Shown here: positions 1 through 64,000 of the stretch, in pieces
Layout: each line of letters begins with the position of its first letter
Position numbering within the stretch: the stretch's first letter is position 1
Program-made: the position numbers and the translations under genes
Origin: Candidatus Kerfeldbacteria bacterium
Lineage (GTDB): Bacteria; Patescibacteriota; Patescibacteriia; SBBC01; CAIJZX01
Reading direction: 5' to 3'
Assembly (NCBI GenBank): GCA_016193315.1
Contig: JACPSJ010000001.1
Coordinates: 406,723 to 470,722 of the forward strand
Length of the DNA stretch: 64,000 nucleotides
Notes under the pieces: generated by a model
Seen by the model: only the letters and a program-made list of their open reading frames with translations
Database searches by the model: none
Told to the model about the DNA's origin: nothing

Positions 1-132
1 GTCACGTATTTCAAAGGCGAACCTGGCGACGAAGTCGTTATCCTGGTGCCTCAGGAAGGAGACAGCCGCTGGGGAGCCGTCGAAAACATCATCAAGAAAA
101 TAGTTCCATCCACCGAGGCCAGCCAACCGTAG
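1..132 (+). CDS. 3' end of an upstream gene (C-terminal ~43 codons; partial at window edge)
   Basis: Frame 1 is open from the window edge to TAG at 130-132 (…KGEPGDEVVILVPQEGDSRWGAVENIIKKIVPSTEASQP*). No identifiable domain. Confidence 0.3.
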   Translation, partial: VTYFKGEPGDEVVILVPQEGDSRWGAVENIIKKIVPSTEASQP

Positions 133-218
133 ACTTGCTGACTTCATCATTGGTACGGTACACTGCGAGCAGCGGTGTCGGTTTTTACCCTGCCCGCTGA
201 TACTCCCAGCCAGCGATC

Positions 219-1772
219 ATGCCCCCCACCCTCTATCGGAAATACCGTCCTCAAACCTTCGCTGAGCTGGTTAATCAGCAGCACATTCGGATTACCCTCC
301 AACAAGCACTGGTCCAGGGGCGAGTAGCACACGCCTACCTTTTTGCCGGACCGCGCGGCATCGGTAAGACGACGGTCGCTCGCCTCTTGGCCCGGGCGGT
401 CAACTGCCAGCGGCGCCAACCAGACGGCGAGCCATGCAATCGTTGCCCCACCTGCCAGGCCATGTTGAGCGGATCGGCTCTAGACATCATCGAGATTGAT
501 GCCGCCTCGCAAACCGGAGTCGATAATGTCCGCGAAAACATACTCCACAACGCGCGGGTCGGCCCGACGCTTGGACAGTTCAAGGTCTTCATCATTGATG
601 AAGTCCACATGCTATCGTTAGCCGCTTTCAACGCCCTGCTGAAAATGCTCGAGGAACCGCCGGCTCACGCCCTGTTCATTCTGGCTACCACTGAGGTTCA
701 TCGGGTGCCAGCCACCATCATTTCCCGGAGTCAACGTTTCGATTTTAAGCGTCTGGGCGTCCAAGACATGGCCGAACGTCTCAACCGCTTGGCGCAGCAG
801 GAAAAGCGTCAGTTGGCTGACGGCGTGGCCGAACGAATTGCTCGTTTCGCCCACGGCTCAATGCGCGACGCCGAAAGCATGCTCGGTCAACTCTTCTCCT
901 TCCAGGAGGCGGTCATCAACCGCGAGGTGGCTGATTTGGTGCTGCCGCGGTCGAACGAGGAAGTGGTAGCGGAAATCATGGCCGCCGTCGTTCATGGCCA
1001 AGCCGCCGCCGCCATGGTCGCTTTCCATCGCTACTGCGATGAGGGCGGCGACATTCCGGTCCTGGCCCACGAACTAGTCCTGGCCGGCCGCACGTTGATG
1101 TTGGCCTCGGTTGACCCGACCTTGTTAGATCAAGTGCTCGATGATCAACAGCCGGCGCACGTCCAAGAGCTACGATCGCTGGTTCGTCTCGGATCAACCG
1201 AACGATTTATCGATTTGGTCGAAGCGTTGACCACGGCCGAGCGGCAACTCCAACGCAGTACATTTTTGGAGTTACCGGTCGAGGTGGCCTTGATCAGGGG
1301 CGCGACATTCGGTCAGCCCGCGGATACGGACCGCGCTTCACCCGAGACGAAAACGTCCCCCGCCCGGCCGACCCCGCCCGAGCCGCCGGCCGGCCAGCCC
1401 AAACGGGCGAATGTCACAAAACCTCTGCCCCTGGCCATGGTCCAGCAAGCCTGGCAGACGGTTCAAAAAAAGTTGAATGGTAGCCAGCCAAGCCTGCGCT
1501 TGTCTTTACAGCAGGCCACCATCAAGGAGTCGAAACCCGGCCTGGTTGTCCTCGAAGTCCCCTTTGCGCTCCATCGCCAGCGGCTGACCGATCCAAAGCA
1601 CCGGCAGGTTCTGGAACAGGCGCTGTCCAAAGTCCTCAAGACGCCGTTCACCATTGAAGTAGTGACTTCAAATGGGGCACCACCTCGAGCAGTTCAGCCC
1701 GGCCCGGCGAAAAAAGGTGATCCCGAATCCGGCAGCGACCTGTGGGAAAAGATCGTGGCCTCGTTTAGTTAG
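219..1772 (+). CDS. dnaX: DNA polymerase III subunit tau/gamma (DnaX)
   Basis: ATG start. The N-terminus reads YRKYRPQTFAELVNQQHI, followed by a Walker A box GPRGIGKTT, a CxxC…CPTC zinc module and the SRSQRF motif, all typical of clamp-loader DnaX. Confidence 0.9.
   Translation: MPPTLYRKYRPQTFAELVNQQHIRITLQQALVQGRVAHAYLFAGPRGIGKTTVARLLARAVNCQRRQPDGEPCNRCPTCQAMLSGSALDIIEIDAASQTGVDNVRENILHNARVGPTLGQFKVFIIDEVHMLSLAAFNALLKMLEEPPAHALFILATTEVHRVPATIISRSQRFDFKRLGVQDMAERLNRLAQQEKRQLADGVAERIARFAHGSMRDAESMLGQLFSFQEAVINREVADLVLPRSNEEVVAEIMAAVVHGQAAAAMVAFHRYCDEGGDIPVLAHELVLAGRTLMLASVDPTLLDQVLDDQQPAHVQELRSLVRLGSTERFIDLVEALTTAERQLQRSTFLELPVEVALIRGATFGQPADTDRASPETKTSPARPTPPEPPAGQPKRANVTKPLPLAMVQQAWQTVQKKLNGSQPSLRLSLQQATIKESKPGLVVLEVPFALHRQRLTDPKHRQVLEQALSKVLKTPFTIEVVTSNGAPPRAVQPGPAKKGDPESGSDLWEKIVASFS
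1466..1472 (+). other. Slippery heptamer A_AAA_AAG inside dnaX, a putative programmed -1 frameshift site. The -1 frame stops 3 codons later (gtt gaa tgg TAG at 1481-1483).
   Basis: dnaX codons are caa(1464) aaa aag ttg. Shifting -1 at AAG gives K-K-V-E-W-stop. A stem, GCCTGC…GCAGGC, lies downstream at 1492-1516. Confidence 0.5.
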
Positions 1773-2431
1773 CCGCTTCGCGAATAGGCGCCTTTTGATT
1801 GCTGCCTGAGCCGGGCCAGGCCTCGGACAAACTCGGTCTTACCCCCGTGAGACGGATGACGAAGTTTTACCGTCTCCATGCCGACCGCGGCTAGAGTTTG
1901 ATGAGCGACGTTGCCGACGGCCACCACATTCTTAATTCGAAAGATATCCATCAACTCCTGAAAAAAGTCTTTCCCCAGCTCAACCTCGCGCTGATTCGGA
2001 GCCCGGTTTGATTGAACGCGACCCGGTTGGAACGGGTGGAAAGGAAAAGCAGACCACAACAGCGGCACAAAGCGAAACTGAGCCAAGGTCGACCATACAA
2101 TGGTAGCTGTCGGTTCTTTATGCACCCGGGTAAACTCTTTCGTTTTCCGATAGCCTTTCTTCTGGCCGAACATCGACAGTGGTTGTACCCCAGACAGCAA
2201 GATATCCTCGCTCATGAACGGCACGCCGGTCAGGCGGCTGCCTTGATACCCCGGTGCCTCGCCGAGCAGGAGTGTCTTCGGTGAAAAACGCTCGACTTCG
2301 CCGAAATACAACTGCAGATTGCGTCGGCGGATGACATTGTGTTTGTTGCCAGCGGCGTACTGATTAAAAAAGTTCCGTCCCGATGGCACTCGGGCGAGTC
2401 TATCGAGGAATCGACCAGTGGTGGACGGCAT
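1769..2431 (-). CDS. Uracil-DNA glycosylase superfamily protein (family 4/5-like)
   Basis: 220 aa. Motif A is LLLGEAPGYQGSRLTGVPF and motif B is HPSHGG, as expected for the UDG superfamily. Convergent 4-nt overlap with dnaX. Confidence 0.7.
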   Translation of the reverse strand: MPSTTGRFLDRLARVPSGRNFFNQYAAGNKHNVIRRRNLQLYFGEVERFSPKTLLLGEAPGYQGSRLTGVPFMSEDILLSGVQPLSMFGQKKGYRKTKEFTRVHKEPTATIVWSTLAQFRFVPLLWSAFPFHPFQPGRVQSNRAPNQREVELGKDFFQELMDIFRIKNVVAVGNVAHQTLAAVGMETVKLRHPSHGGKTEFVRGLARLRQQSKGAYSRSG

Positions 2432-2575
2432 AACGTGATTGTAGCAAACATCAACGCTGAAGGCATGTTTCGGCGACTGAGGGCATTGACGAAGACGTTT
2501 TCAATTCGTATACTGTTGGCGCTGCGAGGTGCTGGCATTGCCATGCGGAAGTTCTACACTATCCCGCCGCCCAGC

Positions 2576-2590
2576 TCCGGGATCGTCTAA
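2576..2590 (+). pseudogene. Displaced 5' fragment of tRNA-Gln (positions 1-15, tccgggatcgtctaa), identical to the intact copy
   Basis: A 15/15 match to the 5' end of the tRNA at 2860, with the same upstream 'gc'. It diverges immediately after the D-loop 'ctaa'. Confidence 0.6.
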
Positions 2591-2594
2591 CCTG

Positions 2595-2609
2595 CCCCGC
2601 CAAATTTCT
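2595..2609 (+). repeat. Left terminal inverted repeat ccccgccaaatttct
   Basis: Perfect reverse complement of 2945-2959. Confidence 0.7.
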
Positions 2610-2614
2610 GCAAC

Positions 2615-2962
2615 ATGAGGTGCTGGGTCTATATTCTCAAAAATCGACAAGGTAGTTATTATATGGGAATCACTACTTTACTGACGGAGCAAAGGCTGAG
2701 TCGTCATAATCGAGGCCATGTCTTGTCCACAAAATTCAAAAGCCCCTGGCACCTTGTATTCACCGAAGAGCATAATAACCGTCGTTCAGCACGTATGCGA
2801 GAAAAACAAATCAAGGGTTGGCATGGTGGAGAAACTTTACAAAGATTCTTGCGCACCGCTCCGGGATCGTCTAATGGTAGGACGCCAGGCTCTGAACCTG
2901 GTAATCTTGGTTCGAATCCAGGTCCCGGAGCGGTGCGCAAGAAAAGAAATTTGGCGGGGTGA
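2615..2962 (+). CDS. GIY-YIG nuclease domain protein (YhbQ/UPF0213-like). The ORF reads through the tRNA and right repeat to TGA at 2960-2962; the real C-terminus may be shorter.
   Basis: The start reads MRCWVYILKNRQGSYYMGITTLL…RLSRHN…REKQIKGW, a GIY…YxG…R…E core resembling UPF0213 small GIY-YIG proteins. ATG start. Confidence 0.65.
   Translation: MRCWVYILKNRQGSYYMGITTLLTEQRLSRHNRGHVLSTKFKSPWHLVFTEEHNNRRSARMREKQIKGWHGGETLQRFLRTAPGSSNGRTPGSEPGNLGSNPGPGAVRKKRNLAG
2860..2930 (+). tRNA. tRNA-Gln (anticodon CUG), intact copy
   Basis: Hand-folded cloverleaf. Acceptor TCCGGGA/TCCCGGA has U1:A72 with G73; U8 is present; D-stem GTCT/GGAC; anticodon stem CCAGG/CCTGG with loop CTCTGAA; 4-nt variable loop; T-stem CTTGG/CCAGG with loop TTCGAAT. 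U1:A72 plus G73 are Gln identity elements in E. coli. Confidence 0.8.
2945..2959 (+). repeat. Right terminal inverted repeat agaaatttggcgggg
   Basis: Perfect reverse complement of 2595-2609. Confidence 0.7.
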
Positions 2963-2963
2963 A

Positions 2964-3016
2964 TAGGACGCCAGGCTCTGAACCTGGTAATCTTGGCCTG
3001 AATCCAAGTCCTGGAG
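2964..3016 (+). pseudogene. Displaced, decaying 3' fragment of tRNA-Gln (positions 20-73)
   Basis: 49/53 identical to the intact copy. The substitutions are T-loop TTCGAAT to CCTGAAT (loses T54/Ψ55), T-stem CCAGG to CCAAG, and acceptor C to T. Confidence 0.6.
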
Positions 3017-3316
3017 CTCAACGTTGGAATCTTATTATACTGAGGGCGAAGGTAGGCGGGTCCCTATCCCGTGTGCCCAATGGCTTGGGTGGTCTTCGTT
3101 CCGAGTAAAAATTTACCCGCGCACCAGACCGGCGGATCCGGTCGGTGCGGGGTTCCGCTCCGCACCGTATCTTGTGATGCCGCCAGCTCCTGCTGACGGA
3201 GCTTCACTATAATCAATATAGATGTGGGAGGTTTTTCTTTGCATGACAATAATACGCGAATAGACTTTTTTGCAAACCATGCTATTGTGAATTTAGGCGA
3301 ACAGGAATAACAACTC

Positions 3317-5614
3317 ATGAAACCCATGCTCGTGGAAACAAAACAAAAAATTAGCGTCCGGACTATCGCGCCAATAGGGATTATTACCCTTGGCTTTAGT
3401 ATGTTGGCCGCTGGTGGGTTTTTCTTTTGGAAGGGTATTCAACCGCCGGTATCGGTTCCCAAAACCCCGACCATGCAATCGTTGACTACCGAACTTCTTA
3501 GCCTGAATACTCAGTACCAGCAGGCGTCAGCATCTGGTAAGGTCAAAAAACTACGAACGCTCCGTTCGATTGCCGAACAGCGCAAAACACTCGCTGCTTC
3601 ACTTCTGCAGAAAGATCCAGGGACCTTCTTAAAAACGTCTCTGGCACAGTCTGATCGAGACTCTCTTCCATCGGAGATCCAACCGCTGGTTGAGCAGGCG
3701 GTGACTTTGCAAGGTGAGATTGAGGTTGAGCACTCGGATGATTTTCAACATGCCGTGGCATATTATTCCTACTCCGTAAAAACGAAAGATCCTCCAGCCT
3801 CTTTCAGGCTTCATTTTTCTGGGGCCGGTCCAACCATCCTGTCCGGCGCGACGGTCAAGGTGAGCGGTGTCCAGCTGGACAATGATTTTGCCGTTCCGGG
3901 CGTGACGACTTCCGATGAAGCAGTCTTATCAGATCCGACTATTGACCCGCTGCCGGGCCTGACCGTGGTAGCAGTGCCATCGAGTCCAGCTGTCTCCGGC
4001 GCCAAGAAGATCATGGTCGTTGTGTATGACGTCGCCGACGCGCCAATGATCACTGATCCGAATTGGTGGCGGGGTAAGATTTTTACGGACCCTGATTCCG
4101 TCAATGCGTACTACCAGGAAAACTCGTTTGGCAACCTCAGTGTGGCAGGGAAATTGAGTACCCAGGGAGATATCTACGGCCCCTATCGGGTTAGCGGCTC
4201 GGCCACTCATTGCAGTTCCGAAGGGCTGGATGAAGCCAAGCAGCGGGCGCTCCAAGATGGCGCCGTGTTTTCCGGATACGACTACTACATATACATCGGT
4301 TGGGCTTCGGCGATTTATTGTGGGAAAAACGGCATACAAATTGGAAACGAAGTTTACAGCTACAGTGGTCAAGACTTTTTCACGATTGAACACGAACTTG
4401 GTCACGCCTTTGGCACCGGTCACGCCGGCGGTAATCATGCCGGTCCAGGCGGCGGCTCAGCCGAATACGCTGATCCTTTTGACGTCATGGGTAATTCCGG
4501 TTTCATGCGGCACATGAGCACCGCTCGAAAGGCCCAACTTGGATGGTACCAGCCTGGCGACCTCCAGGAGATTACGACCAGTGGGACGCACACCGCGACT
4601 ATCTATCCGATTGAAGAACCATCAGCCTCACCCAAAGGAGTAAAAATCAGTGCCGGCAGCACACAATTCTACTATCTCGAATACCGTCATCCCTTTGGGC
4701 AGTATTTTGACAATTTTTCCACGACCGAACCGGTGGTCAACGGAGTTTCCATCCGACTGGCAAACGATACGAATTTGCTCAGCTCAGCCTGGACAACAAC
4801 GCTCATCGATGCGGTACCGGCAACGAGTAGTTTTAGTGATGCACCTTTTCAAGTGGGCCAAACTTTTACTGATGTAGCCAGAGGCGTGCAGGTGACCACC
4901 ACCAGAGTGACACCCGATCGCTCGAGCGCCGAAGTCAGCATTACCCTGACCTGCGCCAGATCCAATCCTTTGGTAACGGCCAGCCCCTCAACAAACTACG
5001 CCCGTCCCGGCGACACGGAACAGTATCGACTGACCATCACCAATAAGGACACCGTGGCCTGCGGGTCAAGCACCTTTGCGGTCGATCCGATCAATCTGCC
5101 AGTCGGCTGGACGCAAGTACCGGCTTCGACCACAGTAACTCTCCTGCCCCAGCAGTCGGCGGCAGTCGATATCACAGTCACCTCGACGCCAAACGCGACC
5201 GGCGTAGTGCCCATCTCGGGGCGCGCCACGAATCAAGCCGCCACCTCTTTTCAGGGTAGTACAACCATTGTGTATAAAATTGATTCGACTGCTCCATCCG
5301 TGACGATTACTAGCCCTACTGATGGTGCGGTGTTCAGCAAGTCCAGCACCGTCAGCATCACCGCCACGACATCCGATAACTATGTCATCGATAGTCGGGA
5401 AATCTTCATTGATGGCGCATCGCTCAAACAGTGCGGATCAACGGGTTCCTGTACCTACGATTGGAGCCTCAGTAACGTTAGCGCTGGCACGCACCGTATT
5501 CGGTACACGGCCACGGACGGCGCCGGAAATGTTGGGGAAAACTCTATAACAGTCACCGTCGTCACCAGTGGCGGAGGCGGAAGCGGTGGTGGTCTCAGGC
5601 GATTGCCGGAATAA
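3317..5614 (+). CDS. Secreted or membrane-anchored zinc metallopeptidase (HEXXHXXGXXH zincin motif) with C-terminal Ig-like/CARDB-like repeats and a Gly-rich tail
   Basis: 765 aa with an N-terminal TM helix. HELGHAFGTGH lies at about residue 350. It has repeated beta-sandwich-like segments (…TVTLLPQQSAAVDITV…) and a C-terminal SGGGGSGGG. About 48% GC, lower than the surroundings. Confidence 0.6.
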   Translation: MKPMLVETKQKISVRTIAPIGIITLGFSMLAAGGFFFWKGIQPPVSVPKTPTMQSLTTELLSLNTQYQQASASGKVKKLRTLRSIAEQRKTLAASLLQKDPGTFLKTSLAQSDRDSLPSEIQPLVEQAVTLQGEIEVEHSDDFQHAVAYYSYSVKTKDPPASFRLHFSGAGPTILSGATVKVSGVQLDNDFAVPGVTTSDEAVLSDPTIDPLPGLTVVAVPSSPAVSGAKKIMVVVYDVADAPMITDPNWWRGKIFTDPDSVNAYYQENSFGNLSVAGKLSTQGDIYGPYRVSGSATHCSSEGLDEAKQRALQDGAVFSGYDYYIYIGWASAIYCGKNGIQIGNEVYSYSGQDFFTIEHELGHAFGTGHAGGNHAGPGGGSAEYADPFDVMGNSGFMRHMSTARKAQLGWYQPGDLQEITTSGTHTATIYPIEEPSASPKGVKISAGSTQFYYLEYRHPFGQYFDNFSTTEPVVNGVSIRLANDTNLLSSAWTTTLIDAVPATSSFSDAPFQVGQTFTDVARGVQVTTTRVTPDRSSAEVSITLTCARSNPLVTASPSTNYARPGDTEQYRLTITNKDTVACGSSTFAVDPINLPVGWTQVPASTTVTLLPQQSAAVDITVTSTPNATGVVPISGRATNQAATSFQGSTTIVYKIDSTAPSVTITSPTDGAVFSKSSTVSITATTSDNYVIDSREIFIDGASLKQCGSTGSCTYDWSLSNVSAGTHRIRYTATDGAGNVGENSITVTVVTSGGGGSGGGLRRLPE

Positions 5615-5619
5615 ACCAG

Positions 5620-6117
5620 CGTTCGGGTCGGTTCTAGACCGGAGTAGTGAGCGGTAAGCTGGTAACCCATCAAGTCTCCATGTCGGGATCCCGCTGCGGC
5701 GGGAGAATCCGACCTCCGGAGCCAGAAGTGATCGCGCCCCTTCTCTGCCTTCGTTGCGAATGCTCCAAGTCTTCGGAGAGTTGACGAGGCAAACAATTTC
5801 CAGTAATCTAAGTCCGCGCCGTTGGCGCTTTTTACCCGCCTCCGCAGAAAGCCAAGGGCGTAAGCCCGTGAATGAATGCGGCGGGTATCCCGACGAAGGA
5901 GGGATCTCCCTAGGTTGCTTCGGCGGGTTTCGCCGAAGAACTAAGCCGAAACCACGGCTGCAAAGCCGTGGAGCTTCACCGTTATGCAACGTCGACCCGA
6001 CATCCGAAATATCGCCTCCCTCCCCCTTCGGCCTTGCCTCGGCGTCGAGGGCTCGGCATCGAGGCGAGCTCAGGGACGAAAGGTCTGGCAGGAGGGGCCA
6101 ACCCTACTGAATGTACC
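5620..6117 (+). ncRNA. Candidate structured RNA or long 5' leader upstream of typA (family unassigned)
   Basis: About 500 nt without a convincing ORF. It has multiple perfect hairpins capped by GNRA/UUCG-type loops: GGGC-GUAA-GCCC (5866-5877), CCACGGCU-GCAA-AGCCGUGG (5952-5971), CUUCGGCG-GGUUU-CGCCGAAG (5918-5938), GAC-GAAA-GUC (6075-6086), and the tandem ctcggcRtcgagg repeats (6040-6066). Confidence 0.3.
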
Positions 6118-7956
6118 ATGATCAATCGGCGTAAAGACATTCGCAATGTTGCTATCATTGCCCACGTTGACCACGGCAAAACGACCCTGGTTGATGCGAT
6201 GCTGAAACAAACCCAAGCCGCTCGAAATCTTGAACAGATGGGCGAGCGGATTTTGGATTCAATGGACCAAGAACGGGAGCGCGGCATCACGATCAAAGCC
6301 AAGAACGCCTCGATTGTGTATCAAGGCGTGAAAATCAATATTATTGATACTCCCGGGCACGCCGATTTCGGCGGGGAAGTGGAGCGTACGCTGCGCATGG
6401 CCGATGGGGTTTTGATTTTGGTGGATGCCAAGGAGGGGCCGATGCCCCAGACCAAGTTTGTGACGCGCAAAGCACTGGAACTCGGTTTCCCGACCGTCGT
6501 GGTCGTTAACAAAATTGACAAACCCGACTCCGACCCTGACGAAACAGTCAATAAAACTTTCGACCTGTTCGGGCAGTTGAATGCCACGCACGCTCAACTT
6601 GATTTTCCGGTGGTCTACACGAACGCGGTGGCTGGCACAGCCACGCTCGACCACACGCAGCCGGGGACGGATTTGAAACCCTTACTGCAATTGATTCTCG
6701 ACAAAATCCCTGGGCCGGAAGTTCGGAAGAGCGACCCACTGCAAATGCTCGTTCTGGCCTTGCGGTATGACAACTACCAGGGCAAAATGGGAATCGGAAA
6801 AATCTACGCCGGCACGATCGCGAAAGGACAAGCCGTTGCCCAGATCAAGCACGCTGGTCAGGCGGTGACCGGCAAAGTGACGGAGATCATGATCTACGAA
6901 GGCTTGAGGCAAGTCGCTGTTGAATCAGCCGAAGCCGGTGAGATTGTGGCCGTCGCCGGTCTCGAGAACATTGCCATTGGCGAGACCATTGCTGATGCGA
7001 ACAATCCTCAGCAATTGCCACCCGTCGAAGTTGACCAGCCGACCGTCCAGATGACATTCGGCGTCAACGCTTCTCCATTCGCCGGGCAAGAAGGCAAACG
7101 AGTGACCTCGCGACAAATTCGGGAACGCCTGGATCAGGAGTTGGAAACGAACGTGGCACTCCGGGTGTTACCATCCGAAAACGAGAATAGCTGGCTGGTG
7201 GCTGGTCGGGGTGAGTTGCATTTAGCCGTCCTGATCGAACAGATGCGGCGAGAAGGGTATGAGCTTCAGGTTTCGCAACCGCAAGTCATCCTTCACGAAC
7301 GGGACGGCCGAAAACTCGAACCATTCGAACTCGTTACCATTGACGTCCCGGCCGAATTTCAAGGCGCCATTATCGAGGAGTGCGGACGTCGGAAAGGGAA
7401 TCTGCTGACGATTGACGTGACGCCGAACGGCGAACTCCATATCGAGTATGACATGCCGACTCGCGGCGTGATCGGTTTGAAATCAGCCTTGATGACGAAG
7501 TGCCGCGGCCAAGCGGTCGTCCACCATCTCTTCAACAAATACGAACCGTATCAGCCGGATCTGGTCGACGCGAACCACCATGGTTCTTTAATTGCATACG
7601 AAGACGGAACCAGCACCAGCCACGCCCTCGATAACGCCCAGCAGCGCGGCGTTTTGTTCATCGGCCCGGGACTGAAGGTCTATGCCGGCATGATCGTCGG
7701 GCAGAGTGCGCGGGACGAAGACATGGAAATTAACGTGGCCAAGGAAAAAAAACTCAGCAATATGCGGTCGAAGGCCTCAGACGATGCCATCCTCCTGGCC
7801 CCGCCGAAACTGATGTCACTCGAACTCGCGCTCGAGTATATTGGGCCCGATGAGTTAGTGGAGGTGACCCCCAAATCGATTCGCCTGCGGAAAAGCATTC
7901 TTGACCGGAACCAGCGAAAGCGAGCCGAGAAGAGACTGACCGAGCCGGACACGTAA
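6118..7956 (+). CDS. typA: Translational GTPase TypA/BipA
   Basis: [31 protein letters not shown] is a BipA-type N-terminus with G1-G5 motifs, 612 aa. ATG at 6118 was chosen over the GTG at 5968, whose extension has no homology. Confidence 0.88.
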
Positions 7957-8215
7957 CTCGTGATTTTGCCAGCGAGGTAACACAGCATTGGTTTTCGATC
8001 AAAGAAAGGTGCTTTGCATCCCGCAGTTTCCGCTTCGGGCGTGTGCTGCCTTTCCCCGCGATTCGGCGCTCCGCGGCGCTGAAGCCGAATCCTCGTGGAG
8101 TTTATCCCGTTGAATAACAATGCTCCCAGGAACGGAATCCCGCCCCGGAGCAAAATTTCCCGCCGAGGGTCTTAACATAATCCTGCATCGTCTGTTCGTT
8201 GATTTTTCAAAAAAG

Positions 8216-8250
8216 AAAAAAACCGCCAACCAGCACTGGTCAGCGGTGAC
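8216..8250 (-). terminator. Putative intrinsic terminator for the minus-strand gene ending at 8259
   Basis: On the minus strand: CCGCTGACCAG-gtgct-TGGTTGGCGG, a stem of about 10 bp with 2 G·U pairs, followed by TTTTTTTCTTTTTT. Confidence 0.45.
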
Positions 8251-8258
8251 TCATGCGG

Positions 8259-8942
8259 CTACTCGACCTTGGTCGCCAAAGCCGCTTCTAGGCTCGAACG
8301 AAAATGGTCGACGAAACCCTGGAACAGGCCCGGGCGTTGGCTCAGCGACGCCGAACCGAGCCCGGGGCGTTCGACGATATTGTGCACATAGTGCGGCCGG
8401 CGTTCGCCGATGTCGCAGTATATCCCCATCAGTCGCTCGTACAGAGCCAGATGGAGGCCGTGGACGGCTACCCGATCTTCGCGCCTGGTCACGCCGAGTT
8501 GGTCGAAGAACAAGGCCATCAGCCCGTCCCAGGCCGCGATCGGATCAGCCAACTCGTCGTTCGTCAGGTGGAAAGCCAGGGCCCAGAAGATGGTGAAGGC
8601 CGGATAGTAGAATGTCCAGCGCCATTCACTCTGCGGCTCGAGCCAGCGGTCGAAGCGGGGTGGCTGCCCGACCATGGCAATCTTGCTGATCGCTGGTTGG
8701 GCAAAGACTGGGATTGGTCGCAGGCCCGGGATCAACGCGACCAGGTCCCAATGGACAGGGGCTCCGCCCTGCTCCCAGCGGCGGAGACGGGAGTGGAAGA
8801 GGTTTATCAGGATGCCCGGCGGTTCCAGAGGTTCTGGTGCTGAAGCATCAAAAGCCCGATGTAGAACGGCCACTAGGTCGTCCGGCAGGCCACGGAAACC
8901 CCGGTTCGACCAGGTGACGCCGAGGGTCTGAACTTCAGGCAT
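8259..8942 (-). CDS. Hypothetical protein (227 aa), with a possible distant resemblance to the C-terminal region of ANT(6)-type adenylyltransferases
   Basis: Protein-like composition and a terminator downstream on the minus strand. Chosen over the antisense ORF 8304-8843. Confidence 0.4.
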   Translation of the reverse strand: MPEVQTLGVTWSNRGFRGLPDDLVAVLHRAFDASAPEPLEPPGILINLFHSRLRRWEQGGAPVHWDLVALIPGLRPIPVFAQPAISKIAMVGQPPRFDRWLEPQSEWRWTFYYPAFTIFWALAFHLTNDELADPIAAWDGLMALFFDQLGVTRREDRVAVHGLHLALYERLMGIYCDIGERRPHYVHNIVERPGLGSASLSQRPGLFQGFVDHFRSSLEAALATKVE

Positions 8943-9037
8943 GACAGCCTCCTGGTGAAGGGGACAATCAGGATCAAGACTGCGCCAAAGCTAAACACCT
9001 TTAGCCGGGCCAGTCAAGTTTGGTGTATACTATAAGT

Positions 9038-9718
9038 ATGCGGCTGTGGCAGTATCTGCTCCTGGCCTTGATCGCTGGCTTTGGCCTGGCCATCCTATGG
9101 GCCTTCTTTGGCCAGCGCCAAACCATCGCTCCGACCGTGAACAATCGGCCCCAATCCATCAACCAGTCGACCACGAGCATTGGCAATGACAACCAGCAGC
9201 CAAGTGTCACCACTCCCTTTTCCACCAACGACTTGCCTGATCGCGATCCGGCCTTTGATTTCTCCGCCGCGCTGCCGCTCGGTTGGGCGGCTCAGTATGT
9301 GGAGGTGAGCCGGGCCATCAACTTCTTCGATCCCCGAGCGACTGGCACGGGGCCCATCGAGCAGTCCAGAATTTTCGTCACCTCCGAAGAAGGAGTTGAT
9401 TTTCCGCGCGCCTCCGGCCCCGGCTCCAGCCAACGCCGACAACTTTCGGTTGGTGGCCGCCAGGCGGTTGAGTTCGAGCGTCAGGGCGAGACGGCGACCG
9501 CTGGTCAACCAACGTGGCTGGCGCCGGCCCACCCGGTCGTGGAAATTCGTATCACCCAAGGCCATCCAACCCGGTACTACATTTTTGCTCGAGCGCCTGA
9601 TCTGCCAACCGATACGTTTGAAGCTTTTCTTCGATCGCTCGACATTCCCGCTGAGACGGCCGCTGGGTCGCCCCTGATCGCCGGCCGGAAACCCGTCACG
9701 GATGATACCGGCGGCTGA
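9038..9718 (+). CDS. Hypothetical membrane-anchored protein
   Basis: MRLWQYLLLALIAGFGLAILWAFF is an N-terminal TM helix. ATG at 9038 lies 6 nt after a TATACT -10-like hexamer (9026-9031), so the mRNA may be leaderless. Confidence 0.45.
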   Translation: MRLWQYLLLALIAGFGLAILWAFFGQRQTIAPTVNNRPQSINQSTTSIGNDNQQPSVTTPFSTNDLPDRDPAFDFSAALPLGWAAQYVEVSRAINFFDPRATGTGPIEQSRIFVTSEEGVDFPRASGPGSSQRRQLSVGGRQAVEFERQGETATAGQPTWLAPAHPVVEIRITQGHPTRYYIFARAPDLPTDTFEAFLRSLDIPAETAAGSPLIAGRKPVTDDTGG

Positions 9719-9720
9719 CC

Positions 9721-10383
9721 ATGACTAACCCACTGATGCAATCCCGTTTTGTGCTGCTGGCGGCGGGCATCATCATCGCGGCCGCCGCCGTGCTAAACTT
9801 GACACAGTACCGCCTGCCAGCCCGATCAGTGGACCTTTCTTCAAACTCAGCCAACCGCATAACCAACAATCATACGAACGTCAACACTTCAACCCTCATC
9901 GCTCCCGGGATTCTACCGTCTGAGCAGATTCATAATCAGCAGGCGCGAATCGTGACAAACAAAGGAGAATTCATCATCGCCCTCGCGGACGAGCAAGCGC
10001 CGCTGGCCGTCAGCAGCTTCATCTACCTGGCCAAGCAAGGGTTTTACGACGGCCTGCGTTGGCATCGAGTTGAACCAGGTTTTGTCGTCCAGGGCGGTGA
10101 TCCGTTGACTCGTGACGATGACCGCCTAATGTGGGGTCGCGGCGGACCCGGCTACACCTTTGCCGATGAAACCGTCACCGGCGCCTACACCGCCGGCACG
10201 GTGGCCATGGCTAACCGCGGACCCGATACGAATGGCTCGCAGTTTTTCATCGTCCTGGCCGACCAACCAGGCTTGCCAAAAAACTACACCATCTTCGGTC
10301 GGGTCAGCCGCGGTTCTGAGGTGGTTCCGTCGCTGGCGGTGGGTGATGAAATTCGCCAAGTGGTTATTGAGCCCCGACGGTAG
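9721..10383 (+). CDS. Peptidyl-prolyl cis-trans isomerase, cyclophilin type, with an N-terminal TM helix or signal
   Basis: Cyclophilin core: FYDGLRWHRVEPGFVVQGGDP…GYTFADE…TVAMANRGPDTNGSQFFIVL…FGRV. Confidence 0.85.
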   Translation: MTNPLMQSRFVLLAAGIIIAAAAVLNLTQYRLPARSVDLSSNSANRITNNHTNVNTSTLIAPGILPSEQIHNQQARIVTNKGEFIIALADEQAPLAVSSFIYLAKQGFYDGLRWHRVEPGFVVQGGDPLTRDDDRLMWGRGGPGYTFADETVTGAYTAGTVAMANRGPDTNGSQFFIVLADQPGLPKNYTIFGRVSRGSEVVPSLAVGDEIRQVVIEPRR

Positions 10384-10384
10384 C

Positions 10385-10705
10385 ATGTATTGGTCTCCAG
10401 ACTTACAAGAAAAGCTTCAGACTTTGATGGCCGACACGCCGCCAACGTACCGCCGCTGGCTGAACCGCCAGGTCGTCCGCCAAGCGGCCGAATGGCAGGC
10501 ACAAAAGCTAGGTAAATCGGATGTCGATGAAGAAGCGCTCGTCCGTGGATACATCGTCGTGGTTCCGCGACACCTGCGGGATGGCATCGAAGAGGTTCTG
10601 ACCGACCACAACTACGACCTGCTGTATTTTCGGCCGGTCTTCGACGAGCCAACCTTTCGCGATCATCTTTCCTCACGGACGCCGCCGTCGACCAACCGAC
10701 CATGA
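10385..10705 (+). CDS. Small protein with a PCP_red-like domain
   Basis: MYWSPDLQEKLQTL…YRRWLNRQVVRQAAEWQAQKLG… resembles the W-x-EA…VP-F-R…AR fold of PF08369-type proteins. Confidence 0.35.
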   Translation: MYWSPDLQEKLQTLMADTPPTYRRWLNRQVVRQAAEWQAQKLGKSDVDEEALVRGYIVVVPRHLRDGIEEVLTDHNYDLLYFRPVFDEPTFRDHLSSRTPPSTNRP

Positions 10706-11220
10706 CCACGACATCACCCGCCCCCTCAGGGCGTTGGTTGCGAGCACTCTACATTCGTAACTTCATTTTTGGCGGTGAGGATAGTCTGGTTTCGACCGTC
10801 GGCCTATTGTCCGGCATTGCCGCCGCTGGCTTGACTCGCGGCGATATTGTCTTGACCGGCGTGGTCCTCATTTTCGTCGAAGCCCTGTCCATGGCGGTAG
10901 GCAGTTTCTTGGCCGAGAACTCGGCCGAGGAATACTTGACGCGCCGCGAAGTACCGGCCCAGACGGCGATCAAGGCCGGACTGATCATGTTCGTGTCGTA
11001 TTTTCTCTTGGGCTTTGTCCCCCTGGCGCCGTACCTGATGCTGTCAGTCACCGCCGCCTTTCCGGTGTCGATTGGAGCCTCGCTCCTGGCCCTGTGGTTA
11101 CTCGGTTATGGCAGCGGCGAGAAGTTTCATGTCCAAGCCAGACGGAGCGGACTCAAGATGCTGGTGCTCGGCGGGCTGGCGATTGCCATCGGCATTATCG
11201 TCGGGCGGGTGGTGCGGTGA
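10702..11220 (+). CDS. VIT1/CCC1-family (DUF125) membrane transporter
   Basis: FGGEDSLVSTVGLLSGIAAAG is the VIT-family signature. Five TM segments. ATGA overlap with the upstream gene. Confidence 0.6.
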   Translation: MTTTSPAPSGRWLRALYIRNFIFGGEDSLVSTVGLLSGIAAAGLTRGDIVLTGVVLIFVEALSMAVGSFLAENSAEEYLTRREVPAQTAIKAGLIMFVSYFLLGFVPLAPYLMLSVTAAFPVSIGASLLALWLLGYGSGEKFHVQARRSGLKMLVLGGLAIAIGIIVGRVVR

Positions 11221-11265
11221 CGAAGATGCCACCTCGACCATCCTGGACTGTGGTAGACTAGCGAT

Positions 11266-12045
11266 ATGGCCCGTCAGCGACGACCGGATGATATCCGACA
11301 GGGCGCACTGTTTACTGGCTCCCGGCCCAGGCGGCCGGTCGTACGTCCGGGTCGGAGGGCCGGAACGCGACGCACGCCGACGCCGATCCGGACGCCGGGG
11401 AAGAAAATTTGGCTATCGGCCACCGGCATTGAAACCCACCGGCGATGTCCGCGCTGTTTTTGGTTGCAGTACAACCTGCGCATCTACCAGCCAGAAGGGA
11501 TCGTCTCCCGCTTGGCTAACCGTTTCGACGGGGTGATCAAACGGTATTTTGATTTGTATCGCGGGACGAATGAGTTACCGCCCCTGGTGGCCGGCCAAGT
11601 AGTTGGTCGGCTCGAGTCACCCTTCCAAGAACTCTACTTCGCTACTCTCAATCAGCGGTACGGTTTCAAAGGCAAACTCGACGAGTGCCTGGTTCGCCCT
11701 GATGGACGGTACACCCCAGTTGATCACAAAACGGCCTCCTCAGACCCGAACACCAGAGAGATCATTCCGGCCTATCAGTTTCAGCTCGATAGTTACGCCT
11801 GGCTGCTGGGGCAGAACGAAAAGCCAACTAGCGGCCTCGGTCACCTGATCTACTTCTATCCGGCCGAGAGTCAACACCTGCATCAGGGGTTTCCCATGGA
11901 GGTGACCATCAAAACGCTGACCACGAAGCCGACGTCGGTCCGCCCAATATTAGAGCAGGCGATTAGCCTCCTCGAAGGGCCGCTTCCCGCGCCGGCTGAC
12001 GACTGCCCGTTTTGCCTTTATGTTGAACAGGTCAAACGGTTTTGA
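11266..12045 (+). CDS. RecB-family PD-(D/E)xK nuclease (Cas4-like/DUF83-type) with an Arg-rich low-complexity N-terminus; start uncertain
   Basis: N-terminal CPRC and C-terminal CPFC cysteines. Motifs: …DGRYTPVDHKT… (D/ExK) and QFQLDSYAW (RecB-family QhxxY). Residues 1-45 are R/P-rich and may be over-extension. Confidence 0.5.
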   Translation: MARQRRPDDIRQGALFTGSRPRRPVVRPGRRAGTRRTPTPIRTPGKKIWLSATGIETHRRCPRCFWLQYNLRIYQPEGIVSRLANRFDGVIKRYFDLYRGTNELPPLVAGQVVGRLESPFQELYFATLNQRYGFKGKLDECLVRPDGRYTPVDHKTASSDPNTREIIPAYQFQLDSYAWLLGQNEKPTSGLGHLIYFYPAESQHLHQGFPMEVTIKTLTTKPTSVRPILEQAISLLEGPLPAPADDCPFCLYVEQVKRF

Positions 12046-12048
12046 CGG

Positions 12049-13554
12049 ATGAAACGGCGGGCGAAACCAAGACTCAAGGGACGACCAGCCGGAATCTTTT
12101 GTCCGGTCAGCGCCTTACCCAGCCGTTTTGGCATCGGCGACTTCGGGCCGGGCGCCTACCGTTGGCTAGACTGGCTGGCAGCGGCCGGCCAACAGTACTG
12201 GCAAGTGCTGCCGCTGACTATCGTTGACGCCGCCGGTTCGCCGTATATGTCGTCCTCAAGTCGGGCTGGGAACTGGTTGCTGCTCAGTCCGGAACGGCTG
12301 GTCGATGCTGGGTGGCTTGAGCCAGCGGACGTCGGGGGGAGGCCAGAACCAGCGGCCACTATCGGCTACCGACGAGCGGCTAGAATCAAGAGACGGATTC
12401 TCGGCCGGGCCTATCGCCGCTTTCTCCGGACCGCTGACCGGCGGTCACTTCAACGGTGGCAAGCTTTTGTCGCGCGTCAGCAATCATGGCTGGAGCCGTT
12501 CGCACTCTATGCCGCCCTGAAGGACCATTGGCGTCACCAACCGTGGTGGCGCTGGCCAGCGGCCTACCAAACGTGGTCCTCGACGCGGCGCCAAGTACCC
12601 CCGAGTGTCGTTCGAGGGCAACGGTTCCACACCTTCCTCCAATGGCTTTTTGACGAGCAATGGACGGCCTTGCGTTCAGCCGCGCATGACCGCGGCATCC
12701 GGATCATCGGTGACCTGCCGTTCTTCACGCCGCTCGATAGCGTCGAAGTCTGGCAGGACCGGTCGCTTTTCCAACTAACGCGGACCGGTCGCCCACAGGC
12801 CGTGGCCGGCGTACCACCCGACCCGTTCAATCCCCAAGGCCAACGCTGGGGAATGCCGGTCTATCGTTGGTCGAAGCATCGTCGACATCGCTTCCAGTGG
12901 TGGCAAGAACGCTTACAAGCGGCTCTTGGTCGCTACGATCTAGTCCGATTTGATCATTTTCACGGTTATGTCTCGACCTGGCACATCCCCGCCCGACACC
13001 TTCGGGCCCGTCGCGGACATTGGGTCGCGACCCCCGGCCGGGAGATCTTGCAAACTCTCAGGCAATCGAGTTGGCGGAAACGGATACTGGTCGAAGACCT
13101 TGGGCACTACAGTCCCCGGGCCGAGCAGCTGCGCCGAGGTTTTCACTTGCCCGGTACCCGAGTGTTGATCTTTGGCTGGTCTGGATTGAGGGACAATATT
13201 CACTCGCTCCCGCACATCGGACCCGATGTCTTCTGCTACACCTCGACTCACGACACGAATACCGTCAATGGCTGGTGGCAGCAGGAAGCCAGGTGGTATG
13301 AGCGGCGGCAAGTGGCTAGGCTTTTCTTAGCCACCAGCCAGCTTCATTGGCGATTTATCACCGCCGTCTATCGCAGCGGGGCCCGAGTGGCCATGGTGCC
13401 GGTCCAAGACGTTCTCGGACTCGGGTCCGAAGGCCGTTTGAATAAGCCGGGTACAAAACGGCGGAATTGGCGCTGGCGATTGCGGCCCGGACTCCTGACT
13501 TCCCGCTTGGCCCGCCGTTTACGTCATTTAACTGAGGCCAACTATGACACGTGA
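12049..13554 (+). CDS. malQ: 4-alpha-glucanotransferase (amylomaltase, GH77)
   Basis: GIFCPVSALPSRFGIGDFGPGAYRWLDWLAAAGQQYWQVLPL is a canonical MalQ N-terminus. 501 aa. Confidence 0.85.
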   Translation: MKRRAKPRLKGRPAGIFCPVSALPSRFGIGDFGPGAYRWLDWLAAAGQQYWQVLPLTIVDAAGSPYMSSSSRAGNWLLLSPERLVDAGWLEPADVGGRPEPAATIGYRRAARIKRRILGRAYRRFLRTADRRSLQRWQAFVARQQSWLEPFALYAALKDHWRHQPWWRWPAAYQTWSSTRRQVPPSVVRGQRFHTFLQWLFDEQWTALRSAAHDRGIRIIGDLPFFTPLDSVEVWQDRSLFQLTRTGRPQAVAGVPPDPFNPQGQRWGMPVYRWSKHRRHRFQWWQERLQAALGRYDLVRFDHFHGYVSTWHIPARHLRARRGHWVATPGREILQTLRQSSWRKRILVEDLGHYSPRAEQLRRGFHLPGTRVLIFGWSGLRDNIHSLPHIGPDVFCYTSTHDTNTVNGWWQQEARWYERRQVARLFLATSQLHWRFITAVYRSGARVAMVPVQDVLGLGSEGRLNKPGTKRRNWRWRLRPGLLTSRLARRLRHLTEANYDT

Positions 13555-14065
13555 TCGAGGACCCCACCCGGCTCACCAATCGAGGTGGGCGGCCATCGCA
13601 ATCATCGCCTTGATCGGGCTGGTTGGGATGTGGTGGTTGGCGGGTCGCCGGGCCACGCCGACCGCGTCTCGACCAACGATGATTACCGCCTGCCATCCCT
13701 GGACTCCCGCCGAGGCCATCCGGCAGGCCGACTTGATCATGACCGGGCAGGTGTTTATTGTGCTCCCCAGCCGTCTTGGCGCTGAGATAGTTATCGAACC
13801 CGGACGAGTTTTTCACGGCCAGCTGCCTGAGGGCGCCGTTCGGGTGGTCGCCAAACCGGTCACCAAGATGGTCATGTCACCAGACGGTAGCGAACCAGAG
13901 CTGCATTTTACCAGCGACCAGCCACCGTATCTGTTGGTGCTGCGGCGGCGGACGGATGGTCTGTACGAAACCAGATCGTGCTGGGGTAGTCGGCTACTCG
14001 GTCCAGGACTACGGCCTGAGGAAGAGGCCGCCTGGGGAGTCAGACTGGATAACCCGGCCGACTGA
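13544..14065 (+). CDS. Hypothetical membrane-anchored protein
   Basis: N-terminal TM helix (AAIAIIALIGLVGMWWLAG). Overlaps the malQ stop. Confidence 0.4.
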   Translation: MTRDRGPHPAHQSRWAAIAIIALIGLVGMWWLAGRRATPTASRPTMITACHPWTPAEAIRQADLIMTGQVFIVLPSRLGAEIVIEPGRVFHGQLPEGAVRVVAKPVTKMVMSPDGSEPELHFTSDQPPYLLVLRRRTDGLYETRSCWGSRLLGPGLRPEEEAAWGVRLDNPAD

Positions 14066-14108
14066 TTGGACGATGGACGGTGCACTGGGGATGGGGTAGA
14101 CTGCAGGT

Positions 14109-14831
14109 ATGGGCCGATCGGCGCGATGGAGAGGGATGCTCGGTCTGGTGATGTTCGGGGCGCTAGTTATTCCAGCTGGGGCGGCTGAGGTTCGTCGTGA
14201 CACCAGTGGGCACACCCACTGGACTGAAGCCGTCAAGCTCGGCCGGTTGAACAAGGAATTTGTGCTCTTTGGCCGCCTCGGTCCTTCCGGCGATCACCGC
14301 TGGTACGTTTTTTCGGCCACCAGCGGTCAGCAAGTTCGCTTAATGCTGACCGTGCCGGTGGACAGCGAGCCGCGCTTTCGACCAAAGCTAGCCATCTACC
14401 AGCCGGATACGGTCACCGCCGGACCGCTGCTGCCGATGGAGCAACCGCCAGAAACGGTGGCGCTAGTCTACGATGCCCGCCAGAATCAGCGGCAGCATGA
14501 GTCACTGACGCAAACAGAATACTTGACTCGCCTCGGGGTAGTGGCTGATTTCCCGGTCGGCGGTCGGTACTACCTATCGGTGTTCAACGTGGCCACGGTC
14601 GGTGGTAGCTACCGCCTAACGCTTGGCCAAGACCGCGGCCTGACGTTAGCGACCATTATCTCGTATCCCCAGCGCTGGTGGTACAGCCAAGCCTGGGCCG
14701 GTTTCAACCCACAGTCAATCTTTCTGCCGGCCGTCAGCCTGGGCGTCCTCGGCTTAGCCATCTGGTTCAAGATCATGACGACCAGAACCCGTGTTCACGT
14801 GCCGCGCTCGAAGCGGCCGCCCGCCCGATGA
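14109..14831 (+). CDS. Hypothetical secreted protein with a PPC-like (pre-peptidase C-terminal-like) beta domain and a C-terminal TM helix
   Basis: Signal-like N-terminus. GDHRWYVFSATSGQQVRLMLTV is a PPC-like pattern. C-terminal hydrophobic helix. Confidence 0.4.
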   Translation: MGRSARWRGMLGLVMFGALVIPAGAAEVRRDTSGHTHWTEAVKLGRLNKEFVLFGRLGPSGDHRWYVFSATSGQQVRLMLTVPVDSEPRFRPKLAIYQPDTVTAGPLLPMEQPPETVALVYDARQNQRQHESLTQTEYLTRLGVVADFPVGGRYYLSVFNVATVGGSYRLTLGQDRGLTLATIISYPQRWWYSQAWAGFNPQSIFLPAVSLGVLGLAIWFKIMTTRTRVHVPRSKRPPAR

Positions 14832-15901
14832 ACATCGACCAATCTCCCATTCTCCGTCGTGATCCGGGTCACGTCGGAGCCGCCTTGACTCTGTTAGCCG
14901 ACCAGCTCGTTGATGGCTGGCGACAAGCCCAGGGTGTTTCGCTGCCTGAGTCATACCGACGGGTTCACCGGATGGCCGTGTGTGCCATGGGGGGGTCACA
15001 TTTGCCGGCCGACATCATCAAGGCCGTCCTATCCGAGGACATATCCCGGCCGATCATGGTGGTGTCCGATTACCAATTGCCGGCCTGGGTCGATCAAGAA
15101 ACCGCGGTGATTGCGATTAGCTACTCAGGAACCCCGGAAGAAACGATCGCCGCTCTGAAGGCGGCCATCAAACGTCGAGCCAAAGTGGCAGTCATTACCA
15201 GTGGCGGCGCCCTGGCCGACGCGGCTGGCTATTACCGTCTGCCGCTGTATCAGTTCACCCCGACCGCTAACCCTTCGGGCCAGCCTCGTCTCGGCATTGG
15301 TTACACCATAACCGCACTGTTAATGTGTTTGCGACAACTCGGTTGGCTTCGTCCGCGTGATGGTGACCTGGATCAAGCGGTCACCGCCGCCCGCCAAGCG
15401 ATTCGTCGCTATCATCCTAGTCTTCGGCGTCCGGCGAACCTAGCCAAGCAGCTGGCCGTCGAATGGAGAAACAAGATTCCGCTGCTGATGGGAACTGGGT
15501 GGACAGCTGGCAACCTCCAGGCGTTCCATAACCAAATCCACGAAAATGCTAAGACCTGGGCGGCTTGGTATCAGTTGCCGGATCTCAACCACCACCTGCT
15601 CGAGGGGCTTCGGCACCGGGCAATTACCCGCCAGTTGGCCGCCTGGTTTGTGGATGATCCCGACGATCCGCCGCGACTTCGACTTCGGCTTCGACTGACG
15701 GCCGAAACGCTCGGCCGGCTCGGCGCGACAGTCCGGCGGTGGCGGCCGCACGGCCACACCCGCTGGGAGAAAGCGATTGATATGCTCGCCTTCGGCGGTT
15801 TTGTCAGCTGGTATCTGGCCGCGGTTCGCCGTGTTCAGCCAGCCCCCATCCCAACCGTCGACGCATTGAAACAAGCCTTGGGCCGCGTGAGGAAGACCTA
15901 A
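14828..15901 (+). CDS. Bifunctional phosphoglucose/phosphomannose isomerase (SIS-domain, archaeal-type PGI/PMI)
   Basis: AVCAMGGSHLPADIIKAV is the GMGGS motif. Start set at the MNIDQ… ATG at 14828, which overlaps the upstream stop as ATGA. Confidence 0.7.
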   Translation: MNIDQSPILRRDPGHVGAALTLLADQLVDGWRQAQGVSLPESYRRVHRMAVCAMGGSHLPADIIKAVLSEDISRPIMVVSDYQLPAWVDQETAVIAISYSGTPEETIAALKAAIKRRAKVAVITSGGALADAAGYYRLPLYQFTPTANPSGQPRLGIGYTITALLMCLRQLGWLRPRDGDLDQAVTAARQAIRRYHPSLRRPANLAKQLAVEWRNKIPLLMGTGWTAGNLQAFHNQIHENAKTWAAWYQLPDLNHHLLEGLRHRAITRQLAAWFVDDPDDPPRLRLRLRLTAETLGRLGATVRRWRPHGHTRWEKAIDMLAFGGFVSWYLAAVRRVQPAPIPTVDALKQALGRVRKT

Positions 15902-16518
15902 CGTACGGGCAATGGCAGCGGCGTTTTCAGTCGTCGTTCAAGCTGCTGGACCACCTCGGAGACTGGTTGAAAATTGTTCCAGTCGAGCCGGAGCACTGTG
16001 GTTTCATTTTCTACCGCGGTCGTCCACTCGGCAAACAAGTCCGATAGCGACTGCAGGTAGTCAGCTGAAATGGCTTGCTCGCTGGCGCGGCCGCGCCGGC
16101 GAATGCGTTCCCGGGCCTGATCGACCGTCGTCTCCAGGTGGATGATGACGTCCGGTAGTTCGAGGAGCGGACGTAGTGTTTCGAAATGCGAACAGTAATT
16201 CCGGTAATCGCGATCATCCATAAAGCCAACCTGGTGCGTTAAGCGAGCGTAGAGGATATCTCCAAAGATGATTTGGTCTTGGACGATACCGACCTGTCGA
16301 CGGCGTAGTTCTTGAATCTCCCGATGTTGTTTGAAGCGCTGGGTCAACATGAAGATCTGCATCCCAAATGACCAGCGCTTGGCGTCGGCATAGAAATCAT
16401 CCAGGTACGGATTATCGCGAACCGGCTCGTACAAGGCCCGATACCCCAAACGGCTGGCCAAGGCCGCGGTCAGTCGTGATTTGCCGACCCCGATGCAGCC
16501 GACGATGCCGATATACAT
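15898..16518 (-). CDS. Deoxynucleoside kinase (dCK/dGK family)
   Basis: MYIGIVGCIGVGKSRL P-loop, then …YEPV…DRDY…, as in the dNK fold. 206 aa. Confidence 0.8.
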   Translation of the reverse strand: MYIGIVGCIGVGKSRLTAALASRLGYRALYEPVRDNPYLDDFYADAKRWSFGMQIFMLTQRFKQHREIQELRRRQVGIVQDQIIFGDILYARLTHQVGFMDDRDYRNYCSHFETLRPLLELPDVIIHLETTVDQARERIRRRGRASEQAISADYLQSLSDLFAEWTTAVENETTVLRLDWNNFQPVSEVVQQLERRLKTPLPLPVR

Positions 16519-16563
16519 ACTAGTCTACTCTAACGGCCGCCGCGCCAGACGTCAAAAGGACGA

Positions 16564-16592
16564 TTGACAACGGCGGGTGGTGGTGATAGAGT
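16564..16592 (+). promoter_or_regulatory. Sigma70-like promoter TTGACA-17-TAGAGT
   Basis: Exact TTGACA at 16564-16569, a 17-nt spacer, then TAGAGT at 16587-16592. Confidence 0.5.
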
Positions 16593-16735
16593 GTGCCCGA
16601 TGGGTAAAGGCTGAGTTCGATTTGCCCGTCCCTCCGGACGACAAAACGCCTCACTTTTCGGTCGATTCCCGTCCAGGCTCGGGAGACAGCCCAGACAAAG
16701 AGCTTGGGCTTGAAAACTAGTAAGTAGACACCTCC

Positions 16736-16930
16736 ATGGCGTTTCAGATGGGCGCTCCGCGCCCAATGGTGGATGTCCGTGCCCTCAACCTGACTTGCGC
16801 CACTTGTGGCCGGCCGATTGAGGAATTGCCGTTTCAACCGGCAATGAATGACGACGGCACCCCCCAGCGTCCGGTGTACTGCCGCGAACACAAACCGCAG
16901 CGCAAGAGCTTCGGTCCGCGGCGTTACTAA
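16736..16930 (+). CDS. Small zinc-ribbon protein (CxxC…CxxH, possibly YacG-like)
   Basis: 64 aa. LTCATCGRPIEELPFQP…RPVYCREH. Basic C-terminus. Lies downstream of the promoter at 16564. Confidence 0.45.
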   Translation: MAFQMGAPRPMVDVRALNLTCATCGRPIEELPFQPAMNDDGTPQRPVYCREHKPQRKSFGPRRY

Positions 16931-16966
16931 GGATTTATCACCACCAGCCCCGCTTAGCCGCGGGGT

Positions 16967-17869
16967 TTGTGGTATCCTGGTAGAGTGAGAGCTGAACGGC
17001 GCCGCAAAATTCACCTGGCTCTTCGCCAATGGTATCGACGTAACCAACGGCCCCTGCCTTGGCGGCGAACCCGCGATCCCTATCGGATTTTGATTTCGGA
17101 AGTGATGCTCCAGCAGACCCAAGTGGCGCGCGTTGAACCAAAGTACCAGGCCTGGCTGCGGACGTTTCCCTCGGTTCGAGCACTGGCCGGAGCTCGGTTG
17201 TCGACGATTCTTCGTCGGTGGTCCGGTCTCGGGTACAACCAGCGTGCCCGCCGCTTACGCCAAATCGCTCGAGTCATCGTCCAGCACTACGGCGGACGAT
17301 TTCCTCGGGCCGTCAAGGAATGGGAACAGTTGCCAGGGATTGGCCCGTACACGGCCCGGGCCGTTAGCGCCTTCGCGTTTCGACAACGACAGGTGGTCAT
17401 GGAGACGAACGTCCGGCGGGTGGTCGGTCGCATTGTTTTTGGTCGGCACGCGCCACCATCGCCGTCGAGCCTGGGACAGGCGACCGCCGACCTAGTTCCA
17501 CCGCGTAATTCCGACCGCTGGCATCACGCGCTGATGGATCTCGGCGCCATGGTGTGCACCAGTCAACGACCCCGCTGCCAAGTCTGCCCAATTCGATCAT
17601 ACTGTCGCGCCTATCCCAGCATCCTTCGGTCGCCAACTGGCCCAACACAATCAGGTCCTGGTCCTCAGCGATTCGATGGTTCGGACCGTTTTTGGCGGGG
17701 TCGCATAGTGGCCTCCCTATTAGTCCAGGGGTTCACCTTTCGTCAACTTCAAAAGAAATTGCGGTTACGTGGGCGGCTGAGTGGCCATCGGTTGGGCGAG
17801 CTGATAGTCGGGCTTCGGCGTGATGGCTTGGTCGTCTATCAAGATGGCAAACTCGGGATTGCCCCATAG
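16967..17869 (+). CDS. mutY: A/G-specific adenine DNA glycosylase (MutY family, HhH-GPD domain plus 4Fe-4S cluster)
   Basis: WYRRNQRPLPWRRTRDPYRILISEVMLQQTQV… then DLGAMVCTSQRPRCQVCPIRSYC. TTG start at 16967. Confidence 0.8.
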   Translation: MWYPGRVRAERRRKIHLALRQWYRRNQRPLPWRRTRDPYRILISEVMLQQTQVARVEPKYQAWLRTFPSVRALAGARLSTILRRWSGLGYNQRARRLRQIARVIVQHYGGRFPRAVKEWEQLPGIGPYTARAVSAFAFRQRQVVMETNVRRVVGRIVFGRHAPPSPSSLGQATADLVPPRNSDRWHHALMDLGAMVCTSQRPRCQVCPIRSYCRAYPSILRSPTGPTQSGPGPQRFDGSDRFWRGRIVASLLVQGFTFRQLQKKLRLRGRLSGHRLGELIVGLRRDGLVVYQDGKLGIAP

Positions 17870-17999
17870 TCCGTGCCAAAGCAACGATTTTGTATACAAC
17901 CTGTGGACAATTGCGATTGTCTTCGCCAGAGGCCTCTACCATTTTTCGCTGAACTTGGGCAAAAGATTGGTCATGGGTAGAGATTACGTTCTCGTGGGC

Positions 18000-18027
18000 T
18001 TGACAGGGTGAGGGAGTGGGTTAAACT
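18000..18027 (+). promoter_or_regulatory. Sigma70-like promoter TTGACA-16-TAAACT
   Basis: TTGACA at 18000-18005, TAAACT at 18022-18027. Confidence 0.4.
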
Positions 18028-18029
18028 GA

Positions 18030-18314
18030 AAGTACAACCAAATATTTCCATACGCCCACCGTCATTTTGGGGCCGGAGCTATACCCCAGCTCGTTCACAA
18101 GTGAGTGACGAGGATGATCAGCGGTGGTGTCTTCGTATAGGGGCAGTTCGGAGGCGATAACAAATCCCTTGAGGAGGTTACCTCGGTGGCAGTGAAAACG
18201 ACCTCACCAGGTATTCACTGCTAATGCCGAGCCGAACGTATCGCCCTCGCGAGCTGCTCCTGACGAACACATCACAAACAAGGGGCGGGAAGCAATTGTC
18301 GGGCGGCTGAGTTT
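18030..18314 (+). promoter_or_regulatory. Long AT-richer 5' leader or candidate cis-regulatory RNA upstream of the membrane protein gene
   Basis: About 285 nt with no ORF and about 50% GC. Hairpins include GAGCU-auacccc-AGCUC (18076-18092) and GCAGUG…CACUGC (18190-18221). Family not identifiable by eye. Confidence 0.25.
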
Positions 18315-19100
18315 ATGATACTATTCCGGCCGATGTCCGCGGCCCCGCCGACACGTCTGTCCTTCGGCACAGCTGGAAGTCTGGCCTGGCTAGGCCTGGT
18401 TTGGTTAGCTATTTTGTGGTGGACAGTGGCCAGTCCTCGACCGGGCCTGCTGGTCGCCGCCATAGTGTCTGTGCTCGGTCCGGGAATTTTATGGTGGCGG
18501 CAGCGTCAATACTCCCCGGCCTGGCTGTGGCCGGCGACGATCGCCTTCTTCATGACTACTTCTTTGGCTGCCTTGAGTGTCACCAGCAGCCTGGTGTGGC
18601 AATACGGCCTGATCACCGTGTCAGCCGCCTTTGTCGGGCTAGAGCTAGATCATCAGCCGCGGTTGGACCGCCTACCACAGAGTCGGCGGCTGACGATGCT
18701 GATCGTGGCGCTCGGGTTATTCTTCGGCTGGCTGACGTTGCTCAGCTTTGGGGTCGGAATCTTCCTGCCGCTGGCCTGGGGGTGGTTGGTTGTCGGCGGC
18801 GCAGTCGTGACAGTGGTGGCCGCCATCATCGCCTGGGTTGCGGCCGGCGTGCCGTGGACCACGTTCCGGAAGATCGTCCCGCTGGTGTCACTGCTAGGGG
18901 GGCTGTTCATGGTCGGAACATGGTGGCTACCAACCCCGGTCCACGTTGGCAGCATCGTGGCCGCGACGGCTTTGACGTTGTGGTTCCAAACCTGTCGTCA
19001 CGTTTGGCTGGGGACTTGGGAAAGTGGTCGTGGGCGACGGTATCTGCTGACCGCTGGATCCCTCATCGGCCTGGTATTGGGTACCGCCCGCTGGATCTGA
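18315..19100 (+). CDS. Polytopic membrane protein (hypothetical)
   Basis: 261 aa with 7-8 predicted TM helices. Confidence 0.5.
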   Translation: MILFRPMSAAPPTRLSFGTAGSLAWLGLVWLAILWWTVASPRPGLLVAAIVSVLGPGILWWRQRQYSPAWLWPATIAFFMTTSLAALSVTSSLVWQYGLITVSAAFVGLELDHQPRLDRLPQSRRLTMLIVALGLFFGWLTLLSFGVGIFLPLAWGWLVVGGAVVTVVAAIIAWVAAGVPWTTFRKIVPLVSLLGGLFMVGTWWLPTPVHVGSIVAATALTLWFQTCRHVWLGTWESGRGRRYLLTAGSLIGLVLGTARWI

Positions 19101-19105
19101 GGACT

Positions 19106-20266
19106 ATGGTTGTCCATCCCGCTCCGACCGCACCGAAACAGCGACTCCAGGAAGAATCGGATGCACTCAAGCGTGTCTGGCCAGCCGCGACGCTGGTCCA
19201 GCCACCGCGAATTCCGTGGGGCACACTGATCTTCCTGATCATCGGCCTGGCGACGCTCATGGCCAGCGGCGTGATTGTTGGTTTTAGCCTCCTGGTTCAA
19301 CGTTATCCCCAGTCGTGGCTCGCTACCTGGTGGCCGACGGTACCGACCACGACCGTGGTCCGTTCCGTCCGCGGGCCAGCCGAAGATCTCCCAGCCCCGG
19401 TCGAGAACTTTGCGGACTCTCTCTTCGGCCTGGCCATTGATCAAGGGCCGAATGGACGCTACACCGACGACCACGTCTTGACGGCCGCCATACCGCTCAG
19501 CAGTAATGGTTGGTTGCTGGCCTTGACCCCGGCGGTCCCGAGTGCCACCGCGGTCGTGGCTCTGCCTAATTCTGGTCAGCCACTGGCAGTCAGCAGTCCA
19601 GTCACGGACTCAGCCGGTCCTTTTAGTTACCTCAAGACAACCGATCTGACCGCCGAGCTGGCCGTCATTCTCGAATCGAGCAGCGCGGTGGAGAACCAGC
19701 CGGTCTGGATCGTCCGCCCCCGCGTTCATCGGGCGGAGATTGTCCGGCGGACGGTACTGGGAATCGGCGGATCGCCGTGGCAGTCCAGTGATCGTCTGGA
19801 GCGGTGGCTGAAGCTTGACCAACCACTGCCCGAAGCGGTTGGTGCGGCCGTGGTGGATCGTCAGGGCCGGTTGGTAGGCCTGCTGGGGGACGAACAGCGG
19901 GTTTGGCCGACGGCCATCGTCCAAGCTATCCTGAAGCCACTGCTGCAGCAGGGGACTTTTGAACGGCCAGCCCTGGGGCTAACGACGATCAATCAGCAAC
20001 AGACCGTGCTCGCTGGCGGGAATGCCACCAGCGGACTACTCATCAGCAGTTCCAGCAATTCGCCGGCCATTCATCCGGATGGCCCGGCCAGCCGGGCCGG
20101 ATTGGAGGTTGAAGATAGTATCACCGCCATCGACGGCCAGGCCGTGCCGGCTGACTTGTTGACGTTCCTGCAACGTTACCAACCGGGCGAGAGTTTGGCG
20201 CTGACGTTTGTCCGCCAGGGGGTGAAGAAAGAAGTGACCCTAGAACTGGCCACCGTGCGGCGATGA
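19106..20266 (+). CDS. Membrane-anchored protein with a C-terminal PDZ domain (HtrA/DegP-like; catalytic motifs not evident)
   Basis: N-terminal TM helix. C-terminal GLEVEDSITAIDGQAV…YQPGESLALTFVRQGVKKEVTL is PDZ-like. No GNSGGP seen. ATG at 19106 was chosen over the long GTG-extended ORF. Confidence 0.5.
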   Translation: MVVHPAPTAPKQRLQEESDALKRVWPAATLVQPPRIPWGTLIFLIIGLATLMASGVIVGFSLLVQRYPQSWLATWWPTVPTTTVVRSVRGPAEDLPAPVENFADSLFGLAIDQGPNGRYTDDHVLTAAIPLSSNGWLLALTPAVPSATAVVALPNSGQPLAVSSPVTDSAGPFSYLKTTDLTAELAVILESSSAVENQPVWIVRPRVHRAEIVRRTVLGIGGSPWQSSDRLERWLKLDQPLPEAVGAAVVDRQGRLVGLLGDEQRVWPTAIVQAILKPLLQQGTFERPALGLTTINQQQTVLAGGNATSGLLISSSSNSPAIHPDGPASRAGLEVEDSITAIDGQAVPADLLTFLQRYQPGESLALTFVRQGVKKEVTLELATVRR

Positions 20267-22710
20267 TCAGTGTTCGCTCGACGGTGGCGGTGGTCCTCGT
20301 CGGGCTGAGCCTGTTGCTGCTCGAACCCAACCAGACACGACGGCCAGCTGATGGCGAGTTATGGCGGTGGCGGCCGGCCGGCTCAACCACGTCGGCGGCC
20401 TTACGAACCATCCCTGGACTGCCAGGCGTGACGATTGACCAGACGTCCGATCAGCTCGTCTGGACCGATGAACGTGGACAGCCACACGCACAGCCCGACC
20501 ATCGTTACCGCGCTCTGTTTATCCCGAATGACCCGCAGTTCAATTTGCAATGGAACTTTCTCGACCTGAAGATCCCGGCCGCCTGGGATGCTGATCAAGT
20601 GAGCCCCCGCTCCGGTGGCGACCCGCGGGTGGTGGTGGCTGTGCTCGACACCGGCCTGGCCTACGAAGACTACCAAACGTTTCGTCGGGCCCCCGACCTG
20701 GCCGGAGTGAAGGTCTGGCGTAACCCCGCTGAGGTGGCGGGGGACGGTCGAGATAACGATGGTAACGGATTCGTCGATGACGTACACGGTTGGGATTTCG
20801 TCCACCGCGACGCACATCCCAATGACGACCACGGTCACGGGACGCACATCGTTGGCACCATTGCCGGCTCCACCAACAACGGTTTGGCCGTGGCTGGTAT
20901 CGCCTTTGCCACGACCATTATGCCGCTCAAGGTCCTTGACCGGCAGGGTGAGGGGACAACTTCGACCATTGCCGCCGCCGTGGCTTACGCGGCCGCCGCC
21001 GGGGCCGACATCATCAACCTCAGTCTCGGTAGCAACGAGGACGATCCGTTACTCCACCGCACCATTCAGTCGGCCGCGGCCAAGGGGGTAATTCTTATTG
21101 CGGCCGCTGGCAATGATGGCCAACGAGGGATCAATTACCCAGCTCGATACGAGGAAGTGATGTCCGTGGGGGCGACGCAGCTGAATCGGCGGCGGGCCCC
21201 CTATTCTAATCATGGCCCACAACTTGACGTGGTGGCGCCGGGCGGGAACCTCAGCCTGGACCAAAACAATGATGGTCAACCCGACGGCATCCCCCAGCAG
21301 ACATGCACCAGCCGAGCGTGTGCTAGCTTCGGAACGTATTACTACAGCGGCACCTCCCAGGCCGCCGCCCAGGTCACGGCGGTGGCGGCTTTGCTTGGCG
21401 CCTGCGGGGCGACCAGCGGGACCATCGTCACGACCCTGAAGAATACCGCTCTCGACCTCAGTCCGGCCGGACGTGACGATCAGTACGGCTCCGGACTGGT
21501 CAACGCCCAGGCCGCTCTTCAGTCGGCGGGGTGTCGGAGTACCAGCCCACCGGCTCCATCGACCATGAGTGGGCGATCATCCGCCACTACCAATCGACAG
21601 CTCTTCTCGCACCAGCCATACCCATACACCCGACCGTCATTCCGCTGGCGTGGGCCGACTGGGGCAACCTACCAAGTACGCTGGGCCCGCCGAGGTCAGA
21701 CGGCCAGCCTGGTCACTCAATTGGCCACCGTCTACGAACCGACCATCAGCCGGCCTGGTGTCTACGATCTCGAGGTTCGAACGGTTGATCAGCGTGGCCG
21801 AACTTCTGACCGTCGGACATTTACGTACCGTTACCGTCCGTCAGTCCTGGTGGTTGGCCAAACGAGCGACCGGCCCGGGGTCCGGCTTTATCAACCCACC
21901 CCGACGTTCATACGTGGGTGGCCTGCCGGCCTAGGGTCAGCCCAAGTTCAGGTCGTTGGGGGAGCGTTGGAACGCGATGGTACGAATCGGGTAGCCGTCA
22001 CCGGGCAGGCTTGGGGGCGGACCATCAAAGTGCTCAATACGCAAGGTCGGCGCCTAGTCACACTCAAGCCGTTTGGGGATGGTTACCGTGGCAGTATTGA
22101 CTTAGCCATCGTCCGTACTATCAGCCAGGGGAATTGGCTGGTGGCCGCCAGCCGTTCCGAGGGGTCGAGCCTCGTTTGGTACCGCGCCGACGGACAGTTA
22201 GTTCGACGTCAGCAGATTTACGAACGATATCGCGGCGGTCTCGAACTAGCCAGCGGTGATATTGATGGCGACGGGAATGAGGAACTGGTGACGGTCATGA
22301 GTCGGGGGGCCGAGGTCCGCGTCTATGACTGGCGCGGTCGACGCCTATCAGGCTTTGTGCCGCTCGGTCAGGGGTGGTCCGGTGGCCTGGCGGTCACGAC
22401 TGGAGATCGAGATGGCGACGGACACCAGGAAATCATCGTCACGCCGCGAACTGGCGGTGGGGCAGCGCCGATCGTTTTGACCACGCTCCGCGGCGTGGTT
22501 AAGGCCAGTTGGCGCTTGCGCACCGGCAGCTACCGCGGGGAAATGGATATTGAGGGCGTCGACGTCGATGGCGATGGCTTTGATGAGTTGGTGGCCGTCC
22601 CGAAATCAGGCCACCTATTTCTGCAGCAGTGGTCGTTGGATGGGGTCTTACAGCGGCAGTCAAATCTGCGGTCGAACGATCGCGGTGGGAGTATTAGTTC
22701 ACTCGACTAA
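20263..22710 (+). CDS. Subtilisin-like serine protease (S8) with C-terminal FG-GAP/VCBS-type repeats
   Basis: Asp-His-Ser triad in context: VAVLDTGL, HGHGTHIVGTIAG, GTSQAAAQVTAVAALL. Three DxDGDG repeats follow (GDIDGDGNEELV, GDRDGDGHQEIIV, VDVDGDGFDELVA). Confidence 0.8.
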   Translation: MISVRSTVAVVLVGLSLLLLEPNQTRRPADGELWRWRPAGSTTSAALRTIPGLPGVTIDQTSDQLVWTDERGQPHAQPDHRYRALFIPNDPQFNLQWNFLDLKIPAAWDADQVSPRSGGDPRVVVAVLDTGLAYEDYQTFRRAPDLAGVKVWRNPAEVAGDGRDNDGNGFVDDVHGWDFVHRDAHPNDDHGHGTHIVGTIAGSTNNGLAVAGIAFATTIMPLKVLDRQGEGTTSTIAAAVAYAAAAGADIINLSLGSNEDDPLLHRTIQSAAAKGVILIAAAGNDGQRGINYPARYEEVMSVGATQLNRRRAPYSNHGPQLDVVAPGGNLSLDQNNDGQPDGIPQQTCTSRACASFGTYYYSGTSQAAAQVTAVAALLGACGATSGTIVTTLKNTALDLSPAGRDDQYGSGLVNAQAALQSAGCRSTSPPAPSTMSGRSSATTNRQLFSHQPYPYTRPSFRWRGPTGATYQVRWARRGQTASLVTQLATVYEPTISRPGVYDLEVRTVDQRGRTSDRRTFTYRYRPSVLVVGQTSDRPGVRLYQPTPTFIRGWPAGLGSAQVQVVGGALERDGTNRVAVTGQAWGRTIKVLNTQGRRLVTLKPFGDGYRGSIDLAIVRTISQGNWLVAASRSEGSSLVWYRADGQLVRRQQIYERYRGGLELASGDIDGDGNEELVTVMSRGAEVRVYDWRGRRLSGFVPLGQGWSGGLAVTTGDRDGDGHQEIIVTPRTGGGAAPIVLTTLRGVVKASWRLRTGSYRGEMDIEGVDVDGDGFDELVAVPKSGHLFLQQWSLDGVLQRQSNLRSNDRGGSISSLD

Positions 22711-22720
22711 TAACATCACC

Positions 22721-23173
22721 ATGATCAATCGTCTGAGTGATCAAATCCGAGACCACCCGTTCGTTCGACGCCGTCCGGTGGTTAAACAGTTCATCAAGTT
22801 CTCCCTGGTCGGGGTGATCAATACGGCCACCAGCACGGCGCTGTACCTGTTCTTCACGCGTCTCGCCAACCTTGATCCGCTCGTCGCCAACGCCTTGGCC
22901 TTCGGGGCGGCGGTATCAGTTAGTTTTATCCTGAACAAACGCTGGACGTTTCGGGATCAGCAGCGCCGCTACGCCAGGCAGTACGCCCAATTCTTTTTGG
23001 TCAGCATCATTGGTTTGGGCTTGTCGGAAGCTATTATCTTCTGGCTGCATAAAGTACGGGGGGCCCATGATCTCCTGGCCTTTGCCGTGGCCGTGGTGAC
23101 GGTCGTTTTTTGGAACTTTTCAGCCAACAAATGGTGGACGTTTCGGTCGCCGGGGCTCACCTTGCCAAGTTAG
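22721..23173 (+). CDS. GtrA-family membrane protein
   Basis: VKQFIKFSLVGVINTATSTALYLFF…KRWTFR…ANKWWTFR is the GtrA signature. ATG at 22721. Confidence 0.7.
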   Translation: MINRLSDQIRDHPFVRRRPVVKQFIKFSLVGVINTATSTALYLFFTRLANLDPLVANALAFGAAVSVSFILNKRWTFRDQQRRYARQYAQFFLVSIIGLGLSEAIIFWLHKVRGAHDLLAFAVAVVTVVFWNFSANKWWTFRSPGLTLPS

Positions 23174-23244
23174 CGTTTTTTCAGTATAGTCGGAATCTGG
23201 GTAACAGTCGGTAGAGACCAGGCCGACGCCGAAAATACCTGGCT

Positions 23245-23949
23245 ATGGATCTCACGATCGTCATCCCTGCTTACAACGAAGCTCGTCGACTGCCAGGCAC
23301 CCTGGCGCACATGACCTCCTGGCTAGCGACGAAACCCTGGGCCAGCGAAATCATTGTGGTCGACGATGGATCGACTGATGACACAGTCCAGGCGGTGACG
23401 GCGGCCAAACGGCCAGTTCGTCTCCTCAGCCATCAGCAGAATCTCGGCAAAGGGGCAGCCGTCCGCCGCGGCATGTTGGCCGGTACCGGGACCTGGCGAT
23501 TGCTCTGCGATGCCGACCTCTCGACACCGATTGAGGAACTCGATCGCCTCAACGAGTACCGCGCCGCCGCCGACATCATTATCGGCTCGCGGCGGGTGAG
23601 CGGCGCGACCATCGGTCGCCGCCAGGCGTGGTGGAAAGTCAGATTCGGCCAGCTCGGTAACCTGTTGGTTCAGATCCTGCTGCTGCCGGGACTCAAAGAC
23701 ACACAATGCGGTTTCAAACTATTTCACCAACGAACCATGCCCATCTTCCGCCAGCAGCGGGTCAATCGCTGGGGGTATGATTTCGAACTCCTGTATCTGG
23801 CGCGCTTGTCTGGCTGGCGCATTCGCGAAGTGCCGGTGCGGTGGGATAATGATGCCGACAGCAAAGTCACCATCAGTGCTTACCTGACGACGCTGGGAGA
23901 AATCGGTCGGATTCTGTGGTATCGCTGGCGCGGATACTATCGACGCTGA
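23245..23949 (+). CDS. GT2 glycosyltransferase, polyprenol-phosphate sugar transferase type (DPM1/GtrB-like)
   Basis: IVIPAYNEARRL…VVDDGSTDDT…DADLSTP. Confidence 0.8.
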   Translation: MDLTIVIPAYNEARRLPGTLAHMTSWLATKPWASEIIVVDDGSTDDTVQAVTAAKRPVRLLSHQQNLGKGAAVRRGMLAGTGTWRLLCDADLSTPIEELDRLNEYRAAADIIIGSRRVSGATIGRRQAWWKVRFGQLGNLLVQILLLPGLKDTQCGFKLFHQRTMPIFRQQRVNRWGYDFELLYLARLSGWRIREVPVRWDNDADSKVTISAYLTTLGEIGRILWYRWRGYYRR

Positions 23950-24030
23950 TGACCCCGTTAGATTGCCCTCGACCAAACATCATTATCTCGATGATTGTGA
24001 AAAGTGCTTACTTGAGTTCGCTTTAACGGG

Positions 24031-25062
24031 ATGACCACTCGTCAAGCCCCGTTTCATAAGAAAAACATTATCATCACCGGCGGTGCGGGTTTTCTCGGCT
24101 CGCACCTATGCGACTTACTCGTGCAACACCACAAAGTCATCTGTCTCGACGACTTCAGCACTGGCCTGGAAGACAACATCCATCATCTCCTGCCGAACCC
24201 AAATTTTGAGTTTGTCCGGCACGACATGACCGAACCGATCGATCTAACCCAGTTGAAAGAACTGAAGGCCTTCCAGGTCCCGTTCCAAGGTATTCAAGAA
24301 ATTTATCATCTGGCCACCCCCGCTTCGCCGAAAGATTACACCCGTTTAAACATCGAAACTCTGACGGCCAACAGCCTGGGTACGAAGTACACGCTGGAGA
24401 TGGCTCACCGATTTGGCGCCAAGTTCATGTTGGTCTCCAGCGGCTCGATCTACGGCGAGCCGGTCCAGCAGACGCCCTTTCCGGAAAACTACTGGGGTTA
24501 CGTCGACCCGGTCGGGGTCCGTTCGCCGTATCAAGAAGGCAAGCGCTTTGCCGAAGCGTTAACCGTCGCCTATCGGAAGCGCCACGAGCTGGACACCAAA
24601 ATTGTTCGTCTCTTCAATACCTATGGGCCGCGGATGCGCTTGACCGATGGCCGAATGATTCCGGAATTTGTGGGGGCGGCCTTGCGCAACCAACCGATCA
24701 TCATCCACGGCAATCGTGATGACAGTAGTTCTTTTTGTTACGTCTCTGATGCGCTCGAAGGAATGGTCCGTCTGATGCAATCGCACGAAGCCGGTCCATT
24801 GAACATCGGTCACCCGGAAGAGCACACCGTCTACGAGGTGGCTCAAAAAGTTATCGCCTGGTCTGGGTCGCGCCCCGATATTCGCTTTGAACCACCGCTC
24901 GAATACTCGAGCAAGCAGGGTATTCCTAGCATTCGCCAAGCCCGCGAGGTGTTGGGCTGGTTCCCGGTCGTGCCGCTCGACGAAGGGTTGCAACGGACGA
25001 TTGATTTCATGCGCGGCACCAGGCAGGTGGGGCTGGAGACGTTGGGGTACGGAGCCGCCTAG
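24031..25062 (+). CDS. UDP-glucuronate decarboxylase (UDP-xylose synthase-like, SDR)
   Basis: ITGGAGFLGSHL…YHLATPASP…YQEGKRFAE…RLFNTYGPRM…DGRMIPEF closely matches UXS-type enzymes. Confidence 0.75.
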   Translation: MTTRQAPFHKKNIIITGGAGFLGSHLCDLLVQHHKVICLDDFSTGLEDNIHHLLPNPNFEFVRHDMTEPIDLTQLKELKAFQVPFQGIQEIYHLATPASPKDYTRLNIETLTANSLGTKYTLEMAHRFGAKFMLVSSGSIYGEPVQQTPFPENYWGYVDPVGVRSPYQEGKRFAEALTVAYRKRHELDTKIVRLFNTYGPRMRLTDGRMIPEFVGAALRNQPIIIHGNRDDSSSFCYVSDALEGMVRLMQSHEAGPLNIGHPEEHTVYEVAQKVIAWSGSRPDIRFEPPLEYSSKQGIPSIRQAREVLGWFPVVPLDEGLQRTIDFMRGTRQVGLETLGYGAA

Positions 25063-25063
25063 G

Positions 25064-25987
25064 ATGGCGCGGATACTCGTCACCGGCGGTTGCGGATTCA
25101 TTGGTTCTCACCTGGTTGAGGCCCTAATGAAATTGCGACAATTAGTGGTCGTGGTCGATAACCTTTCGACTGGACGGCGGTCAAATCTTCCATCGAGGTG
25201 CCGGCTCATTAAGGCCGATATTCGATCTGAACGCCTGATGGACATATTTCGTCAGGTGCGGCCGGAGTACGTTTTTCACTTGGCCGCCCAAAAAAGCGTG
25301 TTTCGTTCGATCGTCGAACCCGTCGTCGACGCAGACACGAACATCCTTGGGTCTCTCCAGGTGTTGGAAGCGGCGCGTCGTTTTCGGATCAAAAGAATTA
25401 TCTTTGCTTCAACCGGCGGGGCCATCTATGGACCGACGAGTCGGCTGCGAACACCGGAGTCCACATCGCCCCAACCGACATCACCCTATGGTTTGGCCAA
25501 GTGGACAATCGAGCAGTACCTGACTTTGTTCACCGAGCTGTATCGCCTCCCGTCCGTGGCCTTACGGCTGGCGAACGTCTATGGCCCACGGCAGGATCCA
25601 ATCGGGGAGGCCGGCGTGATCGCCATTTTTCTTCGTCGTCTGAAACTGCGTCAACCTTTGATCATTCACGGCACCGGTCGCCAGACCTGTGACTTCCTTT
25701 TTGTCGGCGATGCGGTTCGCGCCTTCCTGACGGCTTGGCGCCGACACGCGAGCGGCGTCTTGAACGTCGGCACCGGACGGCAAACTTCAATCCTTCGTCT
25801 CGTCAGGCAGCTGCAGCGGCTCTCCGGCTGGCGGCTGTCGCCGCGGCATCGGGCGGCCATACCTGGGGAAGTGGTTCGGAGCGCTCTTCATATCGGACGA
25901 CTCCAACGAACGTTGGGCTGGTCGCCACGGGTACTATTGAGTGAGGGCTTACGACAAACCTGGCAGTGGGAGATGGCCAATGCCTAA
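25064..25987 (+). CDS. NAD-dependent epimerase/dehydratase (UDP-glucose 4-epimerase-like)
   Basis: MARILVTGGCGFIGSHLVEAL…YGLAKW…YGPRQDP. ATG at 25064 lies directly after the upstream stop. Confidence 0.7.
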   Translation: MARILVTGGCGFIGSHLVEALMKLRQLVVVVDNLSTGRRSNLPSRCRLIKADIRSERLMDIFRQVRPEYVFHLAAQKSVFRSIVEPVVDADTNILGSLQVLEAARRFRIKRIIFASTGGAIYGPTSRLRTPESTSPQPTSPYGLAKWTIEQYLTLFTELYRLPSVALRLANVYGPRQDPIGEAGVIAIFLRRLKLRQPLIIHGTGRQTCDFLFVGDAVRAFLTAWRRHASGVLNVGTGRQTSILRLVRQLQRLSGWRLSPRHRAAIPGEVVRSALHIGRLQRTLGWSPRVLLSEGLRQTWQWEMANA

Positions 25988-26663
25988 GCCCATGAACATC
26001 TGGGTGGTCATCCCGGCTTTCAACGAAGCCCGCGTTATTCGCCAGGTGGTCGAGACGGTCTTGGCCCGCTACCCGCAGGTAGTCGTGGTTGACGATGCGT
26101 CAATGGATGACACAATTGGCGAGGCTCGACGAACTCGGGCCCATGTCCTACAGCACATCATCAATCGCGGTCAGGGCGCAGCGCTCAAGACTGGTATTTC
26201 CTATTCCCTGGGCCAGGGGGCGGGAGTGGTCGTGACCTTCGATGCTGATGGGCAACACTCGATTGACGATATCCCAACACTGCTGGCTCCGATTACCGCC
26301 GGCACCCACGACATCGTTCTCGGCTCGCGCTTTCTCCGATCGGCTGATGCCATCCCGCCGCTACGGCGGCTGGTGCTCCGCCTGGCCGTGCTCTTCACTC
26401 GTTGGGTCTCAGGCATCAAAGTGACTGATACGCACAATGGGCTGCGGGCGATGACCGCCGAGGCGGCCGGGAAAATCAGAATCGTTCAGGACCGGATGGC
26501 TCATGCCTCGGAGATTCTCGACGAAATCGTCCGGCATCGTCTGCGCTACGTCGAAGTTCCGGTGACCATCACCTACAGCTATTACGCTCGCGGCAAAGGC
26601 CAAAGCAGCCTGGCCATGTTTAAGATCGCTTTTAAATTCCTGGTCCATAAAATCTGGTCATGA
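25980..26663 (+). CDS. GT2 glycosyltransferase (DPM1-like); start at 25980 or 25992
   Basis: IWVVIPAFNEARVI…VVVDDASMDDT…FDADGQH. Confidence 0.7.
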   Translation: MPKPMNIWVVIPAFNEARVIRQVVETVLARYPQVVVVDDASMDDTIGEARRTRAHVLQHIINRGQGAALKTGISYSLGQGAGVVVTFDADGQHSIDDIPTLLAPITAGTHDIVLGSRFLRSADAIPPLRRLVLRLAVLFTRWVSGIKVTDTHNGLRAMTAEAAGKIRIVQDRMAHASEILDEIVRHRLRYVEVPVTITYSYYARGKGQSSLAMFKIAFKFLVHKIWS

Positions 26664-26819
26664 CCCCGTAAGAAATCTTGCTTCAAGATTACGTACAATC
26701 CAGACTGGCGAGCTGTCTACTAAAGGGAATTTCTAACGGGTGATCACGAGAGAAGCTTCACCGCCCATGTTTCCTGATAGGCCAATACCAATGACTCTCC
26801 AAAGAAAACTTCTAATGGG

Positions 26820-27161
26820 ATGATGCTTCAGATCCTGATTACCCTTTTTGTCTTCTTCGCCATCTCGCGGGTTTGGCTTCGTTACCGTGATGGCAGCATC
26901 GGCGTTCTCGGCACAGCCATGTGGACCCTTCTCTGGCTCCTTATCGCTGGCGTGGCTTGGTGGCCGGCCGTGACGACGCAACTGGCTCATCTCGTCGGCG
27001 TCAAACGCGGCGTCGATGCGGTCGTCTACTTATCGATTGTCGTCCTCTTGTATGGACTTTTTCGACTGTACGTCAAACTGGAGTTCATTGAGCACGAACT
27101 AACCTCGTTGGTTAGAAACCTGGCGTTGCGGGAAGGGGACCGAGGTCGGGCACAAAAATGA
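26820..27161 (+). CDS. DUF2304-like small membrane protein, the usual partner of DPM1-like GT2 genes
   Basis: 113 aa with 3 TM helices and a charged C-terminal tail. It follows the GT2 gene. Confidence 0.45.
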   Translation: MMLQILITLFVFFAISRVWLRYRDGSIGVLGTAMWTLLWLLIAGVAWWPAVTTQLAHLVGVKRGVDAVVYLSIVVLLYGLFRLYVKLEFIEHELTSLVRNLALREGDRGRAQK

Positions 27162-28294
27162 AAATCCTATTCTTAACAGAATTCTACCCTACCACCACCG
27201 AGGGCGACGTTCGGGGTGGGGTTGAGTTACGGACCTACATGGTCAGCCAGGGGCTGGCCGAGAGACACCAAGTCACTGTCGTGGCCGAACGGGAACCCGA
27301 AACAGAGTTCGATTCTCAGATCCGGAAAGTCCATGTCGTTCGGCCTGGACCAGTCAGTCGGTACCGACAAAGCGGGGGGCTGATGAATCGCCTGCGGTAC
27401 TTACTGGCGGCCCGAAAATACGTTCTGGCACAAACGCCAGACATCCTGTTTGCCGAAAACTTCGGGGGTTACACGATCGCCCTCACCCTCCCGAAATCGT
27501 GGCGTGTAAAAACAATACTGACGTATCATGACGTTTGGATCGGAGAATGGGTCAAGAATGTCGGACTGGTCATGGGGTTGATTGGGGAGGTAGTGGAAAG
27601 GATGGTGTTGCGACGTGAGTGGAAACACTACGTGGCAAATAGTGAGATCACGAAAAAAGAGTTGATCAGTCACAATATCGCCGAGAAAAATATTTCAGTG
27701 GTTCATAATGGCATTGATATCGAAGCCTGCGCTCAAATCGTCCCGGAGAAGTTTGATCACCCGACGATTGTCTCAGTGGGGCGATTAGTCAAGTACAAAC
27801 GCCTTGAGAACCTCTTGCGGGCGCTGGTCGAAGTCCGCCAGTCGGTTCCCGAAGTCAGGCTGGTCGTCATTGGATCAGGTCCGGAGGAAAAACGACTGAA
27901 AGCGCTGGCTGATCAGCTTGGGGTGGCGAGGCAGGTTGAATGGCGGGGTTTTGTAACTGATTACCAAAGTGTACTGGCCGCGATCAAGGGCGCGACGGTT
28001 TTTTCCTTGCCGTCAGCAGTCGAGGGGTTTGGGATCGTGACCCTCGAGGCTATGGCTTGCGGGACGCCGTATGTTAGTAGCGACATTCCGCCGACTCGGG
28101 AAGTGTCCCAGGGGCAGGGTGGAATCCTATTCCCAGTCGGCCAGGTGACAGCCTTGGCTGACGGTTTGACCGAGCTGCTGAAAAATCCGGCCAAGCGACA
28201 GCAAATGGGTCAGTCTGGAAAGCAGCGGGCTCAAGCATATGATTGGCGCGCTCTAAGCCGACAGCTCACTTCCCTCGTTGATTCTTTGGCATGA
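27158..28294 (+). CDS. GT4 glycosyltransferase
   Basis: PSAVEGFGIVTLEAMACGTPYVSSD is the GT4 E-x7-E region. Confidence 0.8.
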   Translation: MKILFLTEFYPTTTEGDVRGGVELRTYMVSQGLAERHQVTVVAEREPETEFDSQIRKVHVVRPGPVSRYRQSGGLMNRLRYLLAARKYVLAQTPDILFAENFGGYTIALTLPKSWRVKTILTYHDVWIGEWVKNVGLVMGLIGEVVERMVLRREWKHYVANSEITKKELISHNIAEKNISVVHNGIDIEACAQIVPEKFDHPTIVSVGRLVKYKRLENLLRALVEVRQSVPEVRLVVIGSGPEEKRLKALADQLGVARQVEWRGFVTDYQSVLAAIKGATVFSLPSAVEGFGIVTLEAMACGTPYVSSDIPPTREVSQGQGGILFPVGQVTALADGLTELLKNPAKRQQMGQSGKQRAQAYDWRALSRQLTSLVDSLA

Positions 28295-29415
28295 AACGCG
28301 TGGCCTTCATTGTCGATGCCTGGTTTCCTGTCTACGGCGGCGGTCAAGTCTATGTCTGGGAAATCGCCCGGCGCTTAGTCAAACGAGGGTGGGCGGTCGA
28401 CATTCATACCCGGGCGCTGATTGATGAGGGGGGCAAAGGCTGGGCCCAATCTGAAATGCATGCCGACGGTCACCTGCGTGTTTTCCGCTATCGTCCAACT
28501 AGCCAATTCGGTCAGCCGCTGGTCCGCCTGTGGTTTTTATTTCGGGTCCTGGTGGCTTTGCTCGTTCGTCGAGCCGATGTACTCAACCCGCAATCGATTT
28601 TGCCAGGCCTGCCTAGCTGGTTGGCCGGGAAGCTGATCCGTCGGCCGGTCGTGATGACGGTCCACGGCACCGCGCTCTTTTTACCAACCAGTGGACTTTC
28701 GCTCCGGCAACGGTTTGAACGACGACTGGAGCGTTTTGTCCTAACTGGTCTGCGGTACAGTCGCGAAATTTCGGTCGCCAGCAATTTTGTCAAACTCCCG
28801 AATGTCAATCAGCCGGTGGTTATTATTCCTAATGGAGTTGATGTCTCCCGATTCGACCGGCTTCAGGTGCCAAAGTCCGACCATCCAGCCGTCTTATTTG
28901 TTGGCCGCTTCGACTGGATTAAGGGGATCGACGTGCTGCTCGAGGCGTGGCCGAACGTGCGGTCCGTAATCCCGGCGGCTGAACTGCACTTGGTTGGGTA
29001 TGGGTACGAGCAAGACAAGCTGCGTGACCTTGCTGGCCGGCTGAAGATCGAAGATTCCGTTCACTTTCTTGGTAAACGGTTGGGCGATGACTTGGTCAGG
29101 CTGTTCAAATCCTCGCACCTTTTTGTCCTGCCCTCCCGATCGGAAGGACAACCACTCACCTTGCTGGAAGCCTGGGCGGCAAAATTGCCGGTGGTCGCAA
29201 CGGACGTCGGGGACAATCGGGCTCTGGTCGAGCGGAGTGAGGGTGGGCAAGTAGTCAGCCCGGAAAATAGAGAAGAACTTTCCGCGGCTATCGTTCAAGC
29301 ATTGCAGCACCCGACCGAAGCTAACCAGGCCTATCAGTTGGTGAAGCGGGAGTACTCGTGGGACGTGGCGACGGAACGAATACTTCAACAGTATCAAGCA
29401 GTTTCGCCGTCATGA
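28291..29415 (+). CDS. GT4 glycosyltransferase
   Basis: PSRSEGQPLTLLEAWAAKLPVVATDVG. ATGA overlap. Confidence 0.8.
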   Translation: MKRVAFIVDAWFPVYGGGQVYVWEIARRLVKRGWAVDIHTRALIDEGGKGWAQSEMHADGHLRVFRYRPTSQFGQPLVRLWFLFRVLVALLVRRADVLNPQSILPGLPSWLAGKLIRRPVVMTVHGTALFLPTSGLSLRQRFERRLERFVLTGLRYSREISVASNFVKLPNVNQPVVIIPNGVDVSRFDRLQVPKSDHPAVLFVGRFDWIKGIDVLLEAWPNVRSVIPAAELHLVGYGYEQDKLRDLAGRLKIEDSVHFLGKRLGDDLVRLFKSSHLFVLPSRSEGQPLTLLEAWAAKLPVVATDVGDNRALVERSEGGQVVSPENREELSAAIVQALQHPTEANQAYQLVKREYSWDVATERILQQYQAVSPS

Positions 29416-30581
29416 ATATCGCCTTGCTTGGTCCGGCCTTCCGATCCGACCAGAAAGAAGCGAACGTCATAACGCTCACCAGCTTAGCTCGGTTTTTCCA
29501 ATCGCGCGGGCACCGGGCGATCATCATCAGTAACCGGGAAGGCAGCCTCCCAGTTCATGAAGCACTGGACGGCGGCGTTCATATCTACCGGCCGCACCGT
29601 TGGCTTGATATCCCAATCGGACAAGGCATCAACCCGTTGTTGGTGGTTAACCAGATACTTTCTCCAGCCATGGCCGTGCGCACGGTCCAGCGCCAAGCGC
29701 GGTTGCGGTTTGATATTCTCCACGGATTTAGTGCTGCTCCAATCTTAGCTTGGCGCGAGATTATTGGGCATCACCTCGCCCCGCAGGCAAAACTGGTGCA
29801 TACCATTAAATCCCAGTCGCAGTATGCGGTTGGGTCGTATCGCTGGTCAAAAGCCTTGAATCGAGTTGATCGAGTCCTAGTCCAAAACATGGTCACCAAG
29901 GATCACCTGATGCGGGGCGGGGTGAGGCCGGAAAAAGTCCAGCTCATGCGATCGCATATTAATACTGAGAAATTTGTTACTCATCCGGACAAGGCGAGCC
30001 TGAAAAAACGGTATGGATACGACCGTGGCCCGGTGATTGTCTATTATGGACACTTACTGGCCGTTAAGGGCGTTGACCGCCTAGTCTCGATATTTGCCTT
30101 GGTGCGTTCGAAATACCCGACTGCCAGATTGTTGGTCGGCTGGAGCGGATTGGGTTCACGGTCAGACTTCGACACGCTCGTGGGCAAGCAGGGTTTGTCG
30201 GACGCCGTTGATATTATCACCGACGAAATTCCTATTGTTGATCTCGTGAACCTGGCTGATGTTGCGGTTTTTCCCTATCCGCACCTCCGGTCAACCGAGG
30301 CAAATCCTTCGTGCATTCTCGAATGTATTGCTTGCCGCGTGCCGGTAGTCACCTCCCGCCTCCCCGAACTGCGAGAACTTCTCCAAGAAAGCCGCCAGGT
30401 GCTGATGGCTGATTCGGGCAATGTCCAGGAATATGCCGACCAGGTCGTGCGCCTGCTGGCCGATCAATCGCTGCGCCAATCCATCACCGACGCGGCCCAT
30501 GGTATACTTGGTGATTACCGACTGGACACCATCGGTGACGCTCATCTCGAGCTTTACCGGAATCTCATGAATCGATCATGA
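29412..30581 (+). CDS. GT4-family glycosyltransferase
   Basis: MNIALLGP… start overlaps the upstream stop as ATGA. GT-B-like C-terminal domain. Confidence 0.6.
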   Translation: MNIALLGPAFRSDQKEANVITLTSLARFFQSRGHRAIIISNREGSLPVHEALDGGVHIYRPHRWLDIPIGQGINPLLVVNQILSPAMAVRTVQRQARLRFDILHGFSAAPILAWREIIGHHLAPQAKLVHTIKSQSQYAVGSYRWSKALNRVDRVLVQNMVTKDHLMRGGVRPEKVQLMRSHINTEKFVTHPDKASLKKRYGYDRGPVIVYYGHLLAVKGVDRLVSIFALVRSKYPTARLLVGWSGLGSRSDFDTLVGKQGLSDAVDIITDEIPIVDLVNLADVAVFPYPHLRSTEANPSCILECIACRVPVVTSRLPELRELLQESRQVLMADSGNVQEYADQVVRLLADQSLRQSITDAAHGILGDYRLDTIGDAHLELYRNLMNRS

Positions 30582-31309
30582 ACGATCAAAAAATCCAACA
30601 ATTGTACCGGGACGATGCGCCCAAGTACGACCGCGAGCGTTTCGCTGGTCGGCAAGGTCAGTTGCTCAACCAGCACCAATCCGCAGCCTTACTGAAGGCC
30701 CTGTCGGGTATTCAAAAAAACGCCCCAATTCTCGAAGTCGGCTGCGGCACCGGCCGGTTTCTTGAATTTCTTGAACATCAGGGATTCACAGATTTGACTG
30801 GCGTCGATCAATCTCCGGAAATGCTCGTCGAAGCTGCCAAAAAAACTCGGGCCCAACTGGTCCCAGGCGATGTCTACCGCTTGCCATTTGGCGCCGGATC
30901 GTTTAGTGCGGTTTTTTCCATTCACGTCATCATGCACCTCCAGCGACCGGCCACGGCACTCAGGGAAATGAGCCGGGTTAGCCGGAAACGCATTATTGTT
31001 GACATGAATAACCTTCTCAGCCTGTCGGCCGCCTCATCGATCGTTCGCCACGGGCAGAACGCTTGGCGCCGTTTGCGGGGCCGCCCAGCGGTGGCTACCG
31101 CGCCAAACCAATTTAGATTCAGGCAATTTGTGTCGATGGTGCCCGAGGCTGAGCTGCAACAAAAAATCATGTCCTACCCGTTGCCGCTGACCGGTCCAAT
31201 GCCAGGCATCTACCTGAAACACTACCAGCGACTAGCCAACCGCCTTGGTCCACTCGTGGCACCAAACTGGGCCTCGCAATATTTGCTGGTTTTTCAAAAA
31301 AGCAAATGA
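30578..31309 (+). CDS. Class I SAM-dependent methyltransferase
   Basis: ILEVGCGTGRFLEFL is motif I, and LVPGDVYRLPF is the post-I acidic motif. Confidence 0.75.
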   Translation: MNDQKIQQLYRDDAPKYDRERFAGRQGQLLNQHQSAALLKALSGIQKNAPILEVGCGTGRFLEFLEHQGFTDLTGVDQSPEMLVEAAKKTRAQLVPGDVYRLPFGAGSFSAVFSIHVIMHLQRPATALREMSRVSRKRIIVDMNNLLSLSAASSIVRHGQNAWRRLRGRPAVATAPNQFRFRQFVSMVPEAELQQKIMSYPLPLTGPMPGIYLKHYQRLANRLGPLVAPNWASQYLLVFQKSK

Positions 31310-32985
31310 ACGCTCATTCCAAAACAACTAGCACCCGCTTCTGGCTCGTTGGCGGCAGCTTGTTGATTACCGTGCTGTTAGCTATAACCATGTACTATCG
31401 GCCGGTATTTCGTTCACCGCTCTTGGCCCGCAGCTACGACGGCTTGTACCATCTGTCCATGCTCAAAAGGGGAATAGCCGAAGGCCAGTGGCAGGCAACC
31501 ACCGGCCTGTTCTGGGGTAGGCTCAATGCGACGTACCCACCCGGGTTTCGATATTATGCGCTCGGCCTGAAAGCCATGCTGCACCTCAATCAGCTAACCA
31601 CCCTTTCACGAATATCGATCGGTTTGATCATGGCGGGGGTACTGATCAGCTACTTCTTCGTGGCTCGTTTTGTATTACAGTCTAGCGTCCTCGGCTGGCT
31701 GGCGACACTGCTGGTGGTCTTCAGCTATTATCCGATGCGACGGCTATCATTTTTTTTGCCGGAAAACTTGGCGCTGCTGTGGCTGCTATTATTCTTAGCC
31801 GCCATCCACTCCCGTTGGCGGCCGTGGCTCAAATATAGTTTGGGTGGTGTCTTGTTAGCCGCCATCGCCCTGACGAATGTCCTGACGACCACCATCATCC
31901 TGGCGGCCTTAACCCTATGGTTGTCTATTCTCATTTGGCACGGCCGGGTCCGTGATGGTATTCACACAGCCATCATGGCCGCCGCCGCTTTGGTGGTCAC
32001 GTTACCGTTGCTTCGGACGGATAAATTCTGGCTTCACTACCTCCGACTATCGGTGCTGGCCGGCGCGGCTTTACTGTTGCTCGTCGCGGTGGCCAAGACC
32101 ATAACCCGCAATTTGCAGTCCTCAACTAAATCGTGGCTCGGATCGGCACTGGTGCTCCTGGCTATCGGTGGCCTCGTCGTACCATTGTTTTTTTTCAACG
32201 GCGGGTGGTTGAAACCATGGCTGACCAGTCGTTACTGGCCGGTAGTTGATTTGTCGTCGACCGTAGCCAATGTCTTTACTCATAACTTTTTAGTGAACGC
32301 CGAACGGCAAGTCAGCTTGCAACCCCTGATGACGTACCTGACTATCGGGGGGTTAGCCGTCTTAACCTGGCGCCGGCAGCTGTTCGATCAGCGTTTCGGG
32401 CTGGTGACCATTATCGTCGTACTCAACGCAGCCATCTATTTGCTCGGGCCATTTTTTGGGATTAACCCTTCGATCAATGCCCCGCGAGCGATGTTGTACC
32501 TGGCCTTGTTTGCGCCGATGCTGGCCGTTTTTTTTCTCCACCAACTCCAGCGAGCCTGGCGCTGGTCGTGGGTAACGCCGATGATCGTCGCGGTGATGGC
32601 GATCACTAGCGTGCCGCACATCATCCGCTTTGTCAGCCAAGCCGAAGTTCGCCCCCTTCCGCCGTCCGTTACTGACTACGTCGACACACACCTGAAGACC
32701 GGCCAATACCTGTTGACCGACGGTCGATCATTCCTGTGGTTGTATTACCGCAGCCCGCGACCGTTAGCATATCTTTTTTCCACCCCGCCTGTCGCGCCGG
32801 ATCAGCTCTTGGCCGATCAGACCGGACAGACCTTGACGACGAATCATGTCCAGTTCGTTCTCAGTACTCCGAACTACCAGCCGCTCACAGATCCCGCCGA
32901 CCCTAACCGGCCGATTCCCGTCAACCTTCGGCTGGTGGTTGATGATCAAGGATTCAGTCTTTACGAGCGTACGTCGGAACCGTGA
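31306..32985 (+). CDS. Large polytopic membrane protein with a C-terminal extracytoplasmic domain (candidate glycan polymerase or GT-C-type transferase)
   Basis: 559 aa with about 13 TM helices, embedded in the glycosyltransferase locus. Contains three T8 homopolymer tracts. Confidence 0.4.
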   Translation: MNAHSKTTSTRFWLVGGSLLITVLLAITMYYRPVFRSPLLARSYDGLYHLSMLKRGIAEGQWQATTGLFWGRLNATYPPGFRYYALGLKAMLHLNQLTTLSRISIGLIMAGVLISYFFVARFVLQSSVLGWLATLLVVFSYYPMRRLSFFLPENLALLWLLLFLAAIHSRWRPWLKYSLGGVLLAAIALTNVLTTTIILAALTLWLSILIWHGRVRDGIHTAIMAAAALVVTLPLLRTDKFWLHYLRLSVLAGAALLLLVAVAKTITRNLQSSTKSWLGSALVLLAIGGLVVPLFFFNGGWLKPWLTSRYWPVVDLSSTVANVFTHNFLVNAERQVSLQPLMTYLTIGGLAVLTWRRQLFDQRFGLVTIIVVLNAAIYLLGPFFGINPSINAPRAMLYLALFAPMLAVFFLHQLQRAWRWSWVTPMIVAVMAITSVPHIIRFVSQAEVRPLPPSVTDYVDTHLKTGQYLLTDGRSFLWLYYRSPRPLAYLFSTPPVAPDQLLADQTGQTLTTNHVQFVLSTPNYQPLTDPADPNRPIPVNLRLVVDDQGFSLYERTSEP

Positions 32986-34175
32986 AGATCCTAGTGACGG
33001 CGTTTGTCTACCTCGGCGAAGATGCCGGGTCGACGCACGTCTTCGAAATATGGAGACACCTGGCGAAACAACATCAAGTCACAATTCTCCTACCGCAGGC
33101 TTCCGAAATTCAAGTTCAAACATTCAATCAGATCATTAGCCCCCGGGTCATTCGCTTTGTCCCTGGCACGAGGCGCTGGCCGGGAGGCGGATTGGTTCGT
33201 CGGTTCGGTTACGTTTTGACCGCGGCCTGGTATGAGTTCTATGTTTTTGGCTACCTCGTTGGCCATGCCGTTGACGCGATTTATGTCCGCTTGATGTATT
33301 CAAGTATCTCGCCGTTGTTTTTTCGGTGGTTTCACCGGCCGTATGTAGTGGAAGTCAATGGCTTAGCTCACTTGGGGTCGGTGGTTCTTCGTCGGAACCT
33401 CTTGATACGATTGACCATGTCCTGGCAAGCCTTGATCGAGCGACGCATCCTCCGTGGCGCACGGCAGGTGGTCACCGTGACCGAAAAATTATCACAGGTC
33501 TTGAGCCGTATCTACGGGCTTGAGCGTCAGTCTATCACCGTCGTGCCAAATGGGGCCGACCCCGATCTCTTTCAGCCCATTGACTCGGCTCGACAAACAG
33601 TTAGCCTTGAGCCCCAAACGATCTATCTTGGCTTCGCTGGGCACCTCGCTCCGTGGCAGGGGATAGAGTACGTGGTCCGAGCGTTAGCCCTGCTGCCTAA
33701 GGATGTTCAGGCGCTCGTCATCGGCCAAGGACCGATGAAACAAGCCTGGGAATCGCTCGCCGCCGAGCTAGGAGTCGCCGATCGATGCCGTTTTACCGGG
33801 CTGGTTCCATACCCCCAAGTGCCGATCTACCTCAACGCCTGCGATATTATGGTGGCCCCGTTTACCGCCCGTCGCAATGCCGATCTCGGCATTTCGCCGC
33901 TGAAGTTGTATGAATACATGGCTTGTGCCAAACCCGTGCTAACGACCGATGTCCCGGGCGTGGCCGAGGTGGTGCGGAAGTATGATTGCGGGCTGGTCGT
34001 GCCGGCCGAAGACGCGCAAGAGTTGGCCAAGGGCGTCACGCAGTTACTCCAGCGTCGGGCTGAGTGGGCGGCGATGGGCCAGCGCGGTCGGCAGGCGGTG
34101 ATCGATGGGTTTTCCTGGGCCGCTCAAGCCGCGAAAGTTGAGCGAGTGGTGCTGGCCGCGGCTAAGCGGTCGTAG
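32982..34175 (+). CDS. GT4 glycosyltransferase
   Basis: …FTARRNADLGISPLKLYEYMACAKPVLTTDVPG… is a GT4 C-terminal domain. Confidence 0.75.
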   Translation: MKILVTAFVYLGEDAGSTHVFEIWRHLAKQHQVTILLPQASEIQVQTFNQIISPRVIRFVPGTRRWPGGGLVRRFGYVLTAAWYEFYVFGYLVGHAVDAIYVRLMYSSISPLFFRWFHRPYVVEVNGLAHLGSVVLRRNLLIRLTMSWQALIERRILRGARQVVTVTEKLSQVLSRIYGLERQSITVVPNGADPDLFQPIDSARQTVSLEPQTIYLGFAGHLAPWQGIEYVVRALALLPKDVQALVIGQGPMKQAWESLAAELGVADRCRFTGLVPYPQVPIYLNACDIMVAPFTARRNADLGISPLKLYEYMACAKPVLTTDVPGVAEVVRKYDCGLVVPAEDAQELAKGVTQLLQRRAEWAAMGQRGRQAVIDGFSWAAQAAKVERVVLAAAKRS

Positions 34176-35386
34176 AGCGCCAGAAGTTTTTTTGCTTCGA
34201 TTGCCCAGTTGAATCGCTGCTCGGCCGCTTGCCGGGCATTCCGCCGCATTTCCCTGTAAGCAGGTGATTCACAAACTTTACGTATTGCTGCAGCCATTGT
34301 TTTAGGCTTCGTGTCGGCAAAAAGTTCCCCCAATCGATTCTCCCGAATAAGTCTCCCCATCACCGGTAGATTTGTGGCGGCGATCGGCAGACCAGACATC
34401 ATAAACTCAAACAGTTTGTTTGGAGAAGCAAGTCGGTTGTTTTCGTTTGTTCCTTTGAACGGTATGACCCCAACTGCAGACGCCATGTTGTATTTGATTA
34501 AATCATCAAACGGGACAGGATCATGAAAGAAGACCCGCGGGGTTAGATGATGTGCTCTGGCCAACGATTGCAATTCGCTCATCTGTTTTTGGGGGGCTGT
34601 TAAAAACAACACCAACGCATAGTCAGAAGGGAGAAATTCTATGCACACAATGAGTTCCGGGACTGCGCGAGAATCATTCCAGCTACCCTGGTAGACGACT
34701 ATTTTTACTTTAGGGGCCAGGTCGAGTTGTTTATGGAGGTCAACGGGAACGGTATTTTTTTGCAGTTCTGGCACGTTATAAATCACTAGCGGATCAGGGA
34801 TCGAATATTTGGTTGCAAGACGATTTGCGATTACCGGATTAACGGTGATAACAGCATCAGCGTGGCGGATGTACTTTTGTTCCACGCGTCCGTAATACCA
34901 ACGAAGCCAAACTAAGTAGAAGAGGCCAACAATGGGGAATATGATGCTGAGACGTATCATGGCCAAGAATAGTTCATGGCTGTCATATACTACACGTACA
35001 CCCCGCTCTTGTGCGACTTTGGAACACGCCGACAAAGTATCGAGATCGTGCGCGTGGTAGATATCAGCGTCGATCCGGCGAAGTTCGATATAAACACGCC
35101 TTTGTGTTTCGTTACCAACTAAAAAAATAGGCCTGTAGTAACGAATAACCTCCCAGATTATTTTCAGATGGTTCGACGAAAATCGGAACGGTTTAATACG
35201 TCTGATGGCTATTCCGTCACGATTTTCTTTAGCGGTTGTTCGATCGCTCAACAACCCGACCACGGTTACGTCGTACCCGGCCTTGGCCAACGTTCGGGCT
35301 TCCTTTATCACCCGCTGGTCATGAACGACATCATTCATAACGGCCATTGCCACGCGTTTCCCTGGCATACTTGTTAGCGGAGACAC
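34124..35386 (-). CDS. GT4-like glycosyltransferase (AT-rich, about 46% GC); start uncertain (35386 or 35368)
   Basis: …VIPFKGTNENNRLASPNKLFEFMMSGLPIAATNLPVMGRLI… is a GT4 C-terminal region. Confidence 0.6.
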   Translation of the reverse strand: MSPLTSMPGKRVAMAVMNDVVHDQRVIKEARTLAKAGYDVTVVGLLSDRTTAKENRDGIAIRRIKPFRFSSNHLKIIWEVIRYYRPIFLVGNETQRRVYIELRRIDADIYHAHDLDTLSACSKVAQERGVRVVYDSHELFLAMIRLSIIFPIVGLFYLVWLRWYYGRVEQKYIRHADAVITVNPVIANRLATKYSIPDPLVIYNVPELQKNTVPVDLHKQLDLAPKVKIVVYQGSWNDSRAVPELIVCIEFLPSDYALVLFLTAPQKQMSELQSLARAHHLTPRVFFHDPVPFDDLIKYNMASAVGVIPFKGTNENNRLASPNKLFEFMMSGLPIAATNLPVMGRLIRENRLGELFADTKPKTMAAAIRKVCESPAYREMRRNARQAAEQRFNWAIEAKKLLALYDRLAAASTTRSTFAA

Positions 35387-36462
35387 TTGATTATAACCCG
35401 AACTATTTTTTCAGCAGCTCTGCCATCGCCATAGCTATTGCGGTGGACGATGGGACGGCGGATGTTTTTGAGGGCTTTAGAAATTGTTCGAGGGTCAGTG
35501 CCGACCAAGGTATTCCATCCTTCTTGAACAGTCTCGGTCCACTCGGTTTCCTCGCGCAAGGTGATACATGGTACAAACAGGAAATAGGCTTCTTTCTGAA
35601 GGCCGCCCGAGTCAGTCAGTATCACTTTTGCTTCACGAACAAGATCGACCATCGACTTGTAATCGAGCGGCTCGATGAGATGTAATTGATTTGACCGGAT
35701 CTTGTTCATAAGGCCAAATTTCCGAAGCATTTTTCTTGTTCTTGGATGAACGGGGAAAATAATCGGGAAATCAGCCTTCCTGAGAGCAAGAACAAGGTTA
35801 GTTAGCTTATCGCGATCATCAGTATTCCCCGCACGGTGTATCGTCAGTACCCCATATGATCGCTTGTGAATCCCGAACCCCTTTTGCATTTTCGGGAAGA
35901 CAGATGGGCTCTGAGCAGTATCTCGCAAAGCGTCTATCATAATGTCGCCAACGATGTGGACGCCTGCGTTTATTCCCTCTCGGCGAAGATTACGAGCGGC
36001 GGCAAGAGTCGGACAAAAATGTATAGCCGCGACGTGATCAGTCGTAACCCGATTGACTTCTTCGGGCATTTCCCAATTAAAGCTACGCATCCCACCTTCG
36101 ACATGAGCCAAAGGAATCCGAAGTTTTGCTGCCGCTAGTGCTCCGGCCAAAGTGGAATTCGTGTCGCCGTACACAATGATGAGATCTGGTTCCTCTTTTT
36201 TTAAAACCGTTTCTAGCCTGATGAGCATTTTGCCTGTTTGTTCACCATGGTCCCCGGAACCGATTCCTAAATCGTACTTTGGTTTCGGTAAGCCCAGATC
36301 TTTAAAAAAGACGCGAGACATTAAGAAATCATAATGCTGACCAGTGTGAACAATTACATGTCGATAACGTTTCTTCAGCGCCCGATCGAGCGGCCCTAGC
36401 TTGATAAATTGGGGCCGAGCGCCGACGATTGACAAAATTTTCTTCAAACGCTTTTTTTGCAT
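35374..36462 (-). CDS. wecB: UDP-N-acetylglucosamine 2-epimerase (non-hydrolysing)
   Basis: ILSIVGARPQFIKLGPL…HTGQHYD…YGDTNSTLAGALAAAKLRIPLAHVEGGMRSFN. About 43% GC. Confidence 0.85.
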   Translation of the reverse strand: MQKKRLKKILSIVGARPQFIKLGPLDRALKKRYRHVIVHTGQHYDFLMSRVFFKDLGLPKPKYDLGIGSGDHGEQTGKMLIRLETVLKKEEPDLIIVYGDTNSTLAGALAAAKLRIPLAHVEGGMRSFNWEMPEEVNRVTTDHVAAIHFCPTLAAARNLRREGINAGVHIVGDIMIDALRDTAQSPSVFPKMQKGFGIHKRSYGVLTIHRAGNTDDRDKLTNLVLALRKADFPIIFPVHPRTRKMLRKFGLMNKIRSNQLHLIEPLDYKSMVDLVREAKVILTDSGGLQKEAYFLFVPCITLREETEWTETVQEGWNTLVGTDPRTISKALKNIRRPIVHRNSYGDGRAAEKIVRVIIKCLR

Positions 36463-37517
36463 TGTTGATATAAGGTTATCATAAATTCTACACTATCGTC
36501 CCATCTGTATCGTTCAAACACAAATTCCCGTCCAGCTCGACCCATGTTTCGTCGGAGCGCTTCATCGCCTACTAGCCGGAGAATGTTTTTAGCTAGCGCC
36601 TCAGCATCACCAGGTGGAATAAGAAAGCCGGTTACTCCGTCTTTGACTACCTCTGGCAGGCCGCCAACGCGACTGGCCACCACCGGCAAACCGCAAGCCG
36701 CCGCTTCCAACGCGGCCACGCCGAACGATTCGCTCCGCGACGGCATGACCATCAAATCAGATCGACGCAACAGCTCGACGACTTCTCCCGATGTCAAACG
36801 TCCAACAAAAGTGACGTTTTGCTGTACGCCACTAGATCTAACCAGCCCATTGATCTGAGCATCGGCCTGATCAGTGATGAGGACGTGGACATCGGGATAG
36901 TCGCGAACGACGATGGCCAGGGCGCGCAGCAGTACATCGAACCCATAGATTGGTCGCAGTTTTTTTATAAAAGCAATCGCCAACCCATGTGGTTGTGGCA
37001 GCGTTCCGGGAGAGAAGACGGAGGTGTCAACTCCAAATGGAACGACTTCAACCGGACGTCGGCTGAGCTCCTGTGTCCGGTCGGCCAGGTAGCGCGAACT
37101 AGCGGTAATGATGGTCGCCCGGCGGAGCATCAGCCGCCTGACCCACTGAAACGTCGGGTGCGATTGTGATAATAGAATATCCGATCCCCAAACGGTGATG
37201 ATCACGTGGCGAAGGTTGGTGGTCGCGATAAGGTACCGAAGGCTCGGGCGGAGGTAATGGAGATGGATAATGTCCGGGTTGGTTTGTAGGATCGCTCGTC
37301 GCAGTCGATACCCGTCAACGACAGCCCTGATGTATCGTATGGCCGGCGGTCCGGTGCTCGGCCGAATAACGACCACGTTCACCGGCGCTTGCGTCCAGTC
37401 TGACTCACTCATCACCGTAATGTCATGACCGCGTTCTGCCAGACTGGTAGCCCAACGTTGAAGATGGATGCTGGCCGCGTCGCCGACGAGCACAACCCGA
37501 TAGAGTCCGGTGTTCAT
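36444..37517 (-). CDS. GT4 glycosyltransferase
   Basis: PSRSESFGVAALEAAACGLPVVASRVGGLPEVV. Confidence 0.8.
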   Translation of the reverse strand: MNTGLYRVVLVGDAASIHLQRWATSLAERGHDITVMSESDWTQAPVNVVVIRPSTGPPAIRYIRAVVDGYRLRRAILQTNPDIIHLHYLRPSLRYLIATTNLRHVIITVWGSDILLSQSHPTFQWVRRLMLRRATIITASSRYLADRTQELSRRPVEVVPFGVDTSVFSPGTLPQPHGLAIAFIKKLRPIYGFDVLLRALAIVVRDYPDVHVLITDQADAQINGLVRSSGVQQNVTFVGRLTSGEVVELLRRSDLMVMPSRSESFGVAALEAAACGLPVVASRVGGLPEVVKDGVTGFLIPPGDAEALAKNILRLVGDEALRRNMGRAGREFVFERYRWDDSVEFMITLYQQCKKSV

Positions 37518-38938
37518 TCTGGCATTGACTGAACTGGCAGCAATCGATTTTTCATTTGCCGAAATAACTGGCGATATAGGTGGAAATCGCTCGAGCGGAT
37601 GACTAACAAATCTCGCAGGCGATTCCCGGACAGACGGGCGTACGCCCGAGCCCGGAATAGGAACAGCAACGAGTAGGAAATAGTCGAGGCCGCAGCCGCG
37701 CCAGCCATGCCGTAGAAGGGAATAAAAATCAGATTGAGCACGATATTCATCACTACCGAAATGCTGTTTACCCTAGTATTAACCATCGGCAAGCCGCGAG
37801 CCGTGATGTCGTTGGCCAAGATTCTCGCCCCACTAACGAAAATTGTACCGAGCAGTAAAATATTGAATGGCAGAAGCACCGGCAAAAATCGGCTCGAGTA
37901 AAACCAGGTAATGAACCACTTTGAGAGCAGAGCCAAAATCCCGGCTCCGACGATGGTCAACCACATGATGTTGCGGGTCAATACCGGCGTCAGCCGGCGT
38001 CGTTGTGCTTCATCAACTTCGGCCGACATCCGGCTGTAGTGAATGACGCTGACCGATTCCGATAGTAACCACAACCGTTCGGTCAGGCCCGTGGCCACGG
38101 CGTAAAACCCGACCGTGGCCGGATTGGTCATGACGGCCAGGATCAACTGGTCAATTCGGAGGTGGAGAAAGGCGACGACGTTACTCAGCTGCGCCCGAAC
38201 CCCGAAGCTCAGTGATTCTTTGACATAGCCGCGGTCGAGTAGAAAAGAATACTGTCCCACAATTTTTTTTGTCGCCACACTCAAGATGACGCTGTTGATA
38301 AACGTCGAGCCAAAAAAACTAACCATCGCGGCCGGCAGCGTTAACGACCGGGTAAGAAATAACCCGCCCAGGATGGTGAATTGTACGAACACCTGGACGG
38401 AGGTCAGACCGTTGTAGAGACTAAATCGTTGGAGGCCCTGAGCAATGGCCACTTCATTGCTGTTGTAGAGCATGAACGGCAAGGCGGCAACCACGGCTAC
38501 AAAGGAGTAGATCGGCACATCCAAAAAAAACCGCTGGCGGAAAGCCAAGAACATCAGCATCGTCATGATTATGCCGATGGCCCCGAGGCCGAGGTTAAGC
38601 ATAATATTATTACCGGCGATCAGGCCGGGGGCGTATTTTTTTTTACCGAGGAGGTAGACAGTGGCCGAACTGAGGCCCGCCCCGACGAACAAAATAGCCA
38701 GCGACGGTACCAAGGTGGCTAAGGCGTAGATGCCCCGATCGTTCGGCCCCAATTCTCGAGCCAGGAGGATGGAGATGACCAGGCCGAAGAGGATATTGCC
38801 GACTCGAGTCATCAGAGTCAACGCGGTGTTCCGAACAAACGAGTGCGACATGTTCAGGAGCTCAATGGTACATTCTTTTTTACTGACTGACAAGTCTTTA
38901 GGAATCCAACGAAACCTGGTACTATGATATCCAGACAT
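37514..38938 (-). CDS. Polysaccharide biosynthesis flippase (Wzx-like, MOP superfamily)
   Basis: 474 aa with about 12 TM helices. The N-terminal FVRNTALTLMTRVGNILFGLVISILLAR pattern is typical of Wzx. Confidence 0.7.
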   Translation of the reverse strand: MSGYHSTRFRWIPKDLSVSKKECTIELLNMSHSFVRNTALTLMTRVGNILFGLVISILLARELGPNDRGIYALATLVPSLAILFVGAGLSSATVYLLGKKKYAPGLIAGNNIMLNLGLGAIGIIMTMLMFLAFRQRFFLDVPIYSFVAVVAALPFMLYNSNEVAIAQGLQRFSLYNGLTSVQVFVQFTILGGLFLTRSLTLPAAMVSFFGSTFINSVILSVATKKIVGQYSFLLDRGYVKESLSFGVRAQLSNVVAFLHLRIDQLILAVMTNPATVGFYAVATGLTERLWLLSESVSVIHYSRMSAEVDEAQRRRLTPVLTRNIMWLTIVGAGILALLSKWFITWFYSSRFLPVLLPFNILLLGTIFVSGARILANDITARGLPMVNTRVNSISVVMNIVLNLIFIPFYGMAGAAAASTISYSLLFLFRARAYARLSGNRLRDLLVIRSSDFHLYRQLFRQMKNRLLPVQSMPE

Positions 38939-39011
38939 GATTATCCGCCAGAAGTAAACTTCTCCTTATGATCTCGACGCTCAAACGCGACCTGCATATT
39001 CAAGATGTTTC

Positions 39012-40964
39012 TTGCCTAGGGCTATGGTTGGTGGTTCAGGGCCAGTGACCGCGGAGTTCGGTTGGGAGCAGCTGCTTCGTTGTCCCACGTGCGGTCAGGA
39101 GATCAGCCTTGGGGCGGACGATTGGCACTGTCCGAAAGGACACCGCGGCCGGATTGACCAGGCCGGCATCGTTCATTTTTCTGAACGCGATTATTATTAC
39201 CGCGAAGTTCCACGATCATTTTTTTCTGGCCTGCGGGTAACTGACTCACCTGAAGTTGGTCGACAAGCAGGACGTGAGGCAATCGCCGCCCTAGAACCGG
39301 CTGCGCGCGACAAACTTATTTCCTACGCCTTCGATCCTCGGCGCGGTGGCGTAGCCATTCTCGGCCGGACGGGCCCGGGTACGACGGTCTTGGATTTCGG
39401 CAGCGGTTGGGGCAATCTGACCGCCGTGGCCGCGCGTTTCGGAGCTCGTGTGGTCAGCGCAGACATGACCTATGAAAGTTTGTTGTATGACAGTCTGCAC
39501 AACAACACTAAAAACGTTTTGCGGATTCGAGCTGGTCAGCACCAAACGTTGCCGTTCGGCGACGCAGTCTTCGACACGATTTTTTTGAATGGCGTGCTAG
39601 AATGGTTGCCAGAAGGCTATCGGCTCAACCAAGATCCGAAAACCGTGCAAATTACCTATCTGCAGGAGTTCCGGCGCCTGTTGGCTCCCGGCGGGATCCT
39701 GGTCGTAGCGATCGAAAACCGTCACTCCTTCGCTTACTGGTTGGGTCGCCGGGAGGATCACACTGGCTTACGCTATGGCGCACTGCTGCCACGGTGGTCA
39801 GCGAATCTATACTCTCGGCTCGTTCGCCGACGTCCATACCGAACATATACGTATACTCAATCAGGGTATCGATTATTGTTTCAAGCCGGCGGCTTTGCTG
39901 ATCCTGTATTTCATATACCGCTGCCCCGGTACCGGTACTGGAATCGAATCATTCCAGAAAAAAAACTTTCAACCGCGAGGCTTTTTCAAAGCGGAGGGCA
40001 ACCGGGAGCGAAGAACTGGGTTGCCAGAACGATGATTCGCCAGCTGCAAGGCCGTGGCTGGCTCAAGCATTTCGTTCAAGACTATATTATCGCTACTTCC
40101 AAGCTCGAAGCTCCTCAATCGTCCCTACTCGACAGTACGTTAGCATCAATCATGAAATCAGCAGGCGAGCGCTTGGACGACGTTGATGAGCTGAGAGTTT
40201 CTTCAACTCAGACGCTCCATTTCTCCGGCCATCGGTGGTTTTACAAAGTCCCCCTCACAGACGCAGCCGCTGAACGCTTGCGGCGAGAGATCGATGCGCT
40301 AGTGACACTACGTGACTCAGATTTACAAAACCTGATCGTGCCCGAAGCGCAATGGGAAACGGGTCCGGACCGGGCGGTCTATACGAAACTGGTGGGGCGG
40401 TCTCCGCAGCGGCAAGCGGCGGTTGATGAGCAGTTAGTGGCGGATGTTTTACGACGACTCAGTCGCAGTGACCGTCTCGTACCACTGGGCGAGACCGATG
40501 CTTATCGCCGTTGGGTGACAGCCTTGCAGCAGAACCAGATGCCCGATTGGATCAATGCTCAAAGAGTTTTGAAACAACTTGAAACTTGGCAGGGCCAGGA
40601 AGTACGGGCCGGAATCGTGCACGGTGATTTTGTGTGGCAAAACATTATTATTCAACCTGGCGGCCAGGTGACGGTTGTGGATTGGGATCGTTATGAACCG
40701 CAATCTCCTCGCTTTCTTGATAGCCGAGCGTCCAGTATCGAAAAGCATGACGTCGGCGCCGACAGAATGTCAGCGCCAAAATTTTCTTCTTTGCCGACGA
40801 AAGTCGAGTATCTATTTTTTCTCTTCGACCGCATCGTGAAGGACGTTTCTGCCTATGCCCATCCGATATACATGGCACATGTCTGGCATAAAAAAAGAAA
40901 AACCGAATGGGATAGGGCCTGGAATGAAGTCCAAAAAAACCAGCGACCGAAGCCGCTGGGTTAA
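39012..40964 (+). CDS. Tri-domain fusion: N-terminal zinc ribbon, class I SAM methyltransferase, and a C-terminal APH/ChoK-like kinase domain
   Basis: CPTCGQEI…CPKGH zinc ribbon; VLDFGSGWGNLTAVAARFGARVVSADMT is MTase motif I; HGDFVWQNIII…VVDWDRYE is the Brenner motif (HGDxxxxN…D) of aminoglycoside/choline-kinase-like phosphotransferases. Confidence 0.6.
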   Translation: MPRAMVGGSGPVTAEFGWEQLLRCPTCGQEISLGADDWHCPKGHRGRIDQAGIVHFSERDYYYREVPRSFFSGLRVTDSPEVGRQAGREAIAALEPAARDKLISYAFDPRRGGVAILGRTGPGTTVLDFGSGWGNLTAVAARFGARVVSADMTYESLLYDSLHNNTKNVLRIRAGQHQTLPFGDAVFDTIFLNGVLEWLPEGYRLNQDPKTVQITYLQEFRRLLAPGGILVVAIENRHSFAYWLGRREDHTGLRYGALLPRWSANLYSRLVRRRPYRTYTYTQSGYRLLFQAGGFADPVFHIPLPRYRYWNRIIPEKKLSTARLFQSGGQPGAKNWVARTMIRQLQGRGWLKHFVQDYIIATSKLEAPQSSLLDSTLASIMKSAGERLDDVDELRVSSTQTLHFSGHRWFYKVPLTDAAAERLRREIDALVTLRDSDLQNLIVPEAQWETGPDRAVYTKLVGRSPQRQAAVDEQLVADVLRRLSRSDRLVPLGETDAYRRWVTALQQNQMPDWINAQRVLKQLETWQGQEVRAGIVHGDFVWQNIIIQPGGQVTVVDWDRYEPQSPRFLDSRASSIEKHDVGADRMSAPKFSSLPTKVEYLFFLFDRIVKDVSAYAHPIYMAHVWHKKRKTEWDRAWNEVQKNQRPKPLG

Positions 40965-41848
40965 GGGTGCAGGGAGGCGATTTTGTTCGCCAGTCGGATG
41001 GAGGCCCGACACTCCTCGAGTCCGAATCCTTGTCCGGCCAGAATCCGCCGGTAGACCTCGGCGTGGAGATCTTCGAATCCGTCGGTGAATTCGACGGACT
41101 GGTCGTCAACCAGCATGGTTCGCTGGCGATCACCAAGCGCGATCGACAGGTGCCAATCGACGGATGCCCGCTCCAGTATGAGAGTTCCCTCCACGGTCTC
41201 CCGGTTGGATTCCCTGACTTCGACGTGCTGTGCCGGACCGAAGACCCAGGTCAGCATGTCGAAAAAGTGGACGCCGATGTTCATGGCCAGGCCGCCGGAC
41301 TTCTCCGAATCGCCTTTCCACGAGTAGTGGTACCATGTTCCGCGAGGCGTGTGGTACGTCAGCTGAACATGGTGGTGTCCCAACCCGACATTGGTCTTGA
41401 GCTTCTGGACGGCCGGATGCAACCGCAGCTGCAAGACTGCCCACACCCGGTGGTTGAACTCCGCTTCGAACTCCTGGAGAGCGTCGAGGTTATGCGGCTT
41501 GATGACCACCGGCTTTTCGCAGATGGCGTCGGCATGAAGGCGCAGGGCCAACCGGATATGGGCATCGTGTAGGTAATTCGGACTGCAGATGACCACGTAG
41601 TCGACGCCCTCGCCCTTGCGGCGGAGCCTTTCGAGGTGTCGGTCGAACCGCTCAACCTCAGTGAAAAAGCTCGCTTTCGGGAAGTACCGGTCGATCTTGC
41701 CGACCGAATCGTTCGGGTCCGCGGCCGCGACGAGCTCGCCGCCGACGGATTGGATGGCCCGTAAGTGCCGTTCGGCGATGTAACCGGCCAGGCCGAGCAA
41801 GGCGAAGCGGCGGGGTGTGTTCGTGGGTCGGATCCGTTGCTCGCCCAT
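40961..41848 (-). CDS. Gfo/Idh/MocA-family NAD(P)-dependent oxidoreductase
   Basis: FALLGLAGYIAERHLRAI is the Rossmann N-terminus. ATG at 41848 is preceded by a perfect AAAGGAGG Shine-Dalgarno sequence 6 nt upstream. Confidence 0.75.
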   Translation of the reverse strand: MGEQRIRPTNTPRRFALLGLAGYIAERHLRAIQSVGGELVAAADPNDSVGKIDRYFPKASFFTEVERFDRHLERLRRKGEGVDYVVICSPNYLHDAHIRLALRLHADAICEKPVVIKPHNLDALQEFEAEFNHRVWAVLQLRLHPAVQKLKTNVGLGHHHVQLTYHTPRGTWYHYSWKGDSEKSGGLAMNIGVHFFDMLTWVFGPAQHVEVRESNRETVEGTLILERASVDWHLSIALGDRQRTMLVDDQSVEFTDGFEDLHAEVYRRILAGQGFGLEECRASIRLANKIASLHP

Positions 41849-41994
41849 CGTTCCTCCTTTCAGGTGCAACGTGTGCGTGGCTGGTTCGAAACTCGAAAGA
41901 ACTCCCTAATTTATTACCATGGACCGGCCGAATAGTCCAGTAGGGTCAGTTGGCGAACGGTCCGTTTTTTGCTACCCTAAAGCCCAGAAACGTC

Positions 41995-43542
41995 ATGGCT
42001 CATCTGCACCTCCCATCCCGTCGCGTCGTCCGGGCGATTAAGATTCTTATCGTTCTGGCGCCGGTTGTCCTCCTAGCCTGGCTGGTGAATCAGCGGTTTG
42101 TCTTGACTCCGACCGTCACGTTTAGTTACCGGCCCGGTACGAAGCCAGGCGCAGTCCAACCAGAGACGGGCAAGATTATCCGCAGCTACCGTTCAGCCTG
42201 GCGGGTTGACGACGATGTGGTGAAGGTCAAGGTTCGGATTCCGCGCGTCGTCGAAAGCGTCCGCTTCAAAGCTACGCTCTTGAACCGCAACCAGCCTGTT
42301 ATCCGGTTAGTCGCTGCGGGCCTGCCCGAATTTGGCGATCAGGTCCGGTTGATCCGCCATCGGACGCTCGACGAACTGGATTGGCCGCGCTTGCAAAACG
42401 ACCATCTGAATCTTTGGCAGCGTCCGAGCCGGCTGGTCACGCAGCCGGCGGTCGGACCGGACGGTCTGGCTACCACGACCTCCTTTGAGCAACCGGTCAG
42501 GCAGTACGCCGGCTTGGATGAGTTCTTTTCAAATTTACCACCGGTCGAAAGTTTCGCCACCGTGGATTTGGATCCGTTGCTGTTCGTCAGCGTCGCGAAC
42601 TACCAACCGTCCGCACAGCCGACGACGATTGCCCATGCTTTCCGGGGCAAACACACGCTGTACGTGTATGCGGCGGACGAAGATATTCGGTTGTCCTTCG
42701 AGAAAATCGATCTCAATCGCGACCGCCAACCCGATCCCTTAACGGTGACCGTTCGTAAACTGAGCCTGAATCCGATGGAGACGACGCTGTTGTTCCGGGC
42801 CGTTGTTCCAGACGACGGTAGTCAGTTAGACCAGAATCTCCATGGTCCGCCTCAGCCGGTCGACGTGATGGTCCCAAACGTCGTGGCCGGGCTCTACAGG
42901 ATCGACGTGGGGACGAGCGAAGACGTGATCTTCCGGAACCTGGTGAGTTACCAGCGGTACCTGGCTTTTCAAGACGCCATCTTCCTGGCGGACGGTCCGA
43001 CCTACACCGGTTCGGCGCCACCCTTTCGTCCACTCCAGATTCGGACGCACAGTCCGCGGGTATCCTTCCGCACGAAACATGACGAAGGCCGACAGCGGAT
43101 CTATTCCGGTCAGCAGACAGTCTTCCTCGATCAGGCCGGGTCACAGGTCCAGCTGAACAGTCTGCCCTCGGGAGCCACCATTGATTTGGAGAAGGGAGAC
43201 GTATTGATTGCCGGCCAGGGATTCATCACCATCGCCCCGGCCGTGTTACCGAGTCAGCCCCCGCGGGGACCGATCAGCGTTGGCAGCAAGAGTCTGGAGT
43301 CGATCGATTATCTGGTCGGCCGCTACAAACCACAATCGACCTTTGGTCGCGTAGTGATTGACGAATCCTATCGATTGTCACGTTTGCTATTGACGACCAA
43401 CGACCTACATTTTCAGCTTGAATTCCCAGGATTACGCGACAAACGGCGGGTGGTCGAACCGAGGCGCGTCTCTGCCCAGCTCGTTCGCGGGTCGTTTCCG
43501 TGGGGTAAGATCGTGAGGAGGATCGAAGGTCTCTTACCGTAG
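41995..43542 (+). CDS. Hypothetical large extracytoplasmic protein with an N-terminal TM anchor
   Basis: About 515 aa. ATG at 41995 was chosen over the TTG at 41950. Confidence 0.4.
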   Translation: MAHLHLPSRRVVRAIKILIVLAPVVLLAWLVNQRFVLTPTVTFSYRPGTKPGAVQPETGKIIRSYRSAWRVDDDVVKVKVRIPRVVESVRFKATLLNRNQPVIRLVAAGLPEFGDQVRLIRHRTLDELDWPRLQNDHLNLWQRPSRLVTQPAVGPDGLATTTSFEQPVRQYAGLDEFFSNLPPVESFATVDLDPLLFVSVANYQPSAQPTTIAHAFRGKHTLYVYAADEDIRLSFEKIDLNRDRQPDPLTVTVRKLSLNPMETTLLFRAVVPDDGSQLDQNLHGPPQPVDVMVPNVVAGLYRIDVGTSEDVIFRNLVSYQRYLAFQDAIFLADGPTYTGSAPPFRPLQIRTHSPRVSFRTKHDEGRQRIYSGQQTVFLDQAGSQVQLNSLPSGATIDLEKGDVLIAGQGFITIAPAVLPSQPPRGPISVGSKSLESIDYLVGRYKPQSTFGRVVIDESYRLSRLLLTTNDLHFQLEFPGLRDKRRVVEPRRVSAQLVRGSFPWGKIVRRIEGLLP

Positions 43543-43549
43543 ACAAACT

Positions 43550-43966
43550 ATGTTTTTGCGATGGCATAACGTTTGGGGGCCGACGCTGCGTGAATTAAAT
43601 CGCTGGATTTATGTGGTCTCAGTCACACTCTATCTCGGTCTGTTCTTGGTCGAAGACTTGGAGCCGGGGTTCGTCAGCTTGCACTTTAAGCTCAATCTCC
43701 CGCTGTGGATCGCGATGCTGAGCGGAGCGGTGTTGATTTTCGCCGCCGAGCAACACCGACCGCAGGAACGGACCCGATCGAAGTGGAGATGGGTCTGGTC
43801 GGCTGTCGTCGCCATCGGCAGCGGGCTGCTGGTGTGGTTTCGGATTCGACACCTGGGCGGCCTGGCCATCATAATCTCGATCCTCGCGACGTTGGTGGTG
43901 ATCGCGCTGGCCGCGGCGCTCGACGCGGACCGTGACCAACATGAACCAACCAGGTCGAGCGGCTGA
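43550..43966 (+). CDS. Small membrane protein (4 TM helices)
   Basis: 138 aa, hydrophobic. Co-directional operon context. Confidence 0.4.
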   Translation: MFLRWHNVWGPTLRELNRWIYVVSVTLYLGLFLVEDLEPGFVSLHFKLNLPLWIAMLSGAVLIFAAEQHRPQERTRSKWRWVWSAVVAIGSGLLVWFRIRHLGGLAIIISILATLVVIALAAALDADRDQHEPTRSSG

Positions 43967-45530
43967 CAAGATATTTGGACTAGCGGCCATTGGGTTAGCG
44001 GTCTTGTGGATGGCTGCTGCGGCCTGGGTCGTGTTTGGTACGAAGACGTACGGATCACCGGACGAAGCGGCGAACGCTTTTTTTATCCGACAGCTTGCGA
44101 CCGCGGGCACATTATCGGCAGACAGCAGCCAGCTGCCGGCCGGGAGCGGAGAGCAGTCGACATCCGCTCAGCTGGCCTATTGGCATCCGCGGAGCATGCA
44201 GGTTGACGGCCAGAAGCTCAAGCCGGGAAGCTTCTTGGGACTAGTGCTAGTCGGCGGCACGCTTGATTTTTTGACCTTTAACGGTGCCCACCGGCTTTTA
44301 ACGCCGTCATTGGCCTTGGTTGGGCTGTGGGCGCTCTACCTCATTCTCCGGCGGTTTTGGAACCAATGGTGGGCTCTGCTCGGCAGTAGCCTGGTGGCGC
44401 TCCATCCAGTGTGGTGGCAATTCCAAACCCGGCCATGGTTCCACAACGGTGCCTTTGCCTCGCTCCTGGTTATGGCCGGCTGGCGTCTCCTCCGGCTGTG
44501 GGAGGAGGGGACGGCCAGGAATGCAGCGTGGTTTGGGCTGGCTTTTGGTGCGGCTCTGTTTTTTCGCCCGGTTGAAGTGATTTGGGCTGGTCCACTGGTA
44601 GCCATTGTGTTGCTGGCCCAGCGACAATGGCGGAATCTAGTCATCGCCGCGACCATCACGCTGTTCGTTCAACTGCCGTGGCTGATATCCGGCTGGCAAC
44701 TCTACGGTCCGTCGCTCGGAGCGGGTTACTCAGCCGCCCAGCTGGATACTGAACCGGTCAGTGTTGGCGACGCTTTCTCGCCGCTGCCTGGGGTCTTCGT
44801 CCCGCCTGGTGGCTGGTCATGGAACTGGATGCAGAGTGCCTGGTGGTATTTGGTGATGATGGTTCCAGTCTGGTCGGCGGCCACCGCCGTGGCCCTGATG
44901 TTCTACTTTCTCCGGCTGCGAACGCAGCGGCTGAAGATGCTGAAAATCATCCTGGTTGGGATCATCCTGGCTTACTTCCTGAGCTATTACGGCAGCTGGG
45001 ACTTGTATCCGTTGGAACCGCCAACGCGCGTCGGTTCGCTTGCGTCGTATGCCCGCTACTGGCTGCCACTGTACGTGGCCATGGTCGTCGGGGTGTTATG
45101 GGTTTTGAAACGTCTCCGCCGCTTTCGTCTCATCTTGGCCGCGTCTATCATCGCCTTGCTGACCAGTCAGACTGTCGCCATTCTCTTCCATCCAACGTCA
45201 GGGTTGGTACGGCGACTCAAGAGCGAGGCCCTGGCCACCACCAAGCGTCAGACGATATTGGATCACACCCCGGCCGACGCCGCCATCGTGGCCGGTCATT
45301 TTGACAAACTGCTGTGGCCGGAGCGAATCGTTTCGTTCCGGCTGCCCCGGACGCCCGATGAATGGGATGCTTTCCGTCAACTGGCCACCACCAGACCGAT
45401 CTTTCTTTACGTCACTCCGCGCCAGTATCGTCTGTCCGACCTGCAGCGCCAACTTGCGCCGCGGCAGATGTCGATCACCCGCGATCGAGTTATTGGGGGT
45501 GATGAACTGTGGCGGGTATCGATCCGATGA
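43941..45530 (+). CDS. Polytopic membrane protein, GT-C-like (ArnT/PMT-like) candidate
   Basis: About 530 aa with 12 or more TM helices, large loops, and a C-terminal soluble region. Confidence 0.35.
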   Translation: MNQPGRAADKIFGLAAIGLAVLWMAAAAWVVFGTKTYGSPDEAANAFFIRQLATAGTLSADSSQLPAGSGEQSTSAQLAYWHPRSMQVDGQKLKPGSFLGLVLVGGTLDFLTFNGAHRLLTPSLALVGLWALYLILRRFWNQWWALLGSSLVALHPVWWQFQTRPWFHNGAFASLLVMAGWRLLRLWEEGTARNAAWFGLAFGAALFFRPVEVIWAGPLVAIVLLAQRQWRNLVIAATITLFVQLPWLISGWQLYGPSLGAGYSAAQLDTEPVSVGDAFSPLPGVFVPPGGWSWNWMQSAWWYLVMMVPVWSAATAVALMFYFLRLRTQRLKMLKIILVGIILAYFLSYYGSWDLYPLEPPTRVGSLASYARYWLPLYVAMVVGVLWVLKRLRRFRLILAASIIALLTSQTVAILFHPTSGLVRRLKSEALATTKRQTILDHTPADAAIVAGHFDKLLWPERIVSFRLPRTPDEWDAFRQLATTRPIFLYVTPRQYRLSDLQRQLAPRQMSITRDRVIGGDELWRVSIR

Positions 45531-46006
45531 TGACGAAGTTGCCACGGATACTGTTGTGGCTGTCGTTGGCCTGGTGGGTGGGGATCGGCGCGGTGGTGGT
45601 TGATCACAATGCTGCCGTGCGCGGTTCCACCACCTTGCGCTGGAAGAATCCAACCCGACCCACGCCGCACTTTGCCTGGCACTCCCGGCCGACGGTCAAG
45701 CACGGGCTGGTCCAAATTCCACCCGCCACGCAACGCTCGTTTTCAGTTACTCTGCCACGCGGATTCAAAACCGGCCGGCTGGTCATTAGCGACTTCACGG
45801 CCGGCACGCCGCGGCAGGCTCGCCTCAATGGTCAGAGCCGCCGCGTGAACAACGTCATGGCCGAAGTCGATAATTCCTCGGGCGTCCTTGATTTTTCCTG
45901 GGCCCAGCTGGTCGCGCGCGGGCATTCATTCGAATTTACGATCACCAATCTCAATCAACAAGATTCGTTGCCGATTCGTTCAATCACCGTCTCCGCTCAA
46001 CGCTAA
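45527..46006 (+). CDS. Hypothetical membrane-anchored protein
   Basis: MMTKLPRILLWLSLAWWVGIGAVVV. ATGA overlap with the upstream stop. Confidence 0.35.
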   Translation: MMTKLPRILLWLSLAWWVGIGAVVVDHNAAVRGSTTLRWKNPTRPTPHFAWHSRPTVKHGLVQIPPATQRSFSVTLPRGFKTGRLVISDFTAGTPRQARLNGQSRRVNNVMAEVDNSSGVLDFSWAQLVARGHSFEFTITNLNQQDSLPIRSITVSAQR

Positions 46007-46010
46007 AGTC

Positions 46011-46193
46011 ATGTCCCGATTGGCCACCGCCATGATCATCGCCGTCCACTTGCTCGGCCTCGCGGCGGTGATGGTCTTAGAGACGATCCGCCCCGGGTTC
46101 GTGACCGGGGCAGTATCTTTGACCTGGGTTTGGCTTGGCAGCATAGTTGTGATGTCAGTCACCATTTGGCAACTCCACCGACGCGATCAATGA
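46011..46193 (+). CDS. Small 2-TM membrane protein (60 aa)
   Basis: MSRLATAMIIAVHLLGLAAVMVL…AVSLTWVWLGSIVVMSVTIW. Confidence 0.3.
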   Translation: MSRLATAMIIAVHLLGLAAVMVLETIRPGFVTGAVSLTWVWLGSIVVMSVTIWQLHRRDQ

Positions 46194-47555
46194 CGACCGT
46201 GCATGACCGGACTGATTCAACGTTCCCGGCGGTAACGGTTCGGTGGCCGAGTCGGCCGGGGCAGTCCACGACCAGAACTCGACTGAAGCTTGGTCCGTCC
46301 TAACTGCTAGGCGGCTTTGCTCAGTGTTGACCAGGAGGACTGACTGATTCGCCGCCAGCGAGGCGTGCCACAGAACCCCGCGCCCTTGTCGCTGACTGAC
46401 ACTCTTGATCATCACGGCTTGGTCGTCGACGGTCAGCAGGATGTGACCGGGGACAATCCACGACACCGAATGGTAGTCAGATGGGCCACGCTCGAGCAAA
46501 ATATTTTGCCCATCTTGACGGGTGTAAAGCTCAACGCCGGTCTGCCACAAGATTGACTCCTGCGCTAGCGTGGGGAAAATCTCATCAACTGGCCCCAACC
46601 CTTGTCGGTTGATAGTCCTGGTCAAGATACTGTACTGCAGTAATTCCGTTTGGCGCGTGGCAACTTCCTGAATGGTGAGACGTTCAGTGCTCGTCGGTTG
46701 CAGTTGCCATTGACCAGTCATGACTTCGATTAGCTCAGCTTGGCTAAGGGCCGCGGTCGGTCGACGGAAAAGTCGCGTCTGAGCATCAGCCGGTTGGGTA
46801 TACCACAGCTCATTGCCGACGGTGGCCAAACTATCAGCGGCATCGAGTTCAGTTTCCGTCTGAGTAAATGTGTCAAAGCGAATAATCCGATCAGCCCGTC
46901 GACCAAAAAAAATGTTTTCGCTCTCGGTAGTCCAGGCCAGATCATCAGCGGCTGGAGTGGTCCAGGGTGGGAGGTTTCGGTTAGTATTGATGATTATTTG
47001 TTGACCTTCTGACTGCACGATCAGGAGCTGCTGTCGCGGGCTGACGCTGATGGACGTCGGCTGGCCAGGGACGACCGCCGTCCAAGTCGGTGATTTTGGC
47101 CACAGCTGGGACAATCGCCAGCCCGGGGGCTCATCGCGAAGTCCAAAAATTACCCGCTGATCGCGATCGGTCACGATCTCACTCCATTCGCTGGCCGCCA
47201 GCGGCACCACCGCTGGATTGACCGGAAAGAGCACCACTGGGCCGATCACCTGGGCAATATTGGCATGAATCTCAATCTCTTGACGCCACTGTGAGAACCC
47301 GGCTCGCCGGAGTTCAATCAGGTATCGATCCGGCGGCAGTGACGACAATCGTCGCGGGGTAAAACCACGCTCCTGGCCATTGATCAAGACGTGGGCTCGC
47401 GGCTGGCTCTTGATGACGAGCACCCCCGTTTTTGCCAAGCCGTGTCGCCAGCCAGTCCAATGGTAGCCGGCGGTTGTAGCGACGACCCAGGGTGCGACAA
47501 TAACAAACACTAATGTGGCGACCGTGTACATCACCCGTCGCGCCCAGAGTGTCAT
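46155..47555 (-). CDS. Membrane-anchored protein with an N-proximal PEGA-like domain and a beta-rich C-terminal region
   Basis: …GVLVIKSQPRAHVLINGQERGFTPRRL…PDRYLIELRRAGFSQWRQEIEI is a PEGA-like pattern. Confidence 0.45.
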   Translation of the reverse strand: MTLWARRVMYTVATLVFVIVAPWVVATTAGYHWTGWRHGLAKTGVLVIKSQPRAHVLINGQERGFTPRRLSSLPPDRYLIELRRAGFSQWRQEIEIHANIAQVIGPVVLFPVNPAVVPLAASEWSEIVTDRDQRVIFGLRDEPPGWRLSQLWPKSPTWTAVVPGQPTSISVSPRQQLLIVQSEGQQIIINTNRNLPPWTTPAADDLAWTTESENIFFGRRADRIIRFDTFTQTETELDAADSLATVGNELWYTQPADAQTRLFRRPTAALSQAELIEVMTGQWQLQPTSTERLTIQEVATRQTELLQYSILTRTINRQGLGPVDEIFPTLAQESILWQTGVELYTRQDGQNILLERGPSDYHSVSWIVPGHILLTVDDQAVMIKSVSQRQGRGVLWHASLAANQSVLLVNTEQSRLAVRTDQASVEFWSWTAPADSATEPLPPGTLNQSGHARSSLIASVELPNGD

Positions 47556-47638
47556 AGCCGGTTGACGATCATGCTGCGGGTCGATAGAATATGGCGGCTT
47601 TGCACCACCATCCCAGCCAGTCTACCACCGTCATAACG

Positions 47639-48952
47639 ATGTCCGCAAACGACATGCTTGAGGTCGAGGGTGGTCGACCATTGGTGGGTGAGGTTCGATT
47701 GGCCGGCGCAAAAAACGCCGCCACCAAGTTGATGGTGGCGAGCTTGCTCACGGCTGAACCGGTCACGATAGATAATATTCCGGATCTGGGAGATACCAGC
47801 GTCACGGCTGAACTGCTGGCTCATGTTGGCACCACCATCAATCGTCTCGGTCAGCAGTGGACGCTGACCACGGCGGACGTCCGCCAGGCCCAGGTCCCGC
47901 CGCTCAGCCGACGAAATCGGATCCCAATTCTCGCGCTCGGGCCACTCCTTCACCGGGCCGGCGAGGCTGAAGTGCCGCTGCTCGGTGGTGATCGAATAGG
48001 GGCCCGGCCAGTCAATTGGCATCTGGCCGCCTTACAACTGCTGGGGGCGGACATCGAGGTCACCCCTGATCGGGTCCGGGCCCGCGCCCAACGACTCCGC
48101 GGCGCCTCGATTACCTTACCGTATCCAAGTGTTGGCGCCACCGAGAATATCATCTTGACCGCGGTTTTGGCCACGGGCCGGACGGTCATTCGCGGCGCCG
48201 CCGTCGAGCCAGAAGTCGCTGATCTGGTGCAGATGCTCAGGGGCATGGGGGCCCGGATCGACTGCCCGGACAGCCGGGAGGTGGTTATAGACGGTGTCGG
48301 CACACTTCACGGCACGAATTACCGGGTGATGCCTGATCGAAATGAGGCGGTTTCGTTCAGCTGCCTGGCCTATGCCACTGGTGGTGATATTACCGTTCGC
48401 GAGGCGCGGCCGAAGGATCTGGCCGCTTGGCTAGCGGCAGTTCGGCGTTTTGGCGGGCAATACGAAATTGGGGCCGGCGGCATTCGCTTCTTTGGTCGCC
48501 GCCCCTGGCGGGGGATCAAGGTTGAGACTGAGCCTCATCCTGGCTTTATGACCGATTGGCAGCAGCCACTGGCGGTGGTCCTGACCCAGGCGGCCGGACC
48601 GTCGACCATCCACGAAACGGTCTATGAGGATCGATTCGGCTACCTTCAATCGGTCGCCGCCATGGGCGCCGAGGTAGCCACGAGTAGTGATTGCTGGGGG
48701 CGCCAGCCCTGTCGCTGGGTTAACCGGGGGTTTATTCATAGCTGCCGTTTGCACGGTCCGCGACGCCTCCATGGTGGGGTGCTGACCATGCCGGATATTC
48801 GAGCCGGCATGGCTCATCTCATCGCCGCCCTGGCGGCCGAAGGCCAGTCCGAGTTGACCGGGCTCGAGCACTTAGCGCGCGGCTACCAGGCGTTGCCGGA
48901 TCGGCTGCGGTCTGTTGGCGCTCGCCTGGCCGTGATCAGGCGTGTATACTAG
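47639..48952 (+). CDS. murA: UDP-N-acetylglucosamine 1-carboxyvinyltransferase
   Basis: MLEVEGGRPLVGEVRLAGAKNAATKLMVASLLTAEPVTIDNIP. The start is 47639 or 47654. Confidence 0.8.
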   Translation: MSANDMLEVEGGRPLVGEVRLAGAKNAATKLMVASLLTAEPVTIDNIPDLGDTSVTAELLAHVGTTINRLGQQWTLTTADVRQAQVPPLSRRNRIPILALGPLLHRAGEAEVPLLGGDRIGARPVNWHLAALQLLGADIEVTPDRVRARAQRLRGASITLPYPSVGATENIILTAVLATGRTVIRGAAVEPEVADLVQMLRGMGARIDCPDSREVVIDGVGTLHGTNYRVMPDRNEAVSFSCLAYATGGDITVREARPKDLAAWLAAVRRFGGQYEIGAGGIRFFGRRPWRGIKVETEPHPGFMTDWQQPLAVVLTQAAGPSTIHETVYEDRFGYLQSVAAMGAEVATSSDCWGRQPCRWVNRGFIHSCRLHGPRRLHGGVLTMPDIRAGMAHLIAALAAEGQSELTGLEHLARGYQALPDRLRSVGARLAVIRRVY

Positions 48953-48956
48953 GGTC

Positions 48957-50165
48957 ATGGCTTTACGCGCTCGTTTTGTCCTTCTCAGTGTGGCCGTTCT
49001 CCTCGTGGCCCTTGGTTTTGGGCTGGGCGTGTTGGTTACCTCGGTCAGTCTCAACACCACCTCAGTTTCCTTCGACGCCGTCATCAATCATCTCCAAAAC
49101 AGCCGGCGGCCGGCGGATTGGCGGACTTTTAGCTCGGTCTGGCAATCAATCCACCAGTCGTATCTCAACAGTAACCTCGACGACCGTCGCCTCCTGTACG
49201 GGGCAACCGCCGGGCTGGTTGAAGCTCTCGGCGACCCATATTCCGTTTTCCTCAACCCGACCGAAGCCGCCGCCTTCCAACAGGAAATCGAGGGAACCTT
49301 CGATGGGGTAGGCATGGAAATCGGCCTCAAGAATGATCGTTTGACTATCATTGCTCCCTTGCCAAACAGTCCGGCTGAGCGAGCTGGTCTCCGGGCCGGC
49401 GACATGATCGTCACCATCGACGATGCTGATACAGCCGCCATCCGCCTGTTCGACGCCGTCCAGGCCATTCGCGGGCCGGCCGGCTCGACCGTCAGGATTG
49501 AGGTCGAACGGCGTCAGGAACGCCACACCTATGATCTCGTTCGCGAGCGGATCAAGGTCCAGTCGGTGACCAGCCGGGCGGAAAAGGTCGGCGACCAGCG
49601 ACTTGGCTATATCAAGATTAGCAATTTCTCCAGCGACACCGACCGCCTCTTCCGGCAAGCGGCGCAAGAGATGCTTCGTCAGTCGGTGATCGGCCTGGTG
49701 CTCGATCTGCGCAATAACCCCGGCGGGCTCCTCGACCAGTCTTTGACCGTGGCGAGCGCCTTCATCCCAGCGGGAGTCATCGTCAAAGAGGTGACCCGTC
49801 AGGGCGAGAGCAAGGACCTGACGACCACAGACTCAGCCCTCCTGGCGGGCCAGCCGCTAGCCGTCTTGGTCAATGGCGGCACTGCCTCCGCGGCCGAGAT
49901 CGTGGCCGGGGCACTGCAGGATACTCGGCGGGCGACTATCGTCGGCGAGCCGACCTTCGGCAAAGGCACCGTTCAGGATCTGGAAACGCTGCCAGACGGA
50001 TCGAGTCTCAAACTCACGATTGCTACCTGGCAGACGCCGCAGGGCCGGTCAATCAACGAAGCGGGGATCACGCCCGATGTCCGAATCGAAATCACGCCCG
50101 AGCAAGCCAGTCAAGGACTCGATCCACAGCTGGAGAAAGCAAAATCTATTATTTTGAGTCGATGA
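48957..50165 (+). CDS. ctpA: Carboxy-terminal processing protease (S41), with a PDZ domain
   Basis: …GVGMEIG…PAERAGLRAGDMIVTIDD…LDLRNNPGGLL…VNGGTASAAEIVAGALQD…GEPTFGKGTVQ. Confidence 0.85.
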   Translation: MALRARFVLLSVAVLLVALGFGLGVLVTSVSLNTTSVSFDAVINHLQNSRRPADWRTFSSVWQSIHQSYLNSNLDDRRLLYGATAGLVEALGDPYSVFLNPTEAAAFQQEIEGTFDGVGMEIGLKNDRLTIIAPLPNSPAERAGLRAGDMIVTIDDADTAAIRLFDAVQAIRGPAGSTVRIEVERRQERHTYDLVRERIKVQSVTSRAEKVGDQRLGYIKISNFSSDTDRLFRQAAQEMLRQSVIGLVLDLRNNPGGLLDQSLTVASAFIPAGVIVKEVTRQGESKDLTTTDSALLAGQPLAVLVNGGTASAAEIVAGALQDTRRATIVGEPTFGKGTVQDLETLPDGSSLKLTIATWQTPQGRSINEAGITPDVRIEITPEQASQGLDPQLEKAKSIILSR

Positions 50166-50659
50166 AAGTTGTATTACACGCCACCATCCCCGGTCTCGGC
50201 CGGCCAGGGGAAATGGTCGAGGTATCTGATGCCCAGGCCAGAAACCATTTATTGCCGCATCGCTTAGCGGCGGTGGCGACCCCTAGCCTGGTGGCCGCGC
50301 TAAAAGCCAAAGCCACGCGCGCCGCTTCGCAGCAAGGTAAGGCCGAGGCAGCTTTATTGGCGACTCGCCAACGGCTGGAGCGAGTGACGGTGAGAGTCAT
50401 CGCCCCCGCGAACAATCAGGGGCGGCTGTTTGCGGCGCTGAAAGCGGCCTGGGTCGTCCGACAGCTTGAACAGGATTACCGGATGGTCTTCAACGGGGTC
50501 CGCTGGTCACCGGATCACTGGAAGACCCTTGGTCAGCACCAAGTGGAGCTCGGTTGGGCCGACGGGGTAGTCAGCTCGCTGAAGCTGGTGATTGATGGAC
50601 GGTCGGTGGGGGACGGAGCGAAAAACCCCACCCCTCGACTGGAAGTGAAGGAGAAGTGA
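50162..50659 (+). CDS. rplI: 50S ribosomal protein L9
   Basis: MKVVLHATIPGLGRPGEMVEVSDAQARNHLLP matches the L9 N-domain. Confidence 0.8.
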   Translation: MKVVLHATIPGLGRPGEMVEVSDAQARNHLLPHRLAAVATPSLVAALKAKATRAASQQGKAEAALLATRQRLERVTVRVIAPANNQGRLFAALKAAWVVRQLEQDYRMVFNGVRWSPDHWKTLGQHQVELGWADGVVSSLKLVIDGRSVGDGAKNPTPRLEVKEK

Positions 50660-50740
50660 CGTCCCCCTGGAGTGAGCGTATCATGTCCGGCCGCTCGGCT
50701 ACATCGTTTAGCCGGGTTCTGTCTCACCCGGGGTGATCAC

Positions 50741-51013
50741 CTAACGCACGTGGACGAAACGGCGGATTACGCGCCGGCCATCGAAGCGCACTTTCTTCCG
50801 GCGTTCAAAGACGACCGTCCCGGTGGTGGTGGCGAACAATGTGTCGTCGCCGCCTCGGCGCACGCCAACGCCGGGCATGAACGAAGTGCCACGTTGTCGG
50901 ACGATAATACTACCTGGCCACGCACGCTCGCCAGCGGCTAGTTTTACACCCAGGCGTTTACTTTGCGAATCACGACCGAGACTCGTTGAGCCGCCAGATT
51001 TTGTGTGGGCCAC
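50741..51013 (-). CDS. rpmA: 50S ribosomal protein L27
   Basis: [29 protein letters not shown]…[12 protein letters not shown]. Confidence 0.9.
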
Positions 51014-51083
51014 GGAGCGGAGAGAGGGTTAGAAATGAATATCGGTAGTTGGCACCTCATCGTAAGCTACCGACTGGTAATTG

Positions 51084-51371
51084 TCAACGGTCGGCGGCTG
51101 GCGTTTCGACTGGAAGAAACAACTGCCCCGCCACAATTTCCGGTGCCGCCGGTTCGTGGTAGGCCGGTAGCCTGGTCTCCAATTGTGTCAGCTGGCGACG
51201 ATGGATCGTTACCTGGGCAGCCGAAACCTCGGCCGCCGACAACGGGCGGTTGGGTATGAGCTGCCATGTTTGCCAGGCGATCCAGCCCAGCACAACCGCC
51301 ATCGTCAAAAAGATGAGCGACTGCGGTCGGCGAAGCCTAGCTGGCCACGATGACGGCAAACGGATGATCAT
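51084..51371 (-). CDS. Small TM protein in the pilus operon (PilP-like position)
   Basis: TM helix plus a coiled region. Its start overlaps the pilO stop. Confidence 0.35.
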   Translation of the reverse strand: MIIRLPSSWPARLRRPQSLIFLTMAVVLGWIAWQTWQLIPNRPLSAAEVSAAQVTIHRRQLTQLETRLPAYHEPAAPEIVAGQLFLPVETPAADR

Positions 51372-51898
51372 TCTTTCCACACCGTTTCCACCTGGACGGC
51401 GGCGATGACGGTATTGATCGCGGCGCCAGGAGTTAAGCGGATTTCCGTGATCGCCACCAGCGGCTTGATCGTTTGTAGGTCGGTGAGAGCCTTCAGGACA
51501 TCGTTGAGTTGTCCACGAATTGACAGTTCAACCGATCGCGTCACCGGTTCGGAGGTTGGTACAATCTCAGCCACATTTGGAATTTCCAACGTCACGCCGT
51601 GTTGACGACCAAAGGCATCCCAACTGGCAAAGAAGGATTCCTCAGCGCTTAATAACCAGATATCCTGGTCGAAAGTCATCTGCCACCGCTGAAGCTGGCT
51701 TTGTTCCTGCCGACGTCGGTTCAGGTCCGCCTGCTGGGCGGCGACGGTCGATCGGCTCACTCGAGCGCTGTCAATTGCGTGCCGGGTGGCCTGCAACCGC
51801 GGCAGTTGGCCGGCCACCAAAATCACCAAGCTGATCATCGTCCCGGCTGCTAGCGCAATCAAGGTGATGAGCGATGAAGGGCGCCGCTTCAACTTCAT
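51368..51898 (-). CDS. pilO: Type IV pilus assembly protein PilO-like
   Basis: N-terminal TM helix plus coiled coil. ATGA overlap with pilN. Confidence 0.5.
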   Translation of the reverse strand: MKLKRRPSSLITLIALAAGTMISLVILVAGQLPRLQATRHAIDSARVSRSTVAAQQADLNRRRQEQSQLQRWQMTFDQDIWLLSAEESFFASWDAFGRQHGVTLEIPNVAEIVPTSEPVTRSVELSIRGQLNDVLKALTDLQTIKPLVAITEIRLTPGAAINTVIAAVQVETVWKE

Positions 51899-52434
51899 GA
51901 TTCTGGCCTCCATTCAGCTTGGTAGAGAAATGGGAGATCTTCGCGTTTATTGGCAATCGAATCGGTGGATACATTGGTCAAGGCGGGTGAGTTCTTGAGG
52001 GCGTCGTCGAGGGCAATGAAATCCGTTCTCGTGCGGGCCAGGCCGGCGATTTCGATTTGACCAGCGACGTTTTGACGGAGTTCGGTGACCACCACGTTCC
52101 GCGGTAAGGCGTTGAGCAGACGACTGAGATCAAGCCCCCACGAACGGCTGGCCGGCAAGGTGGTCTGGAGAGATTGGACGGTTAGGTTCAGATGGCGCGT
52201 TTGTTCGTTGATGGCATTCAAGCCTGAACCGGAGGCTTGTTGTCGGACGTGGGCGAGCTGTTGTTCAACCGAGCGTTGCTCTTGCTGCAGCCACCACAGA
52301 TCGAGGGCGAAGACTAGATTTCCAAACAGAGCTGTCAGCAGCAACAGGGTCATCCCCGCTCGCCAGCGGTGGAGGGTCGCTCGCCGGTTGAGTTGTTGCT
52401 TCCGTTCCGGCGGCAGGAGGTTGAGACTGATCAT
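51895..52434 (-). CDS. pilN: Type IV pilus assembly protein PilN-like
   Basis: MISLNLLPPERK… is the INLLP motif, followed by a TM helix. Confidence 0.55.
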   Translation of the reverse strand: MISLNLLPPERKQQLNRRATLHRWRAGMTLLLLTALFGNLVFALDLWWLQQEQRSVEQQLAHVRQQASGSGLNAINEQTRHLNLTVQSLQTTLPASRSWGLDLSRLLNALPRNVVVTELRQNVAGQIEIAGLARTRTDFIALDDALKNSPALTNVSTDSIANKREDLPFLYQAEWRPES

Positions 52435-53465
52435 AAGCGGGCGGGGAAATTCATTAGGGCCAGTCCAAAAGCGGTGGTGTAGATGAAGCCGATTTCTGGT
52501 CGATATGACGGGTCGAACGATTTCAACTCCTCGTATACCCACGATGGTTGGAGTATGACCGGCCGCTGGAGCCGGCTGGCCAACTCGCGATCAATGAATC
52601 GCAGCAGTGCACCGCTGCCAGTGAGGGCGATTTCCTTGACCGGCTGGGAGTCGGGGAAGTGTTCGGCGGCGAAGGCTTCGACCTCGTGAATCTTCGCCAC
52701 GACGACGTCGAGTTGTGGAGCCAAGACTTTGCGCAGTAAACCCCGGCCGCGGTGTGGGTCGAGACCAAAAATCTTCTTGGCTCGTTCGGCCTGGGCCTCG
52801 CTGATCTTCATTTCATCGGCAATGTACCGGTTCAGTTCCTTGCCGGCGTAGCGTACGGTGGCGGAAAACAATACCAACCCGTCGTGTAAGAGCATGAGCG
52901 TCGATCGGGTGCGTCCGAGGTCGAGTAGTATGGTCGTGCCGGGGGGCTGCCCCGGGCGATAGGTCGCGCGGGTCACCGCCAGAGACTCAATGTCCAGCCC
53001 GATGGGCTCCACGTCGCAGGCTTCGAGAACGGTCACGTAGGTGTCGACCAGTGACCGGGGGGCGGCACCGATAATCACCTCTAGTTGTCCATGAGCGTTT
53101 CGTTTTGGCTGAGTTGACCAATCAAAATAGACCTCGTCCCAGGTATACGGCAGATGGTGGAGAGCCTCATCCTTGACGGCTGTCTCCAGATCATTCGCCT
53201 GGTCGGCGGCGATGGTGATGAACTTGATGAAGGTGTGCCGTTCTGGCAACGATACGAAAGCCTGTCGGCGTCGAATACCCGCCGCCTTCGTTAGTTCGCG
53301 GATCAGCGTGCTGACCCGTTGCGGATTCTGAATTTCACCGTCGACAATCAATCCCGGCGCGACCGGAATCTCCGCCCGGGTGGGCAAGCGGAGACGCTGG
53401 CGCGATTTCTCCAGCACGGCCAGTCGAATCCAGGCGTCGCTGATATCCAGACCAAAGGCAGTCAT
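52431..53465 (-). CDS. pilM: Type IV pilus assembly protein PilM (actin-like ATPase fold)
   Basis: MTAFGLDISDAWIRLAVLEK…. Confidence 0.7.
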   Translation of the reverse strand: MTAFGLDISDAWIRLAVLEKSRQRLRLPTRAEIPVAPGLIVDGEIQNPQRVSTLIRELTKAAGIRRRQAFVSLPERHTFIKFITIAADQANDLETAVKDEALHHLPYTWDEVYFDWSTQPKRNAHGQLEVIIGAAPRSLVDTYVTVLEACDVEPIGLDIESLAVTRATYRPGQPPGTTILLDLGRTRSTLMLLHDGLVLFSATVRYAGKELNRYIADEMKISEAQAERAKKIFGLDPHRGRGLLRKVLAPQLDVVVAKIHEVEAFAAEHFPDSQPVKEIALTGSGALLRFIDRELASRLQRPVILQPSWVYEELKSFDPSYRPEIGFIYTTAFGLALMNFPARL

Positions 53466-53467
53466 GA

Positions 53468-54685
53468 TTAGGTGATTTGCTCGGACAAAGAGTAAATTGG
53501 CAGCAAGATGGCGACCGCCATGGCCGCCACGCCGGCGCCGAGGATGAGGAGGAGTACCGGTTCAATGATGGTTGAAAGGTTCGACATCGTTTGGTCGACT
53601 TCTTCCTCGAAGAAACTTGCTAACTCTTTCGACACCTCGTCGAGCGTCCCGCTCTCCTCGCCAACCGCGACCATCTGCTCGACCAGCGGCGGGTAGAGCT
53701 TAGGGTACCGCCCGAGAACTTTGTTGATGGCGGCCCCGGTACGCAGCGCCTGCGAGGCTTCCTCCATCGACTGGCGGTAGTGAATGCTGCTCAGCGTTCG
53801 GCTGATGATTTGGAATGACTGGATGATGGGGATATCGGTGGACAACATGGAGCTGAGGCTGCGAGCGAAACGAACCAGATTGACTTTCCGAATGATTGAT
53901 CCAGCCACCGGCAAAGCCAGAAACAAACTATCAAACCGCAGCCGTCCAAACCGTGTTCGTCCAACCGCCACCAACAGCCCCACCAAGGTCAGGATGCCCA
54001 AGGCCAGCCACAGGCCATAGTGCTGAAAAGCATTACTGACCGCAATCAGTATCCGGGTTGGCAGTGGTAACTGCGCTTGGTTCTGCTCGAAAATTTCAAG
54101 CAATTTGGGGATGACATACGTCATCATGGTGATGGCCGCGCCAATCATCGCCACCACGACAATGATCGGGTAGGTCAACGAGCCCCTGACTTTACTGATC
54201 AGCTGATGGTCCTTCTTCATTTGCACCGTCAGATTCTTTAGCACCTCGTCGAGTTTGCCGCTGACTTCACCGGCGGCGATCATGTTGACGAACAGCTCAT
54301 TGAAGATGCGGGGGTGTTGACGAAGGGCCTGAGAGAAACTTTGGCCCGCCTCGGCGTCGCTTTCAATGGACAGAATGACATGCTGGAAATAGCGATGGTT
54401 TGTTTGTAAAGCTAAAACACCCAACGCCCGACTGATCGAGAAACCGCCCCGCAGCATGACCCCCAGGTTCTGGGTAAAAAAGATCTTGTCGACCACCGGC
54501 ACACCCTGGAGCCGCTGCAGCCAACGATCAAGCAGAGGAACCTGTTCGTTGGCTGGCCGAGCGCTGGTCAGTGTTAGTCCCTGCTGGCGGAGGCGTTCGG
54601 CCAGTTCGCGCTCCGTAGCCGCCACCACCTGACCCCGGCTAACAGCACCATCCGATCCCCTGGCGGTGTAACGAAAGATGGCCAT
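53468..54685 (-). CDS. pilC: Type IV pilus inner-membrane platform protein PilC (GspF family)
   Basis: Two GspF repeats, 405 aa. Confidence 0.8.
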   Translation of the reverse strand: MAIFRYTARGSDGAVSRGQVVAATERELAERLRQQGLTLTSARPANEQVPLLDRWLQRLQGVPVVDKIFFTQNLGVMLRGGFSISRALGVLALQTNHRYFQHVILSIESDAEAGQSFSQALRQHPRIFNELFVNMIAAGEVSGKLDEVLKNLTVQMKKDHQLISKVRGSLTYPIIVVVAMIGAAITMMTYVIPKLLEIFEQNQAQLPLPTRILIAVSNAFQHYGLWLALGILTLVGLLVAVGRTRFGRLRFDSLFLALPVAGSIIRKVNLVRFARSLSSMLSTDIPIIQSFQIISRTLSSIHYRQSMEEASQALRTGAAINKVLGRYPKLYPPLVEQMVAVGEESGTLDEVSKELASFFEEEVDQTMSNLSTIIEPVLLLILGAGVAAMAVAILLPIYSLSEQIT

Positions 54686-54687
54686 GA

Positions 54688-56412
54688 TTATTCCTTCGTG
54701 ACCCGAATGATTTCTTCGATGGTGGTCACACCGGCTTTGGCTTTCAGAAACCCATCTTGGATCATGGTGATCATACCACTCTTGATGGCCACCTGGTGGA
54801 GATCGGCCGCCGTGCCGCGCTCAAGAATCACCCGGGCCAGGGCATCATTCATCTCCAACACTTCGTAGATGCCAATCCGGCCGCGGTAGCCTTCGCTGTT
54901 ACACTGGCGACAACCACGACCGCGATAGAAAAGCAACTCCTCCACTTTCTGACCCTTGACGATTGATCCTCCCTGGACCAGCGTGTCTAGAAGATACTGG
55001 ACGTTGATCTGTTCGGCTAAACTTTCGATCGCTTGCCGGCTGAGAGTGAAGCTTTCAATGCAGTGGGTACAGATTTTTCGGACCAGACGCTGGGCGATAA
55101 TCATGTTCGTGGTGCTGGCGATGAGGAAGGCGGGGACCTTCATTTCCGTTAGCCGGGGCAGGACGGTGACGGCATCATTGGTGTGGATCGTCGACAGCAC
55201 CAGGTGACCGGTCAGCGCCGCGTGGGTGGCGATTTCCGCCGTTTCTTCATCCCGAATCTCGCCGACCATGATGATATTGGGGTCCTGCCGCAACAGAGCC
55301 CGTAGCCCGGCCGCGAAGGTCATGCCAATTCTCGGATTGACCTGCGTTTGGTTAACGCGCGGAATACGGTATTCGATCGGGTCCTCAATGGTAGACAGGT
55401 TAACTTTGGGCGTATTGAGAAGAGTCAGGATCGTGTACAGGGTGGTCGTTTTCCCCGAACCGGTCGGCCCGCTGACGTAAATCATGCCGTGCGGTTTGGT
55501 GACATTGCGCTTGACCAGGCCCAGGTTCTTCTCGGATAGTCCGAGCTGTTCGAGACTGAGGACTTGAGCCGATTCATTAAGCAGGCGGAGCACGATCTTC
55601 TCCCCGTCGTAGACCGGTAGGATGCTGACCCGAAAGGCGACCGCGTATTCTTCGCTGCGAATTTTGAAGCGGCCATCTTGGGGCAGACGGTGTTCATCAA
55701 TTTTGAGGTTAGAAAGAATCTTGATTCTCGCGACCACGCCTGGTTGCACTTTCTTCGGCAAGGTCATCACCTCGCGCAGCACGCCGTCAATGCGGTAACG
55801 GACGATTGTATCTGCCTCGGTTGGTTCGATGTGGATGTCCGAAGCGCCTTCAAAAATGGCGTACTCCAGGAGGGTGTCAACCACCCGCACCACCGGCACA
55901 TCGTGGGCCAGTTGCTTCAGCTCCTGCTCGCTGCCGCCGGCTTGGTCAACCGCGCTGGTGATGCTTTCGAACTCGGCCCGCAGGCCTTTGCGGTACTGCT
56001 TGAGGGCGGCCTTGATCCCGCTGGGGGTGGTAAAAAAGATCAGCGGCTTGAGACGCGTCTTCTTGTCGATAAAATCGATAATTTGCAGGTCATCGGGGTC
56101 AACCATGGCCACTTTGACTTCTCGATCCGTCTTGTCAAAGGCCACTACATTGTGCGTCTGGATGATGGGCTCCGGCAGCAGATTCAAAATATCCCGCCGA
56201 ATAGTTTGGGCGGTCAGGTCGATAAAGGGAAGCTTGAGCGCTCCGGCCAGCGTTTCGTAGAGCAGCTGCTCGCTGATCAGATTGGTGGCCACCAGCTCAT
56301 CACTAAGGGAAGTGTGTTTCTCGGCTGCTTGCCGGCTGGCCCCGTCTATCTGTGCCCGGGTCAGCAGCTTATTCTCAAGGAGGACTTTCCGAATAGTTTG
56401 CTGGTGAGGCAT
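54688..56412 (-). CDS. pilB: Type IV pilus assembly ATPase PilB (GspE family)
   Basis: VSGPTGSGKTTTL Walker A box, plus a tetracysteine motif (CTHC…CRQC). Confidence 0.85.
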   Translation of the reverse strand: MPHQQTIRKVLLENKLLTRAQIDGASRQAAEKHTSLSDELVATNLISEQLLYETLAGALKLPFIDLTAQTIRRDILNLLPEPIIQTHNVVAFDKTDREVKVAMVDPDDLQIIDFIDKKTRLKPLIFFTTPSGIKAALKQYRKGLRAEFESITSAVDQAGGSEQELKQLAHDVPVVRVVDTLLEYAIFEGASDIHIEPTEADTIVRYRIDGVLREVMTLPKKVQPGVVARIKILSNLKIDEHRLPQDGRFKIRSEEYAVAFRVSILPVYDGEKIVLRLLNESAQVLSLEQLGLSEKNLGLVKRNVTKPHGMIYVSGPTGSGKTTTLYTILTLLNTPKVNLSTIEDPIEYRIPRVNQTQVNPRIGMTFAAGLRALLRQDPNIIMVGEIRDEETAEIATHAALTGHLVLSTIHTNDAVTVLPRLTEMKVPAFLIASTTNMIIAQRLVRKICTHCIESFTLSRQAIESLAEQINVQYLLDTLVQGGSIVKGQKVEELLFYRGRGCRQCNSEGYRGRIGIYEVLEMNDALARVILERGTAADLHQVAIKSGMITMIQDGFLKAKAGVTTIEEIIRVTKE

Positions 56413-56452
56413 GGGCTATCTGTTTGTTTGAGCGCGTTTCAAGAACTAATTT

Positions 56453-56481
56453 ATTATAGCAAAACTTGGCCTTCGTGTCAA
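56453..56481 (-). promoter_or_regulatory. Consensus sigma70 promoter TTGACA-17-TATAAT (minus strand) for the pilus operon
   Basis: On the minus strand: TTGACA (56481-56476), 17 nt, TATAAT (56458-56453), lying 41 nt upstream of the pilB ATG. Confidence 0.6.
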
Positions 56482-58232
56482 CGAAAATCGTAAACAAGAA
56501 TCGACGAGCCAATCCGCCATTGAGGCGACTTAGACCGCAGCCACTTGAACGGACCATTAACGTTATATAACTGGCCGGCGGAGATCGTCACCACGCCTGA
56601 TGGTCGCCGGCCGCGGCCCACATCATCATCGGTCAAAACCGGTTTGGCCCCCGGAAAGATTTTTTCCAAGGGCACAGAGCCGAAGAGGACGATGTGGACT
56701 TCGGGGAAGCGTTGGCGATTAAGGAATGACCGCAGACGCCACAGGTCCTGATTCCAATCAAGGTTGGAATCAAGCAAGACACGATGCCCACCAGCGGTGC
56801 CGCCGACCAGGGCGTTGAAGTACCCGATGGTATTTGAGCCCGCCCGAAACGCCGTCATCACGCTCAGGCTCAAGCCTAACCCGATCACCCAGTGGCGAAG
56901 GCCCGGCCAGCGCGGCCAGGGCTGAGCGGCTAGGCTGCCGAGCCAGAGCCACAGGAACGGATAGACCGGAAAGATGTGACGGAGGCCAATGTTGATGTGA
57001 CTGGTCAGGCTCCAAAGAAAATAGAGTAACGGTGGTAGGCCGAGGAGCCAGACATCGTCCGGCCAGCGGCGATGTCGGCGCCACCTTTCCCAGCCGAGCC
57101 ACCCGGCTACCAGCAGGAGCACCACCGTCACCAGCGGCGTTTTCACTGCCAAAGCAACCGGGAAATAGTACCACCAACCAAGGAGCGAGAATTGTCCAAA
57201 CAAATATGCTGCATGGCCGGCATAGTTATGGGTCATCGTCGAGAAGACGCCCCGCCAGTAGCTGTACGCCGGGATAGAATGTTGGAGGACGGACGTCACC
57301 CATTGACCGCTGGCGGAGTTCGGATCAGTCCAACGCACCAGCTGTTGGACGATACTGCGTTGCTCGGCGATCTGACCCGACTCAAGCAGCCATTGCCGTT
57401 CTTGCCACAGCTGATTAATCCGGGGGTCCTGATCGATCCGTTCTATTTCGAAGCCGTAGGTCGTCCAAATTAGGACCGGCGTGATCAGCGCCAAGCTAAC
57501 CATCATCCGCCACCACCAGCGCCAGCGGAAAAGGGAATGACCTCGGCTGGCGATGACAGCGCCTACAAGTGGGATAATAATCCAGAGTATGAGGTTGGAG
57601 AATTTTGACAGCTGGGCGGCCGCGAAGAGGACGGTGAGGATGAGCACCCGTGACCAGGTGGGAGTTCGAGCCAGACGATCGAGCGCCCAGACCGAGGCGA
57701 AGAAAAAGCCGGCCGCGGCCACATCATTGGTGACCAGATGACCGTGCCCGAGCCAATTCGGGTCGAAGGCGAAAAAAGTCAAGCTCACGAGGCCGCCGGT
57801 CGGACCCCAGCGCTGGCGCGACCACGAATAGATGAGCAGGCCAATGGCTCCCCACAGGACGATCATCGGCCATCGCCCCAGCCACATAATCAGCCGCGGG
57901 CCAAATGGGCCAGCGATACTGCCATAGACCATCGCCGCGCCAAACAGCCATTGATTTCGTTCTGACCAAGCCGGGCGGTCAAGCGGCAGGTGGAGTTGAC
58001 GTAGTGCCAGCAGCGGGATGGCCGCCAGGAGTTTCGTCAGCGGTGGGTGCTCGGGATTGAGCCGCCAGTCACCCGTTCGCCAATAGCTGACGCCGGCGGC
58101 CAGGTGGACCGCCTCGTCAGTCGTTTGACTATCCTGCCAAGCCCCGATAAACTGCCAAAGCATCGTGCCACCGACAATCATGACCACCAGTAACTGATTC
58201 CAGTGATGGCGATTGGGCGGCGTCTTCAGCAT
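56478..58232 (-). CDS. GT39/ArnT-like (PMT_2) membrane glycosyltransferase
   Basis: 584 aa, polytopic. DEAVHLAAGVSYW in the first loop. Confidence 0.6.
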   Translation of the reverse strand: MLKTPPNRHHWNQLLVVMIVGGTMLWQFIGAWQDSQTTDEAVHLAAGVSYWRTGDWRLNPEHPPLTKLLAAIPLLALRQLHLPLDRPAWSERNQWLFGAAMVYGSIAGPFGPRLIMWLGRWPMIVLWGAIGLLIYSWSRQRWGPTGGLVSLTFFAFDPNWLGHGHLVTNDVAAAGFFFASVWALDRLARTPTWSRVLILTVLFAAAQLSKFSNLILWIIIPLVGAVIASRGHSLFRWRWWWRMMVSLALITPVLIWTTYGFEIERIDQDPRINQLWQERQWLLESGQIAEQRSIVQQLVRWTDPNSASGQWVTSVLQHSIPAYSYWRGVFSTMTHNYAGHAAYLFGQFSLLGWWYYFPVALAVKTPLVTVVLLLVAGWLGWERWRRHRRWPDDVWLLGLPPLLYFLWSLTSHINIGLRHIFPVYPFLWLWLGSLAAQPWPRWPGLRHWVIGLGLSLSVMTAFRAGSNTIGYFNALVGGTAGGHRVLLDSNLDWNQDLWRLRSFLNRQRFPEVHIVLFGSVPLEKIFPGAKPVLTDDDVGRGRRPSGVVTISAGQLYNVNGPFKWLRSKSPQWRIGSSILVYDFR

Positions 58233-58247
58233 CTCCGTTCCGCGCTC

Positions 58248-58580
58248 ATGGCCGACCAGCCCAGTCGGTGGTTATTCGTCATCAACCTGGGGCTCAACCT
58301 CAGCACCTGGTTTGGTGTCTGGTTTGGCATTCCGCATCGAGCACAGCTGGTGCCGATCCACTATACCATATACTTCGGCATCGACTTAACCGGCGCCTGG
58401 ACGAAATATTTTTGGTTGCCGGGCGCCGGTCTGTTGGCGTTGATCCTGCCATTGTTCGCCATCGCAGTTTCGTCGCACCCGTATTGGCTGCGATCATGGT
58501 GGCTGATGATATTATTAATTCAGATCTTGCTGGTCCTGTCGTTGCTGACGGCGGGCCTTCATCTCAGTCAGACATCATGA
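58248..58580 (+). CDS. Small membrane protein, translationally coupled to mraY (ATGA overlap)
   Basis: 3 TM helices. Its stop overlaps the mraY ATG. Confidence 0.4.
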   Translation: MADQPSRWLFVINLGLNLSTWFGVWFGIPHRAQLVPIHYTIYFGIDLTGAWTKYFWLPGAGLLALILPLFAIAVSSHPYWLRSWWLMILLIQILLVLSLLTAGLHLSQTS

Positions 58581-59617
58581 CCACCGAGATACAGATAATA
58601 TTTATTCTCCTCCTGGCCGGATCAACACTGACCGTCGCCGCCACGCCGGCCCTGACGAACTTCCTCTACCGTCACCGCCTAGGCAAACAAATCCGTGATG
58701 CTCACGAGACGCCGGTCTACAGCGCGCTCCACGCCAAGAAAGCGGGTACCCCGACGATGGGCGGGGTATTGATCTGGGGGACGACGGTCGTCGTCCTCGG
58801 TCTGAGTTGGCTGGTCAGTCGACTAGTCCCGTCCGGTTGGCTCGGCGATCTTAATTTCTGGTCGCGGAGTGAAACGTATTTGCCGGTTGGTGTTCTACTC
58901 CTAGCGGCGATCGTGGGCCTGATTGATGATTTCTACAATGTTCGTCAGCGCGGCGCCCATGGCGGTGGACTGCGCGCCCGGCATCGCCTGCTCATCTACA
59001 CCATTATCGCCGTTCTGGGAGCATGGTGGTTCTATTTCAAGCTTGACTGGACCACGCTCCAGCTGCCGTTCCTGGGGCCAGTTGATATTGGTGCTTGGTA
59101 CATCCCGCTCTTCATTCTTACCATTGTCGCCACTTCATTTTCGGTCAATAATGCCGATGGGCTGGACGGTCTGGCCGGCGGCTTACTGCTGACCGCTTTC
59201 GCCGCCTACGCGGCGATTGCTTTTAGCCAAGGGAAAGCTGAGCTGGCCAGTTTCTTGTCAGTTATCATTGGCTCGCTGGCCGCGTTCCTGTGGTTCAACA
59301 TCCCACCCGCCCGTTTTTTCATGGGCGACACAGGGTCAATGAGCCTCGGCGTCACCCTCGGGGTGATCGCCATGCTGACGAATACCGTCTGGCTCCTGCC
59401 AGTGATTGGCCTGATGTTCGTCGTCGAATCAGCCTCGATCCTGATTCAGCTGGCCTCGAAACGCTGGCGCGGCAAGAAAGTTTTTCTATCCGCGCCGATC
59501 CACCATCACTTCGAGGCTAAGGGGTGGAGTGAGCCAAAAATCGTCATGCGTTTCTGGTTGATTGGGGCCCTGACCGCCGTGGCCGGTCTGATTCTCTTCT
59601 GGCTCGAACGTCGTTAA
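58577..59617 (+). CDS. mraY: Phospho-N-acetylmuramoyl-pentapeptide transferase
   Basis: …DDFYNV…NNADGLDGLAGG…MGDTGSMSLG. Confidence 0.9.
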   Translation: MTTEIQIIFILLLAGSTLTVAATPALTNFLYRHRLGKQIRDAHETPVYSALHAKKAGTPTMGGVLIWGTTVVVLGLSWLVSRLVPSGWLGDLNFWSRSETYLPVGVLLLAAIVGLIDDFYNVRQRGAHGGGLRARHRLLIYTIIAVLGAWWFYFKLDWTTLQLPFLGPVDIGAWYIPLFILTIVATSFSVNNADGLDGLAGGLLLTAFAAYAAIAFSQGKAELASFLSVIIGSLAAFLWFNIPPARFFMGDTGSMSLGVTLGVIAMLTNTVWLLPVIGLMFVVESASILIQLASKRWRGKKVFLSAPIHHHFEAKGWSEPKIVMRFWLIGALTAVAGLILFWLERR

Positions 59618-59632
59618 GAAAGCGTGATCATG

Positions 59633-59661
59633 TTGCGTGGTAGTTGATTTTGTGTTATAAT
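59633..59661 (+). promoter_or_regulatory. Promoter TTGCGT-17-TGtTATAAT (extended -10) ending 7 nt before the murD ATG, which would give a leaderless mRNA
   Basis: TTGCGT at 59633-59638; TG at 59653-59654; TATAAT at 59656-59661; ATG at 59669. Confidence 0.5.
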
Positions 59662-59668
59662 GTAGCCG

Positions 59669-61084
59669 ATGAAATCAAGGCCGCGCCGAGATCAGGAGTT
59701 TAGAGAGAAACGAGTGCTCATCGTCGGTCTCGGATTACATGGCGGAGCGGCCAGTGCCGCGCGGTGGTTCGCTCGACAAGGTGCTCAGGTCCGTGTGACC
59801 GACCTCAAATCGGCACAGGATCTGGCCCCATCCATTCGCCGGCTCCAAGGTTGGCCCATTGATTATCATCTCGGCCAACATCGGCCAGCCGACTTTCGTT
59901 GGGCCGAAGTCATTTATCAAAATCAGGGTGTCCTCAGTACCATGCCCTTGCTGGCCGCCGCTCGACGCCGTGGTGTCGAGATCGTCAATGAGGCCTCAAT
60001 TTTTTTTCGTTTCTGCCCAGCCACCATTGTCGGCGTCACCGGCACACGCGGAAAATCGACTACCACCGCCCTGCTGACGATGATGCTCCAACGGCAGCAC
60101 CGACGGACAGTGGTGTCCGGAAATATCCGCCAGGTGCCGATGCTTGACCTCCTTGATCGGCTGTCGGCCGACCACTGGGTGGTGCTCGAGTTGTCGTCGT
60201 TTCAGCTGGAGTTTCTGCCCGCCGTCGGCCTCAACCCGCACGTGGCGATTATGACCAACCTCCAGGTCGACCACCTTAACCGCTATCGGACGCTGAGCGC
60301 CTACGCCCAAGCCAAGTACCAACTCTTTCGTTTCCAACGCCCAGCCGACGTGGCGGTCCTGAATTACAATTCCAGCTGGGCGCGTCGAGTTCGAGACATC
60401 ACTGCCGGCCAGGTGCTTTGGTTTTCGCAACTTCACCGCCCGCCAGGTTGGAGCGTTTCTCTGCGTGGGCTGGAAGTGATTGAGCGACGAGGTCGGAACG
60501 AGGAACGACTATTGTCCTTGAACGACTGGTCATTGCCGGGGCGCCACCAACGAGATAATCTTTTGGCCGCCGTCGCCGGTGCCAGAGCAATGGCGGTGTC
60601 GGCGGCTAACATCCGACGGGCGGTCAGGCAGTTCCGCGGCCTGCCACATCGTCAAGAACTGGTCCGCCGCTGGGGGGGCCACCAGTTCATTAACGACACC
60701 GCCGCCACGACGCCAGACGGAACGTTAGCGGCGATCGAGGTTTTTCCCGCCGGCCTTTTTATTGTCGGTGGGGTAGATAAAGCCTTGCGCTTTCGACCTC
60801 TAGCGGAAGCCTGCCAGCGCCGCTCGCTGCGGCTGGTATTTTTACCTGGTTCAGCCACCGCCAAATTATGGCGAGTCTTACTTCGCATCGGTTACCATGG
60901 GCGTCACGCCTTTGCCGACTCGATGGCCGAAGCCGTTCAACAGGCCGTCCGTCTGGCCCGGCCTGGACAGCCGATTGTCCTCAGCCCAGGCGCCGCTAGC
61001 TTCGGCCTATTTCAGCACGAATTCGACCGCGGCCAGCAATTCGTTCGGATCGTCAACCGTCTACCCAATGCCCTCCGTGCGTGA
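59669..61084 (+). CDS. murD: UDP-N-acetylmuramoylalanine--D-glutamate ligase
   Basis: VLIVGLGLHGGAASA…GVTGTRGKSTTTALL. Confidence 0.85.
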   Translation: MKSRPRRDQEFREKRVLIVGLGLHGGAASAARWFARQGAQVRVTDLKSAQDLAPSIRRLQGWPIDYHLGQHRPADFRWAEVIYQNQGVLSTMPLLAAARRRGVEIVNEASIFFRFCPATIVGVTGTRGKSTTTALLTMMLQRQHRRTVVSGNIRQVPMLDLLDRLSADHWVVLELSSFQLEFLPAVGLNPHVAIMTNLQVDHLNRYRTLSAYAQAKYQLFRFQRPADVAVLNYNSSWARRVRDITAGQVLWFSQLHRPPGWSVSLRGLEVIERRGRNEERLLSLNDWSLPGRHQRDNLLAAVAGARAMAVSAANIRRAVRQFRGLPHRQELVRRWGGHQFINDTAATTPDGTLAAIEVFPAGLFIVGGVDKALRFRPLAEACQRRSLRLVFLPGSATAKLWRVLLRIGYHGRHAFADSMAEAVQQAVRLARPGQPIVLSPGAASFGLFQHEFDRGQQFVRIVNRLPNALRA

Positions 61085-62183
61085 ACACCAGCCCGACTAC
61101 ATTCTCGGCCTGACGATTATCGCCTTGCTTCTGTTCGGCTTGGTAATGCTGGCTAGCGCTGGCTCGGTCCTCGGTTACCAGCGATTTGGTGACAGTAATT
61201 TCTTCGCCAAACGGCAGATGGTCAGCATTCTCGTTGGGTTGGTATTTTTTTTCATCGCCTACCGACTCGACTACCACCGCTGGCAGCAATGGTCGGTGCC
61301 GATCCTGGTGGTGACCGTGGCACTGCTGTTGGCTGTTTTCCTGCCCGGTCTCGGTTCATACTTCCTGGGGGCCCGCCGCTGGATTAATTTCGGCTGGTTT
61401 CTTGTTCAACCCAGCGAGTTGGCGAAGTTGACGATGGTTATCTATTTGGCGGCCTGGTTTGAGCGGCGGCCACACCAACTGAATGAGGTCCAGGCCACCC
61501 TGGTGCCATTTCTTACGACCGTCGGACTAGTGGCGGGGTTAATTCTGGCCGAGCCCGATCTGGGGACTACCACCATCGTGCTGGTCACTTCGATGGTGCT
61601 CTACTTTGTGGCCGGCGGCCCCTGGCGGTATTTGTTCGCGTTTGGCACCGCCGGGCTAGCGTTGTTCCTGATGATTATCAAGCTGGCTCCGTACCGGGCC
61701 CAGCGTTTCACAGTTTTTCTCAATCCCAACCTCGATCCGCTGGGCATCGGTTATCATATTAACCAGGCCCTACTGGCCATCGGTTCCGGCGGCCTGTTTG
61801 GACTCGGACTCGGTCACTCGCGCCAAAAGTTTAACTACCTGCCCGAGCCAGCCGGCGATTCAATTTTCGCGGTGGTGGCCGAAGAGCTGGGGTGGATTTT
61901 TGTCACCATCTTCGTGTTGGCTTGGATGATATTTCTACACCGTGGTTTAAGTATTGCCCGGCAAGCGCCAGACCGTTTTGGTCAGTTAGTGGCGACCGGT
62001 ATTACCAGCTGGTTGGGATTCCAAGCCTTCCTCAATATTGGCGCCTTGTCCGGCGTGGTACCGTTGACTGGCGTACCACTCCCGTTCCTCAGTCACGGCG
62101 GTTCGGCGATCATCACCGGTTTAACGGCCATCGGCATACTAATGAATATTTCACGGCAGACCGTCCAGGGGGGGCGTCTATGA
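61068..62183 (+). CDS. ftsW: SEDS-family peptidoglycan glycosyltransferase (FtsW/RodA)
   Basis: ATG at 61068. …FVQPSELAKLTMVIYLAAWF…. Confidence 0.8.
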   Translation: MPSVREHQPDYILGLTIIALLLFGLVMLASAGSVLGYQRFGDSNFFAKRQMVSILVGLVFFFIAYRLDYHRWQQWSVPILVVTVALLLAVFLPGLGSYFLGARRWINFGWFLVQPSELAKLTMVIYLAAWFERRPHQLNEVQATLVPFLTTVGLVAGLILAEPDLGTTTIVLVTSMVLYFVAGGPWRYLFAFGTAGLALFLMIIKLAPYRAQRFTVFLNPNLDPLGIGYHINQALLAIGSGGLFGLGLGHSRQKFNYLPEPAGDSIFAVVAEELGWIFVTIFVLAWMIFLHRGLSIARQAPDRFGQLVATGITSWLGFQAFLNIGALSGVVPLTGVPLPFLSHGGSAIITGLTAIGILMNISRQTVQGGRL

Positions 62184-63250
62184 GCCGACGGATCATCATC
62201 AGCGGCGGCGGAACAGCCGGCTCAATCAGCCCGCTGCTGGGTGTGGTCGACGAACTCCGGCGGCGAGACCCAACAATTAACTGGTTGCTGGTTGGGACCG
62301 CCGCTGGGCCGGAACGCGACTTAGCTGAGATCGCCGGCCTACCCTTTCATTCCATCCCGGCCGGCAAGTGGCGACGCTACTGGTCGTGGAAGAATTTCTC
62401 TGACTTGGGTAGTTTGTGGCAGGGTTTCCGGGCGGCCCGCCAGATCGTGGCTAGCTGGCGACCAGACACCATTGTTACTGCCGGTTCGTACGTGTCGGTG
62501 CCACTAGTGTGGGCCGGGAAGTTAGCCGGCAGTAAAATATTGATTCACCAGCAGGATGTCCGACCCGGGTTGGCCAATCGATTGATGGCCCCAGCGGCCG
62601 ACGTCATCACCGTCACGTTCGAACAGTCATTGCGCCATTTCCCGGCCGCGAAAGTTCGGTACACCGGCAATCCAGTTCGAGCGGACATCCTCCGCGGTGA
62701 TCCGGTTGAGGGTCGACGACTGTTCCAACTCCAATCTGGTCTACCCACGCTGCTCGTGCTTGGCGGCAGTACCGGTTCGAGTTTCCTCAATCACCTGGTC
62801 AGCGCCGTGGCCTATCGGCTAGTGAACGACTGGCAAATCGTGCATTTGACCGGTCGCGACCGAGACTTCGTTGAGCTCCAGGACGAACGCTACCACCGCT
62901 ACGATTTCCTAACCTGGGAAATGCCTCATGCGATGGCGGTCGCCAACGTGGTCGTCTCCCGTGTCGGTCTGGGGACACTGACGGAGTTGGCCGCTCTTGG
63001 CAAGCCGTGCCTCTTTGTCCCCATGCCCGGCACACATCAAGAAGACAACGCCCAGTTGTTAGCCCAGCTGAAGGCCGGTCTAGTGGTCGATCAAGACCAA
63101 CTCAATCCCGCTACCTTTCATGAACAGCTTGAGCGGCTAAGGAAAAATGCCGTTGAGCGCCGTGTCTTTGGCGATAACCTCCACCAGCTCTACCGACCCG
63201 ATGCGGTGGAGCAAATTGGTCAGGTTATTCTTCAGCTTCGGCCCCAGTGA
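62180..63250 (+). CDS. murG: Undecaprenyldiphospho-muramoylpentapeptide beta-N-acetylglucosaminyltransferase
   Basis: MSRRIIISGGGTAGSISPLL…; ATGA overlap with ftsW. Confidence 0.85.
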   Translation: MSRRIIISGGGTAGSISPLLGVVDELRRRDPTINWLLVGTAAGPERDLAEIAGLPFHSIPAGKWRRYWSWKNFSDLGSLWQGFRAARQIVASWRPDTIVTAGSYVSVPLVWAGKLAGSKILIHQQDVRPGLANRLMAPAADVITVTFEQSLRHFPAAKVRYTGNPVRADILRGDPVEGRRLFQLQSGLPTLLVLGGSTGSSFLNHLVSAVAYRLVNDWQIVHLTGRDRDFVELQDERYHRYDFLTWEMPHAMAVANVVVSRVGLGTLTELAALGKPCLFVPMPGTHQEDNAQLLAQLKAGLVVDQDQLNPATFHEQLERLRKNAVERRVFGDNLHQLYRPDAVEQIGQVILQLRPQ

Positions 63251-64000
63251 ACTTGCCATCACTACGTCGGGTGTACTGCCTCGGCCTCGGTGGTGTTGGC
63301 GTTTCGGCCGTGGCCAAGTATCTGCTCCGTCATGGTATATCGGTGGCCGGTTCAGACCCGGTTCGGTCGCCGTTGACCGCCGATGTCGAAGCGCTTGGTG
63401 GTCGACATTTCGTTGACGTTGATCCGCAGCGCCTCAGTCCGGACGTCGACCTAGTCATCTACAGCGACGCTTGTCCGCCCGATCACCCCGAATTAGTGGC
63501 GGCCCGACGTTTGGGCCGGCCAGTGATGACCTTTGCGGAGAGTCTGGGGGCTATCATGCATAGCTTCCCGCGGCGGGTGATCATCGCCGGGACCAACGGC
63601 AAGAGCACGACCACGGCCCTGACCGGCCTCCTGCTCGAATCAGCCGGACTCAACCCCACCGTTTTTGTCGGCAGCCGGCTCAGTAGTTTTAACGGCAACC
63701 TCCGCTTTGGTGGTCAGCAGGTATTCGTCGCTGAGGGCGATGAGTACCGTCAACATTTTCATCAGCTTGAACCAACCATCCTGACCCTGACCAATCTCGA
63801 ACCAGACCATCTTGATTTTTTCCATAACCTACCAACTCTGATTGCCAGTTTTGACACCATGGTTGGTCGTCTCGATCGGTCCGGACGGCTGGTGTTGAAT
63901 ATTGATGATCCGATCATTCGGCGGCAGTGGGGACGTCATCCCGCTAGGCTGACTTTTGGCTTCAACCGCTCGGCCGACGTGGTGGTTGAGGATTATCGGA
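63247..64000 (+). CDS. murC: UDP-N-acetylmuramate--L-alanine ligase (N-terminal part; runs off the window)
   Basis: GTG at 63247 overlaps the murG stop. …GLGGVGVSAVAKYLLRHGISVAGSD…IAGTNGKSTTTAL. The frame stays open to the window end. Confidence 0.75.
   Translation, partial: MNLPSLRRVYCLGLGGVGVSAVAKYLLRHGISVAGSDPVRSPLTADVEALGGRHFVDVDPQRLSPDVDLVIYSDACPPDHPELVAARRLGRPVMTFAESLGAIMHSFPRRVIIAGTNGKSTTTALTGLLLESAGLNPTVFVGSRLSSFNGNLRFGGQQVFVAEGDEYRQHFHQLEPTILTLTNLEPDHLDFFHNLPTLIASFDTMVGRLDRSGRLVLNIDDPIIRRQWGRHPARLTFGFNRSADVVVEDYR

Follow-up and report, generated by a model that had tools for sequence, protein, structure and literature searches.

A -1 frameshift cassette in dnaX is common to nine proteobacterial genera (PMC3711429). 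Transcriptional slippage has been described for the dnaX gene of Thermus, and poly-A dnaX genes occur in Chlorobi and others (PMC3711429, PMC5009743). The heptamer A_AAA_AAG ranks among the most shift-prone ones (PMC5009743, PMC4066793). Even bare, without stimulators, it gave 14-16% -1 shifting in vitro in E. coli systems, with lower values in vivo (bioRxiv 10.1101/2025.10.02.679949). In E. coli, in-frame A_AAA_AAG is markedly depleted (PMC4066793). For Patescibacteria, our full-text literature search returned no report of dnaX tau/gamma recoding. Here we examined a dnaX gene that carries this heptamer, in a stretch of 64,000 nucleotides from a Candidatus Kerfeldbacteria bacterium (called the window below; G+C 57%). 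Judged from its sequence, the site appears to be a plausible, unproven and fairly ordinary frameshift candidate.

The open reading frame at 219..1772 on the forward strand, which encodes a tau-length product of 517 aa, is dnaX beyond doubt, as the preliminary description of this DNA had proposed. Pfam placed DNA_pol3_delta2 at residues 20-179 (2.6e-40), the lid at 185-224 and gamma3/domain III at 247-363, and the NCBIfam model dnaX_nterm matched with 2.2e-109. The protein is identical to the NCBI entry 'MAG: DNA polymerase III subunit gamma/tau [Candidatus Kerfeldbacteria bacterium]', which belongs to a MAG with a contig of 857 kb. In an AlphaFold2 model built with 54 relatives, five parts can be told apart: domains I-III, a disordered linker, a compact C-terminal domain, further disordered sequence and a helix at the end. 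The clamp-loader module of domains I-III comprises residues 1-362 (219..1304, forward strand), with pLDDT mostly >85. Foldseek aligned about 361 residues of the model to E. coli gamma/tau chains from solved clamp-loader complexes (E ~1e-29, 34% identity). The Pro-rich linker, residues 363-404 (1305..1430, forward strand), has pLDDT of ~46-52 and no secondary structure, and it differs in length and sequence between relatives.

The compact domain that follows, residues 405-483 (1431..1667, forward strand), was assigned from the AlphaFold2 secondary structure and from hhalign as DnaX_C, the C-terminal domain of tau. When the profile of this domain was compared with the Pfam PF20964 DnaX_C region of the relative P0057, hhalign gave a probability of 97.5% and an E value of 6e-12. 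Pfam returned no meaningful match for the C-terminal 119 aa of DnaX searched by themselves, and the C-terminal profile, searched against PDB sequences, matched only DnaA domain I, without significance (E 0.63). The DnaX_C homology therefore rests on the profile comparison. The slip site lies within the first helix of DnaX_C (residues 405-422), five residues past the invariant Trp412.

In the zero frame, dnaX reads GTT CAA AAA AAG TTG AAT GGT AGC from position 1461. Because a codon begins at 1461, the heptamer A_AAA_AAG at 1466..1472 (forward strand) stands in the X_XXY_YYZ phase and is shift-competent, with K417 read from AAA (1467-69) and K418 from AAG (1470-72); the phase had been correctly given before. 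Its adenines belong to an A7 run at 1465-1471 that ends in G. Frame reading also bore out the -1 tail that had been described, GTT GAA TGG followed by TAG at 1481-1483 (1472..1483, forward strand), in which the stop comes after three codons. A -1 shift is thus predicted to give a product of 418 + 3 = 421 aa ending in ...QKKVEW*. The earlier length of about 418 aa needs this small correction; the character assigned to the product, truncated and gamma-like, was right. By prediction, it would be a gamma-like protein lacking nearly all of DnaX_C, and in the structural model domains I-III would be kept whole.

The TAG at 1481-1483 is the first stop in the -1 frame after 113 open codons. In the +1 frame, TGA stands directly past the A run (1474..1476, forward strand), and so both alternative frames of dnaX close immediately past the run. 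We asked whether the A7 run could be a homopolymer assembly error. The gene of 1554 nt is present without any difference in two further, independent Logan assemblies, which rules out this explanation; the run is genuine. The samples SRR12113422 and SRR12113390 belong to the same population. We likewise rejected an overlapping gene within codons 308-421, where the -1 frame is open: the ORF list has no entry with a start codon in this stretch, which corresponds to the GC- and Pro-rich linker. Rfam gave no match within or near dnaX.

With regard to upstream stimulation, no Shine-Dalgarno (SD)-like element was found in the 25 nt preceding the heptamer, as the preliminary description had also stated. 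The best anti-SD duplex there reaches only -2.7 kcal/mol, a value that 57% of the 25-nt windows across dnaX equal or better. The SD-like element of E. coli dnaX scores -7.4 in the same test. The gene starts in the window carry no SD signal above background either (mean -2.5 vs -2.8 kcal/mol), so the absence of an SD-like element says less here than in E. coli.

Downstream, the minimum-energy fold contains an irregular predicted hairpin at 1473..1525 (forward strand), with 18 bp in 5 segments and -17.9 kcal/mol. Its core stem, UGGUAGCC/GGCCACCA (1478-1485 / 1514-1521, forward strand), begins 5 nt past the heptamer. Against dinucleotide shuffles, the hairpin had a z value of -1.49, with 17 of 200 shuffles equally good. 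Against synonymous recoding with genome codon usage, p was 0.04-0.08 depending on the window. Among 13 homologous segments, it was the most stable (p 0.03); in the same comparison, the relative L082, which has no heptamer at the aligned segment, reached a fold p of 0.006. Overall, the spacing of the hairpin is right for the E. coli geometry and its stability is marginally unusual. The stem that had been named earlier is a different one, GCCTGC (1492-1497) with GCAGGC (1511-1516), which forms 6 bp around a 13-nt loop (1492..1516, forward strand). Its complementarity is real (-10.8 kcal/mol by itself). Its proposed place as the stimulator did not hold, since it starts 19 nt past the heptamer and falls outside the minimum-energy fold, where the hairpin at 1473-1525 out-competes it (-14.1 kcal/mol if enforced vs -17.9).

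Slippage on this heptamer also depends on the decoding of lysine codons. AAG is slippery when one U34-type tRNA-Lys (anticodon UUU) reads both AAA and AAG; with a tRNA-Lys(CUU) present, slippage there would be suppressed. Tsuchihashi and Brown (1992, cited in PMC4066793) are reported to have found that dnaX frameshifting falls when a tRNA-Lys that pairs well with AAG is supplied. The sole tRNA in the window is a tRNA-Gln. At a GC3 of 0.65, the share of A-ending codons among the 13 NNA/NNG pairs compared is greatest for Lys (AAA, 0.57) and Glu (GAA, 0.54). Such codon usage hints weakly at one U34-type tRNA-Lys that reads both Lys codons.

We then considered how often such a site would be expected by chance. 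In the window, AAAAAAG occurs 19 times vs 7.3 expected from shuffles. Across 48 long ORFs, in-phase A_AAA_AAR was observed 9 times vs 3.2 expected under a synonymous-resampling null, so the motif is not avoided in this genome. Over-representation in ordinary genes could mean that such heptamers do not slip much in the Kerfeldbacteria host. Of the nine in-phase heptamers, that of dnaX alone meets a -1 stop within 3 codons; after the others, the -1 frame stays open for 8-73 codons. At baseline, a -1 stop falls in codons 2-4 with a probability of 0.10, and the probability that a Q-K-K peptide is encoded with the heptamer, given the codon usage of the window (CAA 0.42, AAA 0.57), is ~0.24. From these two values we estimate that heptamer and stop within three codons would coincide by chance in ~2-3% of such genes, which is unusual and not rare. 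The site therefore exceeds chance only moderately.

For conservation, relatives were sought in 5.8 billion proteins, and the nearest were 44-59% identical to DnaX. A scan of metagenomes with a clade-specific C-terminal profile found only 2 loci, and exact-protein matching gave the DNA of ten clade relatives. Lys-Lys is missing from the aligned position in all 53 closest relatives (44-59% identical). In place of the pair, these columns show varying polar or basic residues, such as QRT, QRS, QSS, RKA and QKQ. Among the 12 relatives with DNA, none carries, after domain III, a canonical heptamer that is followed by a -1 stop within 3 codons. Instead, in many relatives the linker ends in a patch of KK or KKK. 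This patch contains an in-phase A_AAA_AAR in L082, L083, L091 and L092 and A_AAA_AAT in L085, and in all five the -1 frame stays open for 12-57 codons. In L090, the non-canonical G_AAA_AAG is followed by a -1 stop after 3 codons.

By this comparison of relatives, the clade has no conserved dnaX frameshift cassette. Because even the closest relative is only 59% identical, an ancient conserved signal is excluded, and a recent one is not. The lack of heptamer or stop in orthologues, which the preliminary description had named as the observation that would speak against it, is what we found, and its term 'canonical E. coli-type' was too strong for a site with no SD-like element, a named stem that lies too far away, a stop after 3 codons and no conservation. 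KK within helix 1 of DnaX_C is common in other Patescibacteria. The heptamers in the 'KK(H/Y)NHSL' context of L002, L009, L014 and L070 were considered as homologues and rejected, as their place in helix 1 is about 4 residues further on; the stop at these sites is a by-product of the conserved His/Tyr-Asn codons.

The region after domain III was also surveyed in 80 other dnaX genes, mostly from Patescibacteria. With a region-wide baseline, near -1 stops after in-phase A_AAA_AAR numbered 17 vs 6.4 expected. This strong enrichment was dropped as inflated, because K runs in the linker typically precede x-Glu/His-Asn codons that create a -1 TGA or TAA whether the run is slippery or not. Non-slippery KK sites from the same post-domain-III region served as the matched control. 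A -1 stop within <=2 codons followed 17/41 slippery KK sites vs 17/63 (27%) non-slippery ones (p 0.09), and for <=1 codon the counts were 13/41 vs 8/63 (p 0.018). Counted per locus, slippery and non-slippery sites showed no difference (14/33 vs 15/38). Taken together, dnaX recoding probably arises repeatedly, and the prior for any single lineage is low.

Candidate cassettes elsewhere in the survey came from Desulfuromonadales-type MAGs (L066, L074) and from AT-rich Patescibacteria with A9-A11 runs (L012, L015, L022, L035). L066 and L074 have a textbook look: they read CCG CCA AAA AAG NCT GAA, and L066 has GGGAGGG upstream. Like the Kerfeldbacteria site, all of these candidates have A_AAA_AAR in phase downstream of domain III and a -1 stop behind it. 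They differ in lying in the linker, in a KK-x-E context where NNT GAA yields TGA after 1 codon, and none is at the Kerfeldbacteria position.

How are these observations best explained? We tentatively prefer the view that Kerfeldbacteria dnaX holds a lineage-specific, unoptimised shift-prone site, probably yielding a minor gamma-like DnaX. In a minority of ribosomes, perhaps ~1-10%, the two Lys-tRNAs on AAA-AAG would re-pair one base back on A-AAA-AA. The shifted ribosomes would read GTT GAA TGG and terminate at TAG, and the resulting 421-aa gamma-like DnaX would have domains I-III and the linker whole and would lack the DnaX_C domain. The modest hairpin 5 nt downstream may aid the shift, with no SD-like aid from upstream. 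Judged by the alignment, Lys-Lys seems to be an unremarkable variant of the protein, in a place that varies and is often basic; the site is thus probably young and not demonstrably selected as a programmed tau/gamma switch. The lack of an SD-like element, of conservation and of any avoidance of in-phase A_AAA_AAR all argue against strong programming. Nevertheless, the heptamer, the stops in both frames and the most stable hairpin of 13 segments coincide, which could mean real selection and an efficiency above the one assumed.

If such selection has acted, the site would be a bona fide programmed -1 frameshift of recent origin, in which heptamer and 3' hairpin drive substantial shifting and the 421-aa gamma-like DnaX is used beside tau in the clamp loader, as in E. 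coli; we regard this as possible, on the unlikely side. The elements that are indispensable in E. coli are all in place here, namely an in-phase A_AAA_AAG, a close stop and a position after domains I-III, and by the estimate above heptamer and near stop would seldom coincide by chance (~2-3%). The -1 frame, open for 113 codons, closes exactly at the site, and the +1 frame closes there too. The rank of the hairpin among the homologous segments (p 0.03) points in the same direction, the missing SD-like element is less telling in a genome whose gene starts show no SD signal above background, and the excess of stops within 1 codon of slippery KK (p 0.018) makes recoding seem recurrent. These points have to be set against the relatives: KK is absent at the position in 53 of 53, and the 12 with DNA have no near-stop canonical cassette after domain III, their -1 tails running 12-57 codons. 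Moreover, the hairpin statistics are marginal, with L082 at p 0.006 and no heptamer. The matched-control enrichment at <=2 codons is not significant and is gone per locus, and in-phase heptamers are not avoided genome-wide. Stated in full, this explanation would mean that an E. coli-type tau/gamma frameshift arose independently and recently in a high-GC Kerfeldbacteria lineage, within DnaX_C and with a 3' hairpin only, in a host that hardly uses Shine-Dalgarno pairing, a proposition that we hold to be rather doubtful. If true, the site would exemplify a dnaX recoding that is gained and lost repeatedly among Patescibacteria, many AT-rich members of which have A9-A11 runs with near stops.

It is also conceivable, if again unlikely and a little less so to be favoured, that the site is pure coincidence: a neutral Lys-Lys in helix 1 of DnaX_C, with AAG read by a cognate tRNA-Lys(CUU) and essentially only tau being made. 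CAA AAA AAG for QKK and GGT AGC for Gly-Ser would then be happenstance in columns that are variable and polar or basic, as is plausible where KK in this helix is common in other Patescibacteria and A runs are over-represented generally in the genome. Near -1 stops follow 27% of non-slippery KK after domain III in other dnaX genes, the site has neither conservation nor an SD-like element, and it is established that a tRNA-Lys pairing well with AAG lowers dnaX frameshifting. On the other hand, codon usage weakly suggests a lone U34 tRNA-Lys, and stops in both frames together with a rightly spaced hairpin are somewhat improbable. Every bacterial translation system tested slips measurably on A_AAA_AAG (PMC5009743, PMC4066793, bioRxiv 10.1101/2025.10.02.679949). 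Very improbable, in our judgment, is Thermus-type transcriptional slippage on A7, by which an A is gained or lost and translation ends at TAG 1481-1483 or TGA 1474-1476. Stops lie close in both frames, as in Thermus thermophilus dnaX (PMC5009743); however, the run has only seven A's, whereas the known dnaX sites have 9-10 and productive runs ~8-9 or more (PMC3711429, PMC5009743), and its ending in G reproduces the A_AAA_AAG motif of ribosomal shifting exactly.

Should the site be in use, it would extend dnaX tau/gamma recoding to Patescibacteria (the candidate phyla radiation). It would further indicate that a gamma-producing frameshift is easily born, through one Lys-Lys substitution and synonymous choices and without an SD stimulator, and it would bear on the repeated reinvention of gamma by ribosomal frameshifting, transcriptional slippage and proteolysis. 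If it is unused, it provides a calibration point: we estimate that chance alone gives ~2-3% of the dnaX genes of the clade an A_AAA_AAR in phase and a stop no more than three codons on. Because of this chance rate, motif-only calls of dnaX frameshifting in metagenome genomes need evidence from conservation or expression.

Among the known systems, dnaX of E. coli and Salmonella is the closest. The gene, the heptamer A_AAA_AAG, its phase and its place after domains I-III are alike, as are the near-immediate -1 stop and a product without the tau-specific C-terminal part, and at the Kerfeldbacteria site, too, a hairpin can be drawn from 5 nt downstream. The differences concern the context. E. coli dnaX has an SD-like stimulator ~10 nt upstream, whereas Kerfeldbacteria dnaX has none, and the -1 stop comes 1 codon after the heptamer in E. 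coli and 3 codons after it here. The E. coli stem-loop starts about 5-7 nt downstream and the Kerfeldbacteria core stem at 5 nt, but the Kerfeldbacteria hairpin is irregular, weaker than that of E. coli and statistically marginal. The Kerfeldbacteria site lies inside helix 1 of the only C-terminal domain (DnaX_C), while the E. coli site is at the border of domains III and IV. Finally, the site is not conserved in relatives, in contrast to the proteobacterial cassette shared by 9 genera (PMC3711429). Because the SD stimulator and conservation both fail and the stem-loop statistics are marginal, we regard the site as a candidate and not as a canonical member of this family.

The other systems share single traits with the site. 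Thermus thermophilus dnaX resembles it in having an A run with stops close in both alternative frames; the poly-A dnaX genes of the Thermus/Chlorobi type, however, have A9-A10, and A7 followed by G gives no pointer to RNA polymerase slippage. In Caulobacter crescentus the outcome is alike, a shorter DnaX without the C-terminal domain (PMC5009743). There, gamma arises post-translationally by partial ClpXP proteolysis of tau, a route on which the Kerfeldbacteria sequence is silent. The A_AAA_AAG sites of the IS3 family have the same heptamer, and some of them need only a 3' stem-loop and no SD element (PMC4066793). They fuse two ORFs into a longer transposase, whereas the Kerfeldbacteria site would truncate a chromosomal housekeeping protein.

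Fold stability was also computed for locus L082, the DNA of the relative P0003. Its 54-nt segment homologous to 1473-1526 of the window folds at -15.7 kcal/mol (p 0.006 against a synonymous null), and despite this unusually stable fold the slippery heptamer is missing there. This cautions against taking the predicted hairpin 3' of the heptamer in the window dnaX as a stimulator.

Candidate cassettes of two kinds were found in dnaX genes of other genomes. The first kind comes from Desulfuromonadales and 'Deltaproteobacteria' MAGs (L066, L074 and L060). In the linkers of L066 and L074 the sequence CCG CCA AAA AAG NCT GAA (about codons 409 and 414) contains A_AAA_AAG followed by a -1-frame TGA one codon on. 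With GGGAGGG lying 12 nt upstream, the L066 site has the appearance of a textbook cassette of the E. coli type. At about codon 414, L060 carries the near-variant G_AAA_AAG. The second kind consists of A9-A11 runs just after domain III (codons about 363-401; L006, L012, L015, L022, L035, L072 and L079), hosted by AT-rich Patescibacteria and Chitinophagales. These runs have a -1 stop within 1-2 codons and recall Thermus-type slippage sites, the enrichment of near -1 stops being only marginal (p 0.02-0.09) against a control matched for protein context, namely non-slippery KK sites in the same region of other dnaX genes.

Downstream, the window dnaX converges with a uracil-DNA glycosylase superfamily gene on the minus strand (1769-2431; Pfam UDG, E 8e-8); the two share 4 nt at their stop codons. 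In many bacteria ybaB/recR follow dnaX; both are absent downstream of it in the window, which thus differs from that arrangement. Further on, an ORF that starts at 2615, ends near 2860 and has a GIY-YIG nuclease domain (Pfam, E 1.7e-15) directly precedes an intact tRNA-Gln(CTG) at 2860-2931. After a gap of about 35 nt comes a partial copy of this tRNA at 2966-3026, comprising only the 3' roughly 55 nt (49 of 55 bases identical). This arrangement looks like what an element inserting or integrating at the tRNA gene would leave behind as a scar.

Across 48 long ORFs of the window, with starts, uncertain in position, taken from the longest ORFs (for example 9020, 11266, 16967, 59669 and, on the minus strand, 35386), the Shine-Dalgarno signal was not above background (mean anti-SD duplex -2.5 versus -2.8 kcal/mol), and a clear GGAGG preceded only three or four genes. 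Because TAnnnT-like -10 boxes stand immediately upstream of several starts, the sequence suggests leaderless mRNAs.

Finally, A runs are over-represented in the window, the genome having 57% G+C. AAAAAAG occurs 19 times in the whole window against 7.3 expected from shuffles. Inside ORFs, the counts of AAAAAA[AG] in the three phases were 9, 12 and 9, where codon usage predicts 5.9, 4.1 and 3.2. This excess is the reverse of the situation in E. coli, where in-frame A_AAA_AAG is depleted (PMC4066793).

Follow-up and report, generated by a model that had tools for sequence, protein, structure and literature searches.

The tRNA-Gln locus and its insert

Within the 64-kb window (the whole stretch of DNA analysed) from a Kerfeldbacteria (Patescibacteria) genome, a tRNA-Gln gene that has dnaX, a UDG-family gene and a peptidase gene as neighbours is split by an insert of 373 nt (2591-2963, + strand), which takes the place of the universally conserved TGG of its D-loop. 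The interrupted gene, referred to here as the outer or resident tRNA, survives as two fragments on the + strand: a 5' fragment (2576-2590; tRNA positions 1-15), whose D-loop end reads ...TCTAA and which repeats 2860-2874 exactly, and a 3' fragment (2964-3017), which runs from the 3' strand of the D-stem to the discriminator and is a 54-nt repeat of 2878-2931 at 91% identity. Read across the insert, the outer gene passes from ...tctaa to tagg with TGG absent, in agreement with the original prediction that both joins fall in the D-loop. The insert contains only a GIY-YIG nuclease ORF and an intact tRNA-Gln(CUG), hereafter the inner tRNA (2860-2930, +); no gene for a tyrosine or serine recombinase was found in its 373 nt.

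The inner tRNA was detected both by ARAGORN, whose single call in the 64-kb window was a tRNA-Gln(CUG) at 2860-2931, and by the Rfam tRNA model (63.3 bits), as expected from the intact gene proposed at 2860-2930. Its start is duplicated upstream over 17 exact nt (2574-2590; 23 nt at 91%), where an exact repeat of 15 nt had been noted at 2576-2590. The downstream repeat was likewise recovered with its T-loop changed, with 54 nt and five substitutions relative to the inner tRNA in place of the 53 nt and four substitutions first counted. Three of the five lie in the T-loop (TTC to CCT), which now reads CCTGAAT; one converts a G.U pair of the T-stem to A-U and one a G-C pair of the acceptor stem to G.U. 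When the insert was removed and TGG restored in silico, ARAGORN called no tRNA in the outer copy, even with a lowered threshold. The outer tRNA-Gln is dead, and the element's tRNA is the sole intact copy at the locus. The inner tRNA is not demonstrably foreign, because it is 98.6% identical to the uninterrupted, native tRNA-Gln of a relative (locus L209). Its D-arm flanks are the same and TGG is present, which leaves the putative target complete, so that simple immunity by site disruption does not explain self-protection.

The predicted length of the insert stands; the GC content of about 43% ascribed to it applies to the ORF part (43-44%), the whole insert having 48% and the 64-kb window 57.4%. 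No second copy of the ORF or of the terminal repeats was found in the window, where matches to the repeats with 3 mismatches stayed at chance level. A defence-system reading was dropped after PADLOC gave no match. About 60 nt 5' of the outer tRNA, a consensus scan located a promoter-like site, TTGACG-17-TATACT (2486-2514, +; 10 of 12 matches), which, as far as such a match can suggest, is likely to be the promoter of the resident tRNA and now to drive the entire unit; 3' of the outer tRNA the same kind of scan gave a weak terminator-like GC-rich hairpin (3143-3167, +).

The nuclease ORF (2615-2962, +) encodes 115 aa, of which residues 1-82 (2615-2860) form the domain. Beyond it the frame reads through the tRNA, the C-terminal extension being translated tRNA, and ends in a TGA at the right junction (2960-2962), just as the original prediction had it. 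The proposed YhbQ/UPF0213-like assignment is borne out by Pfam, PDB and Foldseek comparisons, with a domain of 82 rather than 83 aa. Pfam PF01541 matched residues 3-71 at E=4.7e-15 (56.1 bits; curated cut-off 22.6), and PDB sequences 1zg2 (E=4e-4) and 1ywl (E=5e-3) were matched with modest E-values. The AF2 model of the window protein (pLDDT 91.5) had 1zg2 as its nearest Foldseek neighbour, followed by the Slx1 entries 6seh, 6sei and 7cq2, at TM 0.63-0.68. Of the conserved superfamily core (the GIY Tyr, the YIG Tyr and Gly, Arg, His and the metal-binding Glu), Y6, Y16, G18, H31 and E63 do not vary among homologues and R27 hardly does; the window protein has them all. Judged by sequence and model, the protein is a minimal Slx1/YhbQ (UPF0213)-type GIY-YIG domain and a putative nuclease. 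It consists of the 82-aa catalytic domain alone, with no DNA-binding domain, and matched no NCBIfam model and no PHROGs family at E up to 0.01. No identical 115-aa protein is on record, and single-protein queries by genome-contig scan and word-indexed protein search returned no homologues; those used here were retrieved by exhaustive HMMER search and an alignment-based scan. A set of 2.9 million viral contigs yielded one weak relative only, and a phage vector was set aside on that account.

Two helices can be drawn within the insert. Helix P1 consists of the terminal inverted repeats, with CCCCGCCAAATTTCT as its 5' arm (2595-2609, +) and AGAAATTTGGCGGGG as its 3' arm (2945-2959, +); the perfect 15-bp pairing claimed for them was found again. 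Helix P2 extends the inner acceptor stem by 14 nt and was recognised from an inverted repeat, pairing at 14 loci and covariation among 9 sequences; its 5' strand (2846-2859, +) encodes the C-terminus of the nuclease (..FLRTA), and its 3' strand occupies 2930-2943 (+). Together, acceptor stem and extension make a perfect 21-bp inverted repeat (2846-2866 and 2923-2943), in which the discriminator G of the inner tRNA at 2930 pairs with C at 2859. The 14-bp extension had been overlooked in the first reading of the sequence. In the MFE fold (z = -6) the outer halves form a cloverleaf, with the insert as its D-loop arm.

Related elements in Patescibacteria

Full elements were found in eight other Patescibacteria genomes, which brings the total to nine; all are of 357-380 nt with one internal layout, and the boundaries read in the window recur at the eight other loci. 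Their common junctions are gtctaa[CTTGCCCCGCC...GGCGGGGTGA]agtaggac. The window copy has slightly degenerate termini, with CCTG at the left junction (family consensus CTTG) and TGAA at the right (consensus TGAAG).

P1 is present in 9/9 full elements, over 12-20 positions of which 12-17 are paired, and its distal part, which abuts the start codon, covaries with the right arm. The P2 extension occurs in 14/14 Gln loci, with 13-16 standard or G.U pairs among the 18 positions scanned, and the whole P2 stem (acceptor stem plus extension) measures 21-23 bp in the family; compensatory changes affect 13 of its 21 helix pairs in an alignment of nine sequences. That alignment has 95.7% paired cells and double changes in 27 of 50 pairs; this level of pairing and covariation was equalled by none of 500 shuffles, and slide controls dropped to 36-55%. 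P1 and P2 are maintained through compensatory changes, and there is selection on the structure. The non-Watson-Crick pairs in the P2 extension (13 G.U vs 7 A.C) were considered as a means of telling RNA from DNA pairing, which a ratio of 13 to 7 cannot decide.

The tie between nuclease and tRNA extends beyond the full elements. All 13 of the closest nuclease homologues are followed by a tRNA-Gln beginning 0-13 nt past the domain, and at 33 of 80 genome loci a same-strand tRNA starts within -10 to +60 nt of the domain end. A stop codon before the tRNA is missing in 12 of 14 Gln-type loci, and one nuclease gene, that of L013, has a premature stop. Sister nuclease clades adjoin intact tRNA-Glu, Ala, Lys, Leu, Tyr, Ser, Phe, Thr and Val genes, pairing with Met occurs too, and the flanks of several of these clades hold broken fragments of the same tRNA. 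Twelve or more tRNA isotypes take part, and the debris includes nested and tandem pieces. Other nuclease clades have different hairpin types or showed no hairpin.

Between inner and outer tRNAs, the differences preserve pairing, with compensated acceptor-stem changes at L001-L004, L006 and L011. Mutual similarity of the inner tRNAs is 86-93% for L001-L004, and the outer halves of several loci derive from another tRNA-Gln than the inner one; at L003-L005 and L007-L009 the outer halves are more broken or missing. The loci sort into two synteny groups that span divergent hosts, so that vertical inheritance could explain part of their distribution. Taken as a whole, the 373-nt insert is very probably one copy of a recurrent family of tRNA-invading elements that carry a replacement tRNA. 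The original prediction of a mobile nuclease and rescue-tRNA unit in the D-loop, with the displaced halves decaying, is supported by the eight further elements, the covariation, the mismatched outer tRNAs, the relatives syntenic at dnaX and the low GC; mobility of the window copy itself is putative.

Synteny around the UDG neighbour was not conserved in the search for empty sites, and the dnaX neighbour served instead. Relatives that all shared the arrangement, with no empty sites, had been named as an argument for a fixed gene structure; instead, a single uninterrupted tRNA-Gln(CUG) lies next to dnaX at L209 and L210, which belong to distant relatives (DnaX 56-59% identical). L207 and L208, also dnaX-syntenic, hold ORF-less remnants, and local gene order and orientation differ. 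An empty or excised allele would have as its signature GTCTAATGGTAGGAC joined to the outer-specific T-arm GGCCTGAATCCAAG. Contigs assembled from three runs belonging to a single SRA series match the window at 100% identity where they cover it, up to position 2907; each of them breaks off within the repeated tRNA, short of the right junction. Over the stretches that these contigs cover, the window's own population showed no empty allele. With its ORF intact, its termini off consensus and the outer T-loop mutated, the window copy looks fixed and ageing. Homing-endonuclease genes pass through a cycle of gain, decay and loss, and the compensated tRNA differences, the low GC of the insert, the clean and remnant-bearing relatives and the stop in L013 match such a cycle.

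Hairpins with the same ends but no cargo occur in at least 120 metagenome stretches. A generic, REP-like recurrence of the inverted repeats had been raised as an objection to the original prediction: the window holds no further copy, but across the phylum the repeats do recur as these cargo-less hairpins. Since such copies occupy the same tRNA-loop TGG, they point to non-autonomous derivatives or to a separable module, and favour mobility. Most stand where a dead tRNA fragment would have the TGG of its D-loop; sites in anticodon loops and in one T-arm were also found, always at TGG. In 32 paired comparisons the intact copy carries TGG, TTGG or CGG at the position of the hairpin, and no target-site duplication was seen, the hairpin replacing TGG or TTGG. 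In-silico repair yielded a whole tRNA at 6 of 123 hairpin sites, and five of these six have an intact like tRNA on the same strand within about 400 nt; that hairpin-bearing tRNAs are the only functional copies is consequently no general rule. A GIY-YIG ORF lies within 1.2 kb of 34 of the 123 sites, leaving 89 (about 70%) with none, and near 28 of the 61 D-loop sites, which is far above chance. No DDE or HUH transposase, nor any other transposase-like gene, turned up at the loci examined. Two generalisations were given up. Type A, the window's hairpin type, accompanies several nuclease clusters (Gln, Tyr, Ser and cluster 11), so that one hairpin type per nuclease clade is unsupported, in a sample that was itself chosen on that hairpin; and the apparent rule that hairpins always sit at the tips of host stems is accounted for by the 4-bp D-stem alone, stems of at least 5 bp being found in 4.2% of the non-tRNA flanks vs 3.9% of controls. 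At L133, L126, L138 and L164 the nuclease-tRNA cassette stands beside hairpin-disrupted copies and not within a hairpin, and hairpin and cassette may be independent modules.

Competing accounts of origin and spread

On balance we favour, by a modest preference, a homing-type selfish element that carries a replacement tRNA and has phage SegB as its nearest parallel; its mechanism is one that we infer, and that the element spreads by homing is itself a tentative proposal, to which we would not yet give even chances. The nuclease would make a break in tRNA-gene DNA within the conserved D-arm or close to it, and mending this break would copy the element from a filled allele, in the manner of a homing-endonuclease gene. 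By destroying the resident gene and supplying a replacement, the element would make its own loss equivalent to loss of that tRNA. The unit would be transcribed from the resident tRNA promoter, and P1 and P2 may fold in the RNA to free the tRNA and to restrain nuclease expression; such restraint is suggested by a start region within P1 or adjoining it, and by the lack, in most copies, of a stop ahead of the tRNA. Cargo-less hairpins might be non-autonomous derivatives, seen only where they are harmless, in dead tRNA copies. A bare catalytic domain speaks against homing, characterised homing GIY-YIG enzymes having a DNA-binding domain.

Several other accounts have to be weighed. Hairpin and cassette could be two nested, independent parasites: a REP/MITE-like hairpin, moved by another enzyme that targets the tRNA-loop TGG, and a nuclease-tRNA cassette that afterwards inserted into the hairpin loop or was taken up by it, GIY-YIG having no part in hairpin mobility. 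We consider this rather unlikely, although the occurrence of one hairpin type with several GIY-YIG clusters, the many sites lacking a nearby nuclease ORF, the four loci with a cassette beside disrupted copies and the clades with other hairpin types or none seen are what it would lead one to expect; one layout and size across the nine full elements, covariation of the right arm with a distal P1 that touches the start codon, the excess of GIY-YIG ORFs near D-loop hairpins and the lack of any other transposase-like gene at these loci all weigh the other way. There is also little probability, in our view, that nuclease and tRNA form a fixed, domesticated operon with a cellular role (e.g. tRNA-locus maintenance or pre-tRNA processing), inherited vertically, the flanking fragments being relics of one ancient duplication. 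An intact nuclease ORF with conserved core residues, selection on P2, two synteny groups over divergent hosts, contigs from three runs that are identical where they cover the locus with no empty allele seen, and window termini drifted off consensus would suit it. Yet it has to contend with dnaX-syntenic relatives that have a clean tRNA-Gln or ORF-less remnants, with the same element ends bordering different host tRNA-Gln sequences, with debris from a dozen or more isotypes, with insert GC that is low for the genome and with the decayed ORF of L013.

That the insert is an intron which self-splicing, or an endonuclease together with a ligase, excises from the outer pre-tRNA, both tRNA-Gln copies being functional, is a reading that we reject as very improbable. 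The joined cloverleaf of the MFE fold and the abundance of tRNA group I introns in Patescibacteria (PMC13011429) invite it, but no Rfam intron family, group I and group II included, gave a signal at E up to 10 in 2300-3300, nor at the gathering score in 13 related loci; with TGG absent, no exon junction gives back G18 and G19; and the outer gene is dead, with a mutated T-loop and not recognised as a tRNA when repaired, its counterparts at other loci being further broken or missing and the great majority of hairpin-bearing copies staying incomplete after repair. We give low credence, finally, to structure-guided transposition, in which an Slx1-like nuclease cuts the cruciform base of the terminal repeats and the unit enters loops of folded tRNA-gene DNA through host repair and ligation, and not by homology-driven homing. 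Slx1, the nearest characterised fold, is a branched-DNA nuclease, the protein has no DNA-binding domain, the insertion sites, invariably TGG, are in D-loops, anticodon loops and a T-arm, and the ends make a perfect hairpin that begins at the junction. GIY-YIG enzymes are, however, hydrolytic, and to our knowledge none carries out strand transfer; hairpin flanks outside tRNAs are not enriched in stems, and target-site duplications were not seen. In its boldest form, which we hold to be unlikely, the GC-rich hairpin and the bare Slx1-like domain would constitute a new kind of DNA transposon that recognises DNA shape and not a long sequence, cuts the cruciform that its ends form and enters folded tRNA-gene DNA at the TGG of loops, the replacement tRNA serving as an addiction module for streamlined genomes with single-copy tRNAs. 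If that were true, P1 and P2 would have a second use as signals for processing and self-limitation, with a stop-less nuclease mRNA from which the tRNA is excised.

Known systems and significance

SegB, a phage GIY-YIG homing endonuclease, recognises the T-psi-C stem-loop, a motif universally conserved in tRNA genes, is enriched beside tRNAs and amplifies tRNA segments (PMC2330249; PMC13096335). In phages T4 and T6, as in the proposed homing-type element, the GIY-YIG gene is packed against tRNA genes and inherited with them; the T-psi-C stem-loop of SegB and the D-loop TGG disrupted here are both conserved tRNA motifs, and the duplications of tRNA segments attributed to SegB resemble the tandem debris at the element loci. 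The hosts differ, being phage for SegB and cellular Patescibacteria for the element, as do the proteins, since SegB, which phages encode, has a DNA-binding region whereas the element encodes a bare 82-aa domain of the Slx1/UPF0213 branch that has no PHROGs match. SegB also lies outside tRNA genes and has neither terminal inverted repeats nor a split target with a whole replacement, all of which the element has. In fungal mitochondria, Paquin, Laforest and Lang in 1994 reportedly described a mobile GIY-YIG ORF with a replacement gene end (Allomyces atp6). There too a nuclease ORF enters an essential gene, brings the displaced part with it and leaves the resident part to decay, in atp6 as a downstream pseudo-copy; but the gene is protein-coding, only its 3' end is replaced and there is no terminal hairpin, whereas the element brings a whole tRNA and displaces both halves.

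Tyrosine-integrase islands and prophages enter a tRNA gene, regenerate the tRNA from their own sequence and leave a fragment as a direct repeat. The element shares with them insertion into a tRNA gene, a regenerated functional tRNA and a displaced fragment left behind; islands measure kilobases and use the tRNA 3' end, in contrast to a 0.37-kb unit with no integrase that enters the D-loop, carries a whole tRNA and has inverted terminal repeats. In fractured genes, host genes are split by a free-standing homing endonuclease gene between the halves, an arrangement that recurs in metagenomes (PMC2677866). The split by an endonuclease gene and the recurrence in metagenomes are common to both systems, but there function is restored at the protein level by split inteins, and here a complete extra gene copy takes over and the halves die. 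The cargo-less hairpins are like REP/MITE repeats in being short, GC-rich and similar over many genomes, with ends shared with a protein-coding form; REP/MITE repeats depend on a DDE or HUH transposase, whereas the element has a GIY-YIG nuclease, replaces three bases without duplication and strongly prefers the tRNA-loop TGG. Within the same phylum, CPR rRNA genes contain GIY-YIG ORFs in insertions that are neither group I nor group II, sparse and not site-specific (Tsurumaki et al. 2024, PMC11270868). Compared by description, these insertions also place GIY-YIG ORFs inside structural RNA genes, but their hosts are rRNA genes and no replacement copy or terminal hairpin is reported for them (PMC11270868).

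A parasite that enters an essential single-copy tRNA gene with a whole spare would be a new twist on these themes; our literature search found no published description of the arrangement, in keeping with the original prediction, which knew of none. If the account is true, the element would be a cellular counterpart of the SegB-type tRNA-linked homing nucleases of phages. It would account for much of the tRNA debris at these loci, from 5' fragments to hairpin-bearing pseudo-tRNAs and tandem pieces, and it offers a natural case of an mRNA that lies between tRNA halves and is fused to a tRNA. A minimal 82-aa nuclease with a highly conserved apparent target, the D-loop TGG, poses a specificity problem that is open to direct testing. 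For Patescibacteria with genomes of about 1 Mb, the carried spare would explain how insertion into such a gene can be survived and why the element is then difficult to lose.

Anatomy of the insert and its nuclease

ARAGORN called a single tRNA in the window, an intact inner tRNA-Gln(CUG) at 2860-2931 that Rfam scored at 63.3 bits (2860-2930). The original prediction had read this gene as the replacement carried by a mobile GIY-YIG unit that splits a resident tRNA-Gln, and the main anatomical claims held. The first 15 nt of the inner tRNA are copied exactly at 2576-2590 (17 nt when two upstream bases are added), a 373-nt insert (2591-2963) lies between the outer tRNA pieces, and the D-loop TGG is absent from the outer gene, which reads ...TCTAA-insert-TAGGAC. 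The insert is bounded by a perfect 15-bp inverted repeat (2595-2609 and 2945-2959), with no further copies beyond chance in the window. A GIY-YIG domain (E=4.7e-15) is encoded in an ORF of 115 aa (2615-2962) whose frame passes through the inner tRNA and ends at a TGA in the right junction. Two details required correction. The 3' repeat is present, with an extent of 54 nt (2964-3017, 91% identity) and five substitutions instead of the 53 nt and four claimed; three of these damage the T-loop as proposed, while the other two fall in the T-stem, where a pair is improved, and in the acceptor stem, where a G.U pair results. The low GC content applies to the ORF part (43-44%), the whole insert having 48% and the window 57.4%. 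A perfect 21-bp inverted repeat (2846-2866 and 2923-2943) had been overlooked; it consists of the inner acceptor stem and a 14-bp extension, the discriminator pairing with base -1.

In the MFE fold of 2570-3022 the outer halves come together as a cloverleaf from whose D-loop the insert extends as a long arm (z = -6). Nevertheless, the outer copy is dead: even when the insert was taken out in silico, TGG put back and the threshold relaxed, ARAGORN did not call it, in agreement with the predicted decay of the displaced halves. The resident gene is shown to decay and the carried tRNA to be the intact copy. The UDG-family and DnaX proteins encoded beside the locus match proteins of a Candidatus Kerfeldbacteria MAG at 100% identity. 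Three runs of one SRA series yielded assembled contigs that match the window at 100% wherever they cover it, and every one of them breaks off within the repeated tRNA. Upstream of the locus, 2486-2514 resembles a promoter. Downstream of the outer 3' half, at 3085-3167, there are two GC-rich palindromes, of which 3143-3167 is terminator-like; this region matched Rfam MH_s36 at a sub-threshold 27 bits (gathering score 46).

The AlphaFold model of the nuclease is confident (pLDDT 91.5), with all GIY-YIG core residues in place and no DNA-binding domain. Among solved structures it comes closest to the UPF0213 proteins BH0048 and EF2693 and to the nuclease domain of Slx1, which acts as an endonuclease on branched DNA. 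No match was found in NCBIfam, PHROGs or PADLOC, and 2.9 million viral contigs yielded only one weak relative.

A recurrent family of Gln-type elements

Indexed searches with the single nuclease protein returned no close relatives; an exhaustive HMMER search recovered 2529 (E up to 0.001), of which the best shares 54% identity. Their called ORFs are extended by translated DNA motifs that the window has too: RGRLTCPAKF at the N-terminus reflects cgtctaaCCTGCCCCGCCAAATTT, GSSNGRT at the C-terminus the tRNA D-arm, and the endings ..NLAG*, KKIWRGE and KFGGVK AAATTTGGCGGGGTGA. Scanning one genome per species with an alignment gave 80 loci, nearly all in Patescibacteria MAGs. Among the 13 closest homologues (48-60% identity), tRNA-Gln always begins 0-13 nt past the nuclease domain, and eight of them, like the window's insert, are full elements combining hairpin ends, nuclease and tRNA in the D-loop of tRNA-Gln, 357-380 nt long with common junctions, gtctaa[CTTGCCCCGCC...GGCGGGGTGA]agtaggac. 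The window's insert is therefore a member of a recurrent family and not a one-off, its ends deviating slightly from the consensus (CCTG vs CTTG; TGAA-T vs TGAAG-T). In 12 of the 14 Gln-type loci the nuclease frame has no stop until past the tRNA, and in three (L003, L004 and L011) the nuclease start codon falls within the 5' arm of P1, the terminal inverted-repeat helix. One complex locus (L007:2740-3500) carries two hairpin types in the D-loop of its outer tRNA-Gln and a block of ~130-140 nt repeated on each side of the nuclease-tRNA unit, and its ORF joins the outer T-arm, not the hairpin; no group I intron was matched there.

All nine full elements have a P1 of 12-20 positions, 12-17 of them paired, whose distal part varies among loci yet stays complementary (AAATTT/AAATTT, AAAC/GTTT, AAAATCAT/ATGATTTT, ATGATT/AATCAT). 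In P2, which comprises the inner acceptor stem and its extension, the extension forms 13-16 standard or G.U pairs among 18 scanned positions in 14 of 14 Gln-type loci. Across the nine-sequence alignment 95.7% of cells are paired, and two-sided changes occur in 27 of 50 pairs (13/21 in P2 and the acceptor stem, 5/14 in P1). None of 500 shuffles reached the observed values, and moving the partner by 1-3 columns lowered pairing to 36-55%. Judged by this covariation, both helices are under selection; G.U and A.C combinations in the P2 extension (13 vs 7) differ by too small a margin to separate RNA from DNA pairing.

Several comparisons point to an acquired insert that is gained and lost. The outer halves in L001-L004, L006 and L011 match each other, but their acceptor stems depart from that of the inner tRNA by compensated changes (in L001, inner TGCGGGA/TCCCGCA, outer TGCCAGA/TCTGGCA); among L001-L004 the inner tRNAs resemble one another at 86-93%. 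Both copies are nearly identical in the window, L010 and L013. L013, an otherwise complete element with only 3 mismatches between outer and inner tRNA, has a premature TAG at a conserved Trp of its nuclease gene (3001-3234). Element loci fall into two synteny groups, so some inheritance is probably vertical.

The window and its four closest DnaX relatives (56-59% identity) agree in upstream gene order, and in these relatives tRNA-Gln(CUG) comes first after dnaX, but the relatives are distant, with differing local gene order and varying tRNA orientation. Two of them have apparently empty sites, of the kind that the original prediction proposed to look for: in L209 and L210 one uninterrupted gene stands alone, without nuclease or fragments, the L209 tRNA being 98.6% identical to the window's inner copy. 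In L208 an intact tRNA is accompanied by an outer 5' and a 3' fragment but no nuclease ORF, and in L207 by a 3' fragment. A UDG-family gene (1769-2431, minus strand) separates dnaX from tRNA-Gln only in the window, whereas tRNA-Gln directly follows dnaX, in either orientation, in the four relatives; the locus has therefore been rearranged. After the intact tRNA-Gln of the two Kerfeldbacteria-like relatives L207 (5620-5806) and L208 (5572-5775), both on the minus strand, lies a conserved block with the core GGATTCGAA[CG]GGGCAGAAG..AGCTCG..CCAGTGRCGGGTCGGCGCTGCCCAGGA that ends in a 3' tRNA-Gln fragment, as if a displaced tRNA copy had received an insertion in its T-loop; a GIY-YIG ORF is absent from both loci, and L208 has no Rfam match.

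Sister clades and cargo-less hairpins

Nuclease sister clades follow the same logic with other tRNAs, and their junctions bear other GC-rich hairpin types. The break in the outer gene lies in the anticodon loop in the tRNA-Ala clade (the 5' half of L024 matches 36/36) and in the D-arm in the tRNA-Glu clade; in the tRNA-Lys and tRNA-Leu clades the order is 5' fragment, ORF, intact tRNA. The nuclease frame is closed by a stop within the tRNA in the Glu and Lys clades; in the Ala clade it ends ahead of the tRNA. Loci L016-L030 of the Ala and Glu clades (e.g. L024:2880-3420, L019:2940-3420) have a distinct double-hairpin end, TCCCGAT..ATCGAGGA followed by TCCNCGAT..ATCGGGA, one hairpin holding the ORF and/or tRNA in its loop; double hairpins without cargo are found in D-loops of tRNA-Glu fragments. 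A third type, CCTGCC..GGCAGG (L085:1-520, minus strand, and upstream regions of L020 and L043), occupies D-loops of tRNA-Leu(CAA) and tRNA-Glu 5' fragments that precede a GIY-YIG ORF and intact tRNA.

Scanning metagenomes with CTTGCCCCGC(0-30 nt)GCGGGGTGAAG revealed hairpins with the ends of the Gln-type element and neither nuclease nor tRNA in at least 120 stretches. Among the matches listed, 123 distinct sites were examined: at least 61 are flanked by D-loop sequence, usually tAGCTCAG[hairpin]TAGAGC, 64 have an intact same-strand tRNA within 450 nt, and 34 have a GIY-YIG ORF within 1.2 kb. At 32 of these listed sites the same locus has an intact copy with identical flanks, reading TGG (17), TTGG (6), CGG (2) or else a close variant at the hairpin position. 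Replacing the hairpin by TGG in silico restored a whole tRNA at only 6 of the 123 listed sites, five of which lie near an intact tRNA of that kind; the hairpins thus mark dead tRNA copies, and there was no sign among the 123 listed sites of hairpin-bearing tRNAs as working copies. For the same reason, and because the repaired outer gene of the window was not called and no intron family was matched at 2300-3300 (E up to 10) or, at gathering score, in 13 related loci, we rejected the insert as an intron. A tandem array of tagagcaacgccgagatagctcag[hairpin] units in L190 (~725-810, minus strand) resembles what nuclease-driven segmental amplification might produce. In L117 (minus strand, sites 813 and 872) one tRNA-Met-like copy holds two cargo-less hairpins, one replacing TTGG in the D-loop, the other TGGG in the 5' strand of the T-stem.

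Possible mechanism and alternatives

Very probably, then, terminal hairpin, minimal nuclease and whole tRNA make up one recurrent unit, which takes the place of the D-loop TGG in a resident tRNA gene. How it spreads is less certain. Homing-endonuclease genes pass through a cycle of gain, degeneration and loss, and the filled, decaying, remnant and empty states would fit the prediction of that cycle. A homing-type mechanism is tentatively proposed, at somewhat under even chances, in which the nuclease would break tRNA-gene DNA near the conserved D-arm and repair would copy the unit from the filled allele. Phage SegB offers a parallel: its recognition site is the conserved T-psi-C motif of tRNA genes, and it is enriched beside tRNAs and drives segmental tRNA-gene amplification (PMC2330249, PMC13096335); the insert's nuclease would likewise break tRNA genes at a conserved region.

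Homing has to contend with an intact inner tRNA that retains the entire presumed target and with an enzyme devoid of a DNA-binding domain; moreover, hairpin and nuclease-tRNA cassette are separable at some loci, the hairpin being found with several nuclease clusters. For these reasons two rivals are kept alive. That separability favours nested, independent elements, a hairpin and a cassette, which we consider unlikely. Structure-guided transposition by a Slx1-like nuclease would agree with the bare domain and its nearest solved relatives, and is quite improbable.

Under the homing-type reading, the unit would be transcribed from the resident promoter, possibly the site at 2486-2514, and P1 and P2 (21-23 bp) look like processing stems that may free the tRNA. 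If the transcript is cut where the tRNA begins, the nuclease mRNA would be left without a stop codon, and its start region would be covered by P1; together these would hold nuclease levels low.

Searches of open-access papers and bioRxiv found no description of a tRNA-gene insert with a GIY-YIG gene and a replacement tRNA. The arrangement is absent from a recent survey of tRNA introns in Patescibacteria (PMC13011429), and work on CPR rRNA-gene insertions reports GIY-YIG ORFs in non-intron insertions and does not treat tRNAs (PMC11270868). The element would belong to a known kind, homing-type selfish nuclease genes linked to tRNA genes, and is unusual in its build: it sits inside a tRNA gene, with a whole replacement tRNA, terminal hairpins and a bare catalytic domain. 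The carried tRNA would make insertion survivable and subsequent loss costly.

Follow-up and report, generated by a model that had tools for sequence, protein, structure and literature searches.

How is typA expressed in a Candidatus Kerfeldbacteria bacterium in which a long non-coding spacer precedes the gene, and does this spacer encode a new structured RNA or serve as a regulatory leader? The spacer occupies positions 5615–6117 (503 nt) of the window, by which we mean the whole 64,000-nucleotide stretch of DNA that was analysed, and is bounded upstream by a gene for a 765-aa peptidase that stops at 5614. A sequence-only reading had proposed that the spacer is a single, highly structured noncoding RNA of ~500 nt belonging to no known family, or else a regulatory leader of typA. 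We found instead that it is a patchwork in which a tRNA scar is followed by the promoter of typA, a leader rich in hairpins, and an upstream ORF (uORF). The idea of one large RNA failed because the first ~165 nt precede the promoter and the best-folding block is missing from all relatives. Conversely, the idea of a regulatory leader survived for the 3′ ~300 nt, which contain the promoter, a 5′ hairpin, and the uORF, and had to be given up for the 5′ part. On balance, we consider it probable that the functional core of the spacer is the typA promoter together with the ~305-nt 5′ leader that it is predicted to produce.

The spacer and the typA start

The gene downstream of the spacer (6118–7956, + strand) encodes the translational GTPase TypA/BipA (612 aa), which contains the Pfam domains GTP_EFTU, EFG_C, and BipA_C and is 100% identical to a Candidatus Kerfeldbacteria TypA. 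Comparison of homologue N-termini placed the start codon at ATG 6118, not at 6119. The N-terminus encoded from 6118 reads MINRRK…, and the clade consensus derived from close homologues is MxRRxDIRNIA. An extension of the ORF to GTG 5968, which had been raised earlier as a possible true start of typA, was ruled out, since the homologues begin with MxRR. The peptidase encoded on the other side of the spacer is M11-like and has a Big_7 domain according to Pfam.

The sequence, which belongs to a metagenome-assembled genome of the CPR/Patescibacteria, appears reliable, as 9 kb including the spacer were identical, with zero mismatches, in an independent Logan assembly. A 3-base periodicity test gave no coding signal within 5615–6117, and the three largest ORFs of the spacer matched no Pfam family, in agreement with its earlier description as ORF-poor. 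The accompanying statement that other spacers in the window measure 0–150 bp appeared roughly correct once small ORFs were included. We found no further copies of the spacer across the 64-kb window.

We also searched for known RNA families with cmscan, as the sequence-only reading had suggested. At the gathering thresholds of Rfam, only the tRNA-Gln at 2860–2930 was detected in the whole window, and the spacer matched no family; with lax filters and E ≤ 10, the region 5400–6400 yielded just two fragments, with 14 and 10 bits, that we attribute to chance. Rfam likewise returned no match for the leaders of nine relatives. RNase P RNA, which had already been dismissed, and other large ribozymes were rejected, as no covariance model matched at any threshold. 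The spacer shares with RNase P RNA isolated short motifs only (GGUAA and AAGUCCG). The second of these, which we located at 5810–5816 instead of 5806–5812, differs in its setting: here it directly follows the −10 box of the promoter described below and covers the position at which transcription is predicted to start, reaching base 1 of the 5′ hairpin.

Compared with shuffled sequences, the whole spacer gave folding z values of −3.07 (+ strand) and −2.47 (− strand). The source of this signal was the segment 5834–5975 (−3.74 and −3.58, respectively), and the segments 5615–5760 (z +0.49) and 6010–6121 (z −0.44) folded no better than shuffles. The description "highly structured" thus applies to the first of these segments and not to the other two.

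A decayed tRNA-Gln region upstream of the promoter

For comparison, we assembled 16 Kerfeldbacteria typA loci, including that of the window (75–82% TypA identity), and 142 loci from other phyla; related loci are designated here by numbers with the prefix L. When TypA was used to scan genomes and metagenomes, most matches came from Nitrospira and other distant taxa, and only two to three per scan were from Kerfeldbacteria. The gene order in the relatives is dnaX, tRNA-Gln(CTG), typA, which is the ancestral order. The tRNA gene is located ~150–250 nt before typA in L172 and L085, lying directly upstream of typA in the latter, and other genes are inserted between the two in L083 and L084. In the window, dnaX (219–1772) is followed by tRNA-Gln (2860–2931), the one tRNA that ARAGORN called in the window, and by a partial tRNA copy (2966–3017; 47/52 identical). 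A block of lower GC content that carries the peptidase gene lies between this tRNA-Gln and typA.

The 5′ part of the spacer contains a decayed tRNA-Gln/att scar (5636–5746, + strand), recognised by its fold and by homology to the tRNA-Gln of L085; it is upstream of the promoter and outside the leader. Local alignment of 5716–5746 (CCGGAGCCAGAAGTGATCGCGCCCCTTCTCT) with the 3′ end and downstream flank of the L085 tRNA-Gln showed 25/31 identical positions (z 5.4). The sequence-only reading had noted gaatccgacctccggag at 5705–5721, where we also located it, and had guessed that it was a relic of the tRNA-Gln 3′ end at the edge of an island; since 5716–5746 matches both the 3′ end and the flank of the L085 gene, this guess is supported. 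The segment 5636–5725 is tRNA-sized and folds into a cloverleaf-like four-way junction (z −1.9). Its similarity to the tRNA-Gln of the window was not significant (z 0.5), and neither ARAGORN nor Rfam (E ≤ 10) recognised a tRNA in it. This segment is possibly a pseudo-tRNA.

Insertion of the block with the 765-aa peptidase gene would have displaced tRNA-Gln from typA and left a ~165-nt relic at the 5′ end of the spacer. The locus resembles tRNA-gene-targeted genomic islands in that tRNA-Gln is accompanied by a 47/52 partial direct copy and a lower-GC cargo block of one gene, and in that a degenerate tRNA 3′-end scar (5705–5746) adjoins typA, the ancestral neighbour. It differs from such islands in that the block, from 2932 to ~5746, contains no integrase or other mobility gene, the peptidase gene being the sole gene, and in that the distal repeat is degenerate and badly decayed. 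The block between tRNA-Gln and typA is therefore, at best, an island remnant.

The promoter, the 5′ stem-loop, and the hairpin array

A predicted sigma-70 promoter for typA was found at 5781–5809 (+ strand), upstream of ATG 5984, with a −35 element TTGACG (5781–5786), a 17-nt spacer, and a −10 element TAATCT (5804–5809). The pattern TTGAC(A/G/T)-17-TAnnnT occurs upstream of typA in 11 of the first 12 Kerfeldbacteria loci; the promoter was also recognised by eye in the last four, so that, with the hairpin included, ~15/16 loci share it overall. The promoter motif is more frequent in the window than expected (7 instances versus 0.56). A stem-loop, GCGCC-GUU-GGCGC, begins about 7 nt beyond the −10 box and is followed by UUUUU (5816–5833, + strand). 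It fits the pattern of an intrinsic terminator or attenuator, having a stem of 5 GC pairs, a loop of 3 nt, and a TTTTT run, and its motif is unique in the window (0.03 expected). A stem-loop follows the promoter in L003, L082, L085, L168, L169, and L172, with variants in others; among the Kerfeldbacteria loci, the GC stem-loop with its U-run begins 5–13 nt past the promoter.

Since promoter and hairpin are conserved together upstream of typA in this clade, the simplest interpretation is that 5816–5833 forms a conserved 5′ terminus of the typA mRNA, the transcription start being a prediction from the sequence. Everything before ~5780 is outside the typA leader. Stem-loops at the 5′ terminus can stabilise bacterial mRNAs, the ompA 5′ hairpin being an example. 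Like ompA-type hairpins and early intrinsic attenuators, the typA element has a GC stem within a few nucleotides of the predicted 5′ end and then a U-run; unlike them, it is a conserved feature of typA upstream regions in particular, within a single clade of the CPR.

ATG 5984, the start of the uORF described below, lies 174 nt downstream of the −10 box, and the first ATG lies at 40–121 nt in the relatives. Within this distance, the predicted 5′ UTR of the window contains a hairpin array (5834–5975, + strand) that is found in this genome only. The array consists of H1 (5834–5886), which contains GGGC-GUAA-GCCC, a small hairpin (5900–5911), H3 (5913–5942), which has an 8-bp core at 5918–5938, and H4 (5952–5971), which has an 8-bp stem and a GCAA loop, all on the + strand. 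The two 8-bp hairpins had been positioned exactly in the sequence-only reading; GGGC-GUAA-GCCC had been correctly recognised and misplaced at 5866–5877, its position being 5856–5867.

A uORF that copies the N-terminus of TypA

The ORF list, blastn, and comparison with homologous uORFs revealed a 45-codon uORF (5984–6121, + strand) between the hairpin array and typA. Its codons 1–11 (5984–6016) encode MQRRPDIRNIA, a copy of the TypA N-terminus, in a frame different from that of the ORF beginning at GTG 5968. When 5984–6016 was used as a blastn query, the matches fell exactly on the typA starts of L003, L010, and L020. This copy, which starts at ATG 5984, had been missed in the sequence-only reading. 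Among the genes of this window, typA alone has an upstream copy of its own N-terminus, and a search of a 5.8-billion-protein collection with the uORF peptide returned no candidate. The uORF ends in an ATGA overlap (6118–6121, + strand), where the typA start codon (6118–6120) and the uORF stop codon TGA (6119–6121) share two nucleotides.

The interior of the uORF (6017–6097, + strand) comprises a C-rich run (6017–6026), two palindromic near-repeats (6038–6050 and 6052–6064), and a G-rich run (6087–6097). The near-repeats, previously given as 6040–6066, can fold as one long hairpin or as two short ones; a GAC-GAAAG-GUC hairpin reported earlier is also present, with a stem of merely 3 bp. The interior did not exceed shuffled sequences in stability (z −0.4 to −0.6), and the variable residues of the uORF head differ from those of the TypA of the same genome (Q and P versus N and K). 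With its mismatched variable residues and unremarkable fold, the uORF of the window is the weakest copy of the set described below.

Shine–Dalgarno sequences are used by 6/47 genes of the window, against a background of 8%. Since their use is so low in this genome, arguments from ribosome-binding sites are unusable here. AGGAGG at 6090 was considered as a Shine–Dalgarno sequence for typA and rejected, because it lies 22 nt from the ATG and Shine–Dalgarno use is near background.

uORFs in related typA loci

TypA-headed uORFs were found in 7/16 Kerfeldbacteria typA loci (the window, L082, L002, L165, L166, L086, and L167). The other nine have no uORF or a remnant only, eight being single-start loci and L169 retaining a 4-codon stub and a hairpin, which indicates that the uORF is dispensable. 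None of the 142 typA loci from outside Kerfeldbacteria had such a uORF; their best upstream score was 31, compared with 37–69 in Kerfeldbacteria. On a single-protein neighbour-joining tree of TypA, the distribution of the uORF was patchy.

The nearest relative, L082 (82% TypA identity), has a uORF with the head MDRRTDIRNIA and shares with the window both the ATCGCC/TCCC junction and the ATGA overlap. Its insert is 21 nt shorter than that of the window, and the reading frame is preserved. The uORF heads of the two loci are identical at 41/50 positions and the typA coding sequences at 74%; the remainder of the insert is unalignable. At the place of the uORF interior of the window, L082 has a C-rich/G-rich hairpin of ~24 bp (z −2.87). 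The uORFs of L002, L165, and L166, which we call type A, encode MxRRxDIRNIA(IIA)H, continue with a hairpin and then with GGCTCTGACCACGGAAAAAC, an out-of-frame relic of (V)DHGKT, and stop just before or after the real ATG. L086 carries two uORFs in tandem. In L167, the uORF head is degenerate (MNPVRDPRAISH), the ATGA is kept, and a perfect 14-bp helix pairs the uORF head with the typA start.

Each of the eight uORFs has a stop codon whose first base falls in the range from 7 nt upstream to 5 nt downstream of the A of the following ATG, and the ATGA overlap is common to the window, L082, and L167. Since the frame offset between uORF and typA varies (0, 1, or 2), this stop–start contact is the sole shared coupling feature. 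When the sequences of the window, L082, L002, and L167 were shuffled, 32–100% of trials reproduced the adjacency; it was individually unlikely only in the L165/L166/L086 group (1–4% of shuffles), where three of the four uORFs share one ancestral stop. The adjacency is thus partly forced by stop-poor, GC-rich inserts and by the ATGA within the real start. Together, the TypA-like head, the hairpin, the out-of-frame DHGKT relic, and the occurrence in a single clade show that the uORF arose by an old duplication of approximately codons 1–22 of typA, the upstream copy having received an insert that forms a hairpin.

Selection on the uORF head and leader structure

The pN/pS ratio was 0.17 among the seven uORF heads and 0.11 among the real TypA N-termini, with pS of ~0.7–0.9, and of 0.72 for the uORF heads. 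Within a genome, the uORF and the real typA start had diverged nearly to saturation at synonymous sites (pS 0.55–0.93), and almost no amino-acid changes separated the uORF head from the TypA head in L002, L165, L082, and L086. In L002 and L165, the two heads differ in 7/15 codons, all synonymously, and the differences in L082 are likewise all synonymous. At the two variable positions, the uORF residue equalled that of the same-genome TypA in 9/14 comparisons, against 1.2 expected, a match reached in 52/20,000 permutation trials. These patterns indicate that the uORF heads are under purifying selection. The arrangement has also persisted while synonymous sites became saturated, although it would be easily lost, since a clean gene could be regained by recombination of one repeat with the other.

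The type-A hairpin aligned with 97% of cells paired and 2 pairs changed on both sides, and 11/500 shuffles were as good; the two-sided changes were GG/CC, UA/UA, AAU/AUU, and UG/CA. The mean predicted probability that the typA start is unpaired was 0.44 in the 7 uORF-bearing leaders and 0.58 in the 8 single-start leaders (one-sided Mann–Whitney p 0.02), a small effect among 7 versus 8 leaders that was clear-cut only in L167.

A model of translational coupling and its alternatives

We somewhat favour the reading that the typA 5′ leader carries a duplication-born uORF that couples translation of typA to its own. Transcription would start ~7 nt past the −10 box (5804–5809), so that the mRNA would begin with the stem-loop and U-run at 5816–5833. 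After the genome-specific hairpin array, ribosomes would load at ATG 5984, which is a copy of the initiation region of typA itself, and would translate the 45-codon uORF, melting GC-rich hairpins on their way. Termination at the UGA (6119–6121) within AUGA would then allow re-initiation at the AUG of typA. TypA synthesis might thereby depend on ribosomes making their way through a leader that is structured and rich in proline; speculative candidates for the sensed input are temperature, translational capacity, and runs of proline (PPP in L082, for example). This model builds on homology, conservation, selection on the head, and stop–start geometry, all of which are observed in the loci compared. 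We infer its transcription start, uORF translation, and re-initiation from sequence.

Two alternatives concern the hairpins. The segment 5834–5975 has the strongest folding signal of the spacer (z −3.7) and forms four clean hairpins with GNRA-type loops inside the predicted 5′ UTR, as might be expected of an independent structured sRNA or a riboswitch-like element of an undescribed family, acting as a ligand or temperature sensor for typA or as a separate gene. We consider this very improbable, however, because no homologue of the segment was found among 168 loci (1.2 Mb), including all 15 related typA leaders, and Rfam gave no match; an nhmmer search of the same 1.2 Mb of fetched loci with 5615–5983 produced just a marginal match in the promoter region (E = 1). 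Moreover, the signal on the opposite strand is equally strong, as plain palindromes would be expected to give, and a single copy allows neither conservation nor covariation to be demonstrated. Alternatively, 5834–5956, and perhaps also the hairpin inserts of the uORFs, may be MITE- or REP-like palindromic elements or recombination scars of a tRNA-Gln hotspot that have no regulatory role. Such an origin would fit a palindromic insertion that this genome alone carries in an otherwise conserved leader, as well as the nature of the tRNA-Gln/typA region as an insertion hotspot, visible in the copy at 2966–3017 and the scar at 5716–5746 of the window and in the cargo genes of L083 and L084. The type-A insert also shares 10 nt (CAGGCTCTGA) with the anticodon arm of tRNA-Gln (p ~0.005, noticed post hoc). 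Against this, no block has a second copy within the 64-kb window, terminal inverted repeats and target duplications are not definable, and no integrase is nearby; we regard this explanation as unlikely. It concerns the origin of the hairpins and is compatible with the coupling model.

The other two alternatives concern the uORF. It might be a neutral scar, left by a duplication (tandem or foreign) of the 5′ end of typA and now in decay, with typA initiating independently at 6118 and the hairpins having no role. The patchy distribution on the TypA tree, the absence of the uORF from half of the relatives, and its decay in L167 and L169 are in line with this, as are the stop–start adjacency, which is largely forced by composition in 4/8 cases, and the interior of the window uORF, which is no more stable than shuffles; if the copies had been acquired recently from a functional typA in another lineage, the low pN/pS could arise without selection on the uORF. 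We assign this explanation a minor but appreciable probability, since the four loci with almost no amino-acid changes combine these with same-genome pS values in the range of 0.55–0.93, the variable residues co-vary within genomes, the arrangement was kept although recombination between the repeats would remove the uORF easily, the type-A hairpin has undergone compensatory changes, and the L167 helix of 14 perfect base pairs extends onto the typA start. Recoding would also explain the matching peptides: ribosomes from 5984 would bypass the insert or shift frame, or the insert would be spliced out, so that the N-terminus of the uORF is joined to TypA. The heads of uORF and TypA do match within genomes, a stable hairpin comes right after the last shared codon, and the last shared codons belong to the same family (His/His or Ala/Ala). 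In every genome, however, the second copy begins with an ATG of its own and encodes the entire N-terminus, each uORF is open up to a stop beside the real ATG, and no stop or slow codon follows the putative take-off site, the next codon being TCC in the window and CCC in type A. The distances of 92–137 nt come with frame offsets of 0, 1, or 2 mod 3, which exclude a single frameshift joining uORF and typA. The lack of a stop behind the shared head and the separate ATG of the second copy make bypassing unlikely, and recoding as a whole seems to us extremely improbable. In T4 gene 60, as in the typA uORFs, matched codons flank the gap and a hairpin occurs at the (here putative) take-off site; the two cases differ in that the typA gap is 92–137 nt rather than 50 nt, no stop follows the take-off codon, the downstream copy has its own start, and the uORF continues without interruption until it reaches a stop beside the following ATG.

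Discussion

The coupling model places the typA leader among known bacterial arrangements. In translational coupling by bacterial uORFs, ribosomes terminate and re-initiate where stop and start overlap, as in AUGA; recent examples include the uORFs behind the B12 riboswitches of M. tuberculosis (PMC11260477) and predicted upstream ribosome-binding sites in Sinorhizobium (PMC13285730). The typA leader resembles coupling uORFs and leader peptides in having a short ORF whose stop overlaps or touches the main start, and in that structure near the typA start could be opened by a translating ribosome. It differs from them in that the uORF copies the first 11–15 codons of the main gene and has a head that is under purifying selection and co-varies with TypA, and in that no ligand- or amino-acid-sensing codon run is evident in the uORF. 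The leader would thus work like a coupling uORF. Our literature searches for a uORF or leader of typA/bipA, for Kerfeldbacteria leaders, and for uORFs that copy the N-terminus of their own gene found no report.

Coupling alone leaves the likeness of the uORF peptide to TypA unaccounted for. It is conceivable, although we think it rather improbable, that this mimicry is itself the mechanism, in which the nascent uORF peptide is read at the ribosome by TypA, a partner, or the exit tunnel together with the hairpin and acts as an autoregulatory decoy. Such a decoy might, with the same low probability, set the number of ribosomes that proceed to TypA synthesis. This would explain why the variable residues co-vary within genomes even though synonymous divergence is saturated. 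The control of tubulin and SecM/SecA-type control offer a loose comparison for this idea, and a nascent-chain decoy, if true, would be new for a bacterial translational GTPase.

The present analysis also bears on the annotation of such loci, as 5′ duplicates of this sort may mislead the calling of start codons, and a long "structured" spacer beside a tRNA gene may turn out to be a mosaic made up of scars and leaders and not a new RNA gene. If the coupling model is true, Kerfeldbacteria would have a clade-specific control of TypA/BipA, a ribosome-associated GTPase of stress and assembly, in CPR bacteria that have small genomes and no genetics yet and, in this window, largely lack Shine–Dalgarno-led initiation. 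It would also mean that a tandem duplication of the initiation region of a gene can become a regulatory uORF of that gene.

Sequence traces at the tRNA-Gln gene

GC content drops to 0.45-0.55 across 2550-4800, against 0.55-0.63 in the flanks. No integrase was found in this low-GC block, and the 765-aa M11-like peptidase/Big_7 gene showed a flat GC3 profile. The low GC and flat GC3 are consistent with the insertion of foreign DNA as a block separating tRNA-Gln from typA. An ORF encoding a GIY-YIG domain (2615-2959; Pfam E-value 4.7e-15) extends into the tRNA-Gln gene, and the 5′ end of the tRNA, CTCCGGGATCGTCTAA (2859-2874), recurs exactly over 16 nt at 2575-2590, upstream of this ORF. This arrangement suggests insertion of a GIY-YIG cassette at tRNA-Gln, with duplication of the first 16 nt of the tRNA.

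A partial direct copy of tRNA-Gln, which starts at the anticodon stem and includes the 3′ end (47 of 52 positions identical), lies at 2966-3017, 34 nt downstream of the intact gene. Since the matching contig of an independent Logan assembly (L001) starts exactly at window position 2967, that assembly must have broken at this partial repeat. At its tail, the type-A uORF insert carries CAGGCTCTGA, which matches the anticodon arm of the tRNA-Gln(CTG) nearby without a difference over 10 nt; the match occurs at 561 in L165, 2489 in L166 and 1188 in L086, and at 2886 and 2972 in the window. This match, which was spotted post hoc, was equalled by 0.1-0.7% of shuffles, and it could reflect either chance or a recombination trace at a tRNA-Gln hotspot.

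Leader, initiation signals and uORF variants

Single-start relatives carry a second leader hairpin 3′ of the 5′ stem-loop (L003, 3950-3985; L083, 9902-9935; L172, about 1409-1440; L086, about 965-985), which is absent from the window. Its stem shows compensatory changes between GACAAUCGC-GAA-GCGGUUGUC in L003 and GACCAUGGC-GAG-GCCAUGGUC in L083, and a conserved GUCAUSCUGARC lies 3′ of it. When all window genes encoding 150 aa or more were considered, just 6 of 47 starts were preceded by Shine-Dalgarno-like tetramers, compared with an 8% background, and the sigma-70-like motif TTGACR-N17-TANNNT occurred seven times in the window against 0.56 expected.

In both type-B genomes, the window (6118-6126) and L082 (2425-2433), the real typA begins ATG ATC (MIN.../MID...), with an additional second codon; in L082, it is through this codon that the typA start and the uORF stop overlap as ATGA. 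In L167 (2897-3004), the TypA-like peptide has disappeared from the uORF head, which instead pairs perfectly over 14 bp (AUCCCGUUAGAGAU / AUCUCUAACGGGAU) with the stretch leading into the typA AUG to give a helix, and the ATGA overlap is retained. L086 carries two tandem copycat uORFs, short frames whose heads copy the TypA N-terminus, before typA (1037-1221; MERRNDIRNIAITPH... and MERRHDIRNIAIIAH...), both with stops 1-4 nt upstream of the next ATG. These tandem uORFs indicate that duplication of the typA 5′ end occurred more than once.
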